Assembly (NCBI GenBank): GCA_964484675.1 | Contig: CAZAFC010000001.1 | Span: forward strand, 2,826-66,825 | From: an uncultured Candidatus Saccharibacteria bacterium | Lineage (GTDB): Bacteria; Patescibacteriota; Saccharimonadia; Saccharimonadales; UBA4665 | DNA: 64,000 bases | Direction: 5' to 3' | In this document: positions 1 through 64,000 of the stretch, one piece after another | Position numbering within the stretch: position 1 is the first letter of the stretch | How the letters are laid out: every line of letters begins with the position of its first letter | The notes under the pieces: model-generated | What the model was told of the DNA's origin: nothing | Seen by the model: the letters and a program-made list of their open reading frames with translations, nothing else | The model's database searches: none | Made by a program: the position numbers and the translations under genes

Positions 1-186
1 AGCCAAAACGGCTTGCCGCTTGGTGCAACCGTGCAAGGCGCCGTGCAGCATGTGTACAACCCGCTCGACGCTCTGAAAATCGAAACCACCGAAGGCGCCG
101 ATTGGACGCGGCTCCAGCCAGACTCCCACGCGCCCGATGGCTGGAAGCAGGTGGTGCCGCTGGGCAGTCGCAGCGCCGCAAATTAG
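1..186 (+). CDS. 3' end of an unidentified gene truncated by the window edge
   Basis: Frame +1 is open from base 1 to TAG at 184-186 (...DWTRLQPDSHAPDGWKQVVPLGSRSAAN*). An intrinsic terminator follows at 296-340. Not in the ORF track because no start lies in the window. Confidence 0.35.
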   Translation, partial: SQNGLPLGATVQGAVQHVYNPLDALKIETTEGADWTRLQPDSHAPDGWKQVVPLGSRSAAN

Positions 187-295
187 GCAACAAGCTATTA
201 CTGTTTGCGCACAAAAGCGCCTGGCCAGGACGGCCGAACAGTTGCCCCCCAATGTTACGCCATGCTACGCTCGCCAAATCCATTTCCCTCTCACT

Positions 296-340
296 AAAAA
301 TCGCCGCGGCAGTGCGTTGCCGTTTGGCGATTTTTGTTTC
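296..340 (+). terminator. Rho-independent terminator
   Basis: AAAAATCGCC (296-305) pairs with GGCGATTTTT (326-335), with an inner GGCA/TGCC stem, followed by a TTTTTGTTT tract. Confidence 0.55.
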
Positions 341-500
341 GTGCGCGCCCACCCTAGGCGACAGTTGTGTTTGTTTTCCGCCGCCCGTTTAGGCGCACGA
401 CTTACCCTAATCATAAGCTTTTTTGCTTATGTGTCAAGCGGCACGGCAACCGCATTCTCCCAATATTTCATGTGCCAGATCTAGCATAATCTCTATTAGA

Positions 501-509
501 TGATATAAT
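501..509 (+). promoter_or_regulatory. Extended -10 promoter element TGATATAAT
   Basis: Perfect TGnTATAAT about 100 nt upstream of the 612 ORF, in an AT-rich stretch. Confidence 0.35.
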
Positions 510-611
510 ATGATTGTCGTATCGTTCGACGCACTTTGAGAAGAAGCGAGTCGTTTGGCTTGCAACAGATGGCCACGCGCTTGATAGTGCGCCCAAAAAG
601 CCCTTGGAGGC

Positions 612-1148
612 ATGATGAAAGTCCCAAGCAGCATTAAGTCATACGCGGCTAAGGCTGGCAACGCACAGCGTGACCCCTTTGCCCGGAGGCGCGCGCCTTT
701 CCGCGGGCTCGAGCAGCCACGACCGCGCACGGCTACGCCGAGATCGATGCCCCTGTCGCCGGATACGCTGCCCAGGCACCGGAGCGTCGTGCGCAGCTGG
801 CACTGGACGCGGAAGCACACGCCATTGATCATCAGCGTGGCCTACGTCGGTCTGATCATCGTCTTTTGGAGACGATTCCTCGATGGTCTCGCCGTCACCG
901 AAGGCTACATGCCGCCGCGATCGGCCATGCCTATCTGGCCGGCAGCCGCGTCGACCACGTCGCTGATCACCAGCTTGCTGTTCTGGGTATTCGGCGTCGG
1001 CTTCACCGCGCTTGCCCTCTATCTGCTCGCGACGCCAAACCAGCAGCGACTGCCGGCCAAAGCGCTCATTGCGCCACTGGCGTTGGGCGGACTGCTCGGC
1101 ATGTGCGTGGGTGGGATACTCCTGCAAATGCTACTCGGCTATCGGTAG
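612..1148 (+). CDS. Hypothetical membrane protein (about 3 TM segments, basic N-terminus)
   Basis: 178-aa ORF with GGAGG at 606-610 and hydrophobic segments (LIISVAYVGLIIVFW, LLFWVFGVGFTALALYLL, LALGGLLGMCVGGILL). The overlapping antisense ORF is Arg-rich and unlikely to be real. Confidence 0.45.
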   Translation: MMKVPSSIKSYAAKAGNAQRDPFARRRAPFRGLEQPRPRTATPRSMPLSPDTLPRHRSVVRSWHWTRKHTPLIISVAYVGLIIVFWRRFLDGLAVTEGYMPPRSAMPIWPAAASTTSLITSLLFWVFGVGFTALALYLLATPNQQRLPAKALIAPLALGGLLGMCVGGILLQMLLGYR

Positions 1149-1320
1149 CCCATGCGCGCCGCCGCGATCGAGCCCATTTCTTGGGATCCATCGCGGCGGC
1201 GCCAGCAACACTTTTTGTGGCGTCGATAGCCCGTTCCACTGCGCTCGCTTCTTCTCTTTTATCACTTGCATAATACGAAAAACGTCTACTCGCAGCCTTG
1301 ATATGGCCATGTACGCTACA

Positions 1321-1887
1321 TCAATCTGTCGAGTCGAGATACGCCCGCAGTTTGGCGATCGCCTGCGCGCGGTGGCTCACCGGCTGAAGCTCGTCGTCGG
1401 TCATTTCGGCGTATGCTTTGGCATGGCCTTCAGGTATAAAAATGCTGTTCCAGCTCAGGCCGCCGTGCCAGCCGCTGTCGCCGCTTTCGCGCGGCTCGGG
1501 CGCGATGTGGCCGCGAACACTGCCCTCAAATGTCCGCAATTGCTCGCCGTCGAACAGGCCGTACACAATCGAAGCGGTTGCTCGCCGATTGTCGAAGCCG
1601 CCCAGCATCTTGAGCATGCCATCGTTGCCGACCTCTTCAAGAAACCATTTCACGAGCGTGCCGGGCAATCGCCCAAACGCCTCAAACGTCAGCGCCACAT
1701 CCTCCACGAGCACCGACTTGCCGATCAACTCATAAGCCCGTCGGGCTTTTTCGGCCACAACTTCATGCGAATCGAGCGACTGAATTTCGGGCAGATCGAC
1801 CTTCTGGTGAGCAATAGGCAGCCCGAGCCACTTGGCCAAATAGTCGGCCTTCGCCTGATTGCCGGTGATAAAAACAACATCAATCAC
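1321..1887 (-). CDS. rdgB: Non-canonical purine NTP pyrophosphatase (RdgB/HAM1 family)
   Basis: N-terminal ITGNQAKADY (ATGNxxK-type motif) and C-terminal FIPEGHAKAYAEM...VSHRAQA (SHR motif). AGGAGG Shine-Dalgarno before a GTG start. Confidence 0.85.
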   Translation of the reverse strand: MIDVVFITGNQAKADYLAKWLGLPIAHQKVDLPEIQSLDSHEVVAEKARRAYELIGKSVLVEDVALTFEAFGRLPGTLVKWFLEEVGNDGMLKMLGGFDNRRATASIVYGLFDGEQLRTFEGSVRGHIAPEPRESGDSGWHGGLSWNSIFIPEGHAKAYAEMTDDELQPVSHRAQAIAKLRAYLDSTD

Positions 1888-1953
1888 GGTAATTCCTCCT
1901 GCCTAAAGCGCAGCGCCATTGCCGCGCGAGCTTTCGATTTTCAAGCGCAGTGC

Positions 1954-3990
<2,037 letters not shown>

Positions 3991-5022
3991 CTAGAGCAAT
4001 TCCCGATACAGCGCATACATGTAGCTGTGCGCCAGGGCAATTGCCAGCATGCTCAGCAGCAAAAACACCCACGAGGCGAGCGGCGCAGCAACCATGATAA
4101 GCGGCACGATAATAATCGCCAGCAACAGCAGTAGCGCGAGCGGCAAGAACAGCAGCCTGCGAATCACCATCCAGCGCCGGCCAACCACCAGCTGGCCCGC
4201 TGAGCGCAGCGCGCGCATGGGCGTCATCTTCGGTAACGTGGCAATATACAGCGCAAAAATCGACGAGCAAACCATGTACAGCGAGATTGCCGCGAACAGC
4301 AGCAGCACAACCAACCACATGATTTTCTCAAATGCCAGCGCGGCGATGCCATTGCTCACGATCGCGGTGTAGAGCAGCGAACCGATGAAGAGCGGCAGCA
4401 TCTGCAGCGCCACCACGCCGAGCACCAGCACAAACGGCACCGCCGGCGTCATTCCCTCATAGTACGCATCACGAACGCGGATTTTCTCGCCCGCGTACAA
4501 CTGGCGCAGCGCCCAAATCACCGCCAAACTCGCCACCAAAAACAAAAAGAATTGATACGATCCGCTGCTGGCTGCTGTCGGCGTCACACCAGTGCCAGTG
4601 GATGATACGGTCGCGTTGGCCGAGCCGAGCAGATAGGCGAACGTCGATAGCCCGGTGGCCAGATGCGCATACTTGCCGGTAAATGTCTGCGCCAATGTGG
4701 TTTTGGTCTGTGCCACGTTCAGATTGCCGAACCCCTGCACAAACACGACATTCAGCAACGTATACACGCCGATGATGCCGAGCATGATTTTCCAGTTTGC
4801 AAACAGTATCGTAAAAGCCTTGCGAAACAGGCGAAATCCCGACGGCAATTCTGGGCGCTGGACTTTCACCCGCTTTTGCAATGCAAACGACGTGTATGGC
4901 GTGGTGCGCAGGCGGCGGTTTTTTGGCGCAGGCCTGCTTGGGGAACGAGCCGCTTCTGCGCTCAGTTTAGAAGAGCTGGCGGCTTTGGGCGAAGCGTTCT
5001 TTTTGTGCGCGGATTCGCTCAT
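3991..5022 (-). CDS. Polytopic membrane protein of unknown function, basic/Ser-rich N-terminus
   Basis: 343-aa ORF with at least 6 hydrophobic helices, packed 3 nt from htpX and 3 nt from ligA, implying an operon. Confidence 0.7.
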   Translation of the reverse strand: MSESAHKKNASPKAASSSKLSAEAARSPSRPAPKNRRLRTTPYTSFALQKRVKVQRPELPSGFRLFRKAFTILFANWKIMLGIIGVYTLLNVVFVQGFGNLNVAQTKTTLAQTFTGKYAHLATGLSTFAYLLGSANATVSSTGTGVTPTAASSGSYQFFLFLVASLAVIWALRQLYAGEKIRVRDAYYEGMTPAVPFVLVLGVVALQMLPLFIGSLLYTAIVSNGIAALAFEKIMWLVVLLLFAAISLYMVCSSIFALYIATLPKMTPMRALRSAGQLVVGRRWMVIRRLLFLPLALLLLLAIIIVPLIMVAAPLASWVFLLLSMLAIALAHSYMYALYRELL

Positions 5023-5025
5023 GGC

Positions 5026-5901
5026 TCAAGCATGTGTCCCCATGTCACGCAAGCGTCGGATGCGCTCTTCAATAGGCGGATGCGTGCTAAACAGATTGGC
5101 CACGCCGCGAGCGCGCAGCGGATTTGCAAAGAAGAAATGCGCCGTGGATGTGTTTTGGCGGCGCAAAACGCTGCCGCTGCGGCCGATTTTTTCGAGCGCA
5201 CTCGCCAAGCCTTCCGGGTAGCGCGTGGTCAGAGCGCCGGTGGCGTCCGCCAGATATTCCCGCTTGCGTGAAATCGCCAGCTGGATGAGAGTGGCAATGA
5301 GCGGCGCCAAAATTGCCGCCACAATGCCAAGAACCAGAATCGCCGGATTGTTTTCTTCTTCGTCACGCCCGCGGAACCATGTCATGCGCAAAATAATGTC
5401 AGCCAAGATCGAGATCACTGCCGACAGCGCAAAAGCGATCATCGCCACACGAATGTCATAGTTCTTCACGTGTCCAAGCTCGTGCGCGAACACGCCCTGG
5501 AGCTCGTTGTCGTCCATCATATTGAGCAATCCGGTCGTAGCACACACCGCGGCGTGGTCCGGATCGCGACCAGTGGAAAACGCGTTTGGCGCCGGATCGT
5601 TGATGATGAACACGCGCGGCATCGGCAATCCATCAGTAATGGCTAGGTTTTCGATGATCTGCCACATGCGCGGATTGTCTTTTTTCTGAATTTCCTGCGC
5701 GCCATTGAGTGCGAGCGACATGCGGCTGCCGGTGAAGTAACTGATGGCCGCGTAGCAAAGCGCACCGATCAGCACCGCAATCGTCAGGCTCGTCGACTGC
5801 ATGTATGCGCCGAACAGCCACGCCAGCGCGCCGGCGAACAGCATAAATCCGAACATAATATATATGGTGCGGCGTTTGTTACTTGCAATTTGGCTGTACA
5901 T
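5026..5901 (-). CDS. htpX: Zinc metalloprotease HtpX (M48)
   Basis: HELGHVKNYD HExxH motif, N-terminal TM helices, and conserved C-terminal LFSTHPPIEERI. Confidence 0.9.
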   Translation of the reverse strand: MYSQIASNKRRTIYIMFGFMLFAGALAWLFGAYMQSTSLTIAVLIGALCYAAISYFTGSRMSLALNGAQEIQKKDNPRMWQIIENLAITDGLPMPRVFIINDPAPNAFSTGRDPDHAAVCATTGLLNMMDDNELQGVFAHELGHVKNYDIRVAMIAFALSAVISILADIILRMTWFRGRDEEENNPAILVLGIVAAILAPLIATLIQLAISRKREYLADATGALTTRYPEGLASALEKIGRSGSVLRRQNTSTAHFFFANPLRARGVANLFSTHPPIEERIRRLRDMGTHA

Positions 5902-5986
5902 AGGTTCTTTCGTTGCTCTTACGAGTCCAGCAAATGATGCGCTTGCCGAACGAGCTTATTGATATCTCGCGTAAGTGCTGGCAATC

Positions 5987-6547
5987 CTAAAATTTTACTG
6001 AAACGGGCTCTTGCACGGCAGCGGTCTGCGCGTCGTCAAGCTCAAAGAACGGTTTGTCTTGCTTGAAGCCGAGCATGTTTGCAAAAACGCTTGTCGGAAA
6101 CACTTTGCGCTTGGTGTTGAAATCGCGCGCGATGCCGTTGTAGAAACGACGCGAAGCCTGGATTTTGTCTTCGGTGTCCACAAGCTCGTTCTGCAGCGCC
6201 ATGAAGTTCTGGTTGGCCTTCAGCTGCGGGTAATTCTCGGCAACGGCAAACAAGCTTTTGAGCGTGCTCTGAAATTGATTCTCGGCCTGAGCGGTCTGCT
6301 CAACGCCTTGCGCGTTCAGCGCTTGCGCCCGAGCTTCGGTAACGTCTTCAAATACAGACTTTTCGTGAGTGGCGTAGCCTTTCACGGTGTTGACGAGATT
6401 CGGGATGAGGTCGTAACGGCGCTTGAGCTGGACCGTGATGTCGCTCCAGGCTTCTTGTGCACGCACGTTAAGTTTGACCAAGCCGTTGTACATCGCACCC
6501 AAGACGAGCACGATCAGTACAACCACCGCGATAACAATCCAAATCAT
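5987..6547 (-). CDS. lemA: LemA family protein
   Basis: 186 aa with an N-terminal TM and typical LemA blocks (YNGLVKL..., RRYDLIPNLV, ENYPQLKAN, RRFYN). AAGGAG SD. Classic lemA-htpX pairing. Confidence 0.9.
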   Translation of the reverse strand: MIWIVIAVVVLIVLVLGAMYNGLVKLNVRAQEAWSDITVQLKRRYDLIPNLVNTVKGYATHEKSVFEDVTEARAQALNAQGVEQTAQAENQFQSTLKSLFAVAENYPQLKANQNFMALQNELVDTEDKIQASRRFYNGIARDFNTKRKVFPTSVFANMLGFKQDKPFFELDDAQTAAVQEPVSVKF

Positions 6548-6662
6548 AAGAGGCTCCTTACTTTGATACCACTAGTATAGCGCATTTGGCGCACCACAAG
6601 CAATTTCGTTCACAATTCCGGCAGCGCATGCTACACTTTTTGCAGAAAAGATAAGAGGAATC

Positions 6663-8108
6663 ATGCGCGCATCAAACCATCACCGTGTTCGCCGTGTCCG
6701 CTCACTCAAGAAACGTGCTGTGCTGGTTGCCGGCGTTCTGGGCGTAGTTTTTGTCCTTATAAATATCGTCATGGTCGCCATGTACTGGAATCGCGCGCTA
6801 CCGCACACGAATCTCGGCCGACTGCAAGTGAGCGGCAAGCAGCTGAGTTCGCTTTCGCAGGTGAATGTGGATGAAATTTTGCCTGCCTCGGTGACCGTCA
6901 GTCGTGGCCAAACGGCCCAATTCCTTGCGCCAAGCTCGCTTGGGATTGTCGTGGACACGCCGGCGGCGGCGCATTCGCTCAAGACGTCGTGGCTCCGATG
7001 GTTGCCCACGCTGAGCGTGCTTGTCCATCAGCATGCGGCGCTGCATATTTCAGTAAACGCGGTGCGATTTGGGCAAGCCACTGCACAGCTGACGAATGCG
7101 TTCAATCAGCCATCGCTGCCTCGGCATATTGTGTTCCAGCCGTCGCAATCGGCATTTGTGGTCGCGCCGGCCGAGACTGGCTACACCTTCGACAGCAAAT
7201 CATTCCAGGCTGATCTGATCGCAGCGCTGCAAGCCGGTCGTGCGCACCTCACCGCGCCCATCACCGCCCTGCCCGCCAGTCCGGCCGGCACCGATCCTTC
7301 GCCGCAACTTGCCGAACTCCAAAAGCAGCTCGACACCAAGCTGAGTTTCATCTACCAAGCCACAACAATCACGCCGAGTGCAAGCGACAAGGCCAGCTGG
7401 TTCGCAAATAACGGCCAAGGGCTCAGCCTTGCAGCCGCCAATATCGCCGCATACGTTGCCAAGGTTGGCCAGCAAAAGCATGCCACCATCGCCAATCAAC
7501 GCGACATCGCGACCGCCGTCATGTACGCGCTCGGCAAACATCAAGCGCTCAGCCTTGTGCTTGTGCCGGCCGGCGGCAACACGGTAGTTCGCACTTACTG
7601 CACGGCAACGCGCGACGTAAGTAACGCCGTGCTCAGCGAACTCGAGGGTAAACTCGCGGCCACCTACGCCGACGTGCGTGGCTGGAACGACAGTGGCCAG
7701 ATTGCCTTCGAACACGTCGACAGTGGCTGCCAATACACCGTGTGGATGGCAGCTTCGTCACAAATGACCAGCTTCGGCGCCATCTGCGACGACTATTACA
7801 ATTGCCAGGTTGGCACCAATGTGGTGATGAACTACGATCGCTGGACGGGCGCCACGCCGCCCTGGAACCAAACCGGCGGTAGCATCGAAGACTACCACAC
7901 GCTCATGATCGACCACGAAACTGGCCATCGGCTCGGCTTCCTCGACAATCCCACTTGCCCTGGCGCAGGCCAGCCCGCACCCGTGATGATGCAACAATCC
8001 ATCGATCTCAAAGGCTGCGTGTTCAACATCTGGCCACGGCCAGCCGAATTCAGCCAACTCGATCACTCGCTCGGTATCGCACCCACCTCCGTCAATATTC
8101 AGGAATAA
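6663..8108 (+). CDS. Membrane-anchored protein with a C-terminal DUF3152-like HExxH metallopeptidase-type domain
   Basis: AAGAGGA SD and an N-terminal TM. The C-terminus reads ...NVVMNYDRW...YHTLMIDHETGHRLGF...CPGAGQPAPVMMQQS...GC..NIWP, which matches my memory of actinobacterial DUF3152. Confidence 0.7.
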   Translation: MRASNHHRVRRVRSLKKRAVLVAGVLGVVFVLINIVMVAMYWNRALPHTNLGRLQVSGKQLSSLSQVNVDEILPASVTVSRGQTAQFLAPSSLGIVVDTPAAAHSLKTSWLRWLPTLSVLVHQHAALHISVNAVRFGQATAQLTNAFNQPSLPRHIVFQPSQSAFVVAPAETGYTFDSKSFQADLIAALQAGRAHLTAPITALPASPAGTDPSPQLAELQKQLDTKLSFIYQATTITPSASDKASWFANNGQGLSLAAANIAAYVAKVGQQKHATIANQRDIATAVMYALGKHQALSLVLVPAGGNTVVRTYCTATRDVSNAVLSELEGKLAATYADVRGWNDSGQIAFEHVDSGCQYTVWMAASSQMTSFGAICDDYYNCQVGTNVVMNYDRWTGATPPWNQTGGSIEDYHTLMIDHETGHRLGFLDNPTCPGAGQPAPVMMQQSIDLKGCVFNIWPRPAEFSQLDHSLGIAPTSVNIQE

Positions 8109-8351
8109 GCCTCGCCTTTGCCGACGTGTTCGCGCAACAAGTGTGCGGCGCATACCCAACACGCCTGTGTCAGGTATGGTTTTTGCCTACTCAATATCTC
8201 TATTGCGCTGGCGAAGCTTTCGCCACGACAAGACAAATATTGAATTGCCAGGGCGGATGGTGTCGAGAAGAATCTCGGCAGCGCATCCGCCCCTTTCGGC
8301 AAAGTCACGCACATGCGCAGTTGGCTACTGCGCCGGCATGTGTGGTGCTAC

Positions 8352-10208
8352 CTAGCTGTGCGTCGCTGACGGCGCGGGGGTCGTCGGACTCGCGGAAGAC
8401 TGCGCGCCGGTCTTGCTCTGAGCGAGGCCCAGGTAGTACTGTGCGCAGGCGAGAGCCTGACTGGTGGTCAGACTCTCTGGCGGCGCGCACACGAGCGTGC
8501 CCGTGCTGCCGCCGCTCACCGGAGTGGTGGGCGGTGTGCCGCCGGTCGGCGCTGAGCTCGACGATCCCGGAGTGGGGTCGTACGTCAGCGTCGAGTTGGC
8601 GCCGGTCATCACGTTGACGAAGCTCACCTGAGAACCCTGCTTCAGGTCACTCGGCACCTCGATGTAGGCCACGCTGAGCCCCGAGACATCGATGATGCCA
8701 CGGAACTGGTTGTTGCCGTACGGGAGGATCTCCTTCAGCGCGCCACCGTTGACCTTGATGGTCGGGTCGGCGATGCTGATCATCGCGTTCATCGCGCCCT
8801 CCAGCGTTGACATGCTCTGCGGGTTTGCGTCCTTCGACATGATGATGCTCAGGCCATTCAAGCCCGACCCCACCTGGTCGACCCGCTCAACCGCGTAGGC
8901 GACGATTTTTTGCGACTTGCTCCGCGGCGTCAGCGGTGTGACGGCGTAGAGGTGACCATCGCGCTTGCTCTCGAGGATATACTCCCCGGGATTGAGCGCG
9001 TTGGACTCGATGTTCGTCCGCTCGAACCCGAAGTTTCCGCGGTCGTGGTTGCCATGTCCGGCAGCCCAGGCCGTGGCATCGATCTGCGCAGTCACCACGG
9101 ACTGTGGGTAAACCGGCACCGGATACTGGCCAGGCGCCACCGTCGAGTAGTACACCATGTGCGGCGCGCCAGTGCTCGAACCGGTCAGCTCGATCACGCC
9201 CGCCGGCTCTTGCACGGAGCGACCTCCGAAGAAGTGCTGCCGCGTGACCGACAGGATGATCACCGGACGCAGCTCGTTCGTCTTCGGGTCCATCTTGCAG
9301 TATCCGGACACATCGGTGTCCTTGAACGTGACGTTCGGGAATTTCTCCGCCACCAGGTTGGTCAGGTCGTTCGACTTGGTTCCGCGGAAGGCCCGGCCGA
9401 ACTGGTAGTCGGTCATGTTGAACTTGCAGGAGGTCGTCTGATTGCTCCGGCCGTCCCACTCCATCACGCCCTCAACCGGGTTCTGGTAGCCGGAGCCATC
9501 CAGCACACCCGTCCAGCGCGCCGGCTCGGAAGCCGTGCCCGGCAGGTAGTGCAGCGAGGACGTCATGAGGTCCACGCCCGACATGGTAGCGCCGGCCTTC
9601 TCCATCTGGTACTGCGCCGCGGCAAACGACGACGTTCGTGGCTCGAAGTCGTAGTCCGCCAGGCTAGCGTCCGTAGTCAGGATGCACGACGCGACGTCGG
9701 AGTTGCCCTCAAGAGTGCAGCCCGGCTTGCTGGACGCATGAGCGCCCTTAAGCAGGTCGCGGAGGGTGTCCGGTGTGGAATTGGGCGCGACTTCGAAAGT
9801 CGTCGCCGAACCGTTGTACCGGCCCCTGTCCTCGTTGTTCATCCACAGGGCACTGCCCAGGAACATCACGAAGCAGTAGGCCGCGGCAATCCCACACACA
9901 GCGGCGATCTTGCCGGCACCACGCAGACCCTCGTATACGGACGCGACGATGACGGCCGTCACGACCAATCCGATCGACAGCCACAGGTACGACCAGCTGC
10001 CCAAATGGAGCATGTTGCGGTCAATGCCCTGCCAGATAGCCTGCTGCCGCACACCGAAGCCTCCGAAGAGGACCCGGCCGCCTCCGACGATAAGCGCCAT
10101 CAGCAGCGGCATCCACAGCCACCAGCCGATGAGCAGGATGAGCGCAGAGCCCCAGCTGTCGTTGGACGAGCTCTCGGGAGTCGGCCGCCGATCGGTTTTT
10201 TCAGCCAT
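8352..10208 (-). CDS. Large membrane-anchored protein of unknown function (4 N-terminal TM helices, Pro/Thr/Ser-rich C-terminus)
   Basis: The ORF track starts at a TTG (10220), but GGAGG at 10214-10218 sits 5 nt before the ATG at 10208 (MAEKTDRR...), so I prefer 10208. Confidence 0.75.
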   Translation of the reverse strand: MAEKTDRRPTPESSSNDSWGSALILLIGWWLWMPLLMALIVGGGRVLFGGFGVRQQAIWQGIDRNMLHLGSWSYLWLSIGLVVTAVIVASVYEGLRGAGKIAAVCGIAAAYCFVMFLGSALWMNNEDRGRYNGSATTFEVAPNSTPDTLRDLLKGAHASSKPGCTLEGNSDVASCILTTDASLADYDFEPRTSSFAAAQYQMEKAGATMSGVDLMTSSLHYLPGTASEPARWTGVLDGSGYQNPVEGVMEWDGRSNQTTSCKFNMTDYQFGRAFRGTKSNDLTNLVAEKFPNVTFKDTDVSGYCKMDPKTNELRPVIILSVTRQHFFGGRSVQEPAGVIELTGSSTGAPHMVYYSTVAPGQYPVPVYPQSVVTAQIDATAWAAGHGNHDRGNFGFERTNIESNALNPGEYILESKRDGHLYAVTPLTPRSKSQKIVAYAVERVDQVGSGLNGLSIIMSKDANPQSMSTLEGAMNAMISIADPTIKVNGGALKEILPYGNNQFRGIIDVSGLSVAYIEVPSDLKQGSQVSFVNVMTGANSTLTYDPTPGSSSSAPTGGTPPTTPVSGGSTGTLVCAPPESLTTSQALACAQYYLGLAQSKTGAQSSASPTTPAPSATHS

Positions 10209-10241
10209 GTTCACCTCCAAGTGAACTAGGTATTACACACC

Positions 10242-10290
10242 CCAATGGTGCTGGCGCGGTCGAACGCATCGGCCGCAGCAGCACCATTGG
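10242..10290 (-). promoter_or_regulatory. 12-bp perfect stem-loop in the 5' leader of the 8352-10208 gene
   Basis: CCAATGGTGCTG (10242-10253) pairs with CAGCACCATTGG (10279-10290), plus an inner GCGG/CCGC stem. It lies about 21 nt upstream of the SD on the minus strand. Confidence 0.3.
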
Positions 10291-10715
10291 AGACTTTTCT
10301 GCCAAAAAACGAGCCCGGGATTTCTCCCAAGCTTCTGCGCTATCTTATACACTAAACTCTACAGATCCGCAAGCGTAAGCTCCTACCAAACATAGCTGCG
10401 TTAACCAGGCGTTCGTCACTACAGTGTGCCCGTAACGCTCACGGCGAAAACTCGGTGGTTGCTTTGTCAAGCGCCGACGAGAGTTGCGGCGATTACTTTG
10501 GCGTTGGCGACATAGCCATAATCTGTCACAATATTACTAGGCTGTATGTCGAGCTCAGACTCCCTAAGAGAGTTCTTTAACAAGCGTTGCTTCACCACCT
10601 TCCCGCAAGCCGCCCCAACCCTCCAAAGCATGCCCTCGTGCAGAAGCAAAAGTTTCCGCACGTTCTTGGGCATCCTTTGGCAGGGCGCCAAGGAGTTGTG
10701 GAGAAAGGATTGGCC

Positions 10716-12902
10716 ATGGCCAAGCCGAAGATTTTCCGGCCGCACCCCTACCAGCGGGACTGCCTCGATGCTCTGGCGACTGCTCGTAGCAAGGGCAAAA
10801 AGAAAGCGCTCGTTGTCATGGCTACCGGCCTCGGCAAGACGATGGTCTCGGCGTTCGAGATTAAGCGTTTGCTGGAGTTGGCGCCGGGCCGCGTGCTATA
10901 TCTGTGCCACAACAACGACATCCTGCGCCAGGCGCGCAAGACATACGAATCGGTGCTAGGTAAGTCCCGTACCTACGGTTACTTTCACGGCACCGAGAAG
11001 CACATGCACCACGTGGACGTGCTGTTCGCCTCGTTCCAAACGATGGCAACGTGGCGCGAGACGTTCCGCCAGGGCGAGTTCCGCTATGTAATCATCGACG
11101 AAATCCATCACGGCCACGCAGCCACGTTCCGTCCTACAATCGAGTACTTCGAGCCGGACTTCATGGTTGGCCTGACTGCAACGCCAGAACGGACCGACGG
11201 GCTAGACATCACTGAACTGCTCGGGCGGCCGGTCTATGAACTCGGCCTCTTTAAGGCGCTCGCTCTGCGCTATCTGTGCGACGTCGACTACCGCGTCATG
11301 ACCGACGAGATTCAGATGGCCGGCGTGCTGGAGACACCTATCGGCAAGCTCAGCATCGCGTCGCTCAACCGGTCGGTCTTTGTGCCAAAGCGGGACGAAG
11401 AAATCGCCCGGATCATTCAAGAGAAGACAGCAGAAGTCAAAAAGCCTCGGGCCATGATCTTCTGCGCTTCGATCAAGCACGCCGAACGCATGGCCAAGCT
11501 CATGCCACATGCCGTAATCTTGCATTCAGGGCTGAAAGACAAGGAGAAAGGTACTCGACTCGAGCAGTTCCGGAGTGGCGAAGCAAACACGATCCTAACG
11601 GTCGATATGCTCAATGAAGGCATCGACGTGCCCGAGGCCAACGTCATTGTCTTCCTGCGTTCGACCAGCTCCCGTATGGTTTTCCTACAGCAGCTCGGCC
11701 GAGGCCTTCGCAAGGCGCATCGCAAGCTCAAGGTGCTCGTGCTCGACTTCGTGGCCAACTGCGAGCGGTTCGAGATGATCGACCAGCTCCAGCAGGGTGT
11801 GCGCCAAGCGCTCAAATCATCGTCGGCCAAGGCAGAGTCTGAAGTCTATGGCTCGTTGGCCACGCTCACCCTCACGCTCGACGGCAGCAAGTTTGACGAG
11901 CGAGTGTGGGAGCTCACGCGAATTGTCGGCGAAGTTCGAGAGAATTTCCTCGCGAAAAACTCGTACACCAAGGAGGTGCTCTCCAAACAGCTTCTTGCCA
12001 AAGCGAAAGAAATGGGGAGAACGCCAACCGCGCCGGAAGTCGATGCCGACCCGAACATGGCAAGTACCACGGCCTTCTTCAAGGTCTTCAACGCTAAGTG
12101 GAACGACGTGCTGCGAGAGGTTGGGCTGCCCCTGACCCGTCGCATGGATTATACCAAGGCCGAGCTCACGGCGCAGCTGCAGGCCAAGGCTAAGACGTTG
12201 GGGCGGACGCCGTACGGATGGGAAGTTGATAATGACCCGAACATGGCAAGGGTCTCTACTTTTCAGAGAGTATTCAATCTCCTCAAGTGGAACGACGTGC
12301 TGCGAGAGGTTGGGCTGCCCCTGACCCGTCGCATGGATTATACCAAGGCCGAGCTCACGGCGCAGCTGCAGGCCAAGGCTAAGACGTTGGGGCGGACGCC
12401 GAAAGAGACCGAGGTTGAGGCCGACTCCGGAATGGCAAGCGTCAGTTGCTTTCTCAAAACGTTCGACCTCCCTAAATGGAACGATGTAATCCGGGCAGTC
12501 GGTTTGACCCCTACTCAGCCAATGCACACCAAGAAGATGCTCACCGAGCAGCTATTGGCCAAGGCTCAGGAGTTGGGGCGGGCGCCGTATGCAGTTGAGG
12601 TCGAACAGGACCCAGCGATGCCTGCTCGAGGGACGTTCATGAGAGTTTTTAGCACGACCAAGTGGAATGAAATCCTCAAGGAGGCTGGGCTGACGCCGCT
12701 GCGCCGCAAACAGAGAACCTACACGAAGGAGATGCTCACCAAGCAGCTGCAGGCCAAGGCTCAGGAGTTGGGGCGGGCGCCGTATGTCGCTGAGGTCAAA
12801 AGCGATCCGGGCATGGCAAGTTTCACAACATTCCGCGATGTCTTCAACGCTAAGTGGGACGTCATCCTCAAGGAGGCTGGACTGACACCAAACAAGCAGT
12901 AG
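10716..12902 (+). CDS. SF2 DEAD/DEAH-box (ResIII-type) helicase fused to five C-terminal homing-endonuclease-associated-type repeats
   Basis: GGAGAAAGGA SD before ATG 10716 (the ORF-track start at 10587 lacks an SD). Helicase motifs: I VVMATGLGKT, II VIIDEIHH, III GLTATPER, VI QQLGRGLR. The C-terminal half is 5 repeats of ~63 aa. Confidence 0.85.
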   Translation: MAKPKIFRPHPYQRDCLDALATARSKGKKKALVVMATGLGKTMVSAFEIKRLLELAPGRVLYLCHNNDILRQARKTYESVLGKSRTYGYFHGTEKHMHHVDVLFASFQTMATWRETFRQGEFRYVIIDEIHHGHAATFRPTIEYFEPDFMVGLTATPERTDGLDITELLGRPVYELGLFKALALRYLCDVDYRVMTDEIQMAGVLETPIGKLSIASLNRSVFVPKRDEEIARIIQEKTAEVKKPRAMIFCASIKHAERMAKLMPHAVILHSGLKDKEKGTRLEQFRSGEANTILTVDMLNEGIDVPEANVIVFLRSTSSRMVFLQQLGRGLRKAHRKLKVLVLDFVANCERFEMIDQLQQGVRQALKSSSAKAESEVYGSLATLTLTLDGSKFDERVWELTRIVGEVRENFLAKNSYTKEVLSKQLLAKAKEMGRTPTAPEVDADPNMASTTAFFKVFNAKWNDVLREVGLPLTRRMDYTKAELTAQLQAKAKTLGRTPYGWEVDNDPNMARVSTFQRVFNLLKWNDVLREVGLPLTRRMDYTKAELTAQLQAKAKTLGRTPKETEVEADSGMASVSCFLKTFDLPKWNDVIRAVGLTPTQPMHTKKMLTEQLLAKAQELGRAPYAVEVEQDPAMPARGTFMRVFSTTKWNEILKEAGLTPLRRKQRTYTKEMLTKQLQAKAQELGRAPYVAEVKSDPGMASFTTFRDVFNAKWDVILKEAGLTPNKQ
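11964..12899 (+). repeat. Five in-frame tandem coding repeats (186/189/186/195/180 bp)
   Basis: Repeat starts at 11964, 12150, 12339, 12525 and 12720. Consensus YTKexLtxQLqAKAkeLGRtPxxxEVdxDPxMAsxxtFxxvFxxxKWNdvLrEaGL. The segments 12096-12212 and 12285-12401 are 117/117 identical. Confidence 0.9.
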
Positions 12903-12988
12903 CACTCGCAGGCCAGAAGAAGCAACCCGCCACCGGGAGCACATCCCGGGAACCGTTGAGCCGCCCTCTACCAAGAAGGGTGGTTCTC

Positions 12989-13309
12989 ATGACCACATAC
13001 GCCAAGTGTGGCCACTTTATTTTTGCGCTGGACCCTAGCGGGGTCGAGATTAGAGATAAAGGCGCAAACTACCTGCGCTCTCATGATCGTTCGAACACGA
13101 GAGCAAATTACTATGTAATGCCTTCCGGCCGACAGCAAAAGGTCAATCAAAAACAGTCTCCGCGAAGAAGCTGTTTTATACAAATCCTTGATCGACTCGC
13201 TGACACTCGCTTTTTGGCAAGGTTTGGAGTAAGCCGGTCATGGTGGGAGCACTCGAGGCCCTTGCACACCCCTGTAAACCGGCGCGTCGTCTGTTCGAGA
13301 TGGCCGTGA
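12989..13309 (+). CDS. Small basic hypothetical protein
   Basis: Internal ATG of the 12854 ORF, preceded by GAAGGGTGG. Its TGA (13307-13309) overlaps the ATG (13300) of the next gene, which suggests translational coupling. Low-GC 5' part. Confidence 0.35.
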   Translation: MTTYAKCGHFIFALDPSGVEIRDKGANYLRSHDRSNTRANYYVMPSGRQQKVNQKQSPRRSCFIQILDRLADTRFLARFGVSRSWWEHSRPLHTPVNRRVVCSRWP

Positions 13310-13698
13310 CGTGGCCGGATGATTTGGACAATGGTGCCACTCGTCCGTCTTCAACGTATCGCACGGCTCGCCCGCTTCGACCTTCTGATGTCGACGGCCT
13401 TGTCGACGCCTACCGAGCCGGAACGAACGTGACAGGCCTCGCGGCTCAGTTCGGCATCCACCGTGAAACGGCTGGCAAGTACCTCCAAGCTCGAGGCATC
13501 GACACACGTGACATCGGCTTTGGCCCTGAGAAAGTCCAGGAAGCTGCCGAGCTCTACCGCGAAGGGTGGTCGCTGGCTCGACTCGAGGAGAAGTACGGCG
13601 TCGACGACATGACCGTACGGGCCCGGCTGTTGGAGATCGGAGTCGTGATGCGGGCGAGGAGGGGCGGCCGAAGGAGCGTACGGCAGCCCAAACCGTAG
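13300..13698 (+). CDS. Two-HTH DNA-binding protein resembling the C-terminal HTH extension of actinobacterial serine recombinases/resolvases (no catalytic domain)
   Basis: Two tandem helix-turn-helix units: LVDAYRAGTNVTGLAAQFGIHRETAGKYLQARGI and AAELYREGWSLARLEEKYGVDDMTVRARLLEIGV. High GC. The start could also be 13240. Confidence 0.5.
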   Translation: MAVTWPDDLDNGATRPSSTYRTARPLRPSDVDGLVDAYRAGTNVTGLAAQFGIHRETAGKYLQARGIDTRDIGFGPEKVQEAAELYREGWSLARLEEKYGVDDMTVRARLLEIGVVMRARRGGRRSVRQPKP

Positions 13699-13714
13699 TT
13701 CGTGCAACTAGAAA

Positions 13715-14182
13715 TCAACTGTTTTGATTATGGACGCTGACCCACAACTCAACCCATTCGATTTTGGCAGCGAGGTCGCGCCGAAAATCGTCAGTATGCC
13801 AATACTTATCAAATAAAACCCTTACGTCTTTTGATTCCGTATTAGAACCATACTGGCATGCCTGACGCAATTCAGATAGCTGATGGCCGGTGCTAAACTC
13901 AATCGTTCGAGCCGGCGTACCCGAAGGGCCAACGATCGTGCGAAAAATAGCAGGTGCGCCCTTGAACTTAGCGGCGTGGTCTTTGTGAAGCTTACCATCT
14001 AGAAGCTCATCACGTGCCCAGGCAGCCAGCTCTCCATCTGCAAGCGCTATATTCTCCCAGCTGGTCAGTAGCAAGAGAATCTCGACTGCATAATTTGTTG
14101 GTGACGGAAATTTCGTCGCGGCATCGAAATAGAGCCGAGCGTTTGCGATGTAGTGTTCTATTGAGTCTGGCATTTTGGCCAT
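13715..14182 (-). CDS. Hypothetical protein, weak AbiV/HEPN-like resemblance
   Basis: 155-aa ORF of normal composition. N-terminal IEHYIANARLYFDAA...AVEILLLLTSWENIAL and KLHKDHAAKF recall AbiV-family helices, by memory only. Confidence 0.55.
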   Translation of the reverse strand: MAKMPDSIEHYIANARLYFDAATKFPSPTNYAVEILLLLTSWENIALADGELAAWARDELLDGKLHKDHAAKFKGAPAIFRTIVGPSGTPARTIEFSTGHQLSELRQACQYGSNTESKDVRVLFDKYWHTDDFRRDLAAKIEWVELWVSVHNQNS

Positions 14183-14263
14183 GATAACCTCTCTTGCTTA
14201 TTCTTGCGGCATAAAAAATAGCCCCAGAGATGGGGCTATCCGCTGGGATTTGTTATACGCTCC

Positions 14264-14731
14264 TCACATTCCGCTGTCAAGCAGATCACTCTTAGCTTTC
14301 TGCACGTCAGAGATGTTCGCACCACGCCCCTTCTCCGCCCGCCCCACATGCAACAACGCCCGAGCAAGCTTCCGGTAATCAGGCTCAGGCAACATGAGCG
14401 CGCGAACACGCACATCGCCGGTCTTCTTGCGCTTGGTGTCTTGTGGAGCGGCTGCAGTTGCGGCTTGGCGTACGGCAAGTTCAAGAAGCGCATGTTCAAG
14501 ATGTTTCAGTGCTCGGCCGGCGCGTTGCGGGAGGCTTGGGTCAGCAGCCGATATTGCTTTGCGGTGCGCGATCAAGGTTTGGTCGGAGAGTTCGCGGCTG
14601 GGCTGGAAGTACTTGTGGAGATCCCACTGCTCGGTTGACGAAAGGTAGCCGAACGGGCTTACCTCTTCTCGCCAATGGGCTCGAAGCATTTGGTGGATAC
14701 GTAAATAGTCTGGGTTTGTGAGTCTTGGCAC
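14264..14731 (-). CDS. Hypothetical protein
   Basis: 155-aa ORF (MPRLTNPDYLRIHQMLRAHWREE...). No motif recognised. Same strand as 13715-14182. Confidence 0.5.
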   Translation of the reverse strand: MPRLTNPDYLRIHQMLRAHWREEVSPFGYLSSTEQWDLHKYFQPSRELSDQTLIAHRKAISAADPSLPQRAGRALKHLEHALLELAVRQAATAAAPQDTKRKKTGDVRVRALMLPEPDYRKLARALLHVGRAEKGRGANISDVQKAKSDLLDSGM

Positions 14732-14839
14732 CTGGATGGAATATTACCCCCCCCCGGAAGTTAGCAAGCAATGGTGAGGGCCATCGGTACTTGTCACCCC
14801 TAGTGAGGCTACGCCACAAACTATGTACCGATGCAAGAA

Positions 14840-14864
14840 GGAAGTTGGATTCGAACCCAAGAAC
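14840..14864 (-). pseudogene. tRNA 3'-half-like remnant (degenerate T-arm)
   Basis: The reverse complement reads GTTCTTGGGTTCGAATCCAACTTCC. The GTTCGAATC T-loop is present, but only 3 of 5 T-stem pairs form and no matching 5' half exists. Confidence 0.3.
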
Positions 14865-14916
14865 AGAGAACGAAACGGCGTGCTCACTACAGCACTTGGT
14901 GTACCGACGAACACAA

Positions 14917-14954
14917 AGAGGCCGTCACATTGCTGTGACGGCCTCTGTTATTTT
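14917..14954. terminator. Bidirectional intrinsic terminator
   Basis: AGAGGCCGTCACA / TGTGACGGCCTCT 13-bp stem with a TTGC loop. GTTATTTT follows on the plus strand and TTTGTGTT on the minus strand, downstream of tRNA-Val. A second small hairpin, ATGAAACAT/ATGTTTCAT, lies at 14958-14979. Confidence 0.6.
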
Positions 14955-14983
14955 GCGGATGAAACATGAAAATGTTTCATGTT

Positions 14984-15060
14984 TGGTGGGTGATGAGGGA
15001 CTCGAACCCCCGACCCTCTCGGTGTAAACGAGATGCTCTAGCCAACTGAGCTAATCACCC
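14984..15060 (-). tRNA. tRNA-Val (anticodon TAC), CCA encoded
   Basis: The reverse complement GGGTGATTAGCTCAGTTGGCTAGAGCATCTCGTTTACACCGAGAGGGTCGGGGGTTCGAGTCCCTCATCACCCACCA folds into a canonical cloverleaf with anticodon loop TTTACAC. Confidence 0.95.
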
Positions 15061-15198
15061 GATAAAATCGTCGGCGCTCATGCGCCGCTTAAAGCCTATT
15101 ATAGCCGAAAAAGCGCTGTTGTCGAGAGCAAAAGCGCCAGACGCACCGCCGGAATTGTCGCGCGCTCGATTCGCATGTCTCGATCGGCACGTTTTCAA

Positions 15199-15228
15199 TT
15201 GAACAAACGCCCCGCGCCGAGGTACACT
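15199..15228 (+). promoter_or_regulatory. Sigma-70-type promoter, leaderless geometry
   Basis: TTGAAC (15199-15204), 18-nt spacer, TACACT (15223-15228), then exactly 6 nt to ATG 15235. Confidence 0.4.
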
Positions 15229-15234
15229 AGCATC

Positions 15235-15951
15235 ATGCAACTCGACAAAGTCAAGCGCCTGTTGGCCCTGTACGAGCAAGGTCTGATTCCGACGCTCCAC
15301 AAGCACGAGGTGAATCCTGGCCTGCCGCTTGCCAGCCGCGAGAATTATCTGTACTTCACACTGCCAGTGTGTATTAATTTTCAGCGCAGCTCACCCGCCA
15401 TGTGGGCCAGCGCACTTGCGACGTACGAGGATGCCGCCACGCAGTATGTATTCTTCCCCGAGGAACTGGCCGCGCGTCCGATGGAGCAGATTCGTGCCGA
15501 CCTTACCAAGCACAAGCTGGCGCTGCAGCCCAACAAACACGTGCTCATCTGGACGACCATTGCGGCGACGCTGCACGAGTTTTATGAAGACGATCCGCGG
15601 GCGATACTTGCCGAAGCCGACAGCGACGCGGGCCAGCTGATCCGCCTGCTGCAAACCACGCACAAGCAGCGTTTTCCGTACTTAAGCGGGCCTAAGCTGT
15701 CGAATTATTGGCCGTATATTTTGTCGCACTACACCGACGCGCAATTCCAGAACGCTCATGAAATCTCGATCATTCCCGATACGCACGTCATCCAAAGCAG
15801 CGAGCAGCTCGGCTTGACTGAGGCGGGTGCCACGCCGTTGCAAGTCGAAGCCGCGTGGCGCGAGCTACTGAGTGGCAGCGGTATCAGCCCGTCGCAGGTT
15901 CATCCGGTTTTGTGGCATTGGAGCCGCAACAAATTCCAGCCGGAAGTCTAA
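15235..15951 (+). CDS. Hypothetical protein, possible HhH-type (GPD-like) fold
   Basis: The internal ATG at 15235 is preferred over 15175 because of the promoter geometry. The segment RFPYLSGPKLSNYWPYIL resembles the HhH/GPK loop of DNA glycosylase-like proteins, a weak call. Confidence 0.55.
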   Translation: MQLDKVKRLLALYEQGLIPTLHKHEVNPGLPLASRENYLYFTLPVCINFQRSSPAMWASALATYEDAATQYVFFPEELAARPMEQIRADLTKHKLALQPNKHVLIWTTIAATLHEFYEDDPRAILAEADSDAGQLIRLLQTTHKQRFPYLSGPKLSNYWPYILSHYTDAQFQNAHEISIIPDTHVIQSSEQLGLTEAGATPLQVEAAWRELLSGSGISPSQVHPVLWHWSRNKFQPEV

Positions 15952-16050
15952 ATCTCAGCCCGACCAAGCTGCGCGCAGGCCACGGACCTAAAGCTCCTCA
16001 AAACCGCGCGGATATTTGACAAGGCCCGCGCGAGCAGATTAAATACAAGC

Positions 16051-16455
16051 ATGAATCCAGACCCACCACGCGGCATTGTGGACGCGCCAGCACCACAAGC
16101 CGTCACGCCGCAATATGAGTATGTCGGCCCAGAGGTGCAGATCGGCGCCGGTCGCCTAGGCGTCAAGCCACTCGCGCAGCACGGCACGATAATTATCAAC
16201 GCAGGCCAGTTGTGGCTGCTCGGCAGCCAAGAACAAGTCATCGCACAAGCGCCGCTGGCCGAATGCACCGTTACCAAAGGCCCCTGGTTTACATTTGGAC
16301 AGCTTGCATGGCTGACGGTACGCGGCGAACGCTACTCGATCGCCGTCGGTCACGGCAAAACGCTCGGCCACAAAGCCCGCAAAGGCGTTTTCGTCACCCG
16401 TGCATACACCAAGGCATTTCTCGAAGCTTTTGCTCGACTCAGCGGCAAAGCTTAG
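16051..16455 (+). CDS. Hypothetical protein
   Basis: 134-aa ORF with GC3-rich codon usage. No motif recognised. Confidence 0.5.
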   Translation: MNPDPPRGIVDAPAPQAVTPQYEYVGPEVQIGAGRLGVKPLAQHGTIIINAGQLWLLGSQEQVIAQAPLAECTVTKGPWFTFGQLAWLTVRGERYSIAVGHGKTLGHKARKGVFVTRAYTKAFLEAFARLSGKA

Positions 16456-16525
16456 CCACCTTCAAGCCGCTTGCGTACAGGCATATCTTTGGCGCCTCTA
16501 GGCTGCTCCGCTACAGACGCTCGAG

Positions 16526-17230
16526 TCAGGCCGGCTGGCCGACATATTCAACTCGCAGCCGCAGGTCATCCGGCGTGCCGTCGGCCACAATCAGCGTTGT
16601 TGAGCACGGAGTAATGGCCTCCGTCTTGAGCATCCGATCGTTGAGCTCGAGTGGGTCAAGCTGATGCGGATCAATGGCGCGGTGCGGCATCATTCTGACG
16701 GCAGCCACCAGACCCTTGATGGCGCTGTGGTGGCCGACGACAAACACTTTTTGCGACGGCGCAGATTCGGCACGAAGCGAGGCCATAAAGTTGAGCTCGC
16801 ATTGAACGACTTCATTCAATGATTGTCCGCCGATGCCCTCGGCGTTGACTCCCGGATGTCGCACATTGGCGCCCTCTGCCGCATAGCGGGCCAGCATCTC
16901 GGGAGTATACACCTCTGTTCTGAGGCGCCCTTCGCTTCCGCCGAGGCATTGCTCGTCGAGCCACGAATCCTGAATAACGTCGAGCTGCCTTGGGAGAGTT
17001 AATCTTCCGAGCACCGTTTCTGCCGTCTGCAACGCACGCGTCAGCGACGACGAAAAAGCTCGCTCGGGCCGGTATTTTCTTGTTTCGAGCCCTTGCCCGG
17101 CTCGATCTGCCTCTGCAAAACCTTCCGGAATCAGGCTCGCATAGGCCGCGCGGCCAGCAACGCGGTCGTGGTTTGGCGGCTGCATGTGCGACCCCGTCGC
17201 GTGCCGCATGAATAAAAATTCTGTAGACAT
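16526..17230 (-). CDS. Histidine phosphatase (phosphoglycerate mutase-like) family protein
   Basis: LFMRHATGSH (RHG-type motif) and VFVVGHHSAIKGL (second catalytic His). Start placed at MSTEF (17230), with TATAGT 7 nt upstream. Confidence 0.8.
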   Translation of the reverse strand: MSTEFLFMRHATGSHMQPPNHDRVAGRAAYASLIPEGFAEADRAGQGLETRKYRPERAFSSSLTRALQTAETVLGRLTLPRQLDVIQDSWLDEQCLGGSEGRLRTEVYTPEMLARYAAEGANVRHPGVNAEGIGGQSLNEVVQCELNFMASLRAESAPSQKVFVVGHHSAIKGLVAAVRMMPHRAIDPHQLDPLELNDRMLKTEAITPCSTTLIVADGTPDDLRLRVEYVGQPA

Positions 17231-17374
17231 TTTATGTACTATACAATGCGGGCCGCGAATTACCAATCAGCTTGTTCACTAATCGTGCGTGATTGGATCA
17301 AGCCAATCCCACTGAGGCATGGCAAAGCACCAAGTTGGCCGCGACCGCCCGCGTAACTCGCCGAAAGTTGATGC

Positions 17375-17938
17375 ATGGGATACAATGGAGTAATGCGCGA
17401 GAGATCGCCCCAAACACTCAGCGAAACTGATCGGCGGCTTGTGGCCGCTTGGGCTGCCGATTGTGTGGAGCGAGTGCTGGAATTATTTGAAGCTGAACTG
17501 CCCGGCGACGGCCGGCCCGGCGCGCTCATTGCCCGTACGCGCGCATTTGCTCGGGGAGAACTGAGCACTGCCGAGGGAATCCGCCGTCGATTCGCCGGTG
17601 GCGTTGCGGCCGGCGACGCAAAGACTCCCGCTGCAATCGCCGTTGCCCGAGCCGCTAGCCAAGGGGCGGCCATCTGCCACATGGGCGCGCACGCGCTTGG
17701 CGCCGCTGCATATGCCGCCAAGGCCGCTGGACTCGCAAGCTCAGACCAATCAGAAGTCGCCAGAGACGAGATTCGCTGGCAGCTCGGGCATATGTCGCCT
17801 GAGGTTCGAGCTGCCTTACGCACAATCCCGCCCGTTGGCGAAAATCGCTCAGGCCCACTCGGTCCCGGCATGGTTACGAACCAGGTCGGCTCCATTATCC
17901 GCGAATTGCAAGCTGGCCTCGCCCAGACCGAGCGCTAA
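17375..17938 (+). CDS. Imm-5-like putative immunity protein
   Basis: LSETDRRLVAAWAADCVERVLELFE... followed by Ala-rich helices, like the actinobacterial family often mislabelled as exonuclease SbcC (memory-based). About 67% GC. An alternative start at ATG 17393 has TACAAT 6 nt upstream. Confidence 0.55.
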   Translation: MGYNGVMRERSPQTLSETDRRLVAAWAADCVERVLELFEAELPGDGRPGALIARTRAFARGELSTAEGIRRRFAGGVAAGDAKTPAAIAVARAASQGAAICHMGAHALGAAAYAAKAAGLASSDQSEVARDEIRWQLGHMSPEVRAALRTIPPVGENRSGPLGPGMVTNQVGSIIRELQAGLAQTER

Positions 17939-18002
17939 GGATACGCCAACTACCGACCCAAGCAGTTACTGGTAGCGGCAAGGCTCTTCTTGTCTGGGCA
18001 AT

Positions 18003-18326
18003 TTATCGCAGTACGGCGAACACCATGACGCGCTGCATGAAATGCGTCTGGCTGCCGTCGAGCTTGCCGGTGCAGGTTATCAGGTTCAGTCCAGATCGCC
18101 CGGCTTGGATGGGAGTAAGCGCCGCCGCCATGTCGACATTATCCGCGTCGTACGTTTTGCTGGTCACGACGGCGTATGTCAACACTTTGCCATCGCCTCG
18201 AGTGATACTAATTACATCTCCAGGCAGCAAGTTCTTAATCGCGTAAAAGACACCATGTTGGGTCGGGCCAGACACATGCCCGTCGATGAGAGTGTGACTA
18301 GGAATCTCGTTTATCCGGCTTTTCGC
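18003..18326 (-). pseudogene. 5'-truncated sortase (class E/F-like) remnant
   Basis: The open frame reads ...LIDGHVSGPTQHGVFYAIKNLLPGD...LNLITCTG...QRVMVFAVL, retaining catalytic His, Cys and Arg. The frame stops at the stop codon of the neighbouring gene (18327-18329). The signal/TM segment and the first beta-strands are missing. Confidence 0.6.
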
Positions 18327-18845
18327 CTAAACCATATCATCAAACTCATGCTTTTTAAAGCCGTCTAAGACCGCTCCTATTTCTTCCCTAGTGAAGAATT
18401 CCCATGGACCGGTCGGGTCGGACCCATCTCGAAGGGCAACTATAAAAGTGCCTTCGCCCTCAATGCGAGCCAGCTGTACTCCCGCATTCGGGTTCTCTAA
18501 CCCTTGCTCCTCACTAGATTTCCACTTAAGGCCATCTAGATCGGCCTGAGCTACAACTCGGCCTATTAACTTCCTCGCATTCTGGCGATTGCGAATTTCA
18601 GCTTTAGTGTATTTCGTTGGATCGTCCAGCGGTTCCTGGCTCGGTAAGGGGGTTGCTTCTGTCATTGTCTCCATAATACCATGCTGCCTTGAGGCGTCCA
18701 GGATCACGCGCAAATTTTCATATTCGCCGCAAATAAATTCCCACGAACCTGCCACGCTATAATGCAGCACGTCGACCTGTCGCGGAACACTATAGAACCT
18801 AGTTTGGTTTGATGTACGAAAGGCTACCTGATCTTGGATGGACAT
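18327..18845 (-). CDS. DUF397-like domain protein (possibly two tandem copies)
   Basis: The C-terminus LKWKSSEEQGLENPNAGVQLARIEGEGTFIVALRDGSDPTGPWEFFTREEIGAVLDGFKKHEFD matches the DUF397 pattern (W.KSS...VEVA...VRDSKDP.GP.L.F...EW.AF..GVK.GEFD). Low GC. Confidence 0.6.
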   Translation of the reverse strand: MSIQDQVAFRTSNQTRFYSVPRQVDVLHYSVAGSWEFICGEYENLRVILDASRQHGIMETMTEATPLPSQEPLDDPTKYTKAEIRNRQNARKLIGRVVAQADLDGLKWKSSEEQGLENPNAGVQLARIEGEGTFIVALRDGSDPTGPWEFFTREEIGAVLDGFKKHEFDDMV

Positions 18846-18925
18846 ACTGCAACGGAAAAATAGATATCATTGAACCCGAGATTGAAGAGGGCGATTATCA
18901 TGAAACAAGCTAGTACGTCGCAGAC

Positions 18926-19333
18926 TTACGCGGCCGAAACTTCGTCAAACAAAGGTTGGTACCGTGTAATGAGGTCCACGAATGTTACGATGCCTTCGGC
19001 GGCAACTTTTCGTCGTTCATCTAAGACGGAGTCATACTTAGCGGCAAGCTCTTCGTTGCGAGTAATATTCGCTTCGGTCGTTGGCGGCAATCCGTCAGTA
19101 GATGACTCTGCAACAATTACTTCAACCTCTTCGCCGCGGTATTGGCGAGCCGCTATGAGGTTATGTCCGTCAATGGCGACTAAATTTCCTTCATCGTCTT
19201 TTCGCACGAGCGGAGTTGGCGGCAAATCTTCAGTATTGCCGTCACGAAGACAAGAGAAGATAAACTTTACGGTGCGTTCTTTTAGGAAATCTTGTGATGG
19301 GGCGATCTTTTCAGGTGATATAGATATAAGCAT
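18926..19333 (-). CDS. ParB/sulfiredoxin-like N-terminal domain protein
   Basis: 135 aa with LVAIDGHNLIAA resembling the ParB-like nuclease DGHHR box. Low GC. ATG lies 6 nt after TGATATAAT. Confidence 0.55.
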   Translation of the reverse strand: MLISISPEKIAPSQDFLKERTVKFIFSCLRDGNTEDLPPTPLVRKDDEGNLVAIDGHNLIAARQYRGEEVEVIVAESSTDGLPPTTEANITRNEELAAKYDSVLDERRKVAAEGIVTFVDLITRYQPLFDEVSAA

Positions 19334-19339
19334 AGAGCA

Positions 19340-19369
19340 ATTATATCAGGGATCGAGAGGACTTGAACC
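19340..19369 (-). promoter_or_regulatory. tRNA-Leu T-arm-like box plus extended -10 (TGATATAAT), module copy L1
   Basis: 19354-19369 is identical over 16 nt to tRNA-Leu(GAG) 19455-19470. TGATATAAT is the reverse complement of 19340-19348, and 6 nt separate it from ATG 19333. Confidence 0.45.
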
Positions 19370-19390
19370 AATGTATCAGATACGAAATTT

Positions 19391-19433
19391 AGATCAAACA
19401 AAAGTGCCCCGGATGTGAAGCACTTTCGTATCT
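19391..19433 (-). terminator. Conserved hairpin/T-tract element, copy A
   Basis: The reverse complement AGATACGAAAGTGCTTCACATCCGGGGCACTTTTGTTTGATCT lies immediately 3' of tRNA-Leu(GAG). Confidence 0.6.
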
Positions 19434-19445
19434 ATAATTCTATCT

Positions 19446-19532
19446 TGGTGCGGACGAGAGGACTTGAACCTCCACAGCCTTGCGGCCACTACCACCTCAA
19501 AGTAGCGCGTCTACCAATTCCGCCACGTCCGC
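19446..19532 (-). tRNA. tRNA-Leu (anticodon GAG), long variable arm, CCA encoded
   Basis: The reverse complement GCGGACGTGGCGGAATTGGTAGACGCGCTACTTTGAGGTGGTAGTGGCCGCAAGGCTGTGGAGGTTCAAGTCCTCTCGTCCGCACCA has anticodon loop TTGAGGT. Confidence 0.95.
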
Positions 19533-19824
19533 ATGAGATAACCCATGTATGATACGATTTTTTGGCGGAAAACTCAAGCGATTCTTATCCTAATGTAGCG
19601 GAGAAAAACCGGCAACATACATTACGAGGACAAAATAATCGGGACAAGAGCGGCTATGTTTATGATTTTGAACTACATCAAACAGATTCCCCAGCTTTTA
19701 TGGAACTGTATGCTACAGAGAGATTCCTGTCAGACTCAAAATCGGTAGCTCACATTAGGTCGATTTGCGTGCGCCGCAAGACTGCAATGGCCGCAAAAAA
19801 TAGGCAGCTTTGGAGCCGCCGGCG

Positions 19825-20673
19825 CTAGGCCGTGTGCTGGCGCATGAAGGCTAGGTCTTGATCGATGAGCTGCTGCCAGGAAGTGATCTCGCCGGCAGCC
19901 AGCTGATTGTAGACCTGCTCGGAGTAGGCGCGCACTTCGGCCTCATGCGTGGCAAGCACGGCGCGGGCAGCTGGCAGCGGGTATTGGTGTGTATCGAGCA
20001 GCTTGATCTGATCACCCTGGAAACCAGCTATCTTCGGGATGTCAAATTCTGGCTCGTCGTGCGGGTTCACGCCTTGGATTTCGCGCCACAATTGGTGGCC
20101 CATGTAGGGCCCGATTGGCGCGTAAAGCACGCCCAGATCGCCCGACGCAACACTGTATGCAACCTGCTGCGCCTCCTTGGATGGATACTCCATGGTGGTG
20201 GCCTTTTGGCCGACAAGCCGGCCGCTTTCAAATGTCGGCTCCGTGCCGATAATCGCTAAGCTGCCGATCGTAGCAGTTGCTTCAGAAAAACCTGCGCGTC
20301 GCAACTTTTCGGCAAGCCACGCAGCGCTTTCGGCCTCATCAATGCCGCGCCCCTTTCGCTGCACAAGGTCGTGCGCGTTGCCCGCTGCTTTAGTAAGCCG
20401 TACAACCGCGGGTGAAAAACCGCTCGCCTCTGCCACACCTCCACCGTCCCTACCAACTTGCCGGCCGTGGTAGCCATTGTGATATGCCATATCGCTGGCA
20501 GGCAACGCGCCGCCAGCAAAATTCGGGTAGCCATCGCTGTAGCGTGTGTCAACTATTTCGAGCGCAGCGCAGCCGATGGCTCCCAAGGCACCTGCTTGCT
20601 CTTCTGAAAATCGAAATGGCAAGATCAATCCATGCTCTTTCGATTCCCCATTTCCTACCAAATGTTCAGTCAT
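19825..20673 (-). CDS. Hypothetical protein, possible HD-type metal-dependent hydrolase
   Basis: The 511-aa ORF is truncated to the internal ATG at 20673 (MTEHLVGNG..., GGAG 7 nt upstream) because its first ~228 codons overlap the TrmB-like gene. Contains H..YHGRQ and NAHDL motifs. Confidence 0.6.
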   Translation of the reverse strand: MTEHLVGNGESKEHGLILPFRFSEEQAGALGAIGCAALEIVDTRYSDGYPNFAGGALPASDMAYHNGYHGRQVGRDGGGVAEASGFSPAVVRLTKAAGNAHDLVQRKGRGIDEAESAAWLAEKLRRAGFSEATATIGSLAIIGTEPTFESGRLVGQKATTMEYPSKEAQQVAYSVASGDLGVLYAPIGPYMGHQLWREIQGVNPHDEPEFDIPKIAGFQGDQIKLLDTHQYPLPAARAVLATHEAEVRAYSEQVYNQLAAGEITSWQQLIDQDLAFMRQHTA

Positions 20674-20784
20674 CTTCTCACTCCTGTGCATTATCTTAAA
20701 TGTCGCGACGTTCACTAGAGTATCAAGCAACTGAACATCTGAATATCTGTTGCGCAGAAAGTGCACAACTGATACAAATAGCCT

Positions 20785-21600
20785 ATGCCGCTCGACACAA
20801 AAATCATCCGCGCTTACTTTGCCAAGCTTGGCCTCGAAGCGGAAATCGCCGACATCTACGCCGCGCTGCACACCTTTGGGCCGCAGCAAATTTCCGAGCT
20901 GGCGCGCCGTTCCGGAGTTGAGCGAACGCGCATTTATCGGCTCATCGACGCGCTCAAAGCCAGCGGTCTTGTTGAGATTGAAACGCACAACAAGTATAGC
21001 GTGTTTCGCGCCAGCCCGATCGGCAATCTGCAAATTCTGATCAGCAAAAAAGAGCAAGAAGTGCACGAGCTGCAGTCCGGGTTGGACGAGCTGCGGCTCG
21101 CGTTCGATCAATCGTCGCTCGTGTCGGCGACGACGCGCGTACAATTGTTTGAGGGGATTGACGGCATCAAGCAGATGTTGTGGAATCAGACAAAAAGCCG
21201 CGGCGAAAATATGTCGATTCTCTACGAAAACATTCAGAGCCGCACTAAGCTGGCGTTTTTTGAGCGCTGGGCGCGGGCGTGCAACGAAGCCAACCTCACA
21301 TTTCGCAGCATAGTCAGTGATCATTTTATTGAGTCGCAGCGCGATTGGTATGGCGGGCATAACAACGAGCGACTCGCGTCATGGCGCGCCCGCTACGTCG
21401 CCGCGACAACGTTTCCTATCCGGCATTCGACGGTGATTTATGACAACGTGACGGCTCATTATAATTGGAAGAACGGCGAAGTCTTTGGCCTGGAAATTAC
21501 CAATCAGGAGATTGCTGATTCGCAGCGTGCTTTTTTTGAAATGCTGTGGCAGCAAGGTGTCGACATGCATGACCTGAAAGATCTCGGCGCTGGCGCGTAG
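20785..21600 (+). CDS. TrmB-family HTH transcriptional regulator
   Basis: The N-terminus LGLEAEIADIYAALHTFGPQQISELARRSGVERTRIYRLIDALKASGLV is a typical TrmB winged helix. TGATACAAA lies 6 nt before the ATG. Confidence 0.75.
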   Translation: MPLDTKIIRAYFAKLGLEAEIADIYAALHTFGPQQISELARRSGVERTRIYRLIDALKASGLVEIETHNKYSVFRASPIGNLQILISKKEQEVHELQSGLDELRLAFDQSSLVSATTRVQLFEGIDGIKQMLWNQTKSRGENMSILYENIQSRTKLAFFERWARACNEANLTFRSIVSDHFIESQRDWYGGHNNERLASWRARYVAATTFPIRHSTVIYDNVTAHYNWKNGEVFGLEITNQEIADSQRAFFEMLWQQGVDMHDLKDLGAGA

Positions 21601-21737
21601 TCGTGCGCCGAGTATAACCCATATTTGCAATACCTGCACCCTTATGGCAATATACTGGTGTGTTCAGTCGTTGAACATGCTCCATTTCGTCTCGTCGCCC
21701 GCTTTGTCCGGCGACCTGTCAGTAGTAGGGGGTTCGT

Positions 21738-22454
21738 ATGAAGGAGCTCAGCCTTTGTCTGGCGCAAATCCGTTGGTTCGACACGAAAAGAGGATTCGGT
21801 TTCGCGGACATCATCGAAAGCTCACCACCCATCGACCCGCCACACCAAACGATTTTCTTCCACGCCACCGGCCACCGGCTCGCAGTCGGCGCGGACTGGC
21901 AAAGCGTGTGTTTTTCGGGTCTCACGAAAGATCCGAAAAACCTGCTGTTTGATCCACCCCTTGATCTGACTCCTGGGGCAGAGATCATTGCCGTGGCGGG
22001 CCCGGATGATCGCGGCTTCAAGGCCATCCAGTGGGGGCAGCTGGCAGCCGTTCCGGCACTCAGGGCTACCTTCGCGCAAGGGTGGGGGCCGCAAGATTCT
22101 CCCGCAGAAGTCAAGATCGTGATGCTCAGGGCATCGAGCACGCGCAAACGCTCTACTCCGCCCCTGGTCAGCGGGGAGCTGGATAGCCTTGACGTAACCG
22201 ACGAGGGTGACTTCCACCTGAGCCTTACCCGCTTCTGGCAGGTTTCCACTCCGCTGAGCCTAAACTTCAGGCTCTGGCCTGATCAGCGGGCCAGGTTCAT
22301 CTGTCCGGCAGCCAATATCCGGCCCGTACCGCGTTCTGCGAACGCCACTACCTGGCGCATCATGGTTAAGCCACCAAGCGCGCCGCCGCTCACCCAGGAC
22401 ATCGCGTGCATCATCATCAAGCCGTTGGTCGAGCGCGCCGCCCCAGAGGCATAA
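21738..22454 (+). CDS. Cold-shock-domain-like N-terminus fused to a ~170-aa unknown domain
   Basis: AGGGGG SD. The N-terminus QIRWFDTKRGFGFADI matches the CSD RNP-1-like motif (G.VKWFN..KGFGFI). The remainder is unrecognised. Confidence 0.6.
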   Translation: MKELSLCLAQIRWFDTKRGFGFADIIESSPPIDPPHQTIFFHATGHRLAVGADWQSVCFSGLTKDPKNLLFDPPLDLTPGAEIIAVAGPDDRGFKAIQWGQLAAVPALRATFAQGWGPQDSPAEVKIVMLRASSTRKRSTPPLVSGELDSLDVTDEGDFHLSLTRFWQVSTPLSLNFRLWPDQRARFICPAANIRPVPRSANATTWRIMVKPPSAPPLTQDIACIIIKPLVERAAPEA

Positions 22455-22465
22455 GAACAGACGGA

Positions 22466-22535
22466 GCGCCCGCGGCGCGCTGTGATACTTGATGCGAACT
22501 TTGCATCATATCGAGCGCGCCGCCGGCTATTTTTA
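22466..22535 (+). terminator. Rho-independent terminator (compound hairpin)
   Basis: GCGGCGCGCT (22472-22481) pairs with AGCGCGCCGC (22514-22523), with an inner TGATGC/GCATCA stem, followed by TATTTTT. Confidence 0.5.
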
Positions 22536-22620
22536 GTTACTCTTTAAGGGCGAACAAGCAACTAGGATATCCTTGAGACGTGAGGGTGATTATCTACTTT
22601 GAAATTTTAGCCGTGCGCTG

Positions 22621-24258
22621 CTATGACGTCGGCGCATGATCGTACAGGTGATCCATTGAATACGTTGAACGCACGAGCGGCTTGATGTCGCCCAGGCCAA
22701 CATTTATTTTGACGCCAGGATTCAGCGTCTCGTATGGATCAAAAATCTGCTTCGTTTTTTGGAATAGCGCATACATCGGCGCACCATACATTTTTTCGAG
22801 ATAGGGCGCACGCAGCCGCCCGTCGTTGTGCTCACCGCTGGTGCTGCCGCCGAGTCCAATTACCAAATCATAATACTCGTCGATCAGTCGAAACGCCTTC
22901 TGCCGGTCGCCCACTTGCGACAGATCAAGAAACGGCTGCATGTGCAGATTAGCATCGCCGGCATGTCCCCACACCGCCGCGTGCAGCTTGTGCCGCGCGA
23001 ACAGCTCATATACGCCACTCAAATATTGGCTGAATTTCTCGATCGGCACCACGCCGTCCTCGATGATGGGCAGAGCCTTGAGATTACCCTCGGTGTGCGA
23101 CACCACCACAGCCGAGGCATGCCGAATCCGCCACAGCTGCTCTTGCTTTTCGGCGTCTTCTTCAATCTCAAAATGCACAGCGTGCTGCTCGAGAATCTTG
23201 CTGGCTTTTTTGAGTAGTTTTTTCTGGGTGCGTTCGTTGGCATCATCAAATTCGATGAGCATCACCACGCGCGGAAACGGCTTGGACACCGCGTCTTTGA
23301 GCAAGTTCGGATTCACGCGTTCCACGAGGTCGAGCAGCTGATCGTCAACCATCTCGACGGCGCTCGGCGACTCCGGCAACGCCCGCAAAGCCTGCACGGC
23401 CAGCTGCGCCTTTTGGATGTCATCGAACTGTGCCATCATGAGCGCCGGGGTCGGATTGAACGGCTCGGTCGCCAAAATAACTTCGGTGACAATGCCGAGC
23501 GTGCCCTGCGAGCCGACAAATAATGGTGTCAGGTCGAACGAACCATCGGGCATTTTGACGTCGCGCAGATCGTAGCCGGCGGAGTTTTTAGTGACATTTT
23601 GCTGCATGGAATCGAGCGTTTTCGCGTGCTCCTCGAGCAGCACGTCCACAGCGCGGTAGATTTCGCCCTCAAAGGTCGCGAGGCCAAGCTTTTTGTTCAG
23701 CTCGCGCTTGTTGAGCCGCCCGGTCTCGATCACTTCGCCGTTGGCAAGCACGACACGCAGGCCACGCACATAGTCGCGCATGCAACCGTATTTGACACTC
23801 TTTTCGCCCGCGGCGTTGTTGGCCACGGCGCCACCGATGGTCGAATATTCTATCGAGGATGGAAACGGCGGAATAAACCGCCCGTGAGTGTGCAGCGCTT
23901 GCTGCACTTTGCCAAAATTCGCTCCCGGCTCCACGCGCACCAGCCCACTTTTGTCGTCGAACTCGAGCATGTGGTGCATGTGCGCGGGGAACGCCAGCAT
24001 GATGCCGCTGCCGAGCGCGCCGCCGGCTTGGTCAGTGCCCGCACCGCGCGCCGTCACTGGCACAATGCGCCCGCGTTCGGCCAGCTGCCAGGTAAAACGC
24101 AGCGCCTTGCGCACGTCACTCTCGGTGCGTGGATACACGACAATCGCCGGCGTCAACGCAAAAATACTGCCGTCAGTCGAGAAATAGCGCCGCGCGTCGG
24201 CGCTCGTGATTACCTCACCCGACAAATGTTCCTGTAAATAATGCGCAACTTTGCTCAT
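22621..24258 (-). CDS. FAD-binding oxidoreductase (GlcD / D-lactate dehydrogenase-like)
   Basis: FAD_binding_4-type N-terminus (VTARGAGTDQAGGALG) and FAD-oxidase C-terminal blocks (GGSTSGEHNDGRLR). Start moved to MSKVAHY (24258). Confidence 0.85.
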   Translation of the reverse strand: MSKVAHYLQEHLSGEVITSADARRYFSTDGSIFALTPAIVVYPRTESDVRKALRFTWQLAERGRIVPVTARGAGTDQAGGALGSGIMLAFPAHMHHMLEFDDKSGLVRVEPGANFGKVQQALHTHGRFIPPFPSSIEYSTIGGAVANNAAGEKSVKYGCMRDYVRGLRVVLANGEVIETGRLNKRELNKKLGLATFEGEIYRAVDVLLEEHAKTLDSMQQNVTKNSAGYDLRDVKMPDGSFDLTPLFVGSQGTLGIVTEVILATEPFNPTPALMMAQFDDIQKAQLAVQALRALPESPSAVEMVDDQLLDLVERVNPNLLKDAVSKPFPRVVMLIEFDDANERTQKKLLKKASKILEQHAVHFEIEEDAEKQEQLWRIRHASAVVVSHTEGNLKALPIIEDGVVPIEKFSQYLSGVYELFARHKLHAAVWGHAGDANLHMQPFLDLSQVGDRQKAFRLIDEYYDLVIGLGGSTSGEHNDGRLRAPYLEKMYGAPMYALFQKTKQIFDPYETLNPGVKINVGLGDIKPLVRSTYSMDHLYDHAPTS

Positions 24259-24365
24259 ATCCTGCCTGTGGTTTATCGTCAATGCTAGCAGTAGCATAGC
24301 ACATTTTGCACGTTGCTTATGGCTATTTTTGCAAGTTTTTTATTGAAACAGAGCGCCTTGGAGTA

Positions 24366-24404
24366 GGTGCTCGAGAAGTTTTCGGTGAGATCTTCTCGAG
24401 CACC
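24366..24404. other. Perfect 13-bp stem-loop of unknown role
   Basis: GGTGCTCGAGAAG (24366-24378) pairs with CTTCTCGAGCACC (24392-24404) around a 13-nt loop. It sits in the divergent region between the FAD oxidase gene and tRNA-Leu(CAG). Confidence 0.4.
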
Positions 24405-24489
24405 AAACGCACACTTACAGTAAGTCGCCTCGTCACAATTTCGTCGCCAAGTCCGTGAGGCATATTATCTTGGGGGACGCGCCAAGCGC

Positions 24490-24518
24490 TTGTTTTTCGC
24501 GCGACTCTCGAGTACAAT
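24490..24518 (+). promoter_or_regulatory. Candidate promoter of tRNA-Leu(CAG)
   Basis: TTGTTT (24490-24495), 17-nt spacer, TACAAT (24513-24518), about 50 nt upstream of the tRNA. Confidence 0.35.
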
Positions 24519-24567
24519 GCCAGTATCGCTTCGGATGAGTGAGCTCTAGCTCCACGTCCAAGCATCT

Positions 24568-24654
24568 GCCGCAGTGGTGAAATTGGTATACACGCTAGTT
24601 TCAGGTACTAGTGAGCGCGAGCTCGTGGAGGTTCAAGTCCTCTCTGCGGCACCA
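24568..24654 (+). tRNA. tRNA-Leu (anticodon CAG), long variable arm, CCA encoded
   Basis: GCCGCAGTGGTGAAATTGGTATACACGCTAGTTTCAGGTACTAGTGAGCGCGAGCTCGTGGAGGTTCAAGTCCTCTCTGCGGCACCA has anticodon loop TTCAGGT. Confidence 0.95.
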
Positions 24655-24665
24655 TAGTAGAAATA

Positions 24666-24706
24666 CAGATACGAAAGTGTTCCACGAATGGAGCACTTTT
24701 TGTTTG
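24666..24706 (+). terminator. Conserved hairpin/T-tract element, copy B
   Basis: CAGATACGAAAGTGTTCCACGAATGGAGCACTTTTTGTTTG lies 12 nt after tRNA-Leu(CAG). Confidence 0.65.
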
Positions 24707-24731
24707 CATTGAATTTCTAATCTGTTTCATA

Positions 24732-24755
24732 GTTTCAAGTCCTCTTTGATATGAT
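24732..24755 (+). promoter_or_regulatory. T-arm-like box plus extended -10 (TGATATGAT), module copy L2
   Basis: GTTTCAAGTCCTCT shares 12 identical nt with tRNA positions 24632-24643. TGATATGAT lies at 24747-24755, with 6 nt to ATG 24762. Confidence 0.4.
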
Positions 24756-24761
24756 GTTTTA

Positions 24762-25529
24762 ATGACACCTCCCCATGAGTATGATTCGTTTGCTGAAAAG
24801 CGTGCCCAGGAGTTCGCTAGCGGTAAGAATCTTGTCCATGCATATATTGAAAAGCCAGCAATGTATGCGCTGCTACCTAATCTTGAGGATAAAACGGTCC
24901 TATGTATAGGCTGTGGTACCGGTGAAGAATGCGTAGAGTTAAAGAGCCGTGGCGCACAAGTTACTGGTGTCGATATCTCCTCAACCTCAATCGATTACGC
25001 TAGTCATCATGTACTAGGCGTAGACTTCAAGTGTCTCGACATGGATAGCTCTACGGATATATTGGCGCTAGGGGAAGGCAGCTTCGACATTATTTATTCC
25101 AGTCTAACGTTGCACTACAGTAATGACCTCGATGCCTTATTAAGGAACTTGAGCACATTACTGACCCCTAATGGCCTGTTACTATTCTCGGTCGGTCATC
25201 CGATACGCTGGGCAGCAAAAGTAAAGGAAGAGGACGGTGTTAAGTCTGTAGTCATGGGATACAGCCAAGGGCATGCCGGTAGGGAAATATTTGGTGATTA
25301 TTTATCGACTAAGCAATTTACACAAAAACTATCGGATGGCCCTGAAGTTACGTACTGGATGAGGCCCATATCAGCCTATCTTGAACTACTCAAGGAAAAT
25401 GGCTACGACTTGCTTAAATTCATCGAGCCGTCTCCGGTCACAGCTGTCCGGCAGATCGACGAAAACTTCTGGAATTTGCGTACAAAAATCCCTGTCGATA
25501 TGATTTTTCTAGCTCAAGGTCAAGATTAG
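24762..25529 (+). CDS. Class I SAM-dependent methyltransferase
   Basis: Motif I VLCIGCGTGEE, post-I GVDIS, and IIYSSLTLHY. Clearly lower GC than the flanks. Confidence 0.85.
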   Translation: MTPPHEYDSFAEKRAQEFASGKNLVHAYIEKPAMYALLPNLEDKTVLCIGCGTGEECVELKSRGAQVTGVDISSTSIDYASHHVLGVDFKCLDMDSSTDILALGEGSFDIIYSSLTLHYSNDLDALLRNLSTLLTPNGLLLFSVGHPIRWAAKVKEEDGVKSVVMGYSQGHAGREIFGDYLSTKQFTQKLSDGPEVTYWMRPISAYLELLKENGYDLLKFIEPSPVTAVRQIDENFWNLRTKIPVDMIFLAQGQD

Positions 25530-25756
25530 TTAACTTTTTGCACACTGGATAAAGACTGACTTCGATTTAGTTTCAGGCTTTCACTACAAATGACATCGAC
25601 TCTGCTCGATCTCAGGTTCGGCGATATGCATCTCACCGCTATAGTAAACCCAGCCTAGGTCAGTTAGCTTTTCGTGCATCAAAGTTAAGCTAAGCTCAAG
25701 AGTGTTCCACGACAGGTCAATGTGGTGCACCAAGAGTTGATTACAAAGATCTGATC

Positions 25757-25798
25757 GAGATATGAAAGTGCTTCATATGTGGAGTGCTTTTTGTTTAC
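25757..25798 (+). terminator. Conserved hairpin/T-tract element, copy C
   Basis: GAGATATGAAAGTGCTTCATATGTGGAGTGCTTTTTGTTTAC, with compensatory and wobble changes relative to copy B. A degenerate partial copy (AGTGTTCCACGA) lies at about 25701-25712. Confidence 0.6.
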
Positions 25799-25826
25799 AG
25801 GCGCATTTTGCTTATTTATTGTATGA

Positions 25827-25854
25827 GTTCGGGCCCTCACCGGTTTGATATACT
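25827..25854 (+). promoter_or_regulatory. Degenerate box plus extended -10 (TGATATACT), module copy L3
   Basis: GTTCGGGCCCTC (25827-25838), TGATATACT (25846-25854), then 6 nt to ATG 25861. Confidence 0.35.
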
Positions 25855-25860
25855 GAGGTC

Positions 25861-27024
25861 ATGAGCAAGTTTGCTGATGTTACGGCCAAGTTGTATGTCT
25901 TTTCGTTTTTTGATGATTTCATTCTGATTTATCCGCTTTATACGCTGATGTTTGCTGATACGGGCTTGAAGCCGACCAAGATCGCCAGCCTTTTGGTCGC
26001 CTGGTCTTTGACGGCTTTTCTGCTCGAGATACCGGCGGGCGCGATTGCAGACAAATACCCGCGGCGACAGGTGTTGCTGGCCGGCATTGCTGCGCGGGCA
26101 GCAGGGTATCTTTTTTGGATTTTGATGCCGAACTATGCTGGGTTTCTGATTGGGTTTATTCTGTGGGGGATAAAGAGCGCTTTGACTTCGGGAACGGTAG
26201 AGGCACTGGCCTATGATGAGTTGGTGCGGCTCGAGAAATTGCCGTCGTATGCTCGCCTAACTGGGCGAATGGGCGCCATCGGGATTTTCGGCACGGTGGC
26301 AGCGAGTTTTGGGGCGAGCTTGCTGGCGCACCGTGGCTATGCTCTCGTACTGTGGCTGAGTATTGCCGCTATTTTGGTGTCTGGGGCGGCGATTTACTCA
26401 TTGCCAAAAGTAAAGATTGCCAAGGAAACGGCCGAAGCCGGCTATCTGCCATTCCTCAAGGATGGCTTGCGGGCAGTCACGCGCAGGCCAATCGTACTGT
26501 ATATCGTATTGTTCATGAGCGTGGTGGCTGGCCTCGGCGCGATTGACGAATATTTCAATCTGTTCTTGCGCGAAAAAGGTCTGACTAACGCGGCGGTTGC
26601 TTTTTGGCTGGGCGTCATCAATTTGTTTGCAGCAGCCGGAAGTTTGCTAGCACATAAGCTGGAGGGCAAAAAGATCGCCGCCAATGCAGCGCTGTTCGGC
26701 TGGGCGACCTTGCTGCTAGCGACCAGCATATCGCCTAAAATGCTGGCAGCGATGCTTCTAGGGATGTACGCGATGTTCTTCTCGGCAGTTGGCGTGTTAT
26801 TTAACGCGCATTTGCAAAAACATATCAGCGACAAGACACGAGCTACAACGACATCGGTGGGCGGTTTTGGCTCTGAATTGTTTGCCATGCTGAGCTTTGC
26901 GATCGTTGGTTTTGGCGCGAACAGATCGGGCTATGCCCTCAGCTTTAAGCTTATTGCCGTGAGCGTGATAGCCATTGCCGCGTTTCTGACCGTCTACAGC
27001 CGCAGGCACAAACTGGTTATGTAG
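25861..27024 (+). CDS. MFS transporter
   Basis: 387 aa with about 12 TM helices and the loop motif GAIADKYPRRQV (MFS motif A-like). Confidence 0.85.
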   Translation: MSKFADVTAKLYVFSFFDDFILIYPLYTLMFADTGLKPTKIASLLVAWSLTAFLLEIPAGAIADKYPRRQVLLAGIAARAAGYLFWILMPNYAGFLIGFILWGIKSALTSGTVEALAYDELVRLEKLPSYARLTGRMGAIGIFGTVAASFGASLLAHRGYALVLWLSIAAILVSGAAIYSLPKVKIAKETAEAGYLPFLKDGLRAVTRRPIVLYIVLFMSVVAGLGAIDEYFNLFLREKGLTNAAVAFWLGVINLFAAAGSLLAHKLEGKKIAANAALFGWATLLLATSISPKMLAAMLLGMYAMFFSAVGVLFNAHLQKHISDKTRATTTSVGGFGSELFAMLSFAIVGFGANRSGYALSFKLIAVSVIAIAAFLTVYSRRHKLVM

Positions 27025-27123
27025 CCTTCAGCACCAAACCGGATTTGTGCTCATGTTTCATCCAACCAGAATCAGGCGAGGCTCTATGATGCCTACCGCG
27101 GACGGCTACTATTCTTGGTTTTG

Positions 27124-28218
27124 CTACTGCGTTGGCACCGGAGTGGTGCAGCTGACGGCGCAACTGCCAGCTGGCTGCGCGCCAGTCATGTCGCTAAAGT
27201 GGGCGTTGATTTGGGCCGGGCTGAGCAGATAGTTATAGATGGCGACCTTGCCAATTGCCCCCGGAAACCAGGTATCGAACGCCATGGTGCCGATATTCAG
27301 GGGCGAGCTGCCGGCTGTAGGCGTGATGCCATACTGACTCATGCAGCCGGTCGGCACGTGATACGATTGATTCCATTCGACGCCGTTGACCCAGATGTTG
27401 ATGCCGCCTATTTGCGGGCCCTTGCAGCCCAGCGGCTGCATCTGGGTTTGGTATTCGCCAACCACATGGAGCCATTGGCCGGCCTGCAGAAGGTTCTGAT
27501 TTGGCTGCCAGTCCGCCGCCGAGCCCAGTCCGGCACCAGGGTTAAAGACATACGCACTCAGCCGATTGTAGCGGTCCTGCGAATTGGCGCTGGCATACAT
27601 GCGCGCTTCCCATTCGCAGTTTGGGCTGTAATTCGCGCACTTTCCCATCCAGTCGACATAGCCAGAGCCGTACGGATCCGACGCCTTCGACCATTGGAGC
27701 ACATCTGGCCTGATCCAGGCTTCCCAGCTGAGCTGATGCGTCGTGGAAACCGAGAAAGCATCGCTTGAGGGCACAGTCAGGTACTCGCTCGAGCCGTTAA
27801 AATCGGCCGCCGTGTCGCCGTTGGGCAGCGTGGCCGAGCTCGGGGTGCCGCCTTTGTAGGTACCAGTATGGCCACTAGCCAGATCGGCCTCGGCACCAGT
27901 AGTTGCGTCGCCCTTCATGGCCCAAAAAGCCACTGGGTGATCGTTGAGAATGGCGAGATCATAGGGCGAGGCAGCGGCGAGCTTGCCTGCGGCAGAGGTC
28001 GTGCCGCTGTGCTTGCTCGCACGGATTATGCGCAGCCATGCAAACACCCCGATTAACGCGAAAACCACTACAAATAGCGCAGCCTGCCACACAGCCACTT
28101 GATACTCGCGCCGGTGAGTACTTCGCGCTGGGACAGGAATCTTGATCTTTTGCCGCAACTTCACCACTTTAGTGTAGACCTCGCGCGCTGGATTGGAAAT
28201 CTCGAATTGTGCAGTCAA
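27124..28218 (-). CDS. Membrane-anchored LamG/concanavalin-A-like domain protein
   Basis: TTG start and one N-terminal TM. The C-terminal ~200 aa carry a Laminin_G_3-type pattern (FNGSSEYLTVPSS...WEAWIRP...WLHVVGEY...IWVNGVE...IGKVAIYNYLLSPAQI). Confidence 0.8.
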   Translation of the reverse strand: MTAQFEISNPAREVYTKVVKLRQKIKIPVPARSTHRREYQVAVWQAALFVVVFALIGVFAWLRIIRASKHSGTTSAAGKLAAASPYDLAILNDHPVAFWAMKGDATTGAEADLASGHTGTYKGGTPSSATLPNGDTAADFNGSSEYLTVPSSDAFSVSTTHQLSWEAWIRPDVLQWSKASDPYGSGYVDWMGKCANYSPNCEWEARMYASANSQDRYNRLSAYVFNPGAGLGSAADWQPNQNLLQAGQWLHVVGEYQTQMQPLGCKGPQIGGINIWVNGVEWNQSYHVPTGCMSQYGITPTAGSSPLNIGTMAFDTWFPGAIGKVAIYNYLLSPAQINAHFSDMTGAQPAGSCAVSCTTPVPTQ

Positions 28219-28332
28219 GGAGTCGCGCGCGAAGCTCGAATTGCTTGGTATTTGCGAGGTTTCCCGGGGATATCTTTATGTGAGATAACGACTGTACAAC
28301 TCGGGCCGCATGTGGCACGCTACCAGCACGCC

Positions 28333-29805
28333 ATGAGCATACCACCTGAGCTAGAGCCCTGTGCCGGCCTCATCAATTCTGAGCATGCGCCGGGCCTGAG
28401 CGGGCACGACTCGCCGTCGCAGCCCCTCACGCCTTTTGAGCAGTTTGCCAGCAATACATACTTGCCCGCATTCGACCTCGCGGAACAGACCACGCTGGCA
28501 TCGCGGGCATCGCTCGAACTTGGCGCCACCGCCATGTCGCACACCACCAATACGCAGCCTCGCGATGTTGAGGCGTATGCCGAGAGCAGCACACGCTCGG
28601 ACACTTCTCGTGCCCGGTCTAAGCTCGCCGGCTCAGCGCTTGCTGGCGCCCATCTCGAAGAGCCAACTCCGAAATACAGGACGCCAGATGCGGATAGAGC
28701 TTTAGATGCATACTTGAGCGAGCCCAATGTCGAGGAACCGCCCTTTGATGACCCTGACAACACAGACATCGACGAGATGCTGCTCGAGGATATCGATACC
28801 AAAAACGGCGAGATGCCATCGGCGCACACCGCGCTCAAAGAGAGCTTGTATCAGCAGTATCTGCGTGATATTAACAAGATTCCGCTCCTCAAACCTGGAC
28901 AAGAATCCGAGCTTGGCCACGCTGTCGAGGCCGGTTTATTTGCCGAAGTGAAGCTCGCCGAGGAGCCAAATCTCGACCCACATCTGCGGCGCGAGCTCGA
29001 AACGATTGTCCGCCTAGGCAAGCAAGCCACCGAGACATTGGTCAATGCAAATCTACGATTTGTCGTTACGATTGCCAGGAAATACTCCCCCGGTAGCACA
29101 TTGCACCTGCTCGACCTCATACAAGAGGGCAACTTAGGACTTATGCATGCCGTCGAAAAGTTCGATTACACCCGGGGCTATAAATTTTCTACCTATGCAG
29201 TATGGTGGATTCGCCGCGCGATTATCTACGGCATCTTCAACCAAGAACGCACGATTCGCCTGCCCATACGCGTCGAAGAAAAGGCCAAAGAAGTCAATAA
29301 GGCGAAATCTGCCCTCATACTCGAAAAAGGCACCGAGCCAACCACCGAAGAACTTTCGGCCAGGACCGGAGTTCCGCCAGAAAAGATAGACGAGTTCAAG
29401 AGAATTACCGGCGACATCCTATCGTTTTCAAAGCCAGTCTCCAGCGATGAGGACAGCGCGAGTCTTGGTGAAATGCTCGTCGACGACGAACAGCTTGATC
29501 CCGCTGAAATCGCCATCGAACAGCTGTCTCACACCGAGTTCGCTTGGCGTGTCTTTGAGTATCTTGACTACGATAAGACAGCCCGCAGCAGCGTGCCCAT
29601 AGCCCTGCTGCACCGAGGCATCTTTCTGGACGACCCCAGGATGTATGCCTACGTGAACGAGCATGCCGAGCTGGAGCCTGGGCACTCATACACGTTCACG
29701 GAAATCGGGCATTTCATAAGTCGCTCTCGAAACACAGTCGCTCGGCTCGACGCAAGCGGCATCAAAATCCTGCGAGCGTTGGCCCGCGATTTTTTTGAAT
29801 TCTAG
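28333..29805 (+). CDS. RpoD-like sigma-70 factor with an acidic N-terminal extension
   Basis: Region 1.2 YLRDINKIPLL, region 2 DLIQEGNLGLMHAVEKFDYTRGYKFSTYAVWWIRRAI, then regions 3 and 4. Start set at ATG 28333 to avoid overlapping the divergent LamG gene. 28536 is also possible. Confidence 0.85.
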   Translation: MSIPPELEPCAGLINSEHAPGLSGHDSPSQPLTPFEQFASNTYLPAFDLAEQTTLASRASLELGATAMSHTTNTQPRDVEAYAESSTRSDTSRARSKLAGSALAGAHLEEPTPKYRTPDADRALDAYLSEPNVEEPPFDDPDNTDIDEMLLEDIDTKNGEMPSAHTALKESLYQQYLRDINKIPLLKPGQESELGHAVEAGLFAEVKLAEEPNLDPHLRRELETIVRLGKQATETLVNANLRFVVTIARKYSPGSTLHLLDLIQEGNLGLMHAVEKFDYTRGYKFSTYAVWWIRRAIIYGIFNQERTIRLPIRVEEKAKEVNKAKSALILEKGTEPTTEELSARTGVPPEKIDEFKRITGDILSFSKPVSSDEDSASLGEMLVDDEQLDPAEIAIEQLSHTEFAWRVFEYLDYDKTARSSVPIALLHRGIFLDDPRMYAYVNEHAELEPGHSYTFTEIGHFISRSRNTVARLDASGIKILRALARDFFEF

Positions 29806-29923
29806 GCCGAGCCGCAGCACGAGCACCCATCAGTCGATGTGCCGCCGAGTAAGCCTTCCCGGGGTACGCCCGCCAAATCAGCGATTCACTCGGCGACAGG
29901 CAAGACTCCAAAAGCGGCACACT

Positions 29924-29952
29924 TTGCAGCAAGTCGCCTGATGCGCTATCAT
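29924..29952 (+). promoter_or_regulatory. Candidate sigma-70 promoter of the peptidase/ABC-2 operon
   Basis: TTGCAG (29924-29929), 17-nt spacer, TATCAT (29947-29952). Confidence 0.4.
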
Positions 29953-29979
29953 GCTTATATAGATGATACGGAGGGATGT

Positions 29980-30780
29980 ATGACAATGATGATCACGCAG
30001 CAAGGCCATGGGCTGGGATGGCTGCCCGACGTGCCCGACCAGCGCGACAAAGTATTCAGCCCCACCGTAGCACTCGGCAAGCTGGGCGCTGCGCCATTGC
30101 CTGCGAGCACTGATTTGCGCCAGCTTTGTCCGGCCGTGTACGATCAAGGCAAGCTCGGCAGCTGCACTGCCAACGCGCTCGCTGCGGCGTTTGACTTCGA
30201 CCGGCACAAAGAAGGCCGCCCGTTTATGACGCCAAGCCGCTTGTTCATCTACTGGAATGAGCGCGACATGGAAGGCACCGTGAGCAGCGACGCCGGCGCG
30301 CGGATTCGTGACGGCGTCAAAGTGCTGCGCAAAATTGGCACGCCGCCCGAGACAGATTGGCCCTACGATATCACCACCTTTACCGAAAAGCCCAGCGCCC
30401 AAAGCTTCACTGACGCCGAGAAAAACGAAGCGCTCGCCTATCTGCGCATCACTCGCCCGCACGCTGCCAAGACATATGACATGCAAGCCTGCCTGGCCGC
30501 TGGCTATCCGTTCGTGGCCGGCATCGGCATCTACGAAAGTTTCGAAAATCCCGACGTCGCCAAAACCGGCATTGTGCCCATGCCGGCGCCAGATGAGCAG
30601 CTCTTGGGCGGCCATGCCATCCTGGTGGTCGGCTATGACACGGCCACATCACAGTTCATCGTCCGCAACTCCTGGGGCCAGGCTTGGGGCGATCAAGGCT
30701 ACTTCTACCTGCCGTTCGACTATTTGAGCGACGAGCGGCTCGCCTCCGACATGTGGGTTATTCAGACGGTGGAGGTGTAA
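29980..30780 (+). CDS. Papain-family (C1) cysteine peptidase, no signal peptide or prodomain
   Basis: GGAGGG SD. Catalytic blocks QGKLGSCTANAL (Cys), GGHAILVVGYD (His) and RNSWGQAWGDQGYFY (Asn/Trp). Confidence 0.85.
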   Translation: MTMMITQQGHGLGWLPDVPDQRDKVFSPTVALGKLGAAPLPASTDLRQLCPAVYDQGKLGSCTANALAAAFDFDRHKEGRPFMTPSRLFIYWNERDMEGTVSSDAGARIRDGVKVLRKIGTPPETDWPYDITTFTEKPSAQSFTDAEKNEALAYLRITRPHAAKTYDMQACLAAGYPFVAGIGIYESFENPDVAKTGIVPMPAPDEQLLGGHAILVVGYDTATSQFIVRNSWGQAWGDQGYFYLPFDYLSDERLASDMWVIQTVEV

Positions 30781-30784
30781 GCTT

Positions 30785-31693
30785 ATGGATATCGCGATCA
30801 ATATTGAAAAGTTGACGAAGCAATATGGTTCGTTCGTTGCGCTTGATTCCCTCACGCTGCAGGTCAAAAAAGGCGAAATCTTGGGCTATCTCGGCCCGAA
30901 CGGCGCCGGCAAAACGACCACGATTCGCACACTGCTCGGGCTGATACACTCGACATCGGGGCGAGCAGAAATCTTCGGCCTCGACACCCAAACGCACAAA
31001 GTTGAAGCGCACAAACGCCTGGCGTATGTGCCGGGCGAGGCCACCTTTTGGCCGTCGCTCACCGGCGCCGAAACGCTGCATTTGCTCAGCAAAGTCCACG
31101 GCCAAACCGACCTCGCGTATCAGCAGGAGCTCATCAAGCGTTTTCAGTTTGACGCGAGCAAAAAGGTGCGTACATATTCCAAAGGCAACCGCCAAAAGGT
31201 GAATCTGATCGCGGCGCTGGCGACGCGCGCCGACTTGCTCATCATGGACGAGCCGACCAGCGGGCTCGACCCGATCATGGAGCAAGCGTTCAAGCAAAGT
31301 GTTTTGGAGGCAAAAGCCAACGGACAAACGGTGTTTTTGTCGTCACATATTTTGGAAGAAGTCGAGGCGCTGTGCGATAGGCTGGCGATTTTGCGCGGCG
31401 GCAAACTCGCCGAGCTCGGCACGCTGGCCGAGATGCGCCATTTGTCGGCCGTGTCGGTTGAAGCGACCTTTGACACGGTTCCGCCAGATGTCAGTCAGGT
31501 ACCTGGCGTGACCAACATGCGTGTTGCCGGCCGCCTGCTTAGCTGCCAGATTCAGGGGCCCATCGAGCCGCTGCTCAAAGTGCTGGTAGCAGCGCACCCC
31601 AAGACGCTGCTCAGCCGCGAGCCCTCGCTCGAGGAGCTTTTCTTGTCATTGTATGGCGACAAAGACGTGCGCAAAGAAGAAGTAGCCGCATGA
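30785..31693 (+). CDS. ABC transporter ATP-binding protein (ABC-2/DrrA-like)
   Basis: Walker A GPNGAGKTT, signature YSKGNRQKV, Walker B LLIMDEPTSGLD. 4 nt after the peptidase stop. Confidence 0.9.
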   Translation: MDIAINIEKLTKQYGSFVALDSLTLQVKKGEILGYLGPNGAGKTTTIRTLLGLIHSTSGRAEIFGLDTQTHKVEAHKRLAYVPGEATFWPSLTGAETLHLLSKVHGQTDLAYQQELIKRFQFDASKKVRTYSKGNRQKVNLIAALATRADLLIMDEPTSGLDPIMEQAFKQSVLEAKANGQTVFLSSHILEEVEALCDRLAILRGGKLAELGTLAEMRHLSAVSVEATFDTVPPDVSQVPGVTNMRVAGRLLSCQIQGPIEPLLKVLVAAHPKTLLSREPSLEELFLSLYGDKDVRKEEVAA

Positions 31694-33375
31694 GCGTGGA
31701 CACTTCAGCCAGTCCGAGCATGGGCGTTGCCGACGCCGTAGCACCCGAGCGCCGGATGCGGCGATTTCGCTCACCCGAGACAGTTATTATGCGCTTTGTC
31801 GCCCGCCGCACGGTACGGAGTGCGGCCTTTTGGGCGATCATTTTCGGTGCATTTGTTGCTTCCAAATCCGCAGGCTATGCCAGCGCCTATCCGACGCTCA
31901 AAGATCGGCTGAACCTCAGTGCGACCTTCGGCAATAACGTCGGCTTGAGCGCCCTTTTCGGCGTGCCGCACAAGATCGAGACTGTTGCCGGATTCACCAT
32001 CTGGAACACGCTGTCGGTGATGATGATCGTCGGTGCCATCTGGGCATTTTTGCTGGCGACCAGGACATTTCGCGGCGAAGAGGACGCCGGCCGGTGGGAA
32101 ATGCTCCTGGCCGGGCACACCACGGCCCGCCGCGCGACCGCCAATGCTTTGGTTGGGCTGGGCTTGAGCTTGAGCGCGTTGTATGCAGTGGCCGCAGCAG
32201 CGTTCATTTTGGTGGGCAAGATTCACGCCGTAGATTTTGGCGTGCAGGCAGCGCTCTTTTTTGCGCTGGCGGCAACATCGGGCGCAGCGATGTTCGTGTC
32301 GATCGGCGCGCTATGCAGCCAGCTCATGCCGACACGCAGCCGAGCAGCGAGCCTGGCGGCCGGTGTTTTCGGACTCAGTTTTTTGCTGCGAGCCATGGCC
32401 AGCATCACAAGCGCCCATTGGCTGCTCAACCTTAGCCCGCTCGGCTGGATCGACAAACTCCAGCCATTATATGGCAGTCAGCCGGTCTGGCTTGTGCCGA
32501 TTATTTGCCTAACGCTCGCCCTGAGCATTGTCAGTATCATGCTCGCAGGCACGCGCGATCTTGGCGCTAGCTTAATCTCCGACCACGATAGCGCGCCGGC
32601 GCACACGAGCCTGCTCGGCTCGCCCTTCGGCGCCGCCGTCCGGCTCACCCGTGTCACGACACTGAGCTGGCTGGCTACCACCACTGCCTTTGCACTGTTT
32701 TTTGGCCTGCTCACTAAGTCCGCGACACAGGCGTTCAGTCAATCGAGCGGCTTGCAGCACCGGATTAATGGCGTGATTTCAGCGCCAACCTTCGGCGCCA
32801 AAACCTTTTTGGGTGTCGTCTTTTTCTTGCTTATGCCTTTGCTGATGGCGTTCGCAGCGAGCAGCATTGGGCACGTACGCGAAGATGAAGCGCAGGGCTA
32901 TCTCGATAATTTTTTGGTGCGGCCGGTAAGTCGCCTGCGCTGGCTGTGGAGCCGAGTCATGCTCATTGTGCTTGGCATTGTGGTGGCCGGCTGGCTGAGT
33001 GGCGTTGGCGTGTGGGCCGGCACAGCGAGCCAGCACACCGACATCGGTTTTGGCACACTTTTCACGGCGGCGAGCAATATCATCGCGCCCGCACTGTTGA
33101 CGCTGGGTGTCGGTATTTTCGCGCTGGGCATCGTGCCCCGCCTGACCACAGTGCTCGCGTACAGCCTTATTGCGTGGTCATTTCTGATCGAAATCGTCAG
33201 CTCCGGGCTGCACCTCAATCACTGGCTGCTCGACACTTCGGTGCTGCACCACGTGTCACTTGCCCCGGCCAGCAACCCCAATTGGCACGCCGACGCCGCA
33301 CTGGCGGCAATTGCGCTCGCGCTGTGCTTGATCGGCGGCCTGGCCTTCAATCGCCGCGACTTGGCAAACGAGTAA
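31690..33375 (+). CDS. ABC-2-type permease (about 12 TM helices)
   Basis: ATGA start/stop overlap with the ATPase gene. A 561-aa polytopic protein. Confidence 0.8.
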   Translation: MSVDTSASPSMGVADAVAPERRMRRFRSPETVIMRFVARRTVRSAAFWAIIFGAFVASKSAGYASAYPTLKDRLNLSATFGNNVGLSALFGVPHKIETVAGFTIWNTLSVMMIVGAIWAFLLATRTFRGEEDAGRWEMLLAGHTTARRATANALVGLGLSLSALYAVAAAAFILVGKIHAVDFGVQAALFFALAATSGAAMFVSIGALCSQLMPTRSRAASLAAGVFGLSFLLRAMASITSAHWLLNLSPLGWIDKLQPLYGSQPVWLVPIICLTLALSIVSIMLAGTRDLGASLISDHDSAPAHTSLLGSPFGAAVRLTRVTTLSWLATTTAFALFFGLLTKSATQAFSQSSGLQHRINGVISAPTFGAKTFLGVVFFLLMPLLMAFAASSIGHVREDEAQGYLDNFLVRPVSRLRWLWSRVMLIVLGIVVAGWLSGVGVWAGTASQHTDIGFGTLFTAASNIIAPALLTLGVGIFALGIVPRLTTVLAYSLIAWSFLIEIVSSGLHLNHWLLDTSVLHHVSLAPASNPNWHADAALAAIALALCLIGGLAFNRRDLANE

Positions 33376-33473
33376 TTTCGCAGCTAGGCACGATAGGCAC
33401 AAACCGCCACCATGGTATTGCATCTTTTGCAATGCAAAAGTAGTCGCAGTTTTTGAAGCCGTCGGCGATGTGA

Positions 33474-35264
33474 CTAGTGGCCTTGCGACATACGCACTTC
33501 GCGGATCATCCAATCTTGCACATTGTCGAAGCGCTGCACGTCAGCGTTAATCGTGTGCTCAGTAAGCCCATACACCGGCCCGCGCGTGATATACAAAAAC
33601 CGTGGCTGGTACAAGCCAACAGCCGGCGCATCTGCCTGCCATGCCTGCTGAAACGGTTGATATTTGATTGCCCGCAAACTCGCATCCAGCCGAGTGCGAC
33701 CCGCCTCAAGCGAAGCGTCGGCCGCCGCTGATTGATAATTCGAGAAGTTGAGCTGACTCGTGGAGCGACTGTCGGCCTGGCTGCTGTCCCAGTAGGCGAA
33801 TACGTCTGGATCCACCCCGATCGAAATGCCATAGAGCAGCGCCTCATAAGTGTGATACGCGAGCGCCGCCTGAAAATCAGTGTCGTTCTGGAGTACGAGC
33901 TGCACGTCGGCGCCCGCGGCGCGCCACTGCCGCTGGAGCTCACGAGCTACGCGGGGGTAATCACCACTGTCTTGGGCGTACAATTTGAAGCTCAGCGGCG
34001 TGCCAGCCTTCGTCCGGATACCATTATTGCCACGCGCCCAGCCGGCAGCATCGAGCAGACTATTGGCGCTTGCCAAGTCGAATCCGGCCTGTGCGTAGCC
34101 CGCATTGTAGCCGAGCTGGCCCTGCAAAAGCGGCCCGCGCACTGGCGAAGCCGGGTAGCCGAGATTACGCAAAATACTGAGCGTGTCGGTCGCCCGCACC
34201 AGCGCCTGACGCACTTGCTTGTCGGCCAAAACACCTTGGTTTGTCTGGAAAAAACTCATCACTTCGGCCGAAAACTGCATGCTGTAGCTGCGAACGTTCG
34301 CTTCGTGAGCTAGCTGCGGCGGCATACTGCTCAGGCCAGCCATCGCCGTCAGCTCCTCGCGCTTAAAGCTGGCAATCATCGAATCCTGATCGCCAAACGC
34401 CCGCACCACAAATTCACTCAGCTTTGGCGCGCCAGCGTGATACTCCGCAAACGGGCTCAGCGCAATTTGCGCCGATGCCGTGTCGCCAGAGGTGTTCGCA
34501 TCCTGAATCGCCTGCCAGCGGAACGGCCCGGCACCAATCGGATTAGCAGTATTGAACTGCGCCGTTCGCAAATTGGCAGGGGTGATATTTTTGAGCACAT
34601 GCTCCGGAACAATGCCATTCGTCAGCGAATACATGAACGAGCTGAGCGGATTTGGCAGCGCAAATGTCACGGTCGTCGGGTTTGGCGCCGCGACCGTAAT
34701 GCCCTGCCAGCTCGATCGCAGCGGCGAATCAACCGCCGGATTCTCGATACTCTGATAAGTGAAGGCAACGTCCGCAGCCGTTAGCCGCGCGCCATCCTGC
34801 CACAACAAATCCGGCCGCAAATGCACTGTGTACACCGTGCCACTCGCGTCAACGTCATAATGATCCTGCGCCAAATCGCCCACCAACTGGTTCTGATCAT
34901 TATAGGAAAACAAGCCGGCAAAAATCAGATGCGACACTGCGGCATCGACTGGCGCCGTGGCAAACAGCGGATTAGCCGTAGTGAATGAACCGACAATGCC
35001 CTCGGTGTACACGCCGCCCGGCGCTGGCTGAATGGTCTGATAATAATTGCCGAGCGCCCGAATCTGCGCCACCAGAATCCCGCCGAGCAGCACAAACAGC
35101 AATAGCCAACTCGCCACGAATCGCCGCACGGCCACGAGCCGCTCAAACCGCTTAAAAAGATGCTGATCGAGCTGTGCTTCAGCCTGTTGGCCAAATTCCG
35201 AAACCTGACGCTGGCGAATGCGCACGCCGCGCCGAATGCGTAACTTGAAAGCTCGGCTAATCAC
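33474..35264 (-). CDS. Family-5 (peptide/nickel, OppA-like) ABC substrate-binding protein, membrane-anchored
   Basis: 596 aa with an N-terminal TM and SBP_bac_5-like blocks (YTVHLRPDLLWQDG, NPIGAGPFRW). No cognate permease is adjacent. Confidence 0.75.
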   Translation of the reverse strand: MISRAFKLRIRRGVRIRQRQVSEFGQQAEAQLDQHLFKRFERLVAVRRFVASWLLLFVLLGGILVAQIRALGNYYQTIQPAPGGVYTEGIVGSFTTANPLFATAPVDAAVSHLIFAGLFSYNDQNQLVGDLAQDHYDVDASGTVYTVHLRPDLLWQDGARLTAADVAFTYQSIENPAVDSPLRSSWQGITVAAPNPTTVTFALPNPLSSFMYSLTNGIVPEHVLKNITPANLRTAQFNTANPIGAGPFRWQAIQDANTSGDTASAQIALSPFAEYHAGAPKLSEFVVRAFGDQDSMIASFKREELTAMAGLSSMPPQLAHEANVRSYSMQFSAEVMSFFQTNQGVLADKQVRQALVRATDTLSILRNLGYPASPVRGPLLQGQLGYNAGYAQAGFDLASANSLLDAAGWARGNNGIRTKAGTPLSFKLYAQDSGDYPRVARELQRQWRAAGADVQLVLQNDTDFQAALAYHTYEALLYGISIGVDPDVFAYWDSSQADSRSTSQLNFSNYQSAAADASLEAGRTRLDASLRAIKYQPFQQAWQADAPAVGLYQPRFLYITRGPVYGLTEHTINADVQRFDNVQDWMIREVRMSQGH

Positions 35265-35277
35265 GCTCGCACGCCCC

Positions 35278-35493
35278 TTACGAGACCACGATGCCCAAAA
35301 TTAGCGAAGCCGCAAACACAATTGCCACCACAATCGTCAGCTGAAAAATCGTCTTATCCGTGCCGCGCCGAACGGTATTTACTTCGCCCGCGCCGCCCAA
35401 GCCAGCGCCCAGGCTTGCGCCGCGCGTTTGTACCAAAATGAGCAAGCTCATCAGGAGCACGCTGCCGATCGCGATGTAGTTAAAAATGCTCAT
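35278..35493 (-). CDS. secG: Preprotein translocase subunit SecG
   Basis: 71 aa with two TM helices flanking a Gly-rich loop (LVQTRGASLGAGLGGAG). Confidence 0.8.
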   Translation of the reverse strand: MSIFNYIAIGSVLLMSLLILVQTRGASLGAGLGGAGEVNTVRRGTDKTIFQLTIVVAIVFAASLILGIVVS

Positions 35494-35497
35494 GCCG

Positions 35498-35869
35498 TTA
35501 GCGGCCTCCGTTTTCCAAAATAGCAGTCACCAAATAGTTTACCAGGCCGATGACCATTCCGGCAAGAATTGCTGCCCAAAAATTCGTCACATGCAGCGGC
35601 GTATACAACTTGCTCACCACAAACACCATCAGGCCGTTGATGATAATCATGAATAGTCCGAGGCTCAGCAAAATCGCGGGCAGGCTCAAGATCACGACAA
35701 TCGGCCGCAAAATAGCGTTCACCACCGCGAGCACCAGCCCGGCGATAATAATGACATGCAACTCGCTGTTGTACGTGATGTGCGAACCCAGCAGCCCGGC
35801 GGCCACCCACAATCCCAGACTGCAAACCAGCCAGCGCACCAGAAACCGATAGAAAAAACTTTGATTCAT
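35498..35869 (-). CDS. Phage holin family 4 (DUF360) membrane protein
   Basis: 123 aa with the typical LVLAVVNAILRPIVVILSLPAILLSLGLFMIIINGLM block. Confidence 0.75.
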   Translation of the reverse strand: MNQSFFYRFLVRWLVCSLGLWVAAGLLGSHITYNSELHVIIIAGLVLAVVNAILRPIVVILSLPAILLSLGLFMIIINGLMVFVVSKLYTPLHVTNFWAAILAGMVIGLVNYLVTAILENGGR

Positions 35870-36008
35870 GTTCTGGGTGATATTGTAGCACTTTTTCCAT
35901 AGTCGCGCGCAGATTCATCCACAGACTCAAGAAAACCAGAATGGCCTCAGACAATCAACATACAAGACAATAAAGGATGCTGCGCGCACATGCCGAATGC
36001 GCCAAAAC

Positions 36009-36734
36009 CTATCGCCGGCGGCGCTCAATCTTCGCTCGAGTTTCCAGAAATTCCCGTACAAAATCATCAAACACCGGGCCATACTCATCCATAAACCGCG
36101 ACACCCCTGGAAGTCCATCGTACAAAACAGCGTTCTTCTGCAAATCCCGCGCAAGCAGTCGTTTCCATGTAATCTTCGGTGCATTTTTCTTTGGAGACAG
36201 ACGAAACGCCACCTCAGCGTCAGAGGGCTGCTGACGGCGCACGTTCTGCAAAACAGCGTAAGGATTGAGTTCGTGGAGCCCACTACAGAACTGCGCAATA
36301 TACGCTGGGCGGGGGATTTCATGAGCCGGCAAATGCAAATCCTCAAACGCCTGCGTGATCTCCAGGCGCTTCCGCTGACCTATCCGCGCAAGCGCTTGAC
36401 AATGAAACAGCCCGACCACGAACAGATCACGTACATGCGAAATACCGTGCGCTTGCAACAAATTTCGCGACCGGCCAGAGAGATTAAGCTGGTGCGCCTC
36501 GATCGGCGTGTCAAGCCGGAGCGCTGGCGGCTCGCACTCGACAGCCGCCGGCAAAACCACGGCTGCCACGAACTCACGAGCATGCACCCCGCCGCCAAAC
36601 ACCTCACCAACGCCCTTCGACGGATCGAAGGGCGACATACGCTCGCCTGTTTTGTGCATCAAATGCACCTTAGCACAGGCTGGTGGCAATGCCAACTCGC
36701 CCAAAAAACCAAAGTCAAGAAGCGGCCTACGCAA
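36009..36734 (-). CDS. Hypothetical protein with an RNA polymerase alpha-CTD-like HhH segment
   Basis: TTG start in the ORF track, with internal ATGs also possible. LNLSGRSRNLLQAHGISHVRDL...IGQKRLEEI-type pattern. The opposite-strand 269-aa ORF is extremely basic and was rejected. Confidence 0.5.
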   Translation of the reverse strand: MRRPLLDFGFLGELALPPACAKVHLMHKTGERMSPFDPSKGVGEVFGGGVHAREFVAAVVLPAAVECEPPALRLDTPIEAHQLNLSGRSRNLLQAHGISHVRDLFVVGLFHCQALARIGQRKRLEITQAFEDLHLPAHEIPRPAYIAQFCSGLHELNPYAVLQNVRRQQPSDAEVAFRLSPKKNAPKITWKRLLARDLQKNAVLYDGLPGVSRFMDEYGPVFDDFVREFLETRAKIERRRR

Positions 36735-36753
36735 AAAAACAGCGCCGCGCCAG

Positions 36754-37989
36754 CTACAGCGCGCGCGGCAAACGATCGCTCAAAATGCGAATGCCTTCTG
36801 GCGTAATGAGCACGTCGTCTTCGATGCGCACGCCGATGTCCTCATCGCGGATGTACATACCGGGCTCGACGGTTAGCACCATGCCAGGCTCAAGCGGCCG
36901 GGCATAATCGCCGACGTCGTGCGTGTCGAGCCCGAGAAAATGCGACGTCGGGTGTGGATAAAATTGCCGCACAGCGTCCCGATCGATACTCTTAATGAGC
37001 CCAAGCTCACGCAATTTCTCGCCCATAAATTGCTCGATCTGCTCTTCGTACGCGTGGATAACGACGCCGGGGCGAAGGAGCGAAAACGCGAACGCCTGCA
37101 CGGCCAGCACAGCATCGAATACTTGCTGCTGGCGGCGCGACGGCCGCTCGCCGAGGCTCACCGTCCGCGTGATATCGGCCGCGTAATTGCAATATTCAGC
37201 CCCCACGTCGAGGGTCAGCAAATCGCCTCGCGCTAGCGGCGCTTCATTTTTGACATTATGCAGCACACAAGCACGCTCGCCGCTGGCAACGATCGGGCTG
37301 AAGGCATGGCCGGCCGTTTGGCGGCGAAATCCGCGCGTTATGTCGGCCTCCACTTCATATTCGTACGCATATTTCGCGAGCTGGGACGGTCGAGTCACAA
37401 CCTTAAGTGTGTCGATCGTGATGTCGATCGCCCGCTGAATTGCCGCAAGCTCAACCGGCTGTTTCACCATCCGCATCCGCGTCACATGCTGCCGGACATC
37501 AAGCAGCTCTAGCTCAGCGTTCACCTGCTTCATACGCTGCATAAGCTGTGCTCGCGCCGGATTGCTAAACATGCCGAACTCTTCGATATACACCGGAGCC
37601 GCGCTCAATGTCGCCGCATGCTGCACACGCTTCAGGCGCGCCTCAAGCTGACGCCAGCCGTCTTTTTCGTTCATGATGTCAGAAACTCCCGAACGCTGCT
37701 CAAGCTCGTGCAGATCGACGGCGCCATCAAACACCGCGCGCCGATCGTCACGGCCGGGCACAATCAAGTATTCCTTGCCGCGGTCCATCACCAAAATAAC
37801 GCCGGGCTCGTCGATGCCCGTGAGATACCAAAAATGTCCGTCCTGCCGAAACGGAAATGTTTGATCGGCATTGCGCTGGAGCGCGCCGTTGGCCGTGAGC
37901 ACAATCGGTGCCGTACCGGTGAAAAGTTCTCGCAGCCGCGCGCGGTTACCAGCAAAAAACGCGCTATCAAACTCAGGCTCGTCAGACAT
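36754..37989 (-). CDS. Xaa-Pro aminopeptidase (M24B)
   Basis: Creatinase-like N-domain plus M24 metal ligands (LDVGAEYCNYAADITR, HPTSHFLGLDTHD, VLTVEPGMY, VRIEDDV). Start at MSDEPEF (37989). Confidence 0.9.
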   Translation of the reverse strand: MSDEPEFDSAFFAGNRARLRELFTGTAPIVLTANGALQRNADQTFPFRQDGHFWYLTGIDEPGVILVMDRGKEYLIVPGRDDRRAVFDGAVDLHELEQRSGVSDIMNEKDGWRQLEARLKRVQHAATLSAAPVYIEEFGMFSNPARAQLMQRMKQVNAELELLDVRQHVTRMRMVKQPVELAAIQRAIDITIDTLKVVTRPSQLAKYAYEYEVEADITRGFRRQTAGHAFSPIVASGERACVLHNVKNEAPLARGDLLTLDVGAEYCNYAADITRTVSLGERPSRRQQQVFDAVLAVQAFAFSLLRPGVVIHAYEEQIEQFMGEKLRELGLIKSIDRDAVRQFYPHPTSHFLGLDTHDVGDYARPLEPGMVLTVEPGMYIRDEDIGVRIEDDVLITPEGIRILSDRLPRAL

Positions 37990-38083
37990 ACATCTAGCGT
38001 AGCACACCTGCGCAAGCCTGGCTCAATCACTCTTTTGGCGATCGGCGTTTTTATTCGCTGTTGCCGCACTCGGCTGAGATTGT

Positions 38084-38887
38084 ATGCGCGTTTTATACGC
38101 TATTAACCGTTCCTTGCTGTCAAAACTGCTCTTTTTTGGGCTTGCCAGCGCGTGGTATACTTCGGCTATGCAGCTTTTGCTTAAAGTCCGACTGAGCATC
38201 TTTTTCTTCCTTCTGCTGGCGTTTTATCTCTGTATATCGTTTTCGATTCACAGCCGCACATTGTCGCCTGCTGCACTGACACTTTTTTCGGTGAACTCAT
38301 TTTTATATGGATTTTACATTTCACCAATTTTGGGTAGCCAAAAGCAGCGCATCGAGGACCTTTCGCGGATTATTCGCGCCGAGAGTAACGCATTATTCGA
38401 TATGCTTATCAAAACCAAAAAGCTGCCACGCCATTCGCGCAATACATTGCAGGCCAAATTCACCGCCTACGTCCAGGCCTGTGTCGCCCAGCGGCGGCCG
38501 GCCGAAGGCGAAGACGAATATGAGCAGCTCATTTCATATTGCCTCGAATACGACGGCGAACAGCCCGAAATCGTCGAGAAGATTCTCGGCGGTCTGGTGG
38601 CCAATCAGGCCAATCGCTCGCAGCTGGCCATGCAGCTGGGTAACAATGTTTTTAATAATGAATGGTGGATTATTCTCGTGCTATTCAGCATCACCGACGG
38701 ATTCGTGTTGTTCTTGAGCGTGCAAAACAGCCCGCTGCTGAATTTCGTCAAGGCGCTGCTATGCACCGGCCTCACCATGTTGCTGCTGAATTTGCTCAAA
38801 CTTAGCACGCTTACTCACAAAAAAGCGCGGCACATCTGGGATCCGCTCGAAAAGCTCGAAACCAGTCGTTTTCGTCGCACGGATTAG
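38084..38887 (+). CDS. Membrane protein of unknown function (2+2 TM, DUF4239-like layout)
   Basis: 267-aa ORF of lower GC, with TM pairs at both ends flanking a soluble helical middle. Confidence 0.6.
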   Translation: MRVLYAINRSLLSKLLFFGLASAWYTSAMQLLLKVRLSIFFFLLLAFYLCISFSIHSRTLSPAALTLFSVNSFLYGFYISPILGSQKQRIEDLSRIIRAESNALFDMLIKTKKLPRHSRNTLQAKFTAYVQACVAQRRPAEGEDEYEQLISYCLEYDGEQPEIVEKILGGLVANQANRSQLAMQLGNNVFNNEWWIILVLFSITDGFVLFLSVQNSPLLNFVKALLCTGLTMLLLNLLKLSTLTHKKARHIWDPLEKLETSRFRRTD

Positions 38888-38951
38888 CCGACACTTTTTC
38901 GCTTTCGTTTGTATCTCGCCCGCCTGGATGAGCGCTGCCGGGGGACTGGCG

Positions 38952-38981
38952 TTGACAAACGGATTCACTGATGCCTAAGAT
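38952..38981 (+). promoter_or_regulatory. Candidate sigma-70 promoter
   Basis: TTGACA (38952-38957), 18-nt spacer, TAAGAT (38976-38981), about 110 nt upstream of ATG 39091. Confidence 0.4.
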
Positions 38982-39090
38982 CTATGAGTCGCCATGCATC
39001 GCTATGGTCGATGCCCCTTGAAGCCTTGTCCCGTTGCTAATAGTCGGTTTTTGCATAATGAATCCCATTTCCTACCCGAAAGGATGCCGC

Positions 39091-39912
39091 ATGTCAAACG
39101 ACACGTCGAGCAGGCACGACAAACGTACAGGCGCGCTCATCCCCGATCGCCACGAGCTTTGGTTCCGCATCCACAAAGTTCTGATGGGTGCGTCGGGCAC
39201 GAGCAAGTTCTGCGAAATGCTCGAGCATGACGCCGGCAAAGAGCTGAACGCCGAAGAAATCGCCATCATGCTCCGCACGGCTTTCGCCGGAATGATGCTC
39301 CACACACCCTACGCTGATCGGCACATTGTCACGCGGCATTCTCTCCGGGAGTTTGCCGCTGCGATCGTTGACGACGAGCAGGTGCTTGCCGACGTTATTT
39401 GTCGCCTCAGCACCCTCGAGAATAACGAGGAAAAGCCGTCGGGCTATGAGCCCTGCCCGCCGCGGCCCTGGCTCGGCGAGAGCGCCAAAAGGGAGCTCAT
39501 CGCCCAAGTCAAGCTGTTCATCCGCGCCTACAGCCAAGAAATCGCTGGCCCAGGCGAGGATCAAACCCTTTGCCGTTTCAACCTCTATCCGTTCTACAAT
39601 CAGACTGCCAGCGGCATGTTTCTGGCGTTCAAAGGCGCAAGTCCCAGGCAACTGTGGCTTCCGTGGGGTTTGTGCAGTCTGGTGACTCGGGTCGACGATC
39701 CAGCGCGTGTTGCCGCCTTCCTGGCGAGGCTGGAACTCGAGCGCGTCGTGCCCAATTCTGCTAACATCGGCGATCTCCACGGCCCGGTGTTTGCCGTGCT
39801 CGCGCTCGACGACAAGCCGCTGCACCGGCCAGTCCAGCTCACCGACCACAGGCAGTTCACTTACACCGCTTCAGCCAAGGAGGAGTGGGAGCGCCTATTC
39901 AACCCAGAATAG
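39091..39912 (+). CDS. Hypothetical protein (high-GC orphan)
   Basis: AAAGGA SD before ATG 39091. Third-codon positions are strongly GC-rich in this frame. No motif recognised. Confidence 0.6.
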   Translation: MSNDTSSRHDKRTGALIPDRHELWFRIHKVLMGASGTSKFCEMLEHDAGKELNAEEIAIMLRTAFAGMMLHTPYADRHIVTRHSLREFAAAIVDDEQVLADVICRLSTLENNEEKPSGYEPCPPRPWLGESAKRELIAQVKLFIRAYSQEIAGPGEDQTLCRFNLYPFYNQTASGMFLAFKGASPRQLWLPWGLCSLVTRVDDPARVAAFLARLELERVVPNSANIGDLHGPVFAVLALDDKPLHRPVQLTDHRQFTYTASAKEEWERLFNPE

Positions 39913-40064
39913 CAAGGAGACCAAGAGCTTAGTGCGGAAGGATGTTGTGACAACAGCTCACAAAGCCTTCCGCACTCTTAATTTTTAGTTATTTATCTGC
40001 GGCTGCTATTCTGCATTCTGCGGCCCAAACACGTGCGACTTTTTTGGGGTCATTTCGAGATAAT

Positions 40065-41573
40065 TTACGCCCCTGGCTTGCCAAGCTGTGCATACACTGT
40101 CACGGCGCGAGCCTCGCCAATCACCACGGCAATTTCAAGCTGGCTCGCTTGGCGCACACCTTGCAAACTGCCGAACGCGCGGATAAGTTTTTTGCGCGTC
40201 ACCGGGCCCACGCCCGGAATGTCGTCGAGTAAGCTAGCCGTTTGGCGTTTGCCCTTGAGCACGGTGTGATAGCTCACAGCAAATCGATGCGATTCGTCAC
40301 GCACCCGCTGCAATAGCTTCACGATGTCGGAACTTTTCGGCAGCAGAATGAGCCAAAAGTCGTCGCTCTCATGCACAATCGCGTTCATTTTTTGCAGCTC
40401 AATTTTGGAAACATGTACCCGCGATTTTTCGAGATGCACGACGATTTCTTCTTCGCGCTTCGCAAGTCCAACCATCGGCCGCGCGATACCCAGCTCATCG
40501 CGGGCCCGAATCGCCGCCGCCACCTGCCCCTTGCCGCCGTCGATCAAAAACAGATCAGGCAAGCCCCACGCCTGGACATTCTTGGGCGAGCAGCGGCGCG
40601 AAATCGCTTCGTGCATATGCGCAAAATCGTCGTTGCCCGGAATGCGCATCTTGAACTTTCGGTAGGCAGCTTTGTCCGGGATGCCGTTCGTGAACACCAC
40701 ACCACTCGCCACGTTGTCGGTGCCTTGCATGTGGCTGATGTCATAGCCCTCGATCCGCCGCGGAATTTTCTCCAGTCCCAGCAAATCAGCCAGCCCTTGC
40801 AGGCCGCGGTCCTTGCTAATATCCATAAATTCTTTGTCCGAAAACACAATCTGCTTCGCCAGCGCCTTCAGCGCGAAATACTGGTTGCGAATCGCCGCCG
40901 CCCGCTCAAAATCCTGGCGCTTGGCGGCGCGCTGCATGTCGTGCTCCATGTCGTCGATCACTTTTTGCCGCTCGCCGCGCAAATATTGCATGAGCTTGCG
41001 CAAGTTGGCACGGTAATCGTTCAGGCTGGTTTTGTGTTCCTCGAGCCCCGGACACAACCCCAAATGATATTGCAAACACGCGCGCTGAGGCACCACGCCG
41101 GCATGCGTGGAGTACGGAAACACCTTGCGCAGATAGCGCAGTGCCCGCTTGACCTCGCCGCCATTGAAAAACGGGCCGAAATATTTCGCCTTGTCGTCGA
41201 GCGGCTGATGCGTGTAGCTCACCGACGGATACGGCGCATCGTAGTTTATCCGCACGTACAAGCTGCTCTTGTCATCGCGCAGCAAAATGTTGTAGCGCGG
41301 CATATAGCGCCGCACCATTTCCGCTTCGAGAAACAGCGCGTCGAGCTCGCTCTCCACAGTCGTCCAGTCGGTATCGTGGATTTCGGCAATCAGCGCATCG
41401 GTCTTCGGATCGCGCCGCCGCGACTGCTGAAAATACTGCCGCACGCGATTTTTGAGCACCGCCGCCTTGCCCACGTAAATAATCTCGCCGGATTTGTCTT
41501 TGTGAAAATACACGCCCGGCTGATTGGGCAGATTCTTGAGCTTTTCCGCAAGCGCGTCGTTTACTTTGGCCAT
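40065..41573 (-). CDS. uvrC: Excinuclease ABC subunit C (UvrC)
   Basis: GIY-YIG N-terminus (GVYFHKDKSGEIIYVGKA), UVR domain (FERAAAIRNQ), endonuclease V-like domain and C-terminal (HhH)2. Start at MAKVND (41573), with TATAAT 6 nt upstream. Confidence 0.92.
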   Translation of the reverse strand: MAKVNDALAEKLKNLPNQPGVYFHKDKSGEIIYVGKAAVLKNRVRQYFQQSRRRDPKTDALIAEIHDTDWTTVESELDALFLEAEMVRRYMPRYNILLRDDKSSLYVRINYDAPYPSVSYTHQPLDDKAKYFGPFFNGGEVKRALRYLRKVFPYSTHAGVVPQRACLQYHLGLCPGLEEHKTSLNDYRANLRKLMQYLRGERQKVIDDMEHDMQRAAKRQDFERAAAIRNQYFALKALAKQIVFSDKEFMDISKDRGLQGLADLLGLEKIPRRIEGYDISHMQGTDNVASGVVFTNGIPDKAAYRKFKMRIPGNDDFAHMHEAISRRCSPKNVQAWGLPDLFLIDGGKGQVAAAIRARDELGIARPMVGLAKREEEIVVHLEKSRVHVSKIELQKMNAIVHESDDFWLILLPKSSDIVKLLQRVRDESHRFAVSYHTVLKGKRQTASLLDDIPGVGPVTRKKLIRAFGSLQGVRQASQLEIAVVIGEARAVTVYAQLGKPGA

Positions 41574-41738
41574 AGGATTATTATACAAGAGACGCGACAG
41601 CGGCGCACGCGGCCTCGGCTGCCCAATTCACGAGCGCTCCTGATTGAGTCTCCGGGCCATGTCTGCTACACTCCGGGGGCTCGCCAACCACACACGTGGA
41701 TCAGAGGCAGCACATTCCGAGACAAGAGAAGGAAGACC

Positions 41739-42203
41739 ATGATCGGCAAGATCAGGCCAATCGCAGCGGCAGTGGCAATCGCCTGCTGTTTCGCGCTCAG
41801 CGGCTGCAAGTCGACCAGCGGATCATCGGGTTCGTCGGGCGGCTCATCAGGAGGCTCTGTTTCAGTTCAAACCCAGAGCAGCGCACCGTATGTCGGCAGC
41901 TCAAGAGGCAGCCTCAAGGACCGCGGAGACGATGGCCCGAACAACAACTCATCGAGCGAGATCCCGCCGGCCGACGCCGAGGGGTATCTGCGGCTGGCTG
42001 CACAGTACGCCGACCACGTCAGAATCAACAATGCGCAGCCAGCGCTCTGCCAATCAGCACTGGACAGCTACAACTTCGAGGTCGGCGAACTGGACAAGCT
42101 CAACCATGGCGACAAGGAGGCTACTAAAGCAATGCTGACAACCAAGAACCTGGTGCGAGACCTCACCTGTGAGAGCAGCGATGTAGGAGGAGGCAAGCAC
42201 TAA
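41739..42203 (+). CDS. Lipoprotein (lipobox LSGC, Gly/Ser linker)
   Basis: Only the last 154 codons of the 610-aa antisense-of-uvrC ORF are used. GAAGGAAG SD. MIGKIRPIAAAVAIACCFALSGCKSTSGSSGSSGGSSGGS. Confidence 0.7.
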   Translation: MIGKIRPIAAAVAIACCFALSGCKSTSGSSGSSGGSSGGSVSVQTQSSAPYVGSSRGSLKDRGDDGPNNNSSSEIPPADAEGYLRLAAQYADHVRINNAQPALCQSALDSYNFEVGELDKLNHGDKEATKAMLTTKNLVRDLTCESSDVGGGKH

Positions 42204-42483
42204 TCCTGTTCCGAGGCGGATGGGCCATGCGCGTATCGCTATCTGCGGCACCACGTGGCCCAGCTGCCCTCCGGTTTTGCTTCGTTTTTGGCCCAGCCCA
42301 CTTCTCTTGTCTCTTTTTACACAGGAGCCTGACGTATAGCTTCGTCATTTGTTTTTCTTGCTTTCTTGAAACTCGCGCATTTTCTAGAATATTATATGGT
42401 ATGGTAATCTGGCCAAAAAATTGGTATACTGAGGCGTTGTTCGCAAACCGCGAAATAACGCTCCGACAAGAGAAGAGGAAGCC

Positions 42484-42942
42484 ATGACAGTCAAAGTCAG
42501 GGCATTTGGGAGTGTGGCGATAGCCATTCTCAGCTGCGTGCTGAGCGGCTGCCAGAGCTCAACCAGTGGATCATCCGGTTCGTCGGGCGGGTCTTCAGGA
42601 GGATCGAGCGTGCACCTCATCCCTCCCGCCAGCTCGTCGACTACGCCCGCCAGGCAACAGACGCGGACGCTGCCGCCGGGGACTGAAGTGTGGAGCTCGA
42701 TGTCGTCCGATGACATCATGCAGCAGCTCACGTGGGACTACACGGCCTACAGGAACGACCAGAACCCGCCGGCAAAGCCCACGCTGCTGGCACCCCCTCA
42801 GCACGTCAGAACCTACCCTAAGTGCAGCGACTTCCAGCTTGACTACAATGCGGGCACGGAGTACCTGCGTACCAGCAAACAAGATGGCCTGCTGACGGTC
42901 AACAACCTCCCGGGCAAGCTGGACGCCTGCACGCATTCGTAA
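42484..42942 (+). CDS. Lipoprotein, N-terminal paralog of 41739-42203
   Basis: MTVKVRAFGSVAIAILSCVLSGCQSSTSGSSGSSGGSSGGS. Conserved translation-initiation region. Divergent C-terminal domain. Confidence 0.7.
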   Translation: MTVKVRAFGSVAIAILSCVLSGCQSSTSGSSGSSGGSSGGSSVHLIPPASSSTTPARQQTRTLPPGTEVWSSMSSDDIMQQLTWDYTAYRNDQNPPAKPTLLAPPQHVRTYPKCSDFQLDYNAGTEYLRTSKQDGLLTVNNLPGKLDACTHS

Positions 42943-43050
42943 CGATCTCGACGCGGCCAATGCGGCCGGGCGATGTGTGTTGCACACAACGCACATCGCC
43001 CGGCCGACGTCGCCTTGCCCAGAACGCCACCTTTCTCTTGTCGGAACTTT

Positions 43051-43947
43051 TTATTCAGTCATCATCTTTGGGTCAAATTGCTTCGTGCAATCGAGGCAAT
43101 ACTGCTTTTCGGGCACGCACGCCGGGCAGATTAGCACGAGCTTGTTGCAAGCTTTGACGGCGCAGTTTTCGTAATTGCTCGTCCTGCTCGAGCAGTGAAT
43201 ACACGCGCCGATGTCTTTGGAATCGCCCGAAAATTGCACGCCCATGCGGTCATCGAACACATACAGCGAGCCTTCCCACAAGCCTTTGTCGCCATACTTT
43301 TCGCCGTACTTCACGATGCCGCCATCCATTTGGTACACCTCTTTGAAGCCGCGATTTTTCATCAGGCTCGAGAGAATTTCGCAGCGAATCCCGCCGGTGC
43401 AATAGGTGACCACTGGCCTGTCTTTTATGTCGTCGTATTTGTCACTGTCGAGTTCTTTCAGAAAGTCTTTGCTCGTGCGAGTATCTGGCACGACGGCGTT
43501 TTGGAACTTACCGACTTGAGCTTCAAACGCGTTGCGGCCGTCGAAAAATACCACATCATCGCCGCGTTCTTCCACGAGCTTATGCACTTGCTCGGGCTTG
43601 AGATGCACGCCGCCGCCGACCACGCCATTTTTATCTACCCGCAGCTCATCCGCGACGCCAAATGACACGATTTCGTCGCGCACTTTGACGCTCAAGCGCG
43701 GAAAATCGTCACGGCCGCCATCGCTCCACTTGAACTCGGTTCCCTTGAACGCCCCGAACTGCTTCGTCTGTTTTACGTATGCCTTGAGCGCCTCGAGCTC
43801 GCCGCCCACCGTGCCATTGATGCCGTGTTTCGAAATCAGAATCCGCCCGCGCAAGTTCAGGCTTTCGCACAAGGTTTTCTGCCAAAATTTCACCGCCTCC
43901 GGGTCGCTCAGCGGCGTAAATTTGTAGTAAAGCAATATTTTCTGCAT
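43051..43947 (-). CDS. trhO: Rhodanese-domain protein UPF0176 / tRNA U34 hydroxylase TrhO-like
   Basis: [19 protein letters not shown]...[16 protein letters not shown], a rhodanese active-site loop YCTGGIRCE, and a C-terminal Cys cluster. Start moved to 43947. Confidence 0.85.
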
Positions 43948-43976
43948 TGCTGCAATTTTAACAAATGATTTTTGTT

Positions 43977-44006
43977 TTGTCAGCACCGAGCGGTGTGTGA
44001 TACAAT
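43977..44006 (+). promoter_or_regulatory. Candidate promoter of the ABC exporter pair
   Basis: TTGTCA (43977-43982), 18-nt spacer including TG, TACAAT (44001-44006). This implies a ~210-nt leader. Confidence 0.4.
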
Positions 44007-44221
44007 CTGAGCTATATTTTATCGGCATAACGGAAAGGCGACAATGGCTCACTCATATACATCCCAGGCACATGTCGCGACCGCCGCTATGTGCACCCAA
44101 ACTCGTTAATTCATTATTTGCGCTCGCTGTCGCGCCCCTGGAGCAATCGCAGGCTTATCCTCTCAGCCGCCAACTCCCAAAAATCAACCACCAATTATAA
44201 ATAACTGATAAAGGATCAGCT

Positions 44222-45991
<1,770 letters not shown>

Positions 45992-46043
45992 TTCACGGCG
46001 GATAACGTACCAGATCCACATTTTCAGAACAGAAAGGAGCTCT

Positions 46044-47816
46044 ATGAATAGCACTACAGCAACCTTGCGCCTCTATTGGCACCACGTGTGGCAATACCCG
46101 CGGTACGTCGTGGGTGTCGCTGTAAGCGTGCCACTTGCGGTACTCGTCAACCAATTTTTGCCGCCGCTCATTCTGGCCTCGGTTGTCATTCGTTTGAGCC
46201 AGCACAAATTCCAGCCACACCATGTGTGGGCAAGCTTCGGGCCAAGCCTGATCGCGTATTTGCTGCTCGTGGTTTTCGGGGGTGTGGTACTGTGGCGACT
46301 GGTCGATTACCTCAACTTCAAGCTCGAGGGCAACGTGGAGCGCGACATGGCGCAGCGTGTGTTTGGGCATTTGCTCAACCAGAGCGCCAGTTTCCACGCC
46401 AACCATTTTAGTGGTTCGATGGTGTCACAGACGAATAAGCTGCTCGGCTCGTACATTCGATTTGCCGACACGACAATGTTCCAGGTGATGCCGCTGTTCT
46501 CAAGCCTGATTATTGCGTCCGTTATTTTGATGCATCGCGCACCGGTGTTTGTGCTCGCGCTGGACACTTTTTGGGTTGTGTACATTGTGACGGCGTTTTT
46601 CGTGACCAAAGGCATCCGCGAAAGCGGAAGCAAGCACGCCGCGACCGAGAGTAGACAGACTGGCTACTTGGCCGATGCAATCACGAATGTCATGGCCATC
46701 AAAAGCTTTTCGGGCGGGAGATTTGAGCGGCGCGCGTTTGCCAAAGCCACCCGCGACACCGAAAGCCAGCTCATGCACATGATGCGCGCTCACTCCCGTC
46801 AGCAGATCTACTTCGGCTCGCTCATCAACCTCATTCTGGCAATGTCGCTGGTAACTGCCGTGGTAAGCGTTATGGAATGGCATGCCAACATCGCCACGGT
46901 GTTCCTGATCCTCAACTACACGTCGAGCATCACCAGCCAGCTGTTTTCGTTCAGCAACAACAGCTTGCGGAACTACAACCGATGCTTCGGCGATGCCGCC
47001 GAGATGGTGAAGATTTTGCACCAGGAGCCCGAGATTCAGGACAGCGCGCAGCCGCAAATGCCGCAAATCCGTAAAGGTGGCATCGTGTTCGACAATGTCA
47101 TATTCTCGCACGATGGCTCGGACGGAGCATTGTTCGAGAAGCTGAATCTCACGATTAAGCCCGGCGAAAAGATCGGCCTTGTCGGCCATTCCGGCTCGGG
47201 CAAGACAACGCTCACTCGTTTGCTACTGCGCTTCTCGGACATCGACGGCGGCGCGATTCGCATCGACGGCCAAAATGTTGCCGAGCTGCGCCAAGACGAC
47301 CTGCGCGCGCATATCGCCTACGTGCCGCAGGAACCGCTGCTCTTTCACCGAAGTTTGCGCGAGAATATCGCGTACGGCAAGCCCGGTGCCAGCGATGACG
47401 AAATCATTGCCGCAGCGCGCAAGGCCCACGCCGACGATTTCATCCGACTGCTGCCAGAAGGCTACGAGACATTGGTGGGCGAGCGCGGCGTGAAGCTCAG
47501 TGGCGGCCAGCGCCAGCGGATTGTCATTGCCCGCGCTATTCTCAAGGACGCGCCGATTTTGGTGCTCGACGAAGCCACGAGCGCGCTCGATTCGGAAAGC
47601 GAGCTGCTCATCCAGCAAGCGTTGCAGGAGCTGATGAAAAAGCGCACCACCATCGTGATTGCGCACCGGCTGAGCACGATTCAAAAGATGGATCGAATTA
47701 TCGTACTCGAGGATGGCGCAATTATCGAGCAAGGTACACACGCCGAACTCGTGCAGCGTAAAGGCACGTACGCGCAGCTATGGGCGCATCAGTCGGGCGG
47801 ATTTCTCGAAGCGTAA
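46044..47816 (+). CDS. ABC exporter half transporter, partner of 44222-45991
   Basis: AAAGGAG SD before ATG 46044 (the ORF-track start at 45876 overlaps the upstream gene). Same NBD motifs. Confidence 0.9.
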   Translation: MNSTTATLRLYWHHVWQYPRYVVGVAVSVPLAVLVNQFLPPLILASVVIRLSQHKFQPHHVWASFGPSLIAYLLLVVFGGVVLWRLVDYLNFKLEGNVERDMAQRVFGHLLNQSASFHANHFSGSMVSQTNKLLGSYIRFADTTMFQVMPLFSSLIIASVILMHRAPVFVLALDTFWVVYIVTAFFVTKGIRESGSKHAATESRQTGYLADAITNVMAIKSFSGGRFERRAFAKATRDTESQLMHMMRAHSRQQIYFGSLINLILAMSLVTAVVSVMEWHANIATVFLILNYTSSITSQLFSFSNNSLRNYNRCFGDAAEMVKILHQEPEIQDSAQPQMPQIRKGGIVFDNVIFSHDGSDGALFEKLNLTIKPGEKIGLVGHSGSGKTTLTRLLLRFSDIDGGAIRIDGQNVAELRQDDLRAHIAYVPQEPLLFHRSLRENIAYGKPGASDDEIIAAARKAHADDFIRLLPEGYETLVGERGVKLSGGQRQRIVIARAILKDAPILVLDEATSALDSESELLIQQALQELMKKRTTIVIAHRLSTIQKMDRIIVLEDGAIIEQGTHAELVQRKGTYAQLWAHQSGGFLEA

Positions 47817-48002
47817 AAAGCATAAAAGTAGGCGCGCCCTTCCGTGGTTCTAAGATCAGGAAGGGCGCGGCGTGCCACGGGTCAGTCAATCGAACTCCGC
47901 AGACCCGAGCGTGGCTAGCCACTACTGACAGTACCTGGCTAATCGCTCAGAACACGCTATCAAAAGCCGCCGCCGTTTGCGGGCTTTTCGGTATGATGGT
48001 CT

Positions 48003-48057
48003 GAAAATAAAAAGGCCCGACGAGTGGTGTTTTTTGCATAAAGCACCACTCGTCGGG
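48003..48057 (-). terminator. Rho-independent terminator of the 48068-49456 gene
   Basis: 14-bp perfect stem: CCCGACGAGTGGTG (48016-48029) pairs with CACCACTCGTCGGG (48044-48057). CCTTTTTATTTT follows on the minus strand. Confidence 0.7.
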
Positions 48058-48067
48058 TTAGCTGATT

Positions 48068-49456
48068 TCAGCACTTGGGCCTGATCGGGCGCATGAAAGC
48101 CGCTACCCTGCCCTCTGATCCGGCCATCGGACAATTAGTATTGACCAACACGACGTCGCCTGCGCGTAGCTCGTAGGAGAGCGCCCAGGGGTGTTGTTCC
48201 CAGCAGACACCGTGGCTGGCTGCAGACTGATGCACGCAGATACGCTCAGGATCACCGTGCCGTCCCGACTCCGCTGTCGCAACGAAACATCCGTTCTCCT
48301 GTGCCAGCTGAGCCATGAACGCGTCAATGCGAGCAACGCGCTTCGGGTGCATGCGCACCATCTCTGCGACCTTGGGGTCTTCCTCGGAGCATTTGCAGGA
48401 CGCCCAGGCCGTCAGGTAGTCGGCGACCACACCGACGGGCAGATTACGGGCACCCAGCTGCTCGAGCCCGAAGAACAGCTCGTCGTCACCAAGCGCCAAC
48501 CACAATGCGGCCTCAATCGGCGTTCCCCAGTGGTCCACGCGCTCAAGCGCAGCCTTCTTGGCAGCCCGCGACAACACCGCCGGCACGTTGCTGGTCGGCT
48601 CCGGAGCCAGGAGCTCAGGAGCCACTCGCGCGAGATCCTGCACCCGCCCTAGGGCTGTGTCCAAGATCTTGCCGATCTCCTCGCGAGCTGCGTCCAGGCC
48701 AAAAGCCCGCTCCAAGGACTTCAGGAGCCCGAATGACTCTGAACGCAAGAAACGGTCGGGTACCCGCCTCGCGCAGACGAGCATTGCCCGAGACAGCTGC
48801 CCGGCCGAGAGCATGGTCCAGCGCAAAGGCACCACGGCCTTCTCGTATGGCTGATCCCACGGCCCTATCACGTTCACGAAATCGGAAAGCGCCAGCCGCG
48901 CCTCCCGCCTGGCGTCGCGCATGATAGGGCTGGGGTCAGCCAAGACTTCATTGGCCCTCTCGACCTGCTCCATGATGAGCTGAGCGACCCGCTCGGTCCG
49001 CATGCCCGCCCAGCGCGCCGCTCGGACCCATTCATTGCCAAGCACGAAATGGTACTCAAACACCATTTCGATAAACGGCAGGCGCTCTGCCGGCTCGAGC
49101 AGTGCCAGCAGCCGCGGCACACCGAGCACCATCGGCAGGCCGTCGTCGCGCATGTACTTGTAGAGAAATTCGCGTGGGTCAAACAGTTGCGCGAACACCT
49201 CGGGATGCCGCTCGGCCCACTTCAGTCCGGCAAGCCGCGTCCGTGGGCCAGTCCCTTGCGAGACGTGCATGGCCCACTTTACCATCCGCTCCAGTGCCGC
49301 GCGGCCGTATGGCCCGGCAAGATGCACGCTCAGCTCAGGCGGGCCGGTTTCCGACGTTTTGGTGGCGTGGGATGACTGCGGCGTGGTCAAGTCCCGAGTC
49401 ACGCCTTCCAGAAAGCTCAGAAGCTCTTCGAACCCCATGTACTTGAGCTCGGTCAT
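48068..49456 (-). CDS. Large hypothetical protein (high-GC orphan, 462 aa)
   Basis: GAGAGGA SD before ATG 49456 (MTELKYMGFEEL...). Helical, Trp/Arg/Leu-rich N-terminal two-thirds and a Cys/His-containing C-terminal ~90 aa. No motif recognised. Confidence 0.7.
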   Translation of the reverse strand: MTELKYMGFEELLSFLEGVTRDLTTPQSSHATKTSETGPPELSVHLAGPYGRAALERMVKWAMHVSQGTGPRTRLAGLKWAERHPEVFAQLFDPREFLYKYMRDDGLPMVLGVPRLLALLEPAERLPFIEMVFEYHFVLGNEWVRAARWAGMRTERVAQLIMEQVERANEVLADPSPIMRDARREARLALSDFVNVIGPWDQPYEKAVVPLRWTMLSAGQLSRAMLVCARRVPDRFLRSESFGLLKSLERAFGLDAAREEIGKILDTALGRVQDLARVAPELLAPEPTSNVPAVLSRAAKKAALERVDHWGTPIEAALWLALGDDELFFGLEQLGARNLPVGVVADYLTAWASCKCSEEDPKVAEMVRMHPKRVARIDAFMAQLAQENGCFVATAESGRHGDPERICVHQSAASHGVCWEQHPWALSYELRAGDVVLVNTNCPMAGSEGRVAAFMRPIRPKC

Positions 49457-49630
49457 GGCGGGATCCTCTCGCTGATTGTGGTGGACTCGTTGCTCTGCTG
49501 TAGCCTTACAAGGCCGATCAAAAGAGCGACATACCGGCAGCTTGCCGTGTAATGTACCTGGCGTTATAGCAAGTTTTACGGCACGATGCAACCGTAAGCA
49601 CAAATTGACAGCGTCGCGAATACGGCGCGC

Positions 49631-50119
49631 TTAAGCAATCGGAGCAGCGCTCGCCTTCACTTGGTTCCATTCGCGCCACACCAGCCAGATAATCAGCGCA
49701 TCGAGCACCGTGAGAAACGCCATCCCAAACGTCGGCTTTACCACCAGCTCATACGCCTGATACGCGATAAACAACCCCAGCGCAACGATGGCGAACGGAT
49801 ACGCCCACGGCTTGTTGCGCAGCAGCGCCGCTACCAGCGCTACTTTGATGATGCCGTGCAACAGCAAAAAGGTAATCGCAAAAGCGTTGCGGCCATGCGA
49901 CAAACTCTCGCCATAATGCACCACATGCGTGGCGATAAAGCCGTGGTCCTCGCCCAATTCCGCCTGCGCAATCGAGTGCGTCCAGTGGCCAATAGTCGCC
50001 GGCTGCACAATCAGCAAAAACAATCCGGCGATAAGCTCGACCAACCCATCAAAACCCTTGATAAAAATACCGATTTCGTACGTTTTGTCGAGTAATGTTT
50101 TGGGATGAAACCAGGCCAT
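49631..50119 (-). CDS. DUF2127 membrane protein
   Basis: 162 aa with FIKGFDGLVELIAGLFLL and 4 TM helices, typical of DUF2127. Confidence 0.75.
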   Translation of the reverse strand: MAWFHPKTLLDKTYEIGIFIKGFDGLVELIAGLFLLIVQPATIGHWTHSIAQAELGEDHGFIATHVVHYGESLSHGRNAFAITFLLLHGIIKVALVAALLRNKPWAYPFAIVALGLFIAYQAYELVVKPTFGMAFLTVLDALIIWLVWREWNQVKASAAPIA

Positions 50120-50169
50120 CGTGGTACTTTCGTTTAGGCTGCTTGAGATTTTTTGTTTGTCAAAATTGG

Positions 50170-50856
50170 CTATGCCGCCTCAGTAGCAGAAGCTTCGGCA
50201 GGAGTATCGTCCTCGCCTTCGGCCTCAGGTGCCTCAGACTGCTCTTCATCGGTGTCGTCGCCGCCAGCCGCATCGTTGGCCGCAGCCAGCGCGCTCGGCT
50301 CAAACACCGTCGCGATCGTTTGCGTCGGCTCAGCAGCGATCTCCACGCCGTGCGGCACGATCAAATCAGCAACCGTCGCGTGATCACCTACTTCGGCAAG
50401 CTTTTCAGCGTCGTAGTACAGTGCTTCGGGCAAATTCTTTGGCACCGCCGTTACGGCCACCGATTCAACGTTTTGTAGCACGATAAATCCAGCGCGCTCG
50501 GCTGGGCTCGCTTCGTTCCCTTCGGCATACTGCGCACGAATTGGCACCTCAGCGTCAACTTTTTCATTGGCCCGAACGGCGTTGAACACCACATGACTGA
50601 GCTGGTGACGACGCGGGTCGAACGTCACCGATTTGATAAGCGCTGTGTATTTTTGGCCGCCGGCCGAGAGCTGCACCGGCGAGTGCTTGCCGGCGGCGCT
50701 GTAGACTTTGTGCAGCGCGCGGTAGTCAGCCTGCACCATCACCGAAGCTTTGCCGTGGTCGTGAATCACCGCTGGCACGATGCCCTGCTCGCGCAGTTTC
50801 TTTACAGGCTTGCCGGTAACGGTTCGTGGGTCGACATCGAGTTTAACTTCGTGCAT
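50170..50856 (-). CDS. rplY: 50S ribosomal protein L25 / general stress protein Ctc, acidic C-terminal tail
   Basis: AAGGAG SD. The N-terminus ...GKPVKKLREQGIVPAVIHDHGK...ALIKSVTFDPRRHQLSHVVF is typical L25/Ctc. Confidence 0.9.
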   Translation of the reverse strand: MHEVKLDVDPRTVTGKPVKKLREQGIVPAVIHDHGKASVMVQADYRALHKVYSAAGKHSPVQLSAGGQKYTALIKSVTFDPRRHQLSHVVFNAVRANEKVDAEVPIRAQYAEGNEASPAERAGFIVLQNVESVAVTAVPKNLPEALYYDAEKLAEVGDHATVADLIVPHGVEIAAEPTQTIATVFEPSALAAANDAAGGDDTDEEQSEAPEAEGEDDTPAEASATEAA

Positions 50857-50938
50857 GGTATCTCCTTAAAAATCGGGTACTTACCTAGTATAGCAAAAAA
50901 TGGTGGACTCCTTAAGCCAAACACGTTACGCTTGAGAA

Positions 50939-51580
50939 ATGAACGTGCACGACATTATTCAGAGTGGCGGCCTGCTCCTCATTTCCTTGATTATATTTGC
51001 CGAATCGGGCATGCTCGTGGGCTTCTTTTTGCCCGGTGACACCCTACTCCTGAGCGCCGGCGTGTTCGCCGCGCAAGGCAAACTGCCCGGCGGCATCGGG
51101 CTGACCATCGCCGTCATCGCGTTGGCGGCCATTCTCGGCGACAACACCGGCTACACCATCGGCAAATTCAGCGGCCCACGATTTTTCCGCAAAAAAGACG
51201 GCATTTTATTTCGGCAAGAATACGTGAGACGCGCCGAACTTTTCTACGAAAAATATGGCGCCAAAACCATGTTGCTGGCGCATTTTCTGCCGATCGTGCG
51301 CACGTTCGTGCCGATCGTCGCCGGCATCGCCAAAATGCCGCGCTTGCAATTTTTCATCTTCGACGCCATCGGCGATACTGCCTGGGCCATCGGCGTAACG
51401 CTGCTCGGCTATTGGTTCGGCAGCCGCATTCCAAATATCGACCACTACATTTTGCCAGTGTTCGTCATCGTTACTGTGCTCTGTTTTGCGCCAATGCTGT
51501 GGCATATTCTCGGCGATCGCACCACGCGTAAGCGACTTTTCCGCGCCATCACGCGCAAGTCCGACAGCTCGAGCAATTAG
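50939..51580 (+). CDS. DedA (SNARE-associated) family membrane protein
   Basis: FAESGMLVGFFLPGDTLLLSAG and the FLPIVRTFVPIVAG signature. Confidence 0.85.
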   Translation: MNVHDIIQSGGLLLISLIIFAESGMLVGFFLPGDTLLLSAGVFAAQGKLPGGIGLTIAVIALAAILGDNTGYTIGKFSGPRFFRKKDGILFRQEYVRRAELFYEKYGAKTMLLAHFLPIVRTFVPIVAGIAKMPRLQFFIFDAIGDTAWAIGVTLLGYWFGSRIPNIDHYILPVFVIVTVLCFAPMLWHILGDRTTRKRLFRAITRKSDSSSN

Positions 51581-51748
51581 CAACGCGCGGGCTCGTGAAT
51601 ATCGAACTAGCTTTATGCTCGGTTCGCGTTCACTCCACAATGCGCTCGCCTGCCCGAGTATCCTGCAGCCATGCTTTCTCGGGGCGTTTGGGCTTTGGCT
51701 TTTATGGTCTGTGAGATTATTCACACGCGGCGCGCCTTCAAAACGCTT

Positions 51749-51774
51749 GTATACATACCTAGGCGTATGTATAC
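51749..51774. repeat. 10-bp perfect inverted repeat (possible operator)
   Basis: GTATACATAC (51749-51758) and GTATGTATAC (51765-51774) are separated by CTAGGC. A second inverted repeat, CTTCATAT/ATATGAAG, lies at 51787-51813. Confidence 0.5.
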
Positions 51775-51880
51775 TTTTCTTATACTCTTCATATGTGTAG
51801 GTTATATATGAAGAAGCGCACCCAACTGCCACAGCCGATGTGGCTAGTTTGGTGCACCAAAATAACAGCTCGGAGGCGCC

Positions 51881-52156
51881 ATGCAACAACTCACTTTTAC
51901 GCTTGATGAATCGTGTATCCGCTGGTATAGCTATCATTTTAACGATACCATTCTGCGCAATGATATTTCATGGCGCAGCTGGCATCTCGCCTTGCAGCGA
52001 ACGCTCAACGACAAACAACTTGACGGCGCAGATTGCGCCATTTGTGGCCGCCATATTCCGCAAAACGAAGCTGCGCCGATCGAATATCTGGGCGGCTACA
52101 GCTTACGCACATGTCTTGCACATAGCAATCTGAGCGGGACGCCTACCAGCGACTAG
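51881..52156 (+). CDS. Small hypothetical protein with a CxxC...C..H cluster
   Basis: GGAGG lies 6 nt before the ATG. 91 aa (…GADCAICGRH…LRTCLAH…). Low GC. Convergent with the four-paralog operon. Confidence 0.4.
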   Translation: MQQLTFTLDESCIRWYSYHFNDTILRNDISWRSWHLALQRTLNDKQLDGADCAICGRHIPQNEAAPIEYLGGYSLRTCLAHSNLSGTPTSD

Positions 52157-52199
52157 CAGCACTGCCGACCTGTCCAGGCAAAACACAATCTTCGCGCGC

Positions 52200-52766
52200 C
52201 TAATCCTGCTTCTTCTGTATCTCGCGCATGATCAAATCGCGAATAATCTCCGACTTATTTTTGCCCGTCTCGAGCGACTCACTTCGCAAATAGCCGTAAA
52301 TCTGCCGATCGATGAACATATTAAAGCGCAGCTCCTTGGTAGAAATCGTGTTTTCCATGAGAAAATCGCCAACAATCTTCGCCACGTCCGCCTCGGTCTG
52401 ATATTCCGCCACCTTGAGATATCGATTTTTATACTCGCCGATCGTCCGCCACAAAATCGGCTGGCGCGACACGATCAGCACCGGCTTCTTCTGCTGTAAT
52501 GCCATCGCAACCTGGAATCCTTGCGTAAAACTGTAGTCAGTCGCCTCAACGATGACAAGATCGGCACGAGAAATCGCCTCAAGATTCTCCTCGATAATCC
52601 GGCCGTGGCCACCAATGTCATGCTTGTTCTTATGTGTGTGGTACGCGACCTCAATCCAGTCGCGAGCGAGCATAGCGTCGTTCTCGCTGAGAACTTTCAC
52701 GATCGCCCGCAAGTACGGCAGCTCGTCCGTAACGTCCCATTTACTACCAGTCAGATGCACAATCAT
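52200..52766 (-). CDS. DNPH1/nucleoside 2-deoxyribosyltransferase-like domain plus C-terminal RHH (paralog 4 of 4 in transcription order)
   Basis: MIVHLTGS..., ADLVIVEATDYSFTQGFQVAMAL..KKPVLIV, and C-terminal RFNMFIDRQIYGYLRSESLETGKNKSEIIRDLIMREI. Confidence 0.75.
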   Translation of the reverse strand: MIVHLTGSKWDVTDELPYLRAIVKVLSENDAMLARDWIEVAYHTHKNKHDIGGHGRIIEENLEAISRADLVIVEATDYSFTQGFQVAMALQQKKPVLIVSRQPILWRTIGEYKNRYLKVAEYQTEADVAKIVGDFLMENTISTKELRFNMFIDRQIYGYLRSESLETGKNKSEIIRDLIMREIQKKQD

Positions 52767-52832
52767 AACGTCTCACCAATCAAGCGCCAAGTATACCAGA
52801 AGCTACTAGCACTTGCTATTAGCTATCTATGC

Positions 52833-53417
52833 CTACTGTTCTTCATCCATCAGCATTTTTAATTTTAAGCCTGCATGAAGCAGATCTTGCACCATATTGA
52901 GCCGCTCGGCTTCCGGGCAGTCAATGGAGCTCAAATAGCGTTGGACTTGGGGACTTAAAGATAAAGTCATCGAGGTCCGGGTGGCCTCACTCTGCCCTTG
53001 CAAATACCGATTGACAGCATGAGCAACGTCCGTTTTAGTAGAGTATTCTACAACCTCGAGGAGCGCAGACTCGTAGCCAGAAAAAGTACGTGCTTTAAAT
53101 TGATTACGCGTTAAGACAAGGACCGGCTTACTGAGCCGAAGTGCGGTCGCTACCTGGAACCCTTGCGAGAAAGTGTAGTAGGTGCTTTCGGCGATAACGA
53201 CATCTGCGCGCCGGATCGCTTCAAGGTTCGCCTCAACGATTGGTTGCCAATCGACCTTCTCATCAGGAATCCCATGAACAAGGTGTCGCTGATACGCTGC
53301 CTCCGTCCAATTGCGCGCGATACTGTCTCCATTTTCATGGACAACATCTATAATTCGTTGGAAGTAAGGCATATCTTCGCGAATATTTCGCGCACTGCCC
53401 GTCAGATGGACGATCAC
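52833..53417 (-). CDS. DNPH1/NDT-like domain plus degenerate C-terminal RHH-like tail (paralog 3)
   Basis: The GTG start overlaps the upstream TGA (GTGA). MIVHLTGS..., ADVVIAESTYYTFSQGFQVATAL..SKPVLVL. Confidence 0.7.
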   Translation of the reverse strand: MIVHLTGSARNIREDMPYFQRIIDVVHENGDSIARNWTEAAYQRHLVHGIPDEKVDWQPIVEANLEAIRRADVVIAESTYYTFSQGFQVATALRLSKPVLVLTRNQFKARTFSGYESALLEVVEYSTKTDVAHAVNRYLQGQSEATRTSMTLSLSPQVQRYLSSIDCPEAERLNMVQDLLHAGLKLKMLMDEEQ

Positions 53418-54007
53418 ATCTTTTTCTCGGCAGTAATTTTCTGGACTTGCATGCCCAGCTTGGCCAGTTCGTAGAGCGCTTCGCCTTTCGTTTTGCCAGC
53501 CGCGGATGCCATGTCGTCAAGGTAGGTCAAAAGCACTCTATCAATCGGGGTTTGCACCGTCAGATCTTCCGAAGCCATCTGGTTGGCAGCGATAAATTCC
53601 CGTACTATCTCCGCCAGCTCTTTGCGATCTTTGTAGGTCTTCATGGTGAGCAGCTTATTCTTCACACCCGAGATAGCGTACTGGCGAAAAGATTTTCGCG
53701 ATACCAAGAGCACAGGAATGCCCTTTTGTAGCGCCAAAGATAATTCGTAGCCATGGTACAGGCGATAAGTGGTCGTCTCGGCGATGTAGAGATCGGCGCG
53801 AGCTACGGCGTATTCGTTTTCGCGAACAGCGTATGCCCAGTCCATTTCTTCATCTTTGGCTATAGCATTTTTTGTATTGTAGTTTGAATGTTCCATCCAA
53901 TTACGCGCAATACTGCACCCTTCTTTGTGGACGGCATCTATTACTGTTCTAAAGTCAAAGAATTCTTCACCTTGAGCTCGTATCCCACCACCAATTTGCA
54001 CAATCAT
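53414..54007 (-). CDS. DNPH1/NDT-like domain plus C-terminal RHH (paralog 2)
   Basis: ADLYIAETTTYRLYHGYELSLAL..GIPVLLV, and C-terminal LTVQTPIDRVLLTYLDDMASAAGKTKGEALYELAKLGM. 1-nt gap to the upstream gene. Confidence 0.7.
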   Translation of the reverse strand: MIVQIGGGIRAQGEEFFDFRTVIDAVHKEGCSIARNWMEHSNYNTKNAIAKDEEMDWAYAVRENEYAVARADLYIAETTTYRLYHGYELSLALQKGIPVLLVSRKSFRQYAISGVKNKLLTMKTYKDRKELAEIVREFIAANQMASEDLTVQTPIDRVLLTYLDDMASAAGKTKGEALYELAKLGMQVQKITAEKKM

Positions 54008-54008
54008 A

Positions 54009-54578
54009 CTAGTTTTCTTGTTTGTCGATCTCGTTCTGAACTAGATCTCGGAGAATCTCGGCCTTAGTCTTGCCTGTCTTGAAAGCTGCCCAACGGAGAT
54101 AGTTATAAATCTTGCGATCAATGAAGAAGTTAAATCGCATATCTTTGGACTTGATATCATTATCACTTATAAAACTACTTACGATTCCCTTGAGGGAATC
54201 TGTCGTATACTCTTCATGTTTTACCCAGCCATCTTCTACGCCTGTTACAAATGCGTTTTTATCAGCGGTACTATGCCTGAGCAAAAGCACTGGCTTCTTT
54301 TGCTGAATTGCGACGGCAATTTGATAACCAATCGCGAAATTTTCATAACTAGTTTCAGCGATTATGATGTCAGACTTCGCAATTGTTTCAAGGTTCTGCT
54401 TTACAATTGCAGTCCAATCAGGAGCAGGCTGGCTTGGTTCCGTATTCCTCCGATAGGCACGCTCTATCCAATCGAGTGCCAGCTCATGGCCAGAACCCTT
54501 AACCACCTCCACAATCTGGCGCAAGGTGTTAATATCATTCTCGAGTGTTGGGCGGGATGTTATAAAGTGCACTTTCAT
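54009..54578 (-). CDS. DNPH1/NDT-like domain plus C-terminal RHH (paralog 1, promoter-proximal)
   Basis: GAGGT SD. MKVHFITS..., SDIIIAETSYENFAIGYQIAVAI..KKPVLLL, and C-terminal RFNFFIDRKIYNYLRWAAFKTGKTKAEILRDLVQNEI. The lowest-GC stretch of the window. Confidence 0.75.
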   Translation of the reverse strand: MKVHFITSRPTLENDINTLRQIVEVVKGSGHELALDWIERAYRRNTEPSQPAPDWTAIVKQNLETIAKSDIIIAETSYENFAIGYQIAVAIQQKKPVLLLRHSTADKNAFVTGVEDGWVKHEEYTTDSLKGIVSSFISDNDIKSKDMRFNFFIDRKIYNYLRWAAFKTGKTKAEILRDLVQNEIDKQEN

Positions 54579-54594
54579 TTTGTGGACCTCGCTT

Positions 54595-54690
54595 TAGTAA
54601 ATATTATGTGGCTGCTGCAAAAGTAAGTCAGAATTATGATTCATTATCGATTCTATCATAAATTATGATCAAAAGTAATATTATGTTAGA
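54595..54690. promoter_or_regulatory. AT-rich divergent control region with nested direct repeats (candidate RHH operators)
   Basis: The ATTATG core occurs at 54603, 54633, 54662 and 54680. Outer pair: AGTAAATATTATGT / AGTAATATTATGT. Inner pair: AATTATGATTCA / AATTATGATCAA. Confidence 0.4.
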
Positions 54691-54742
54691 GTAAATCTTT
54701 AAGACTTACAAATAGCACATACAAACCATTCAATTCTAGCCT

Positions 54743-55372
54743 ATGTCATATCCTGCTGGTCCGAATAGCATCACTCTTAAAGCATACTCCCAGCACGTCA
54801 CGGAGTATATTAAAAATACTCCTTCGAATTACCAGTCGTACCATATACCTCTTCTTCGTTGGATCAATTTTAGTCTAAAACTTATAGCGCCTCAATCTAA
54901 GGTATTGGAGATTGGAAGTGCTACTCCCCGCGAAGCACGGTATATACGTTCAAAGGGTTTTATTGTCCATGCCAGTGATGCCGTACCGGCATTCGTAGAT
55001 CACCTTCAGGATAAAGGCGAGGATGCCTTTTTGCTCAATTTACTGACAGATGAGATTGAAGGTGACTATGCAATGATCTTCGCCAATGCCGTCTTCTCCC
55101 ACTTTTCTCGGCAGGAAATAATCAAAGCCCTACATAAAGTCTACAATGCCTTGAGTCCCGGCAGTATATTTGCCTTTAGCGTAAAGCAGGGGAATGGCGA
55201 AGGGTGGATTACGGAAAAATTTAGTGCTGCACGGTATGTCAAATACTGGCGACCTGATGAAATATATGAACTGGCCGCGGCTATCGGCTTCATAGTTGTA
55301 TTTAAAGAGCAAGATATCAATGGAGATTTGCCTACCCACACCTGGATCAACATTGTTGCACGGAAACCGTAG
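54743..55372 (+). CDS. Class I SAM-dependent methyltransferase
   Basis: Motif I VLEIGSATP, post-I HASD, and MIFANAVFSHF. Low GC. Divergent from the paralog operon. Its stop lies 5 nt from the uvrA stop. Confidence 0.8.
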   Translation: MSYPAGPNSITLKAYSQHVTEYIKNTPSNYQSYHIPLLRWINFSLKLIAPQSKVLEIGSATPREARYIRSKGFIVHASDAVPAFVDHLQDKGEDAFLLNLLTDEIEGDYAMIFANAVFSHFSRQEIIKALHKVYNALSPGSIFAFSVKQGNGEGWITEKFSAARYVKYWRPDEIYELAAAIGFIVVFKEQDINGDLPTHTWINIVARKP

Positions 55373-55377
55373 TCTGA

Positions 55378-58191
55378 CTACTTGAGGAGTTTGGCTAGGA
55401 ACTGGCCGGTGTAGCTTTCTTTGGTTTTGGCGACTTGTTCGGGGGTGCCGGTGGCGACGATTTGGCCGCCAGCGGAGCCGCCTTCGGGGCCCATGTCGAT
55501 GAGCCAGTCAGCGGATTTGATGACGTCGAGGTTGTGTTCGATGACGACCATACTGTTGCCGGCGTCGACGAGCGCGTGCAGCACGTGTAGGAGCCGCTCG
55601 ACGTCGGCCATGTGCAGGCCGGTGGTCGGCTCGTCCAGAATGTACAATGTGCGGCCAGTCGGGCGCTTGGAGAGTTCGGTGGCCAATTTAATCCTTTGCG
55701 CTTCGCCGCCGGAGAGCTGCGTGGCGGGCTGACCGAGCGAGATGTAGCCAAGGCCAACGTCCACCAAAGTCTGCAGCTTGCGTGCGATGCTCGGCTGATT
55801 GGTAAAAAAGTCTAAGGCCTGCTCGCAGTTCATCTCGAGCACGTCGCTGATCGTCTGACCCTTGTACGTGATCTCGAGAGCCTCGCGGTTGTAGCGCTTG
55901 CCGTGGCAGACTTCGCACTGCACGTAGACGTCGGGCAGGAAGTGCATTTCGATCTTGATGATGCCGTCGCCGGCGCAGTTTTCGCAGCGACCGCCCTTGA
56001 CGTTGAAGCTGAACCGGCCGGCGGCGTAACCGCGAAGCTTGGCTTCGGGCGTGCTGGCGAACAGTTCGCGAATCGGCGTGAACAAACCTGTGTAGGTGGC
56101 CGGATTCGACCGCGGTGTGCGGCCGATGGGCGATTGATCGATGATAATCGCTTTGTCGAGCTCCTTGATGCCCTGAATTTCGTCGTGCCGGCCAGGCACG
56201 GTGTTGGCGCGCATCAGCCGAGCTTGGAGCTCTTTGGCAAGGATATCGTTGATAAGCGAAGATTTGCCCGAGCCGGACACGCCGGAAACGACCACCAGCT
56301 CACCGAGCGGAATTTTGGCCGTCACGTCGCGCAAATTGTTTTCGCGCGCGCCGACGATGGTGAGGAATTTACCATTGCCCTTGCGGCGCTTCTTGGGCAC
56401 CGCGATTTGCTTCTTGCCCGAGAGATATTGCCCGGTGATGCTCGCCGGAGTTGCCATAACTTCCTTCGGTGTGCCCGCCGCAACGACATGGCCGCCGTGC
56501 ACACCCGCGCCCGGCCCGATATCGAGCAGATAGTCGGCCGTGCGAATCGTATCTTCGTCGTGCTCGACCACAACCACGGTGTTGCCAAGCTCTTTCAAGT
56601 GCTTCAGCGTCTTGATAAGCCGCTCGTTATCGCGCTGGTGCAGCCCGATGCTCGGCTCGTCCAAAACATACAAAACACCTTGCAGACCAGAGCCGATCTG
56701 CGTAGCCAGCCGAATCCGCTGCGCTTCGCCACCACTCAGCGTTGTGGCGCTCCGCAGTAGGGTGAGGTAATTCAGCCCGACATCTTGCAAAAAGCCTAAG
56801 CGCGCGCGAACTTCCTTGAGAATCAGCTTGGCGATCTGCATTTCTTTGTCGGTGAGCTTGAGATCGCCGAAGTAGGCGTTGGCTTCGTCGATCGACATTT
56901 CACAGAGGTCCATGATGGAGTGCTTGGCAATCGTGATGGCCAAAACTTCCGGCTTGAGCCGCTTGCCGCCGCAGGCATAGCACGGCTTTTCGATCATGAA
57001 TCGCTCGATGTCGTTGCGGATAAATTCGCTGTCAGTTTCTTTGTGGCGGCGTTCGAGGTTCGGAATCACGCCTTCAAACGTTGTATTAAACACACGCCCG
57101 CCGCCCAGGCTGACCTTGTACGTCTCGTCGCCGGTGCCATACAGCACGCGCTTGAGATCTTCGGCGCTCAACTCGCCCGTCGGCACGTGCAAGCTAAAGC
57201 CGTGTGCGTCCGCTACGGCCTGCATCTTCTTCATGTACCACGTGTCCACGTTGACGCGGTTAAAAGGCCGTATAGCGCCCTCTGCGATCGTTAGGCGGCC
57301 ATTTGGAATCACCAGCTCCGGGTCAACTTCCAGCCGCGAGCCGAGGCCAGTGCACACCGGGCATGCACCCTGTGGCGAGTTGAAGCTGAACGTGCGCGGT
57401 TCGAGCTCAGGAATCGCAACGTCTGGGTGGTCGATGCAGGCGTACATCAGGCTGTACTGGAACTCTTCGTTGTTCTCGGCGTTCACGACGCGGATTTTGC
57501 CCTCGGCCACCTCGAGCGCCTGCTCCACCGACTGCGCCAGTCGCGAGCGCGATTCTTCGTTGTTCACCAGCCGGTCGATCACCACGTCGATGGTGTGCTT
57601 GTAGTTTTTGTCGAGCGAAGGGAATTCGTCGAGCGCGTACACCACGCCATCGACGCGGGCGCGGGCAAAACCAGCGCGCATGTACTGCTCGGGCACATGC
57701 TCGAAGGCGCCTTTTTTGGCCGAGACGACCGGTGCGAGGATCATCAGGCGCGCATCGGCCGGCAATCTGACAATCTGATCGACAATGTTCTGAGTGGTTT
57801 GGCGCGTGACCGGCTTACCGCAAATCGGGCAGTGCGGCACGCCGATGCGCGCGAACAGCAGGCGCAAATAATCATAAATTTCGGTCACAGTCGCCACCGT
57901 GGAGCGCGGGTTGCGGCTCGTGGACTTTTGGTCGATCGAAATCGCCGGGCTCAGGCCGTCGATCTGGTCGACATCCGGCTTTTCCATCAGGCCGAGGAAT
58001 TGCCGCGCGTACGAGCTCAAACTCTCCACATACCGGCGCTGGCCCTCGGCATAAATCGTGTCAAAAGCAAGACTCGACTTGCCCGAACCGGACAAGCCCG
58101 TAATCACCACCAGCGCGTTGCGCGGCAGCTCCACATCAATATTCTTGAGGTTGTGCTCGCGCGCACCCTTGACGACAATCTTCTCAGCCAT
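55378..58191 (-). CDS. uvrA: Excinuclease ABC subunit A (UvrA)
   Basis: 937 aa with two ABC ATPase modules ([26 protein letters not shown] twice) and zinc-finger cysteine pairs. Confidence 0.95.
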
Positions 58192-58449
58192 AAACGTATC
58201 AAGTATACGCCAAAAGCCGGCGCAATTCCACCCTTTGTCTGTATAAAAAATACTTCATCCAGCTACGTTGCGCCGACAGGAGTTATCTTGTTGCGCCACG
58301 TTCGGGAGCAAATCATGTAGTCGTGGCCAAAACAGCGTAAACCTATGCAAAACCCAACCAGCTTCCTCTTCGGAAAACCACACGCTGTGGCGGACTGGTT
58401 GGGTTTGCATACTACGCATGCGGAGATGAGGGCCCGGTGCAGCGCTTGG

Positions 58450-59118
58450 TTACTTCGCGACCAGCTGCCAGCCGATGCGGCGAAGCTTCGCCTGCTGCGC
58501 GGCCGTGTCGCCGGTGCTCAGGAACCATCCGCGGCCGTACGGCGGCACTCGCCAGCTGCTGCTGTCGTCGACGAGCACGAGACGGCCGGTGTCGGTCGCC
58601 CATGCCTTGCGCGGGTACGGGTGGATGTCGCTGCAGTCTGCCCACTCATCGTACGTGAGTGTGGTGGTGCCCTCGGTGTGGCGCGCGCCGATGACGGCGA
58701 GCATCTCGCTCAGGCGCTGGGCGATCAGCTGATCCAGGAAGTGGTGCGCGCCCGTGTAGGTGGTGCGGTACCGGTCGTCGCCCTGGCTGTGAACGATCAG
58801 CTGGGTGCTGTCGCATGCCAGCGTGGCCGAACGGACGTCGAACTCGACCGTGGTGTCCACGCGGATCTTGCGCGGGCTGAACTGGCCGCCGCGGCTGACG
58901 AAGTGCAGCCGGTCGCGGTCGAGCCGCAGCTGGCGCTCGCCGAAGCCGCGGTTGCGAAAGGCGCCCAAGCCCGCAGCGAAACGACGGTAGACGCCGGTCG
59001 GCACATACTCGAGCCGAGCCGGGTTGGAACCCTCGCGGAGCTTGAACCCCAGGTAGTCCCAGAGTCCGTTGAGGTCCCGGGCGTACGGCAGTTCCACGCT
59101 GTCGGCTTTTTTGGACAT
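58450..59118 (-). CDS. Hypothetical protein (high-GC orphan, 222 aa)
   Basis: GAAGGAGAGG SD before ATG 59118 (MSKKADSVELPY...). Balanced composition, unlike the Ala/Arg/Val-rich antisense ORF at 58345-59172. Confidence 0.65.
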   Translation of the reverse strand: MSKKADSVELPYARDLNGLWDYLGFKLREGSNPARLEYVPTGVYRRFAAGLGAFRNRGFGERQLRLDRDRLHFVSRGGQFSPRKIRVDTTVEFDVRSATLACDSTQLIVHSQGDDRYRTTYTGAHHFLDQLIAQRLSEMLAVIGARHTEGTTTLTYDEWADCSDIHPYPRKAWATDTGRLVLVDDSSSWRVPPYGRGWFLSTGDTAAQQAKLRRIGWQLVAK

Positions 59119-59265
59119 GGCTGTCCTCTCCTTCTTCGAAAGTGCGATCGTATGCAGTCCCAAAAGGGATAACCTATATTATAACATGAAACAACATATA
59201 TTCATAGTGCCCTGTTCTTATGCCTCGGGGTTCGGCCGCCTACATCTTCATCGCAAGCCAAAAAC

Positions 59266-59297
59266 CGCCCAACAAAAAACAACCCTTTGGAGGGTTG
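59266..59297 (-). terminator. Rho-independent terminator for a minus-strand transcript
   Basis: CAACCCT/AGGGTTG stem (59280-59297) with a 4-nt loop, followed on the minus strand by TTTTTTGTT. Confidence 0.5.
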
Positions 59298-59898
59298 TCG
59301 GCAGAAAACGGAATGAAAGATGAAAGTTAGATGCTGGACGAAGTGCTGGTGTGAGTGTAAAAGAAGGCTGCCTGCTGGGGCAAAAGTGTCGACTTTTCAG
59401 CCAATCCTCTGCCCCAGCGGCGCGCTTTTGAGTTTTTGAGTTCAGCCGATTTAAGCGGGCCAGTGTGCGCAAACCTATTGTTCGCGTCATTCCGTGCCAG
59501 CAAAATTGCGGGGCCGTTGCCATGGATGTGTGCCTGATCTCAAGACAGGCTGAGCATCCTTCCGCGTGTATCGATCGGCCATCTGAGCGAAACCGTCCCA
59601 CGGTGAAGGCGCAGTGCGCGCATACTGCGTCCGACGCCGCGTAGACAGTTCGCTCGAAGTCAGGGTACTCAATAGAACGGGAACGACATGGTGTCTCACT
59701 CCTCCTCTCACAGCCAGGCTGCCATCCACTTTTTGATGTGGCAGCGCAACCAAGGGAAGTACTAGGTGAAACCGCTGGTGAACCTCACTCGAGTCCTCAC
59801 TCTCGTGGGAGTCGTCCTGACTGGGCGCCATGCAAATGCCGGGCCGTACGTTGGCCTCATTGGCGCGTGGTCACTCGTGAAAAGGACGCCATTGTCCA

Positions 59899-59952
59899 GT
59901 TTATAGTGACTGTTTGCCTGCCATTGAGGGTAAGCAAGCAGTCACTATAAAC
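59899..59952. repeat. 14-bp perfect inverted repeat with a 26-nt loop
   Basis: GTTTATAGTGACTG (59899-59912) pairs with CAGTCACTATAAAC (59939-59952). Confidence 0.6.
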
Positions 59953-60253
59953 GCATCTAACTTTCAAAGGGCTACGGAGGTCGCAGCAGTGCTCCGCCTC
60001 AAGTAGATTCGCAGATAATACTACATTTATGGTATGTCGTCAATAGTTTATTGGGCGGAATTGGGCGGAGAGACCTGGCAATAAGTAACTGCGGCAAGCT
60101 TTTGTGAGGCCCATGTTGCGAATACAAATATTGACGGGCCAAGCGGGTGCGACGACTACAAATTTTAGTGCTCCAGCAATAGCCAATTATTGGATGTATC
60201 GAAAAATAACGAAAGAAATGAGAGAAGCAGACAGAAACAGGGGGAACGGCAGA

Positions 60254-60310
60254 GCTGGCCGGCAGGTTGCTGACACGTCCAAAAAGAACGTGCCACACCT
60301 GCCGGCCAGC
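60254..60310 (-). terminator. 14-bp stem-loop just 3' of the lipoprotein gene (no clear T-tract)
   Basis: GCTGGCCGGCAGGT (60254-60267) pairs with ACCTGCCGGCCAGC (60297-60310), 16 nt after the stop at 60326. Confidence 0.45.
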
Positions 60311-60325
60311 CATCAGCCGAAGGCT

Positions 60326-60895
60326 CTACTGCACCGTTGGCTCGATGATCTTACAGTGCTGCAGCTCAGCGACGGAGATCGTAAAGACATCCGTCTGGCC
60401 AGCTGCTGCCGCTTGCAGGGCCTGCTCGCACGCAGTGCTCTTGTAGTTCAGCTCGTACACGTACGCGAAGTGGGTACCGTACGGGACCGTTACTTCCAAG
60501 TCTGACGCCTGGACCTTCGCACTCGGCGTCGGGGTACTCGACAGAGTCGAGACCACGCTGCTGTAGCGATAGGCTGAGTGATCCGCGTTGGCCGTCATGA
60601 CCCACAGGTTGCTGGTGTACACGCAGAGCGTGATCGAAATGTCCACGCGGTCGCTCGACTTGTGTGTCTTGACGATATTCGCCGAGCTCGGCCCGCATAT
60701 CCCTCCCAACGCCGAGCCGGCAGAAGCCTTGCTGGAACTTGCCGTGCCGGACGTGCCCTGTTTCGGAGCAGAAGAGTTTGGGCCGGCGTTGACCGTGATC
60801 TCCGCGTGGTCGGGAAGCCCCGAACTACCACAAGCGCTCAGCGCCAGGATGCCGATGGTCGCCGCCAGACAAGCAAACCGCTTCCGATACTGCAT
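60326..60895 (-). CDS. Lipoprotein (lipobox LSAC)
   Basis: MQYRKRFACLAATIGILALSACGSSG..., a Ser/Gly-rich linker, then a ~120-aa Cys-containing domain. Confidence 0.7.
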   Translation of the reverse strand: MQYRKRFACLAATIGILALSACGSSGLPDHAEITVNAGPNSSAPKQGTSGTASSSKASAGSALGGICGPSSANIVKTHKSSDRVDISITLCVYTSNLWVMTANADHSAYRYSSVVSTLSSTPTPSAKVQASDLEVTVPYGTHFAYVYELNYKSTACEQALQAAAAGQTDVFTISVAELQHCKIIEPTVQ

Positions 60896-61305
60896 TATTG
60901 CTGCCGTACCTTTCTGTTGTGGTACTTGCGCTGCTGGCCGGAGCCAGCCCGTTCCCCATTCGAGGTTGGGTGCTCATTGCAGCGATCTGCAACGCGCATC
61001 CAACCTCGAGGGTTTCATAGCCTACTTCTCTCGTAAAGTGCCCGAATGCCTGGCAAGCCAGTCGCATTTGAACCTATTTATTTTATACTAAAATGTGACT
61101 TTTGCAACTAGCGCACCGGCATATCGAGAGGTCCAAGCTCCAGTTCCGGCCAAATTATCGCTATTGATATCTCGGCCAGTTTATTGTATGATCTGTCTAC
61201 TTCTTGAGCAACACCGCTCACGGAATGCCGCCGTTTATCGTGCGGCAAAGAAGTTGCTTGGCTTCATGGGAGACTCCCAATGAAGCGGTTTGAAAGGATG
61301 GTTCC

Positions 61306-61737
61306 ATGACTAGCGTGGTCGAACGCAGCGCCGTCCCGTCCAAGGCGACTCGCCCGGGGAGCGCGGCCGATGCCAGCCCACAGCCTGTGCGGCTCACCGA
61401 TGACGAGTACCGCACGTTGCTGCTGGTCAACATCGGTGAGCTGACCTACGACGCGTCGAACGCCCGTTCGACGATCTCCGGGGGTGCCTACCACACGCTC
61501 ATCAGCAGCGTGCCCAACAACACCTTCAACGGCATCTGCGTCACCGACAACGTGGAGATCAGCGGCCGTCGCAACCGCGGAGTGATCTACGTCCTGCCCA
61601 GCACCGAAGTGATCGTCTCGGACGATGCCGAGGTGGACGCCTCCGAGAGCAACCTCCGGCGCGTGACGATCGTGCGGATCACGCCCGAGGAAATGGCCAT
61701 CAGGCTGCGGCTCGTCCCGTGGTCGCTCGTCGCCTGA
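61306..61737 (+). CDS. Hypothetical protein (high-GC orphan)
   Basis: AAAGGA SD. 143 aa. No motif recognised. Confidence 0.55.
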   Translation: MTSVVERSAVPSKATRPGSAADASPQPVRLTDDEYRTLLLVNIGELTYDASNARSTISGGAYHTLISSVPNNTFNGICVTDNVEISGRRNRGVIYVLPSTEVIVSDDAEVDASESNLRRVTIVRITPEEMAIRLRLVPWSLVA

Positions 61738-61752
61738 GCCAAGCAATTCTTC

Positions 61753-61802
61753 GCAGATGGGCGAACCGCAACACGCGTTTACCGCGCCGTTCGCCCATCT
61801 GC
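61753..61802 (+). terminator. 14-bp perfect stem-loop after 61306-61737 (no T-tract)
   Basis: GCAGATGGGCGAAC (61753-61766) pairs with GTTCGCCCATCTGC (61789-61802). Confidence 0.45.
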
Positions 61803-61947
61803 AAGCTCCACCAAAACGCAGAAGATTTCCGCGCTTTGGCAGAGCTTCGTCCATGACAAGCATAAGCATATATAAAATCTATTTGCCTAAAGCGCTATTT
61901 TGTGTAGAATAGATTCAAAGATACAAAACCATGTAAGAGGTGTGGCT

Positions 61948-62139
61948 ATGTCCGAATTTATTGTGCTCGGCCTGATTCCAGGGACGCATGTGGCGATTAG
62001 CTTTGCGATATGGCTGGTGGTGATAAGTGCGCTCGGCACGCTATTTGCGGTGCGCGTTGTGGCGCAATCGCGAGCGCTGCGCGGCTGGCTGGTGAGCGCA
62101 CAGATCGCGCTGCTCACGCGTCGTCGTCTGTTGGTATGA
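61948..62139 (+). CDS. Small hydrophobic protein (63 aa, 1-2 TM)
   Basis: Internal ATG 61948 preceded by AAGAGG. MSEFIVLGLIPGTHVAISFAIWLVVISALGTLFAV... Its 3' end overlaps the sbcB 3' end by 26 nt. Confidence 0.35.
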   Translation: MSEFIVLGLIPGTHVAISFAIWLVVISALGTLFAVRVVAQSRALRGWLVSAQIALLTRRRLLV

Positions 62140-63565
62140 TGCTCTCGGCGTAGAGCTTGAGCTCCTCGAGCAAGTACTCTTGGTGGCTGGTGAGGTCGCC
62201 CTTGGCGGCGATGTCTTGCAAGCGGGCGAGATATTTGCCCATGCGGCTGTTTTTGCCGCCAGCCAGCAGCCGGTTTTTGCGAAATGCATCCCAGGTGGCA
62301 CGCTCTTCACTGGTCAGCTGCTTGGGGTAATTGCGCGCTTTGTAGAGCGGCAACAACGTGCTCAAGCGGTCGTCGTGAAATTTCAGCCCCAGCTCGCCCA
62401 GCTCCGCCGGATCGGCCGCCCGCACCACGCGCTGGCTTTGCCGGTCTTGCTCGTCAAAAAAGCCGTCGTACATCCGACCGTCAACATCTTGCTCATTTTG
62501 CAAAAACGACGTCTGGCGCGCATGTTCCATGAGCTCGCTCGCCTTGCGCAAGCGCGCTGCAAAATCGCCCATTGCCTTGAGCGCCGCCAAGTTTCGCTTG
62601 ACCATCTCCAGGTCGAGCTTGAGCCGCGCGTAGTCAGGCTCCTTCAGCACACCGAGCGGCGCAACCGCCGGACAGTGGTTGTACTGCAACACCTTGACTG
62701 GCAAGCGCAAGCCCGGCTCGTCCGGCTTTTTGAAGCGCCAAGCCTCAGCCAGCTGCTCGGGGGTGAGATCCTTGAACGGCGCCGGATCCGCGCGCAGATC
62801 ATACACCAGCGCGCGGCCCATCTTGGCGTCAAAACTCAGTGCCTGCGCCACGGTTGTTTTCTCAAATTCGCTTGGGTAGCGCCCGCTCGTGTACACAAAT
62901 GGCTGCCCGCCTTCCGCCAGTTCAGCCACCGCCCGTTTGCCGCGCATTTTGAACAGATACTCGAACAGCTGCTCGTGCTTGTTGCGAATCAGCCGCGCCA
63001 CTTCGATAGTGGCGTACACGTCGCTCAAAGCGTCGTGCGCGTGCTCGTGCTCGAGATTATTCAACGCCGTGAGCAGCTCCAGACGATTCGTCGGATTGCC
63101 GCGCACGTCGAACGGCCACTCGATGCCCTCTGGCCGCAGCGCGCGCGTCATGCGCACCACGTCGAGCAAATCCCAACGCGAGCGATCGTCCTGCCATTGC
63201 CACTCATACGGATCGTAAAAATTGCGGTAGTGCAGCGCGCGCATAAATTCATCATCAAACCGCACGGTGTTGTAGCCCACAAACACCGTGCCCGGCGTCG
63301 CGATCTGCTCGGTAAAATGCTTGAGAAACGCCGCCTCAGTAAAGCCGTCCTGCAACGTGGCTTGCGGCGTGATGCCTGTGATGAGCACCGCGTCGGGGTC
63401 CGGCAAAATATCGGGCGTGAGCGCGATCAGGTGATTTTCCGGCTCACCAATCGGCTTGAGGTTGAGATCAGTGCGAAGCCCCGCGAACTGCATGATCCGT
63501 GCCTCGCGCGCTTGCAAACCGCTCGTTTCCAGGTCATAAAAGAAAAAGCTAGCTGCCATGTCCAT
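62114..63565 (-). CDS. sbcB: Exodeoxyribonuclease I (SbcB)
   Basis: FFFYDLETSGL...RIMQFAGLRTD...GEPE...LPDPDAVLITGITPQ is collinear with the E. coli ExoI N-terminus. DEDDh exonuclease motifs (H..HDALSDV). Confidence 0.9.
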   Translation of the reverse strand: MDMAASFFFYDLETSGLQAREARIMQFAGLRTDLNLKPIGEPENHLIALTPDILPDPDAVLITGITPQATLQDGFTEAAFLKHFTEQIATPGTVFVGYNTVRFDDEFMRALHYRNFYDPYEWQWQDDRSRWDLLDVVRMTRALRPEGIEWPFDVRGNPTNRLELLTALNNLEHEHAHDALSDVYATIEVARLIRNKHEQLFEYLFKMRGKRAVAELAEGGQPFVYTSGRYPSEFEKTTVAQALSFDAKMGRALVYDLRADPAPFKDLTPEQLAEAWRFKKPDEPGLRLPVKVLQYNHCPAVAPLGVLKEPDYARLKLDLEMVKRNLAALKAMGDFAARLRKASELMEHARQTSFLQNEQDVDGRMYDGFFDEQDRQSQRVVRAADPAELGELGLKFHDDRLSTLLPLYKARNYPKQLTSEERATWDAFRKNRLLAGGKNSRMGKYLARLQDIAAKGDLTSHQEYLLEELKLYAESIIPTDDDA

Positions 63566-64000
63566 TCAGTGTAGCATTTTGCCGCGAGAAAAGCTTGCCT
63601 AGCAATGCGATTTGAACAGAGCGCAAACCGTAATCAGCAAACTCAAGTGACTATTCCGCAAACATTACAAAGGCTGAAGCGTTCATTGGTTCTAGATGTA
63701 GATGTACAGGCACCGATCCGACGATCGCCCTCTTGCAAGACAGCGAAGCTCGTGTTGTTGCTTGTTTTGAGAAGTCGGCCATTCTTGTGATAGTATTGAA
63801 TTATACCGATAAGATGTTAGAATATATATTGTAATCGCATACGTTGATAGCCCGGTCTTGTATCGGCGAACTGGCTGCTGACAAACATTGTCGTTGGCCA
63901 GTTCTCCAATACTGCATGGAGGCACCCATTCCCGATACGGAAGGTAGACATACGCATGGCTGTCATTCTCGTCCCCGATTGGGATAGGATCAACGAACCG

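Follow-up and report, generated by a model that had tools for sequence, protein, structure and literature searches.

DNPH1 (Rcl; 2'-deoxynucleoside 5'-phosphate N-hydrolase 1) and the nucleoside 2-deoxyribosyltransferases (NDTs; PF05014), enzymes of N-glycosidic cleavage or transfer that act as obligate homodimers, share a fold in which five helices flank a parallel sheet of five β-strands; their catalysis requires Tyr24, Asp80 and Glu104 (human numbering), of which Glu104 is the essential nucleophile (PMC10483697). The ribbon-helix-helix (RHH) proteins CopG, Arc, Mnt, ParD, NikR and MetJ are built on a β-α-α module of about 40 residues whose turn reads G-x-[ST]-K, and dimerise by intertwining, the resulting antiparallel ribbon entering the major groove of DNA at operator repeats; NikR carries this module and a ligand-binding, ACT-like domain in one chain, while MetJ uses bound SAM as a co-repressor. 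The RHH is N-terminal in NikR, MetJ and PutA and C-terminal in HicB antitoxins; PutA, a fusion of an RHH to proline-catabolic enzymes, is catalytically active and much larger than the proteins described here. Catalytically dead nucleotide-enzyme folds also act as sensors beside metabolic genes, as in NrtR, an inactive Nudix domain with a wHTH, and PurR of B. subtilis, an inactive PRTase with a wHTH. Saccharibacteria are obligate epibionts that must salvage nucleotides from their hosts; to our knowledge, very little has been established about gene regulation in these or other Patescibacteria, and a signal has been predicted for only a handful of their transcription factors.

The window analysed here is a 64,000-nucleotide stretch of a Candidatus Saccharibacteria contig (CAZAFC010000001.1), and contains four tandem paralogs, A to D (Table 1), each with a DNPH1/NDT fold in the N-terminal ~140 residues and a C-terminal RHH-like module. 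With a probability of roughly 0.55, these are Saccharimonadales-specific, ligand-responsive one-component transcription regulators in which the catalytic triad is lost while a polar pocket and the RHH are kept; they are considered regulators rather than enzymes, most likely, due to the loss of catalytic residues together with the fusion to a DNA-binding domain. The arrangement resembles NikR in joining an RHH to a putative ligand-binding domain, however the RHH lies C-terminal to the sensor, and the sensor has a DNPH1 fold. The likeness to NrtR and PurR lies in the use of a disabled nucleotide-enzyme fold next to a DNA-binding domain and metabolic genes; the sensor and DNA-binding folds both differ, and the present family expands in tandem to as many as 5 copies. 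PutA shares the combination of an RHH and an enzyme-type domain in one polypeptide, whereas at most one catalytic residue is kept here, and in the B-type only. The initial annotation considered the two-domain architecture undescribed; profile, Foldseek and Pfam RHH matches support the architecture itself, and the literature is without a combination of NDT/DNPH1 and RHH. No literature pairing Saccharibacteria with a deoxyribosyltransferase was found.

The four open reading frames lie on the minus strand as first described, with 1 nt between A and B, a GTGA in which the stop of B overlaps the start of C, and 66 nt between C and D; the same four genes are called in an independent Logan assembly, and the NCBI gene calls are shorter for B (143 aa) and C (179 aa). 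Paralogy is clear from pairwise identities of 30-42% (BLASTP E 1e-22 to 1e-41) and from the sequence blocks noted earlier, which are common to all four copies; BLASTP across the whole window found no fifth copy. The array had been placed in the lowest-GC island, and the kilobase at 54001-55000 is indeed the lowest of the window (40.6% against 56.2% overall), although the neighbouring uvrA is 59% GC rather than the estimated 70% or so. A structured RNA or riboswitch was considered and rejected, as an Rfam search of 48-60 kb gave no match; an NCBIfam search returned noise alone. The source genome is that of a soil Saccharibacteria.

Table 1. Features of the paralog array and its flanking DNA (window positions)
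Feature	Position	Strand	Length	RHH strand / turn	Remarks
Paralog A	54009..54578	-	189 aa	RFNFFIDR / TGKTK	Canonical family member
A, DNPH1-like domain	54159-54578		residues 1-140
A, RHH module	54027-54137		residues 148-184
Paralog B	53414..54007	-	197 aa	TVQTPIDR / AGKTK	Strand diverged, GKTK kept
Paralog C	52833..53417	-	194 aa	SMTLSLSP / G-K-T-K turn lost	GTG start overlaps stop of B; most diverged module
C/D gap	52767..52832	-	66 nt		Holds TGGTATACT, an extended -10-like element
Paralog D	52200..52766	-	188 aa	RFNMFIDR / TGKNK	Second common subtype
A/methyltransferase intergenic DNA	54579..54742	.			29% GC; candidate promoter/operator
Class-I SAM-dependent methyltransferase	54743..55372	+	209 aa		Methyltransf_23, 27.7 bits; divergent from A

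The N-terminal domain had been proposed to be collinear with animal DNPH1/Rcl, and this is borne out by a four-paralog profile, which matches rat Rcl (4fyh) at E 2.4e-8 with collinear D-x-x-x-A-E, G-[YF]-x and K-P-[VI]-L blocks. Foldseek agrees; the top 47 matches of the AF2 model of full-length A (pLDDT 88.7) are all DNPH1/Rcl (E 7e-8, prob 1.0, TMt ~0.8). The window copies fall below the Pfam thresholds for both of their domains; PF05014 scores 21.5 bits in A, 19.4 in C and 18.6 in D and does not match B (gathering threshold 28.8), and many A-orthologs have a precomputed weak match to the same family. What sets the family apart from known members of the fold is an insertion whose Trp (W37) is almost invariant. 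Conservation in A-orthologs averages 71% over the domain but reaches 90% or more at the pocket-equivalent residues H4, S8, N62, E75, S77, N80, Y85 and Q86. The equivalent of the 5'-phosphate-binding Ser98 of DNPH1 is N in A, R in B, T in C and S in D, and is Ser in 59 of 125 representatives; the loop matching G-S-I-R-G-G is equal in length and not Gly-rich, and the Ser128' region lies beyond the aligned part.

The C-terminal module shows the RHH-like pattern originally described, as seen in Pfam matches of relatives, PDB profiles and AF2 topology. Among 72 C-terminal segments, RHH_1 matches 22 (best 7.3e-6), RHH_3 matches 11 (3e-5) and RepB-RCR_reg matches 9, with further matches to Arc and ParG; PDB profile matches of the module include SeqA-N, AvtR, CopG and NikR. 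Taken alone, the window copies stay below threshold (D to RHH_1, E 0.029; A to an Arc-like PHROG, E 0.07). AF2 predicts the isolated module (pLDDT 93) to be extended at 148-154 with helices at 155-168 and 172-188, and full-length A is alike. The model superposes on ParD1 (8c24_E, TM 0.72, 1.3 Å), ParD2 (7r5a_D, 0.71) and Arc (1u9p, 0.70), spanning 1.2-1.3 Å; the Foldseek E values for this 49-residue query are all >1 and not significant, so RHH membership rests on the Pfam matches and the topology. No segment of the protein is more conserved than the RHH (0.91), in which conservation is 95% or higher at 28 of 37 positions; the R-F-N-F-F-I-D-R strand and G-K-T-K turn hardly vary among proteins of the A and D types. 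The corresponding strand reads QFNLR in Arc and HFNFR in Mnt. Degeneracy of the module had been attributed to C alone; C is diverged, but so is the β-strand of B.

The family comprises 1362 clusters at 50% identity, nearly all of about 190 aa with both domains, and is found almost exclusively in Saccharimonadales; A orthologs with 45-78% identity are present in most of those surveyed. Neighbourhoods were surveyed in about 50-54 loci, those reached by pattern search, in which the fusion and its tandem copies recur at 1-5 copies per locus. The four-fold amplification is not peculiar to the source genome, as 2-5 copies occur in about 40% of surveyed loci. A D-type gene follows an A-type gene in L005, L007, L009, L013, L021, L022 and L023; in L023, the one other genome in which the B and C types are seen, their orthologs occupy the same array positions, and the order A-B-C-(x)-D is common to both loci. 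The family's genes sit in a variable slot that has uvrA on one side and DedA-L25 on the other, or else ruvA and ruvB; the flanks are uvrA, DedA-L25 and ruvA/ruvB/recA. This slot carries a variable enzyme cassette, which includes the SAM methyltransferase in the window and HAD phosphatases, NUDIX, PRTase and PfkB/GHMP kinases elsewhere; the NUDIX and HAD enzymes, of house-cleaning type, are frequent neighbours. A common regulon is not evident because the adjacent gene differs between loci. In 23 loci the family is joined by c3, a remote NDT-like protein that has no RHH.

In about one third of loci a family gene is divergent from a class-I SAM methyltransferase gene; that of the window is a candidate regulated gene. 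The matching divergent pair is found in L001, L002, L008, L010, L013 and L055-L058, with other methyltransferase clusters in that position in further loci; the sole PDB relative of the window enzyme is the uncharacterised RPA2492. The intergenic DNA between the methyltransferase gene and A contains ATTATG four times (54603, 54633, 54662 and 54680) within 9-10-nt direct repeats, and the -10 hexamers of three minus-strand promoter-like sites coincide with these repeats. D may have a promoter of its own in the C/D gap; the D-type genes of L005, L007 and L009 have CGTGCTATAAT near the ATG. No conserved operator was found by k-mer, half-site or alignment, although the DNA-reading strand is invariant: neither 6-8-mers shared upstream of 14 A-orthologs nor repeated 5-7-mer half-sites in 17 A-ortholog upstream regions rise above shuffled controls, and when the closest relatives (L055-L057, L001 and L002) are compared by MAFFT over their intergenic regions, nothing but the start codons forms a conserved block.

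This lack of a shared operator is consistent with a different function for the C-terminal module, in which A to D would be nucleotide binders but not transcription factors, the module serving for dimerisation or partner binding as in RHH antitoxins, and the target being another protein such as the methyltransferase or c3. The C-terminal model superposes best on ParD antitoxins, the strands of B and C are diverged and include Pro in some cases, and c3, itself lacking the RHH, accompanies the family. However, the near-invariant A/D strand and G-K-T-K turn follow the pattern expected where a ribbon reads DNA and the N-terminus of a helix contacts phosphate, and no conserved toxin-like partner adjoins the genes; this reading is considered unlikely. 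A type II toxin-antitoxin system was rejected, since no co-directional small toxin gene is kept beside the family genes; a search of 54 loci for a conserved toxin-like neighbour found none, the neighbours being enzymes and further paralogs.

The remaining alternatives depend on the catalytic triad, whose equivalents are H/N/Q in A, C and D (H4/N62/Q86 in A) and Q/N/E in B. The initial annotation had included the catalytic Glu among the conserved residues, which proved to be incorrect for three of the copies; opposite the nucleophile (rat Glu93, human Glu104, in GYELG) stands Gln in A, C and D, and B alone has Glu there. The Glu that is invariant in the A-E-[TS] block corresponds to rat Glu82, a residue other than the nucleophile. 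Gln occupies the nucleophile position in 115 of 120 A-orthologs and in 81 of 125 full-length RHH-fused representatives (Glu in 11), and none of the 125 has a complete Y-D-E triad; standalone Lactobacillaceae NDTs from the same search, serving as a positive control, retain it. Glu is kept in three of four B-type representatives, and distant RHH-fused relatives from outside Saccharibacteria (L049-L051) retain Tyr and Glu; residual chemistry may therefore persist in B and in the relatives that keep Glu. On this basis B-type proteins could be bifunctional trigger enzymes comparable to PutA, with A, C and D as pure sensors and heterodimers coupling nucleotide turnover to transcription. The retention of Glu specifically in the B lineage, the shared gene order with L023 and the tight translational coupling of A-B-C would suit such a mixed system; B nevertheless lacks the Tyr and Asp partners (Q4 and N62) and, as with C, is known from a single further genome, and the proposal is rather improbable.

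Least probable, and scarcely to be expected, is an enzymatic role for the proteins, as was first suggested: tethered to DNA, they would be active as dNMP N-glycosidases or deoxyribosyltransferases and would clean up or drain the nucleotide pool, perhaps in a conflict between phage and host. The DNPH1 fold, the Glu of most B-types, the Tyr and Glu of L049-L051 and the house-cleaning-type neighbours would favour it, but the prevalent Gln replaces a nucleophile essential in DNPH1 (PMC10483697), none of the window copies has Asp at the position of Asp80, and the full triad is absent from the RHH-fused representatives. Nor did an enrichment near defence genes emerge. PADLOC returned nothing for A-D and only a generic methyltransferase match, to mad2, for ten neighbour families; no relatives were found in IMG/VR or, by tblastn, in the phage and plasmid collections INPHARED and PLSDB, and nothing in the surveyed flanks connects the family with phages, plasmids or defence. 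An anti-phage defence system was accordingly rejected, the family occupying a conserved chromosomal slot with housekeeping flanks.

The nucleotide-sensing one-component repressor, which the initial annotation had offered as its other hypothesis, is better supported, as the triad is lost family-wide while the pocket and the RHH are most conserved. As regulators, the chains are predicted to pair through a DNPH1-like dimer interface and the RHH β-ribbon; the ribbon (R-F-N in the A and D types) would read AT-rich operator repeats over the promoters of the array and the divergent gene, and the affinity for DNA would shift once the disabled active site takes up a ligand resembling a nucleoside or nucleotide. 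Such regulators would probably act on the promoters of the array itself and on the adjoining variable cassette of small-molecule and nucleotide-handling enzymes. A and D have the canonical DNA-reading strand; the diverged strands and pocket residues of B and C would fit different operators and ligands, or a role as heterodimer partners. A more specific and tentative version, somewhat doubtful at present, is that these are nucleotide-quality sensors: the disabled DNPH1 domains would recognise non-canonical or modified NMPs, and the RHH would switch on the hypervariable cassette of nucleotide-modifying or -cleaning enzymes (SAM methyltransferase, NUDIX, HAD, PRTase and kinases) beside DNA-repair genes. 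The tandem paralogs would then differ in ligand and operator specificity, with the B-type as a possible trigger enzyme.

Homologs of A to D are labelled 'nucleoside 2-deoxyribosyltransferase' or 'hypothetical' in databases though they are without the catalytic triad, and this annotation is thereby corrected. If the regulatory function proves true, the DNPH1/NDT fold joins the enzyme folds recycled as pseudo-enzyme sensors. The family is large and lineage-restricted, and its sensor fold points to nucleoside or nucleotide ligands; it would therefore provide a concrete entry to gene regulation in Saccharibacteria.

The most economical reading of the family of paralogs A to D is that of one-component regulators, in which a DNPH1-fold pseudo-enzyme would act as the sensor and a C-terminal ribbon-helix-helix (RHH) module as the DNA-binding output. 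The coordinates given for the four genes in the initial annotation are exactly reproduced by a mechanical ORF list, and the claimed spacing also holds: A and B lie 1 nt apart, the stop of B overlaps the start of C in a GTGA, and 66 nt separate C from D. The same four genes are called in an independent assembly (Logan SRR9179562); pairwise BLASTP (E 1e-22 to 1e-41, 30-42% identity) bears out their paralogy, and tblastn of the whole window finds no fifth copy. NCBI calls for B and C are shortened to 143 aa and 179 aa, starting at internal Met codons and losing the conserved first β-strand (MIVQ/MIVH); the longer ORFs, in which C begins at GTG, fit both the Logan gene models and the alignment of the family. 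The paralog region is indeed the lowest-GC kilobase in the window, while the ~70% GC attributed to uvrA is wrong, the measured value being 59.4% (whole window 56.2%). The second-lowest GC patch (~44%) holds a second class-I SAM methyltransferase-like ORF (24762-25529, plus strand, 255 aa).

Paralogs A to D and the adjacent intergenic region, with the residues aligned to four human DNPH1 positions
Feature	Coordinates	Strand	Description	GC	Tyr24	Asp80	Glu104	Ser98	Source
A	54009-54578	-	189 aa	43%	His	Asn	Gln	Asn	mechanical ORF list
B	53414-54007	-	197 aa	48%	Gln	Asn	Glu	Arg	mechanical ORF list
C	52833-53417	-	194 aa, GTG start	50%	His	Asn	Gln	Thr	mechanical ORF list
D	52200-52766	-	188 aa	50%	His	Asn	Gln	Ser	mechanical ORF list
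A/methyltransferase divergent intergenic region	54579-54742		164 nt; direct repeats of 9-10 nt, ATTATG x4	29%					

In single-sequence searches A, C and D score 18.6-21.5 bits against PF05014 (Nuc_deoxyrib_tr), below its cut-off of 28.8 bits, and B has no match to it; the four-paralog profile matches rat Rcl/DNPH1 (E 2.4e-8, positions 3-106) and human DNPH1 (E 1e-5 to 1e-4). The AlphaFold2 model of A, built on an alignment of 99 sequences, has a pLDDT of 88.7 and features a parallel sheet with flanking helices. Foldseek comparison of this model with the PDB returns DNPH1/Rcl for all of the top 47 matches (best E 6.9e-8, probability 1.0, target-normalised TM ~0.8), with the CMP hydrolase MilB ranking next. 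Based on the paralog profile, the model and the Foldseek matches, the predicted DNPH1/nucleoside 2-deoxyribosyltransferase (NDT) fold, as initially proposed, is considered solid.

RHH signals of the window proteins are weak when taken alone (D against RHH_1, E 0.029; A against an Arc-like PHROG, E 0.07, and a RelB-like NCBIfam model, E 0.17). At the family level the claimed RHH is supported, as C-terminal segments match RHH_1 in 22/72 cases (best 7.3e-6), RHH_3 in 11/72 and RepB-RCR_reg in 9/72, with single matches to ParG, TraY, Arc and SeqA_N; a PDB profile search lists the SeqA N-domain, AvtR, CopG, NikR and VapB26, all at weak E-values. Modelled by AlphaFold2, full-length A and the isolated module both have an unpaired extended segment (148-154) ahead of two helices linked via a G-K-T-K turn. 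The isolated 49-residue module (pLDDT 93) superposes best on ParD1 (TM 0.72, 1.3 Å), ParD2 (0.71) and Arc (0.70), with Foldseek E-values that do not reach significance for a query of this length. No segment of the A-orthologs is better conserved than the RHH (mean 0.91; at least 95% conservation at 28/37 positions); the strand and turn read RFNFFIDR...TGKTK in A-type and RFNMFIDR...TGKNK in D-type homologs with almost no exceptions, and the diverged B- and C-type strands keep the polar/hydrophobic alternation. The R-F-N of the A- and D-type strands looks like the QFN and HFN with which Arc and Mnt, respectively, read DNA, and this likeness is no more than a lead.

Exact 9-mer repeats in the intergenic region upstream of A exceed Markov-1 controls, 29/5000 of which reach the observed count, and three minus-strand promoter-like sites have their -10 hexamers on the repeats; this arrangement fits autoregulation through a candidate operator overlapping the promoter. 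Upstream of D-type genes at three homolog loci (L005:6600-6634, L007:6625-6660, L009:6680-6717) lies a conserved CGTGCTATAAT extended -10-like element, the end of which is only ~10-12 nt before the ATG, suggesting that leaders are very short or absent; the window counterpart, TGGTATACT at 52789-52797, is located farther upstream of D. No k-mer or half-site stands out as shared among the A-ortholog upstream regions, the intergenic regions of the closest relatives do not align, and no Rfam family is matched in 48-60 kb. Because no operator was found, it is possible that the RHH-like module serves protein-protein interaction only.

DNPH1 and the deoxyribosyltransferases have Tyr24, Asp80 and Glu104 in common (human numbering; rat Tyr13, Asp69 and Glu93); in DNPH1, the nucleophile Glu104 is essential, sitting beneath C1' with a hydrogen bond to Tyr24, Asp80 is probably the general acid, and the 5'-phosphate is contacted by the backbone amides of Ile29-Gly31 and Gly100 plus Ser98 and Ser128' (PMC10483697). 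The window residues at the triad positions were read from the HMM alignment combined with the paralog alignment; the invariant Glu of the A-E-[TS]-[ST] block aligns with rat Glu82 instead of the nucleophile. The top-scoring PDB entry for the paralog profile is the rat D69N mutant, which has its Asn in common with the window copies. A-orthologs display Gln at the nucleophile position in 115/120 and His4 in 120/120. Of 125 full-length representatives (50% identity), 81 carry Gln and 11 Glu at the position of the nucleophile, and the remainder have a hydrophobic or different residue there; Asp occupies the Asp80 position in only four, and none has the full Y-D-E triad. As a positive control, RHH-less Lactobacillaceae NDTs from the same search (L052, L053) retain Y-D-E, as does a standalone protein in locus L040. 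By these alignments, triad loss is family-wide. Conservation is particularly high at the pocket-equivalent positions (at least 90% in A-orthologs versus a domain mean of 71%), which argues for an N-terminal domain that keeps its ligand site without catalysis.

An exhaustive HMMER search yields 1362 clusters (50% identity) at E < 1e-3 and 548 at E < 1e-10, nearly all of ~190 aa with both domains matched; homolog records are named 'hypothetical protein' or 'nucleoside 2-deoxyribosyltransferase' and derive from Candidatus Saccharimonadales or Saccharibacteria. Of the 50 loci that a scan of GTDB species representatives yielded, 44 bear the title Saccharibacteria, Saccharimonadales/Saccharimonadia or Patescibacteria and come mainly from soil MAGs. 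The others are two RHH-less Lactobacillaceae NDTs and some distant relatives (a Dojkabacteria MAG, a MAG labelled Pseudomonadales and several unclassified MAGs); a lineage-specific family is the most economical reading. RHH-fused distant relatives (25-27% identity) in three non-Saccharibacteria MAGs (L049-L051; one unclassified bacterium, one Dojkabacteria, one labelled Pseudomonadales) retain the Tyr and Glu of the triad and not the Asp; L051 carries three copies in tandem. One to five copies lie within 6 kb, with more than one in ~40% of loci; L023 has five in tandem (A-type, B-type, C-type, an extra copy, D-type), agreeing with the window order, and L015, L026 and L027 have three plus one divergent. 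Pocket and ribbon residues differ between paralogs, suggesting that the tandem copies may have diversified specificities or form heterodimers.

The array has two recurrent settings: uvrA, variable genes, array, DedA and L25 (the window type), or PBP, ruvA, variable genes, array, ruvB, x and recA. Across window positions 50170-58191 and loci L001-L044 this slot is a variable-content hot spot in Saccharimonadales, with genes for methyltransferases, HAD, NUDIX, PRTase_3 and other enzymes; at least one NDT-RHH gene is always present in it. The gene directly upstream of the array varies; about a third of loci, among them the window and L055-L058, which are closest to it, have a class-I SAM methyltransferase (three sequence clusters), and others have HAD hydrolases, a ComF-like PRTase, PfkB and GHMP kinases, a GFO/IDH/MocA oxidoreductase, NUDIX hydrolases or, from sequence reading only, a GTP-cyclohydrolase-I-like protein. 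These enzymes may loosely point to nucleotide or nucleoside handling, which would make sense in Saccharibacteria, as these are not known to synthesise nucleotides de novo. Neighbour cluster c3, found in 23 loci (L001:4759-5193, L002:4358-4906 and 21 more) and absent from the window, is a 140-200 aa protein, usually downstream of a divergent methyltransferase; it lacks an RHH, is remotely related to the NDT-like domain (hhalign probability 94%, E 1e-7), retains a K-P-[VI] motif and has no Pfam match. Convergent with D is a plus-strand ORF (51881-52156, 91 aa) with a C-x-x-C motif, also called in the Logan assembly; its homologs (cluster c18) occupy the same array-DedA position in L007, L009, L013 and L022. 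PADLOC models match neither the family nor ten neighbour families, except for a generic methyltransferase match to mad2, and relatives of the family were not found in IMG/VR, INPHARED phages or PLSDB plasmids. Given these negative searches and the lost triad, A to D as DNA-tethered enzymes or defence proteins, and with them the N-hydrolases in phage-host conflict initially proposed, are disfavoured, although the Glu kept in B-type copies makes some chemistry possible for that subtype.

RHH proteins bind DNA as dimers. The DNPH1 dimer has composite nucleotide pockets (PMC10483697). By analogy with both, A to D would bind an operator in a way that depends on a nucleoside or nucleotide-like ligand. 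The concept is precedented, by NrtR and PurR for a pseudo-enzyme sensor with a DNA-binding domain and by NikR, MetJ and PutA for an RHH with a ligand domain; the NDT/DNPH1-RHH fusion itself is described in no searchable paper. The finding matters mainly for the biology of Patescibacteria and for the correction of the misleading 'deoxyribosyltransferase' labels on family homologs.
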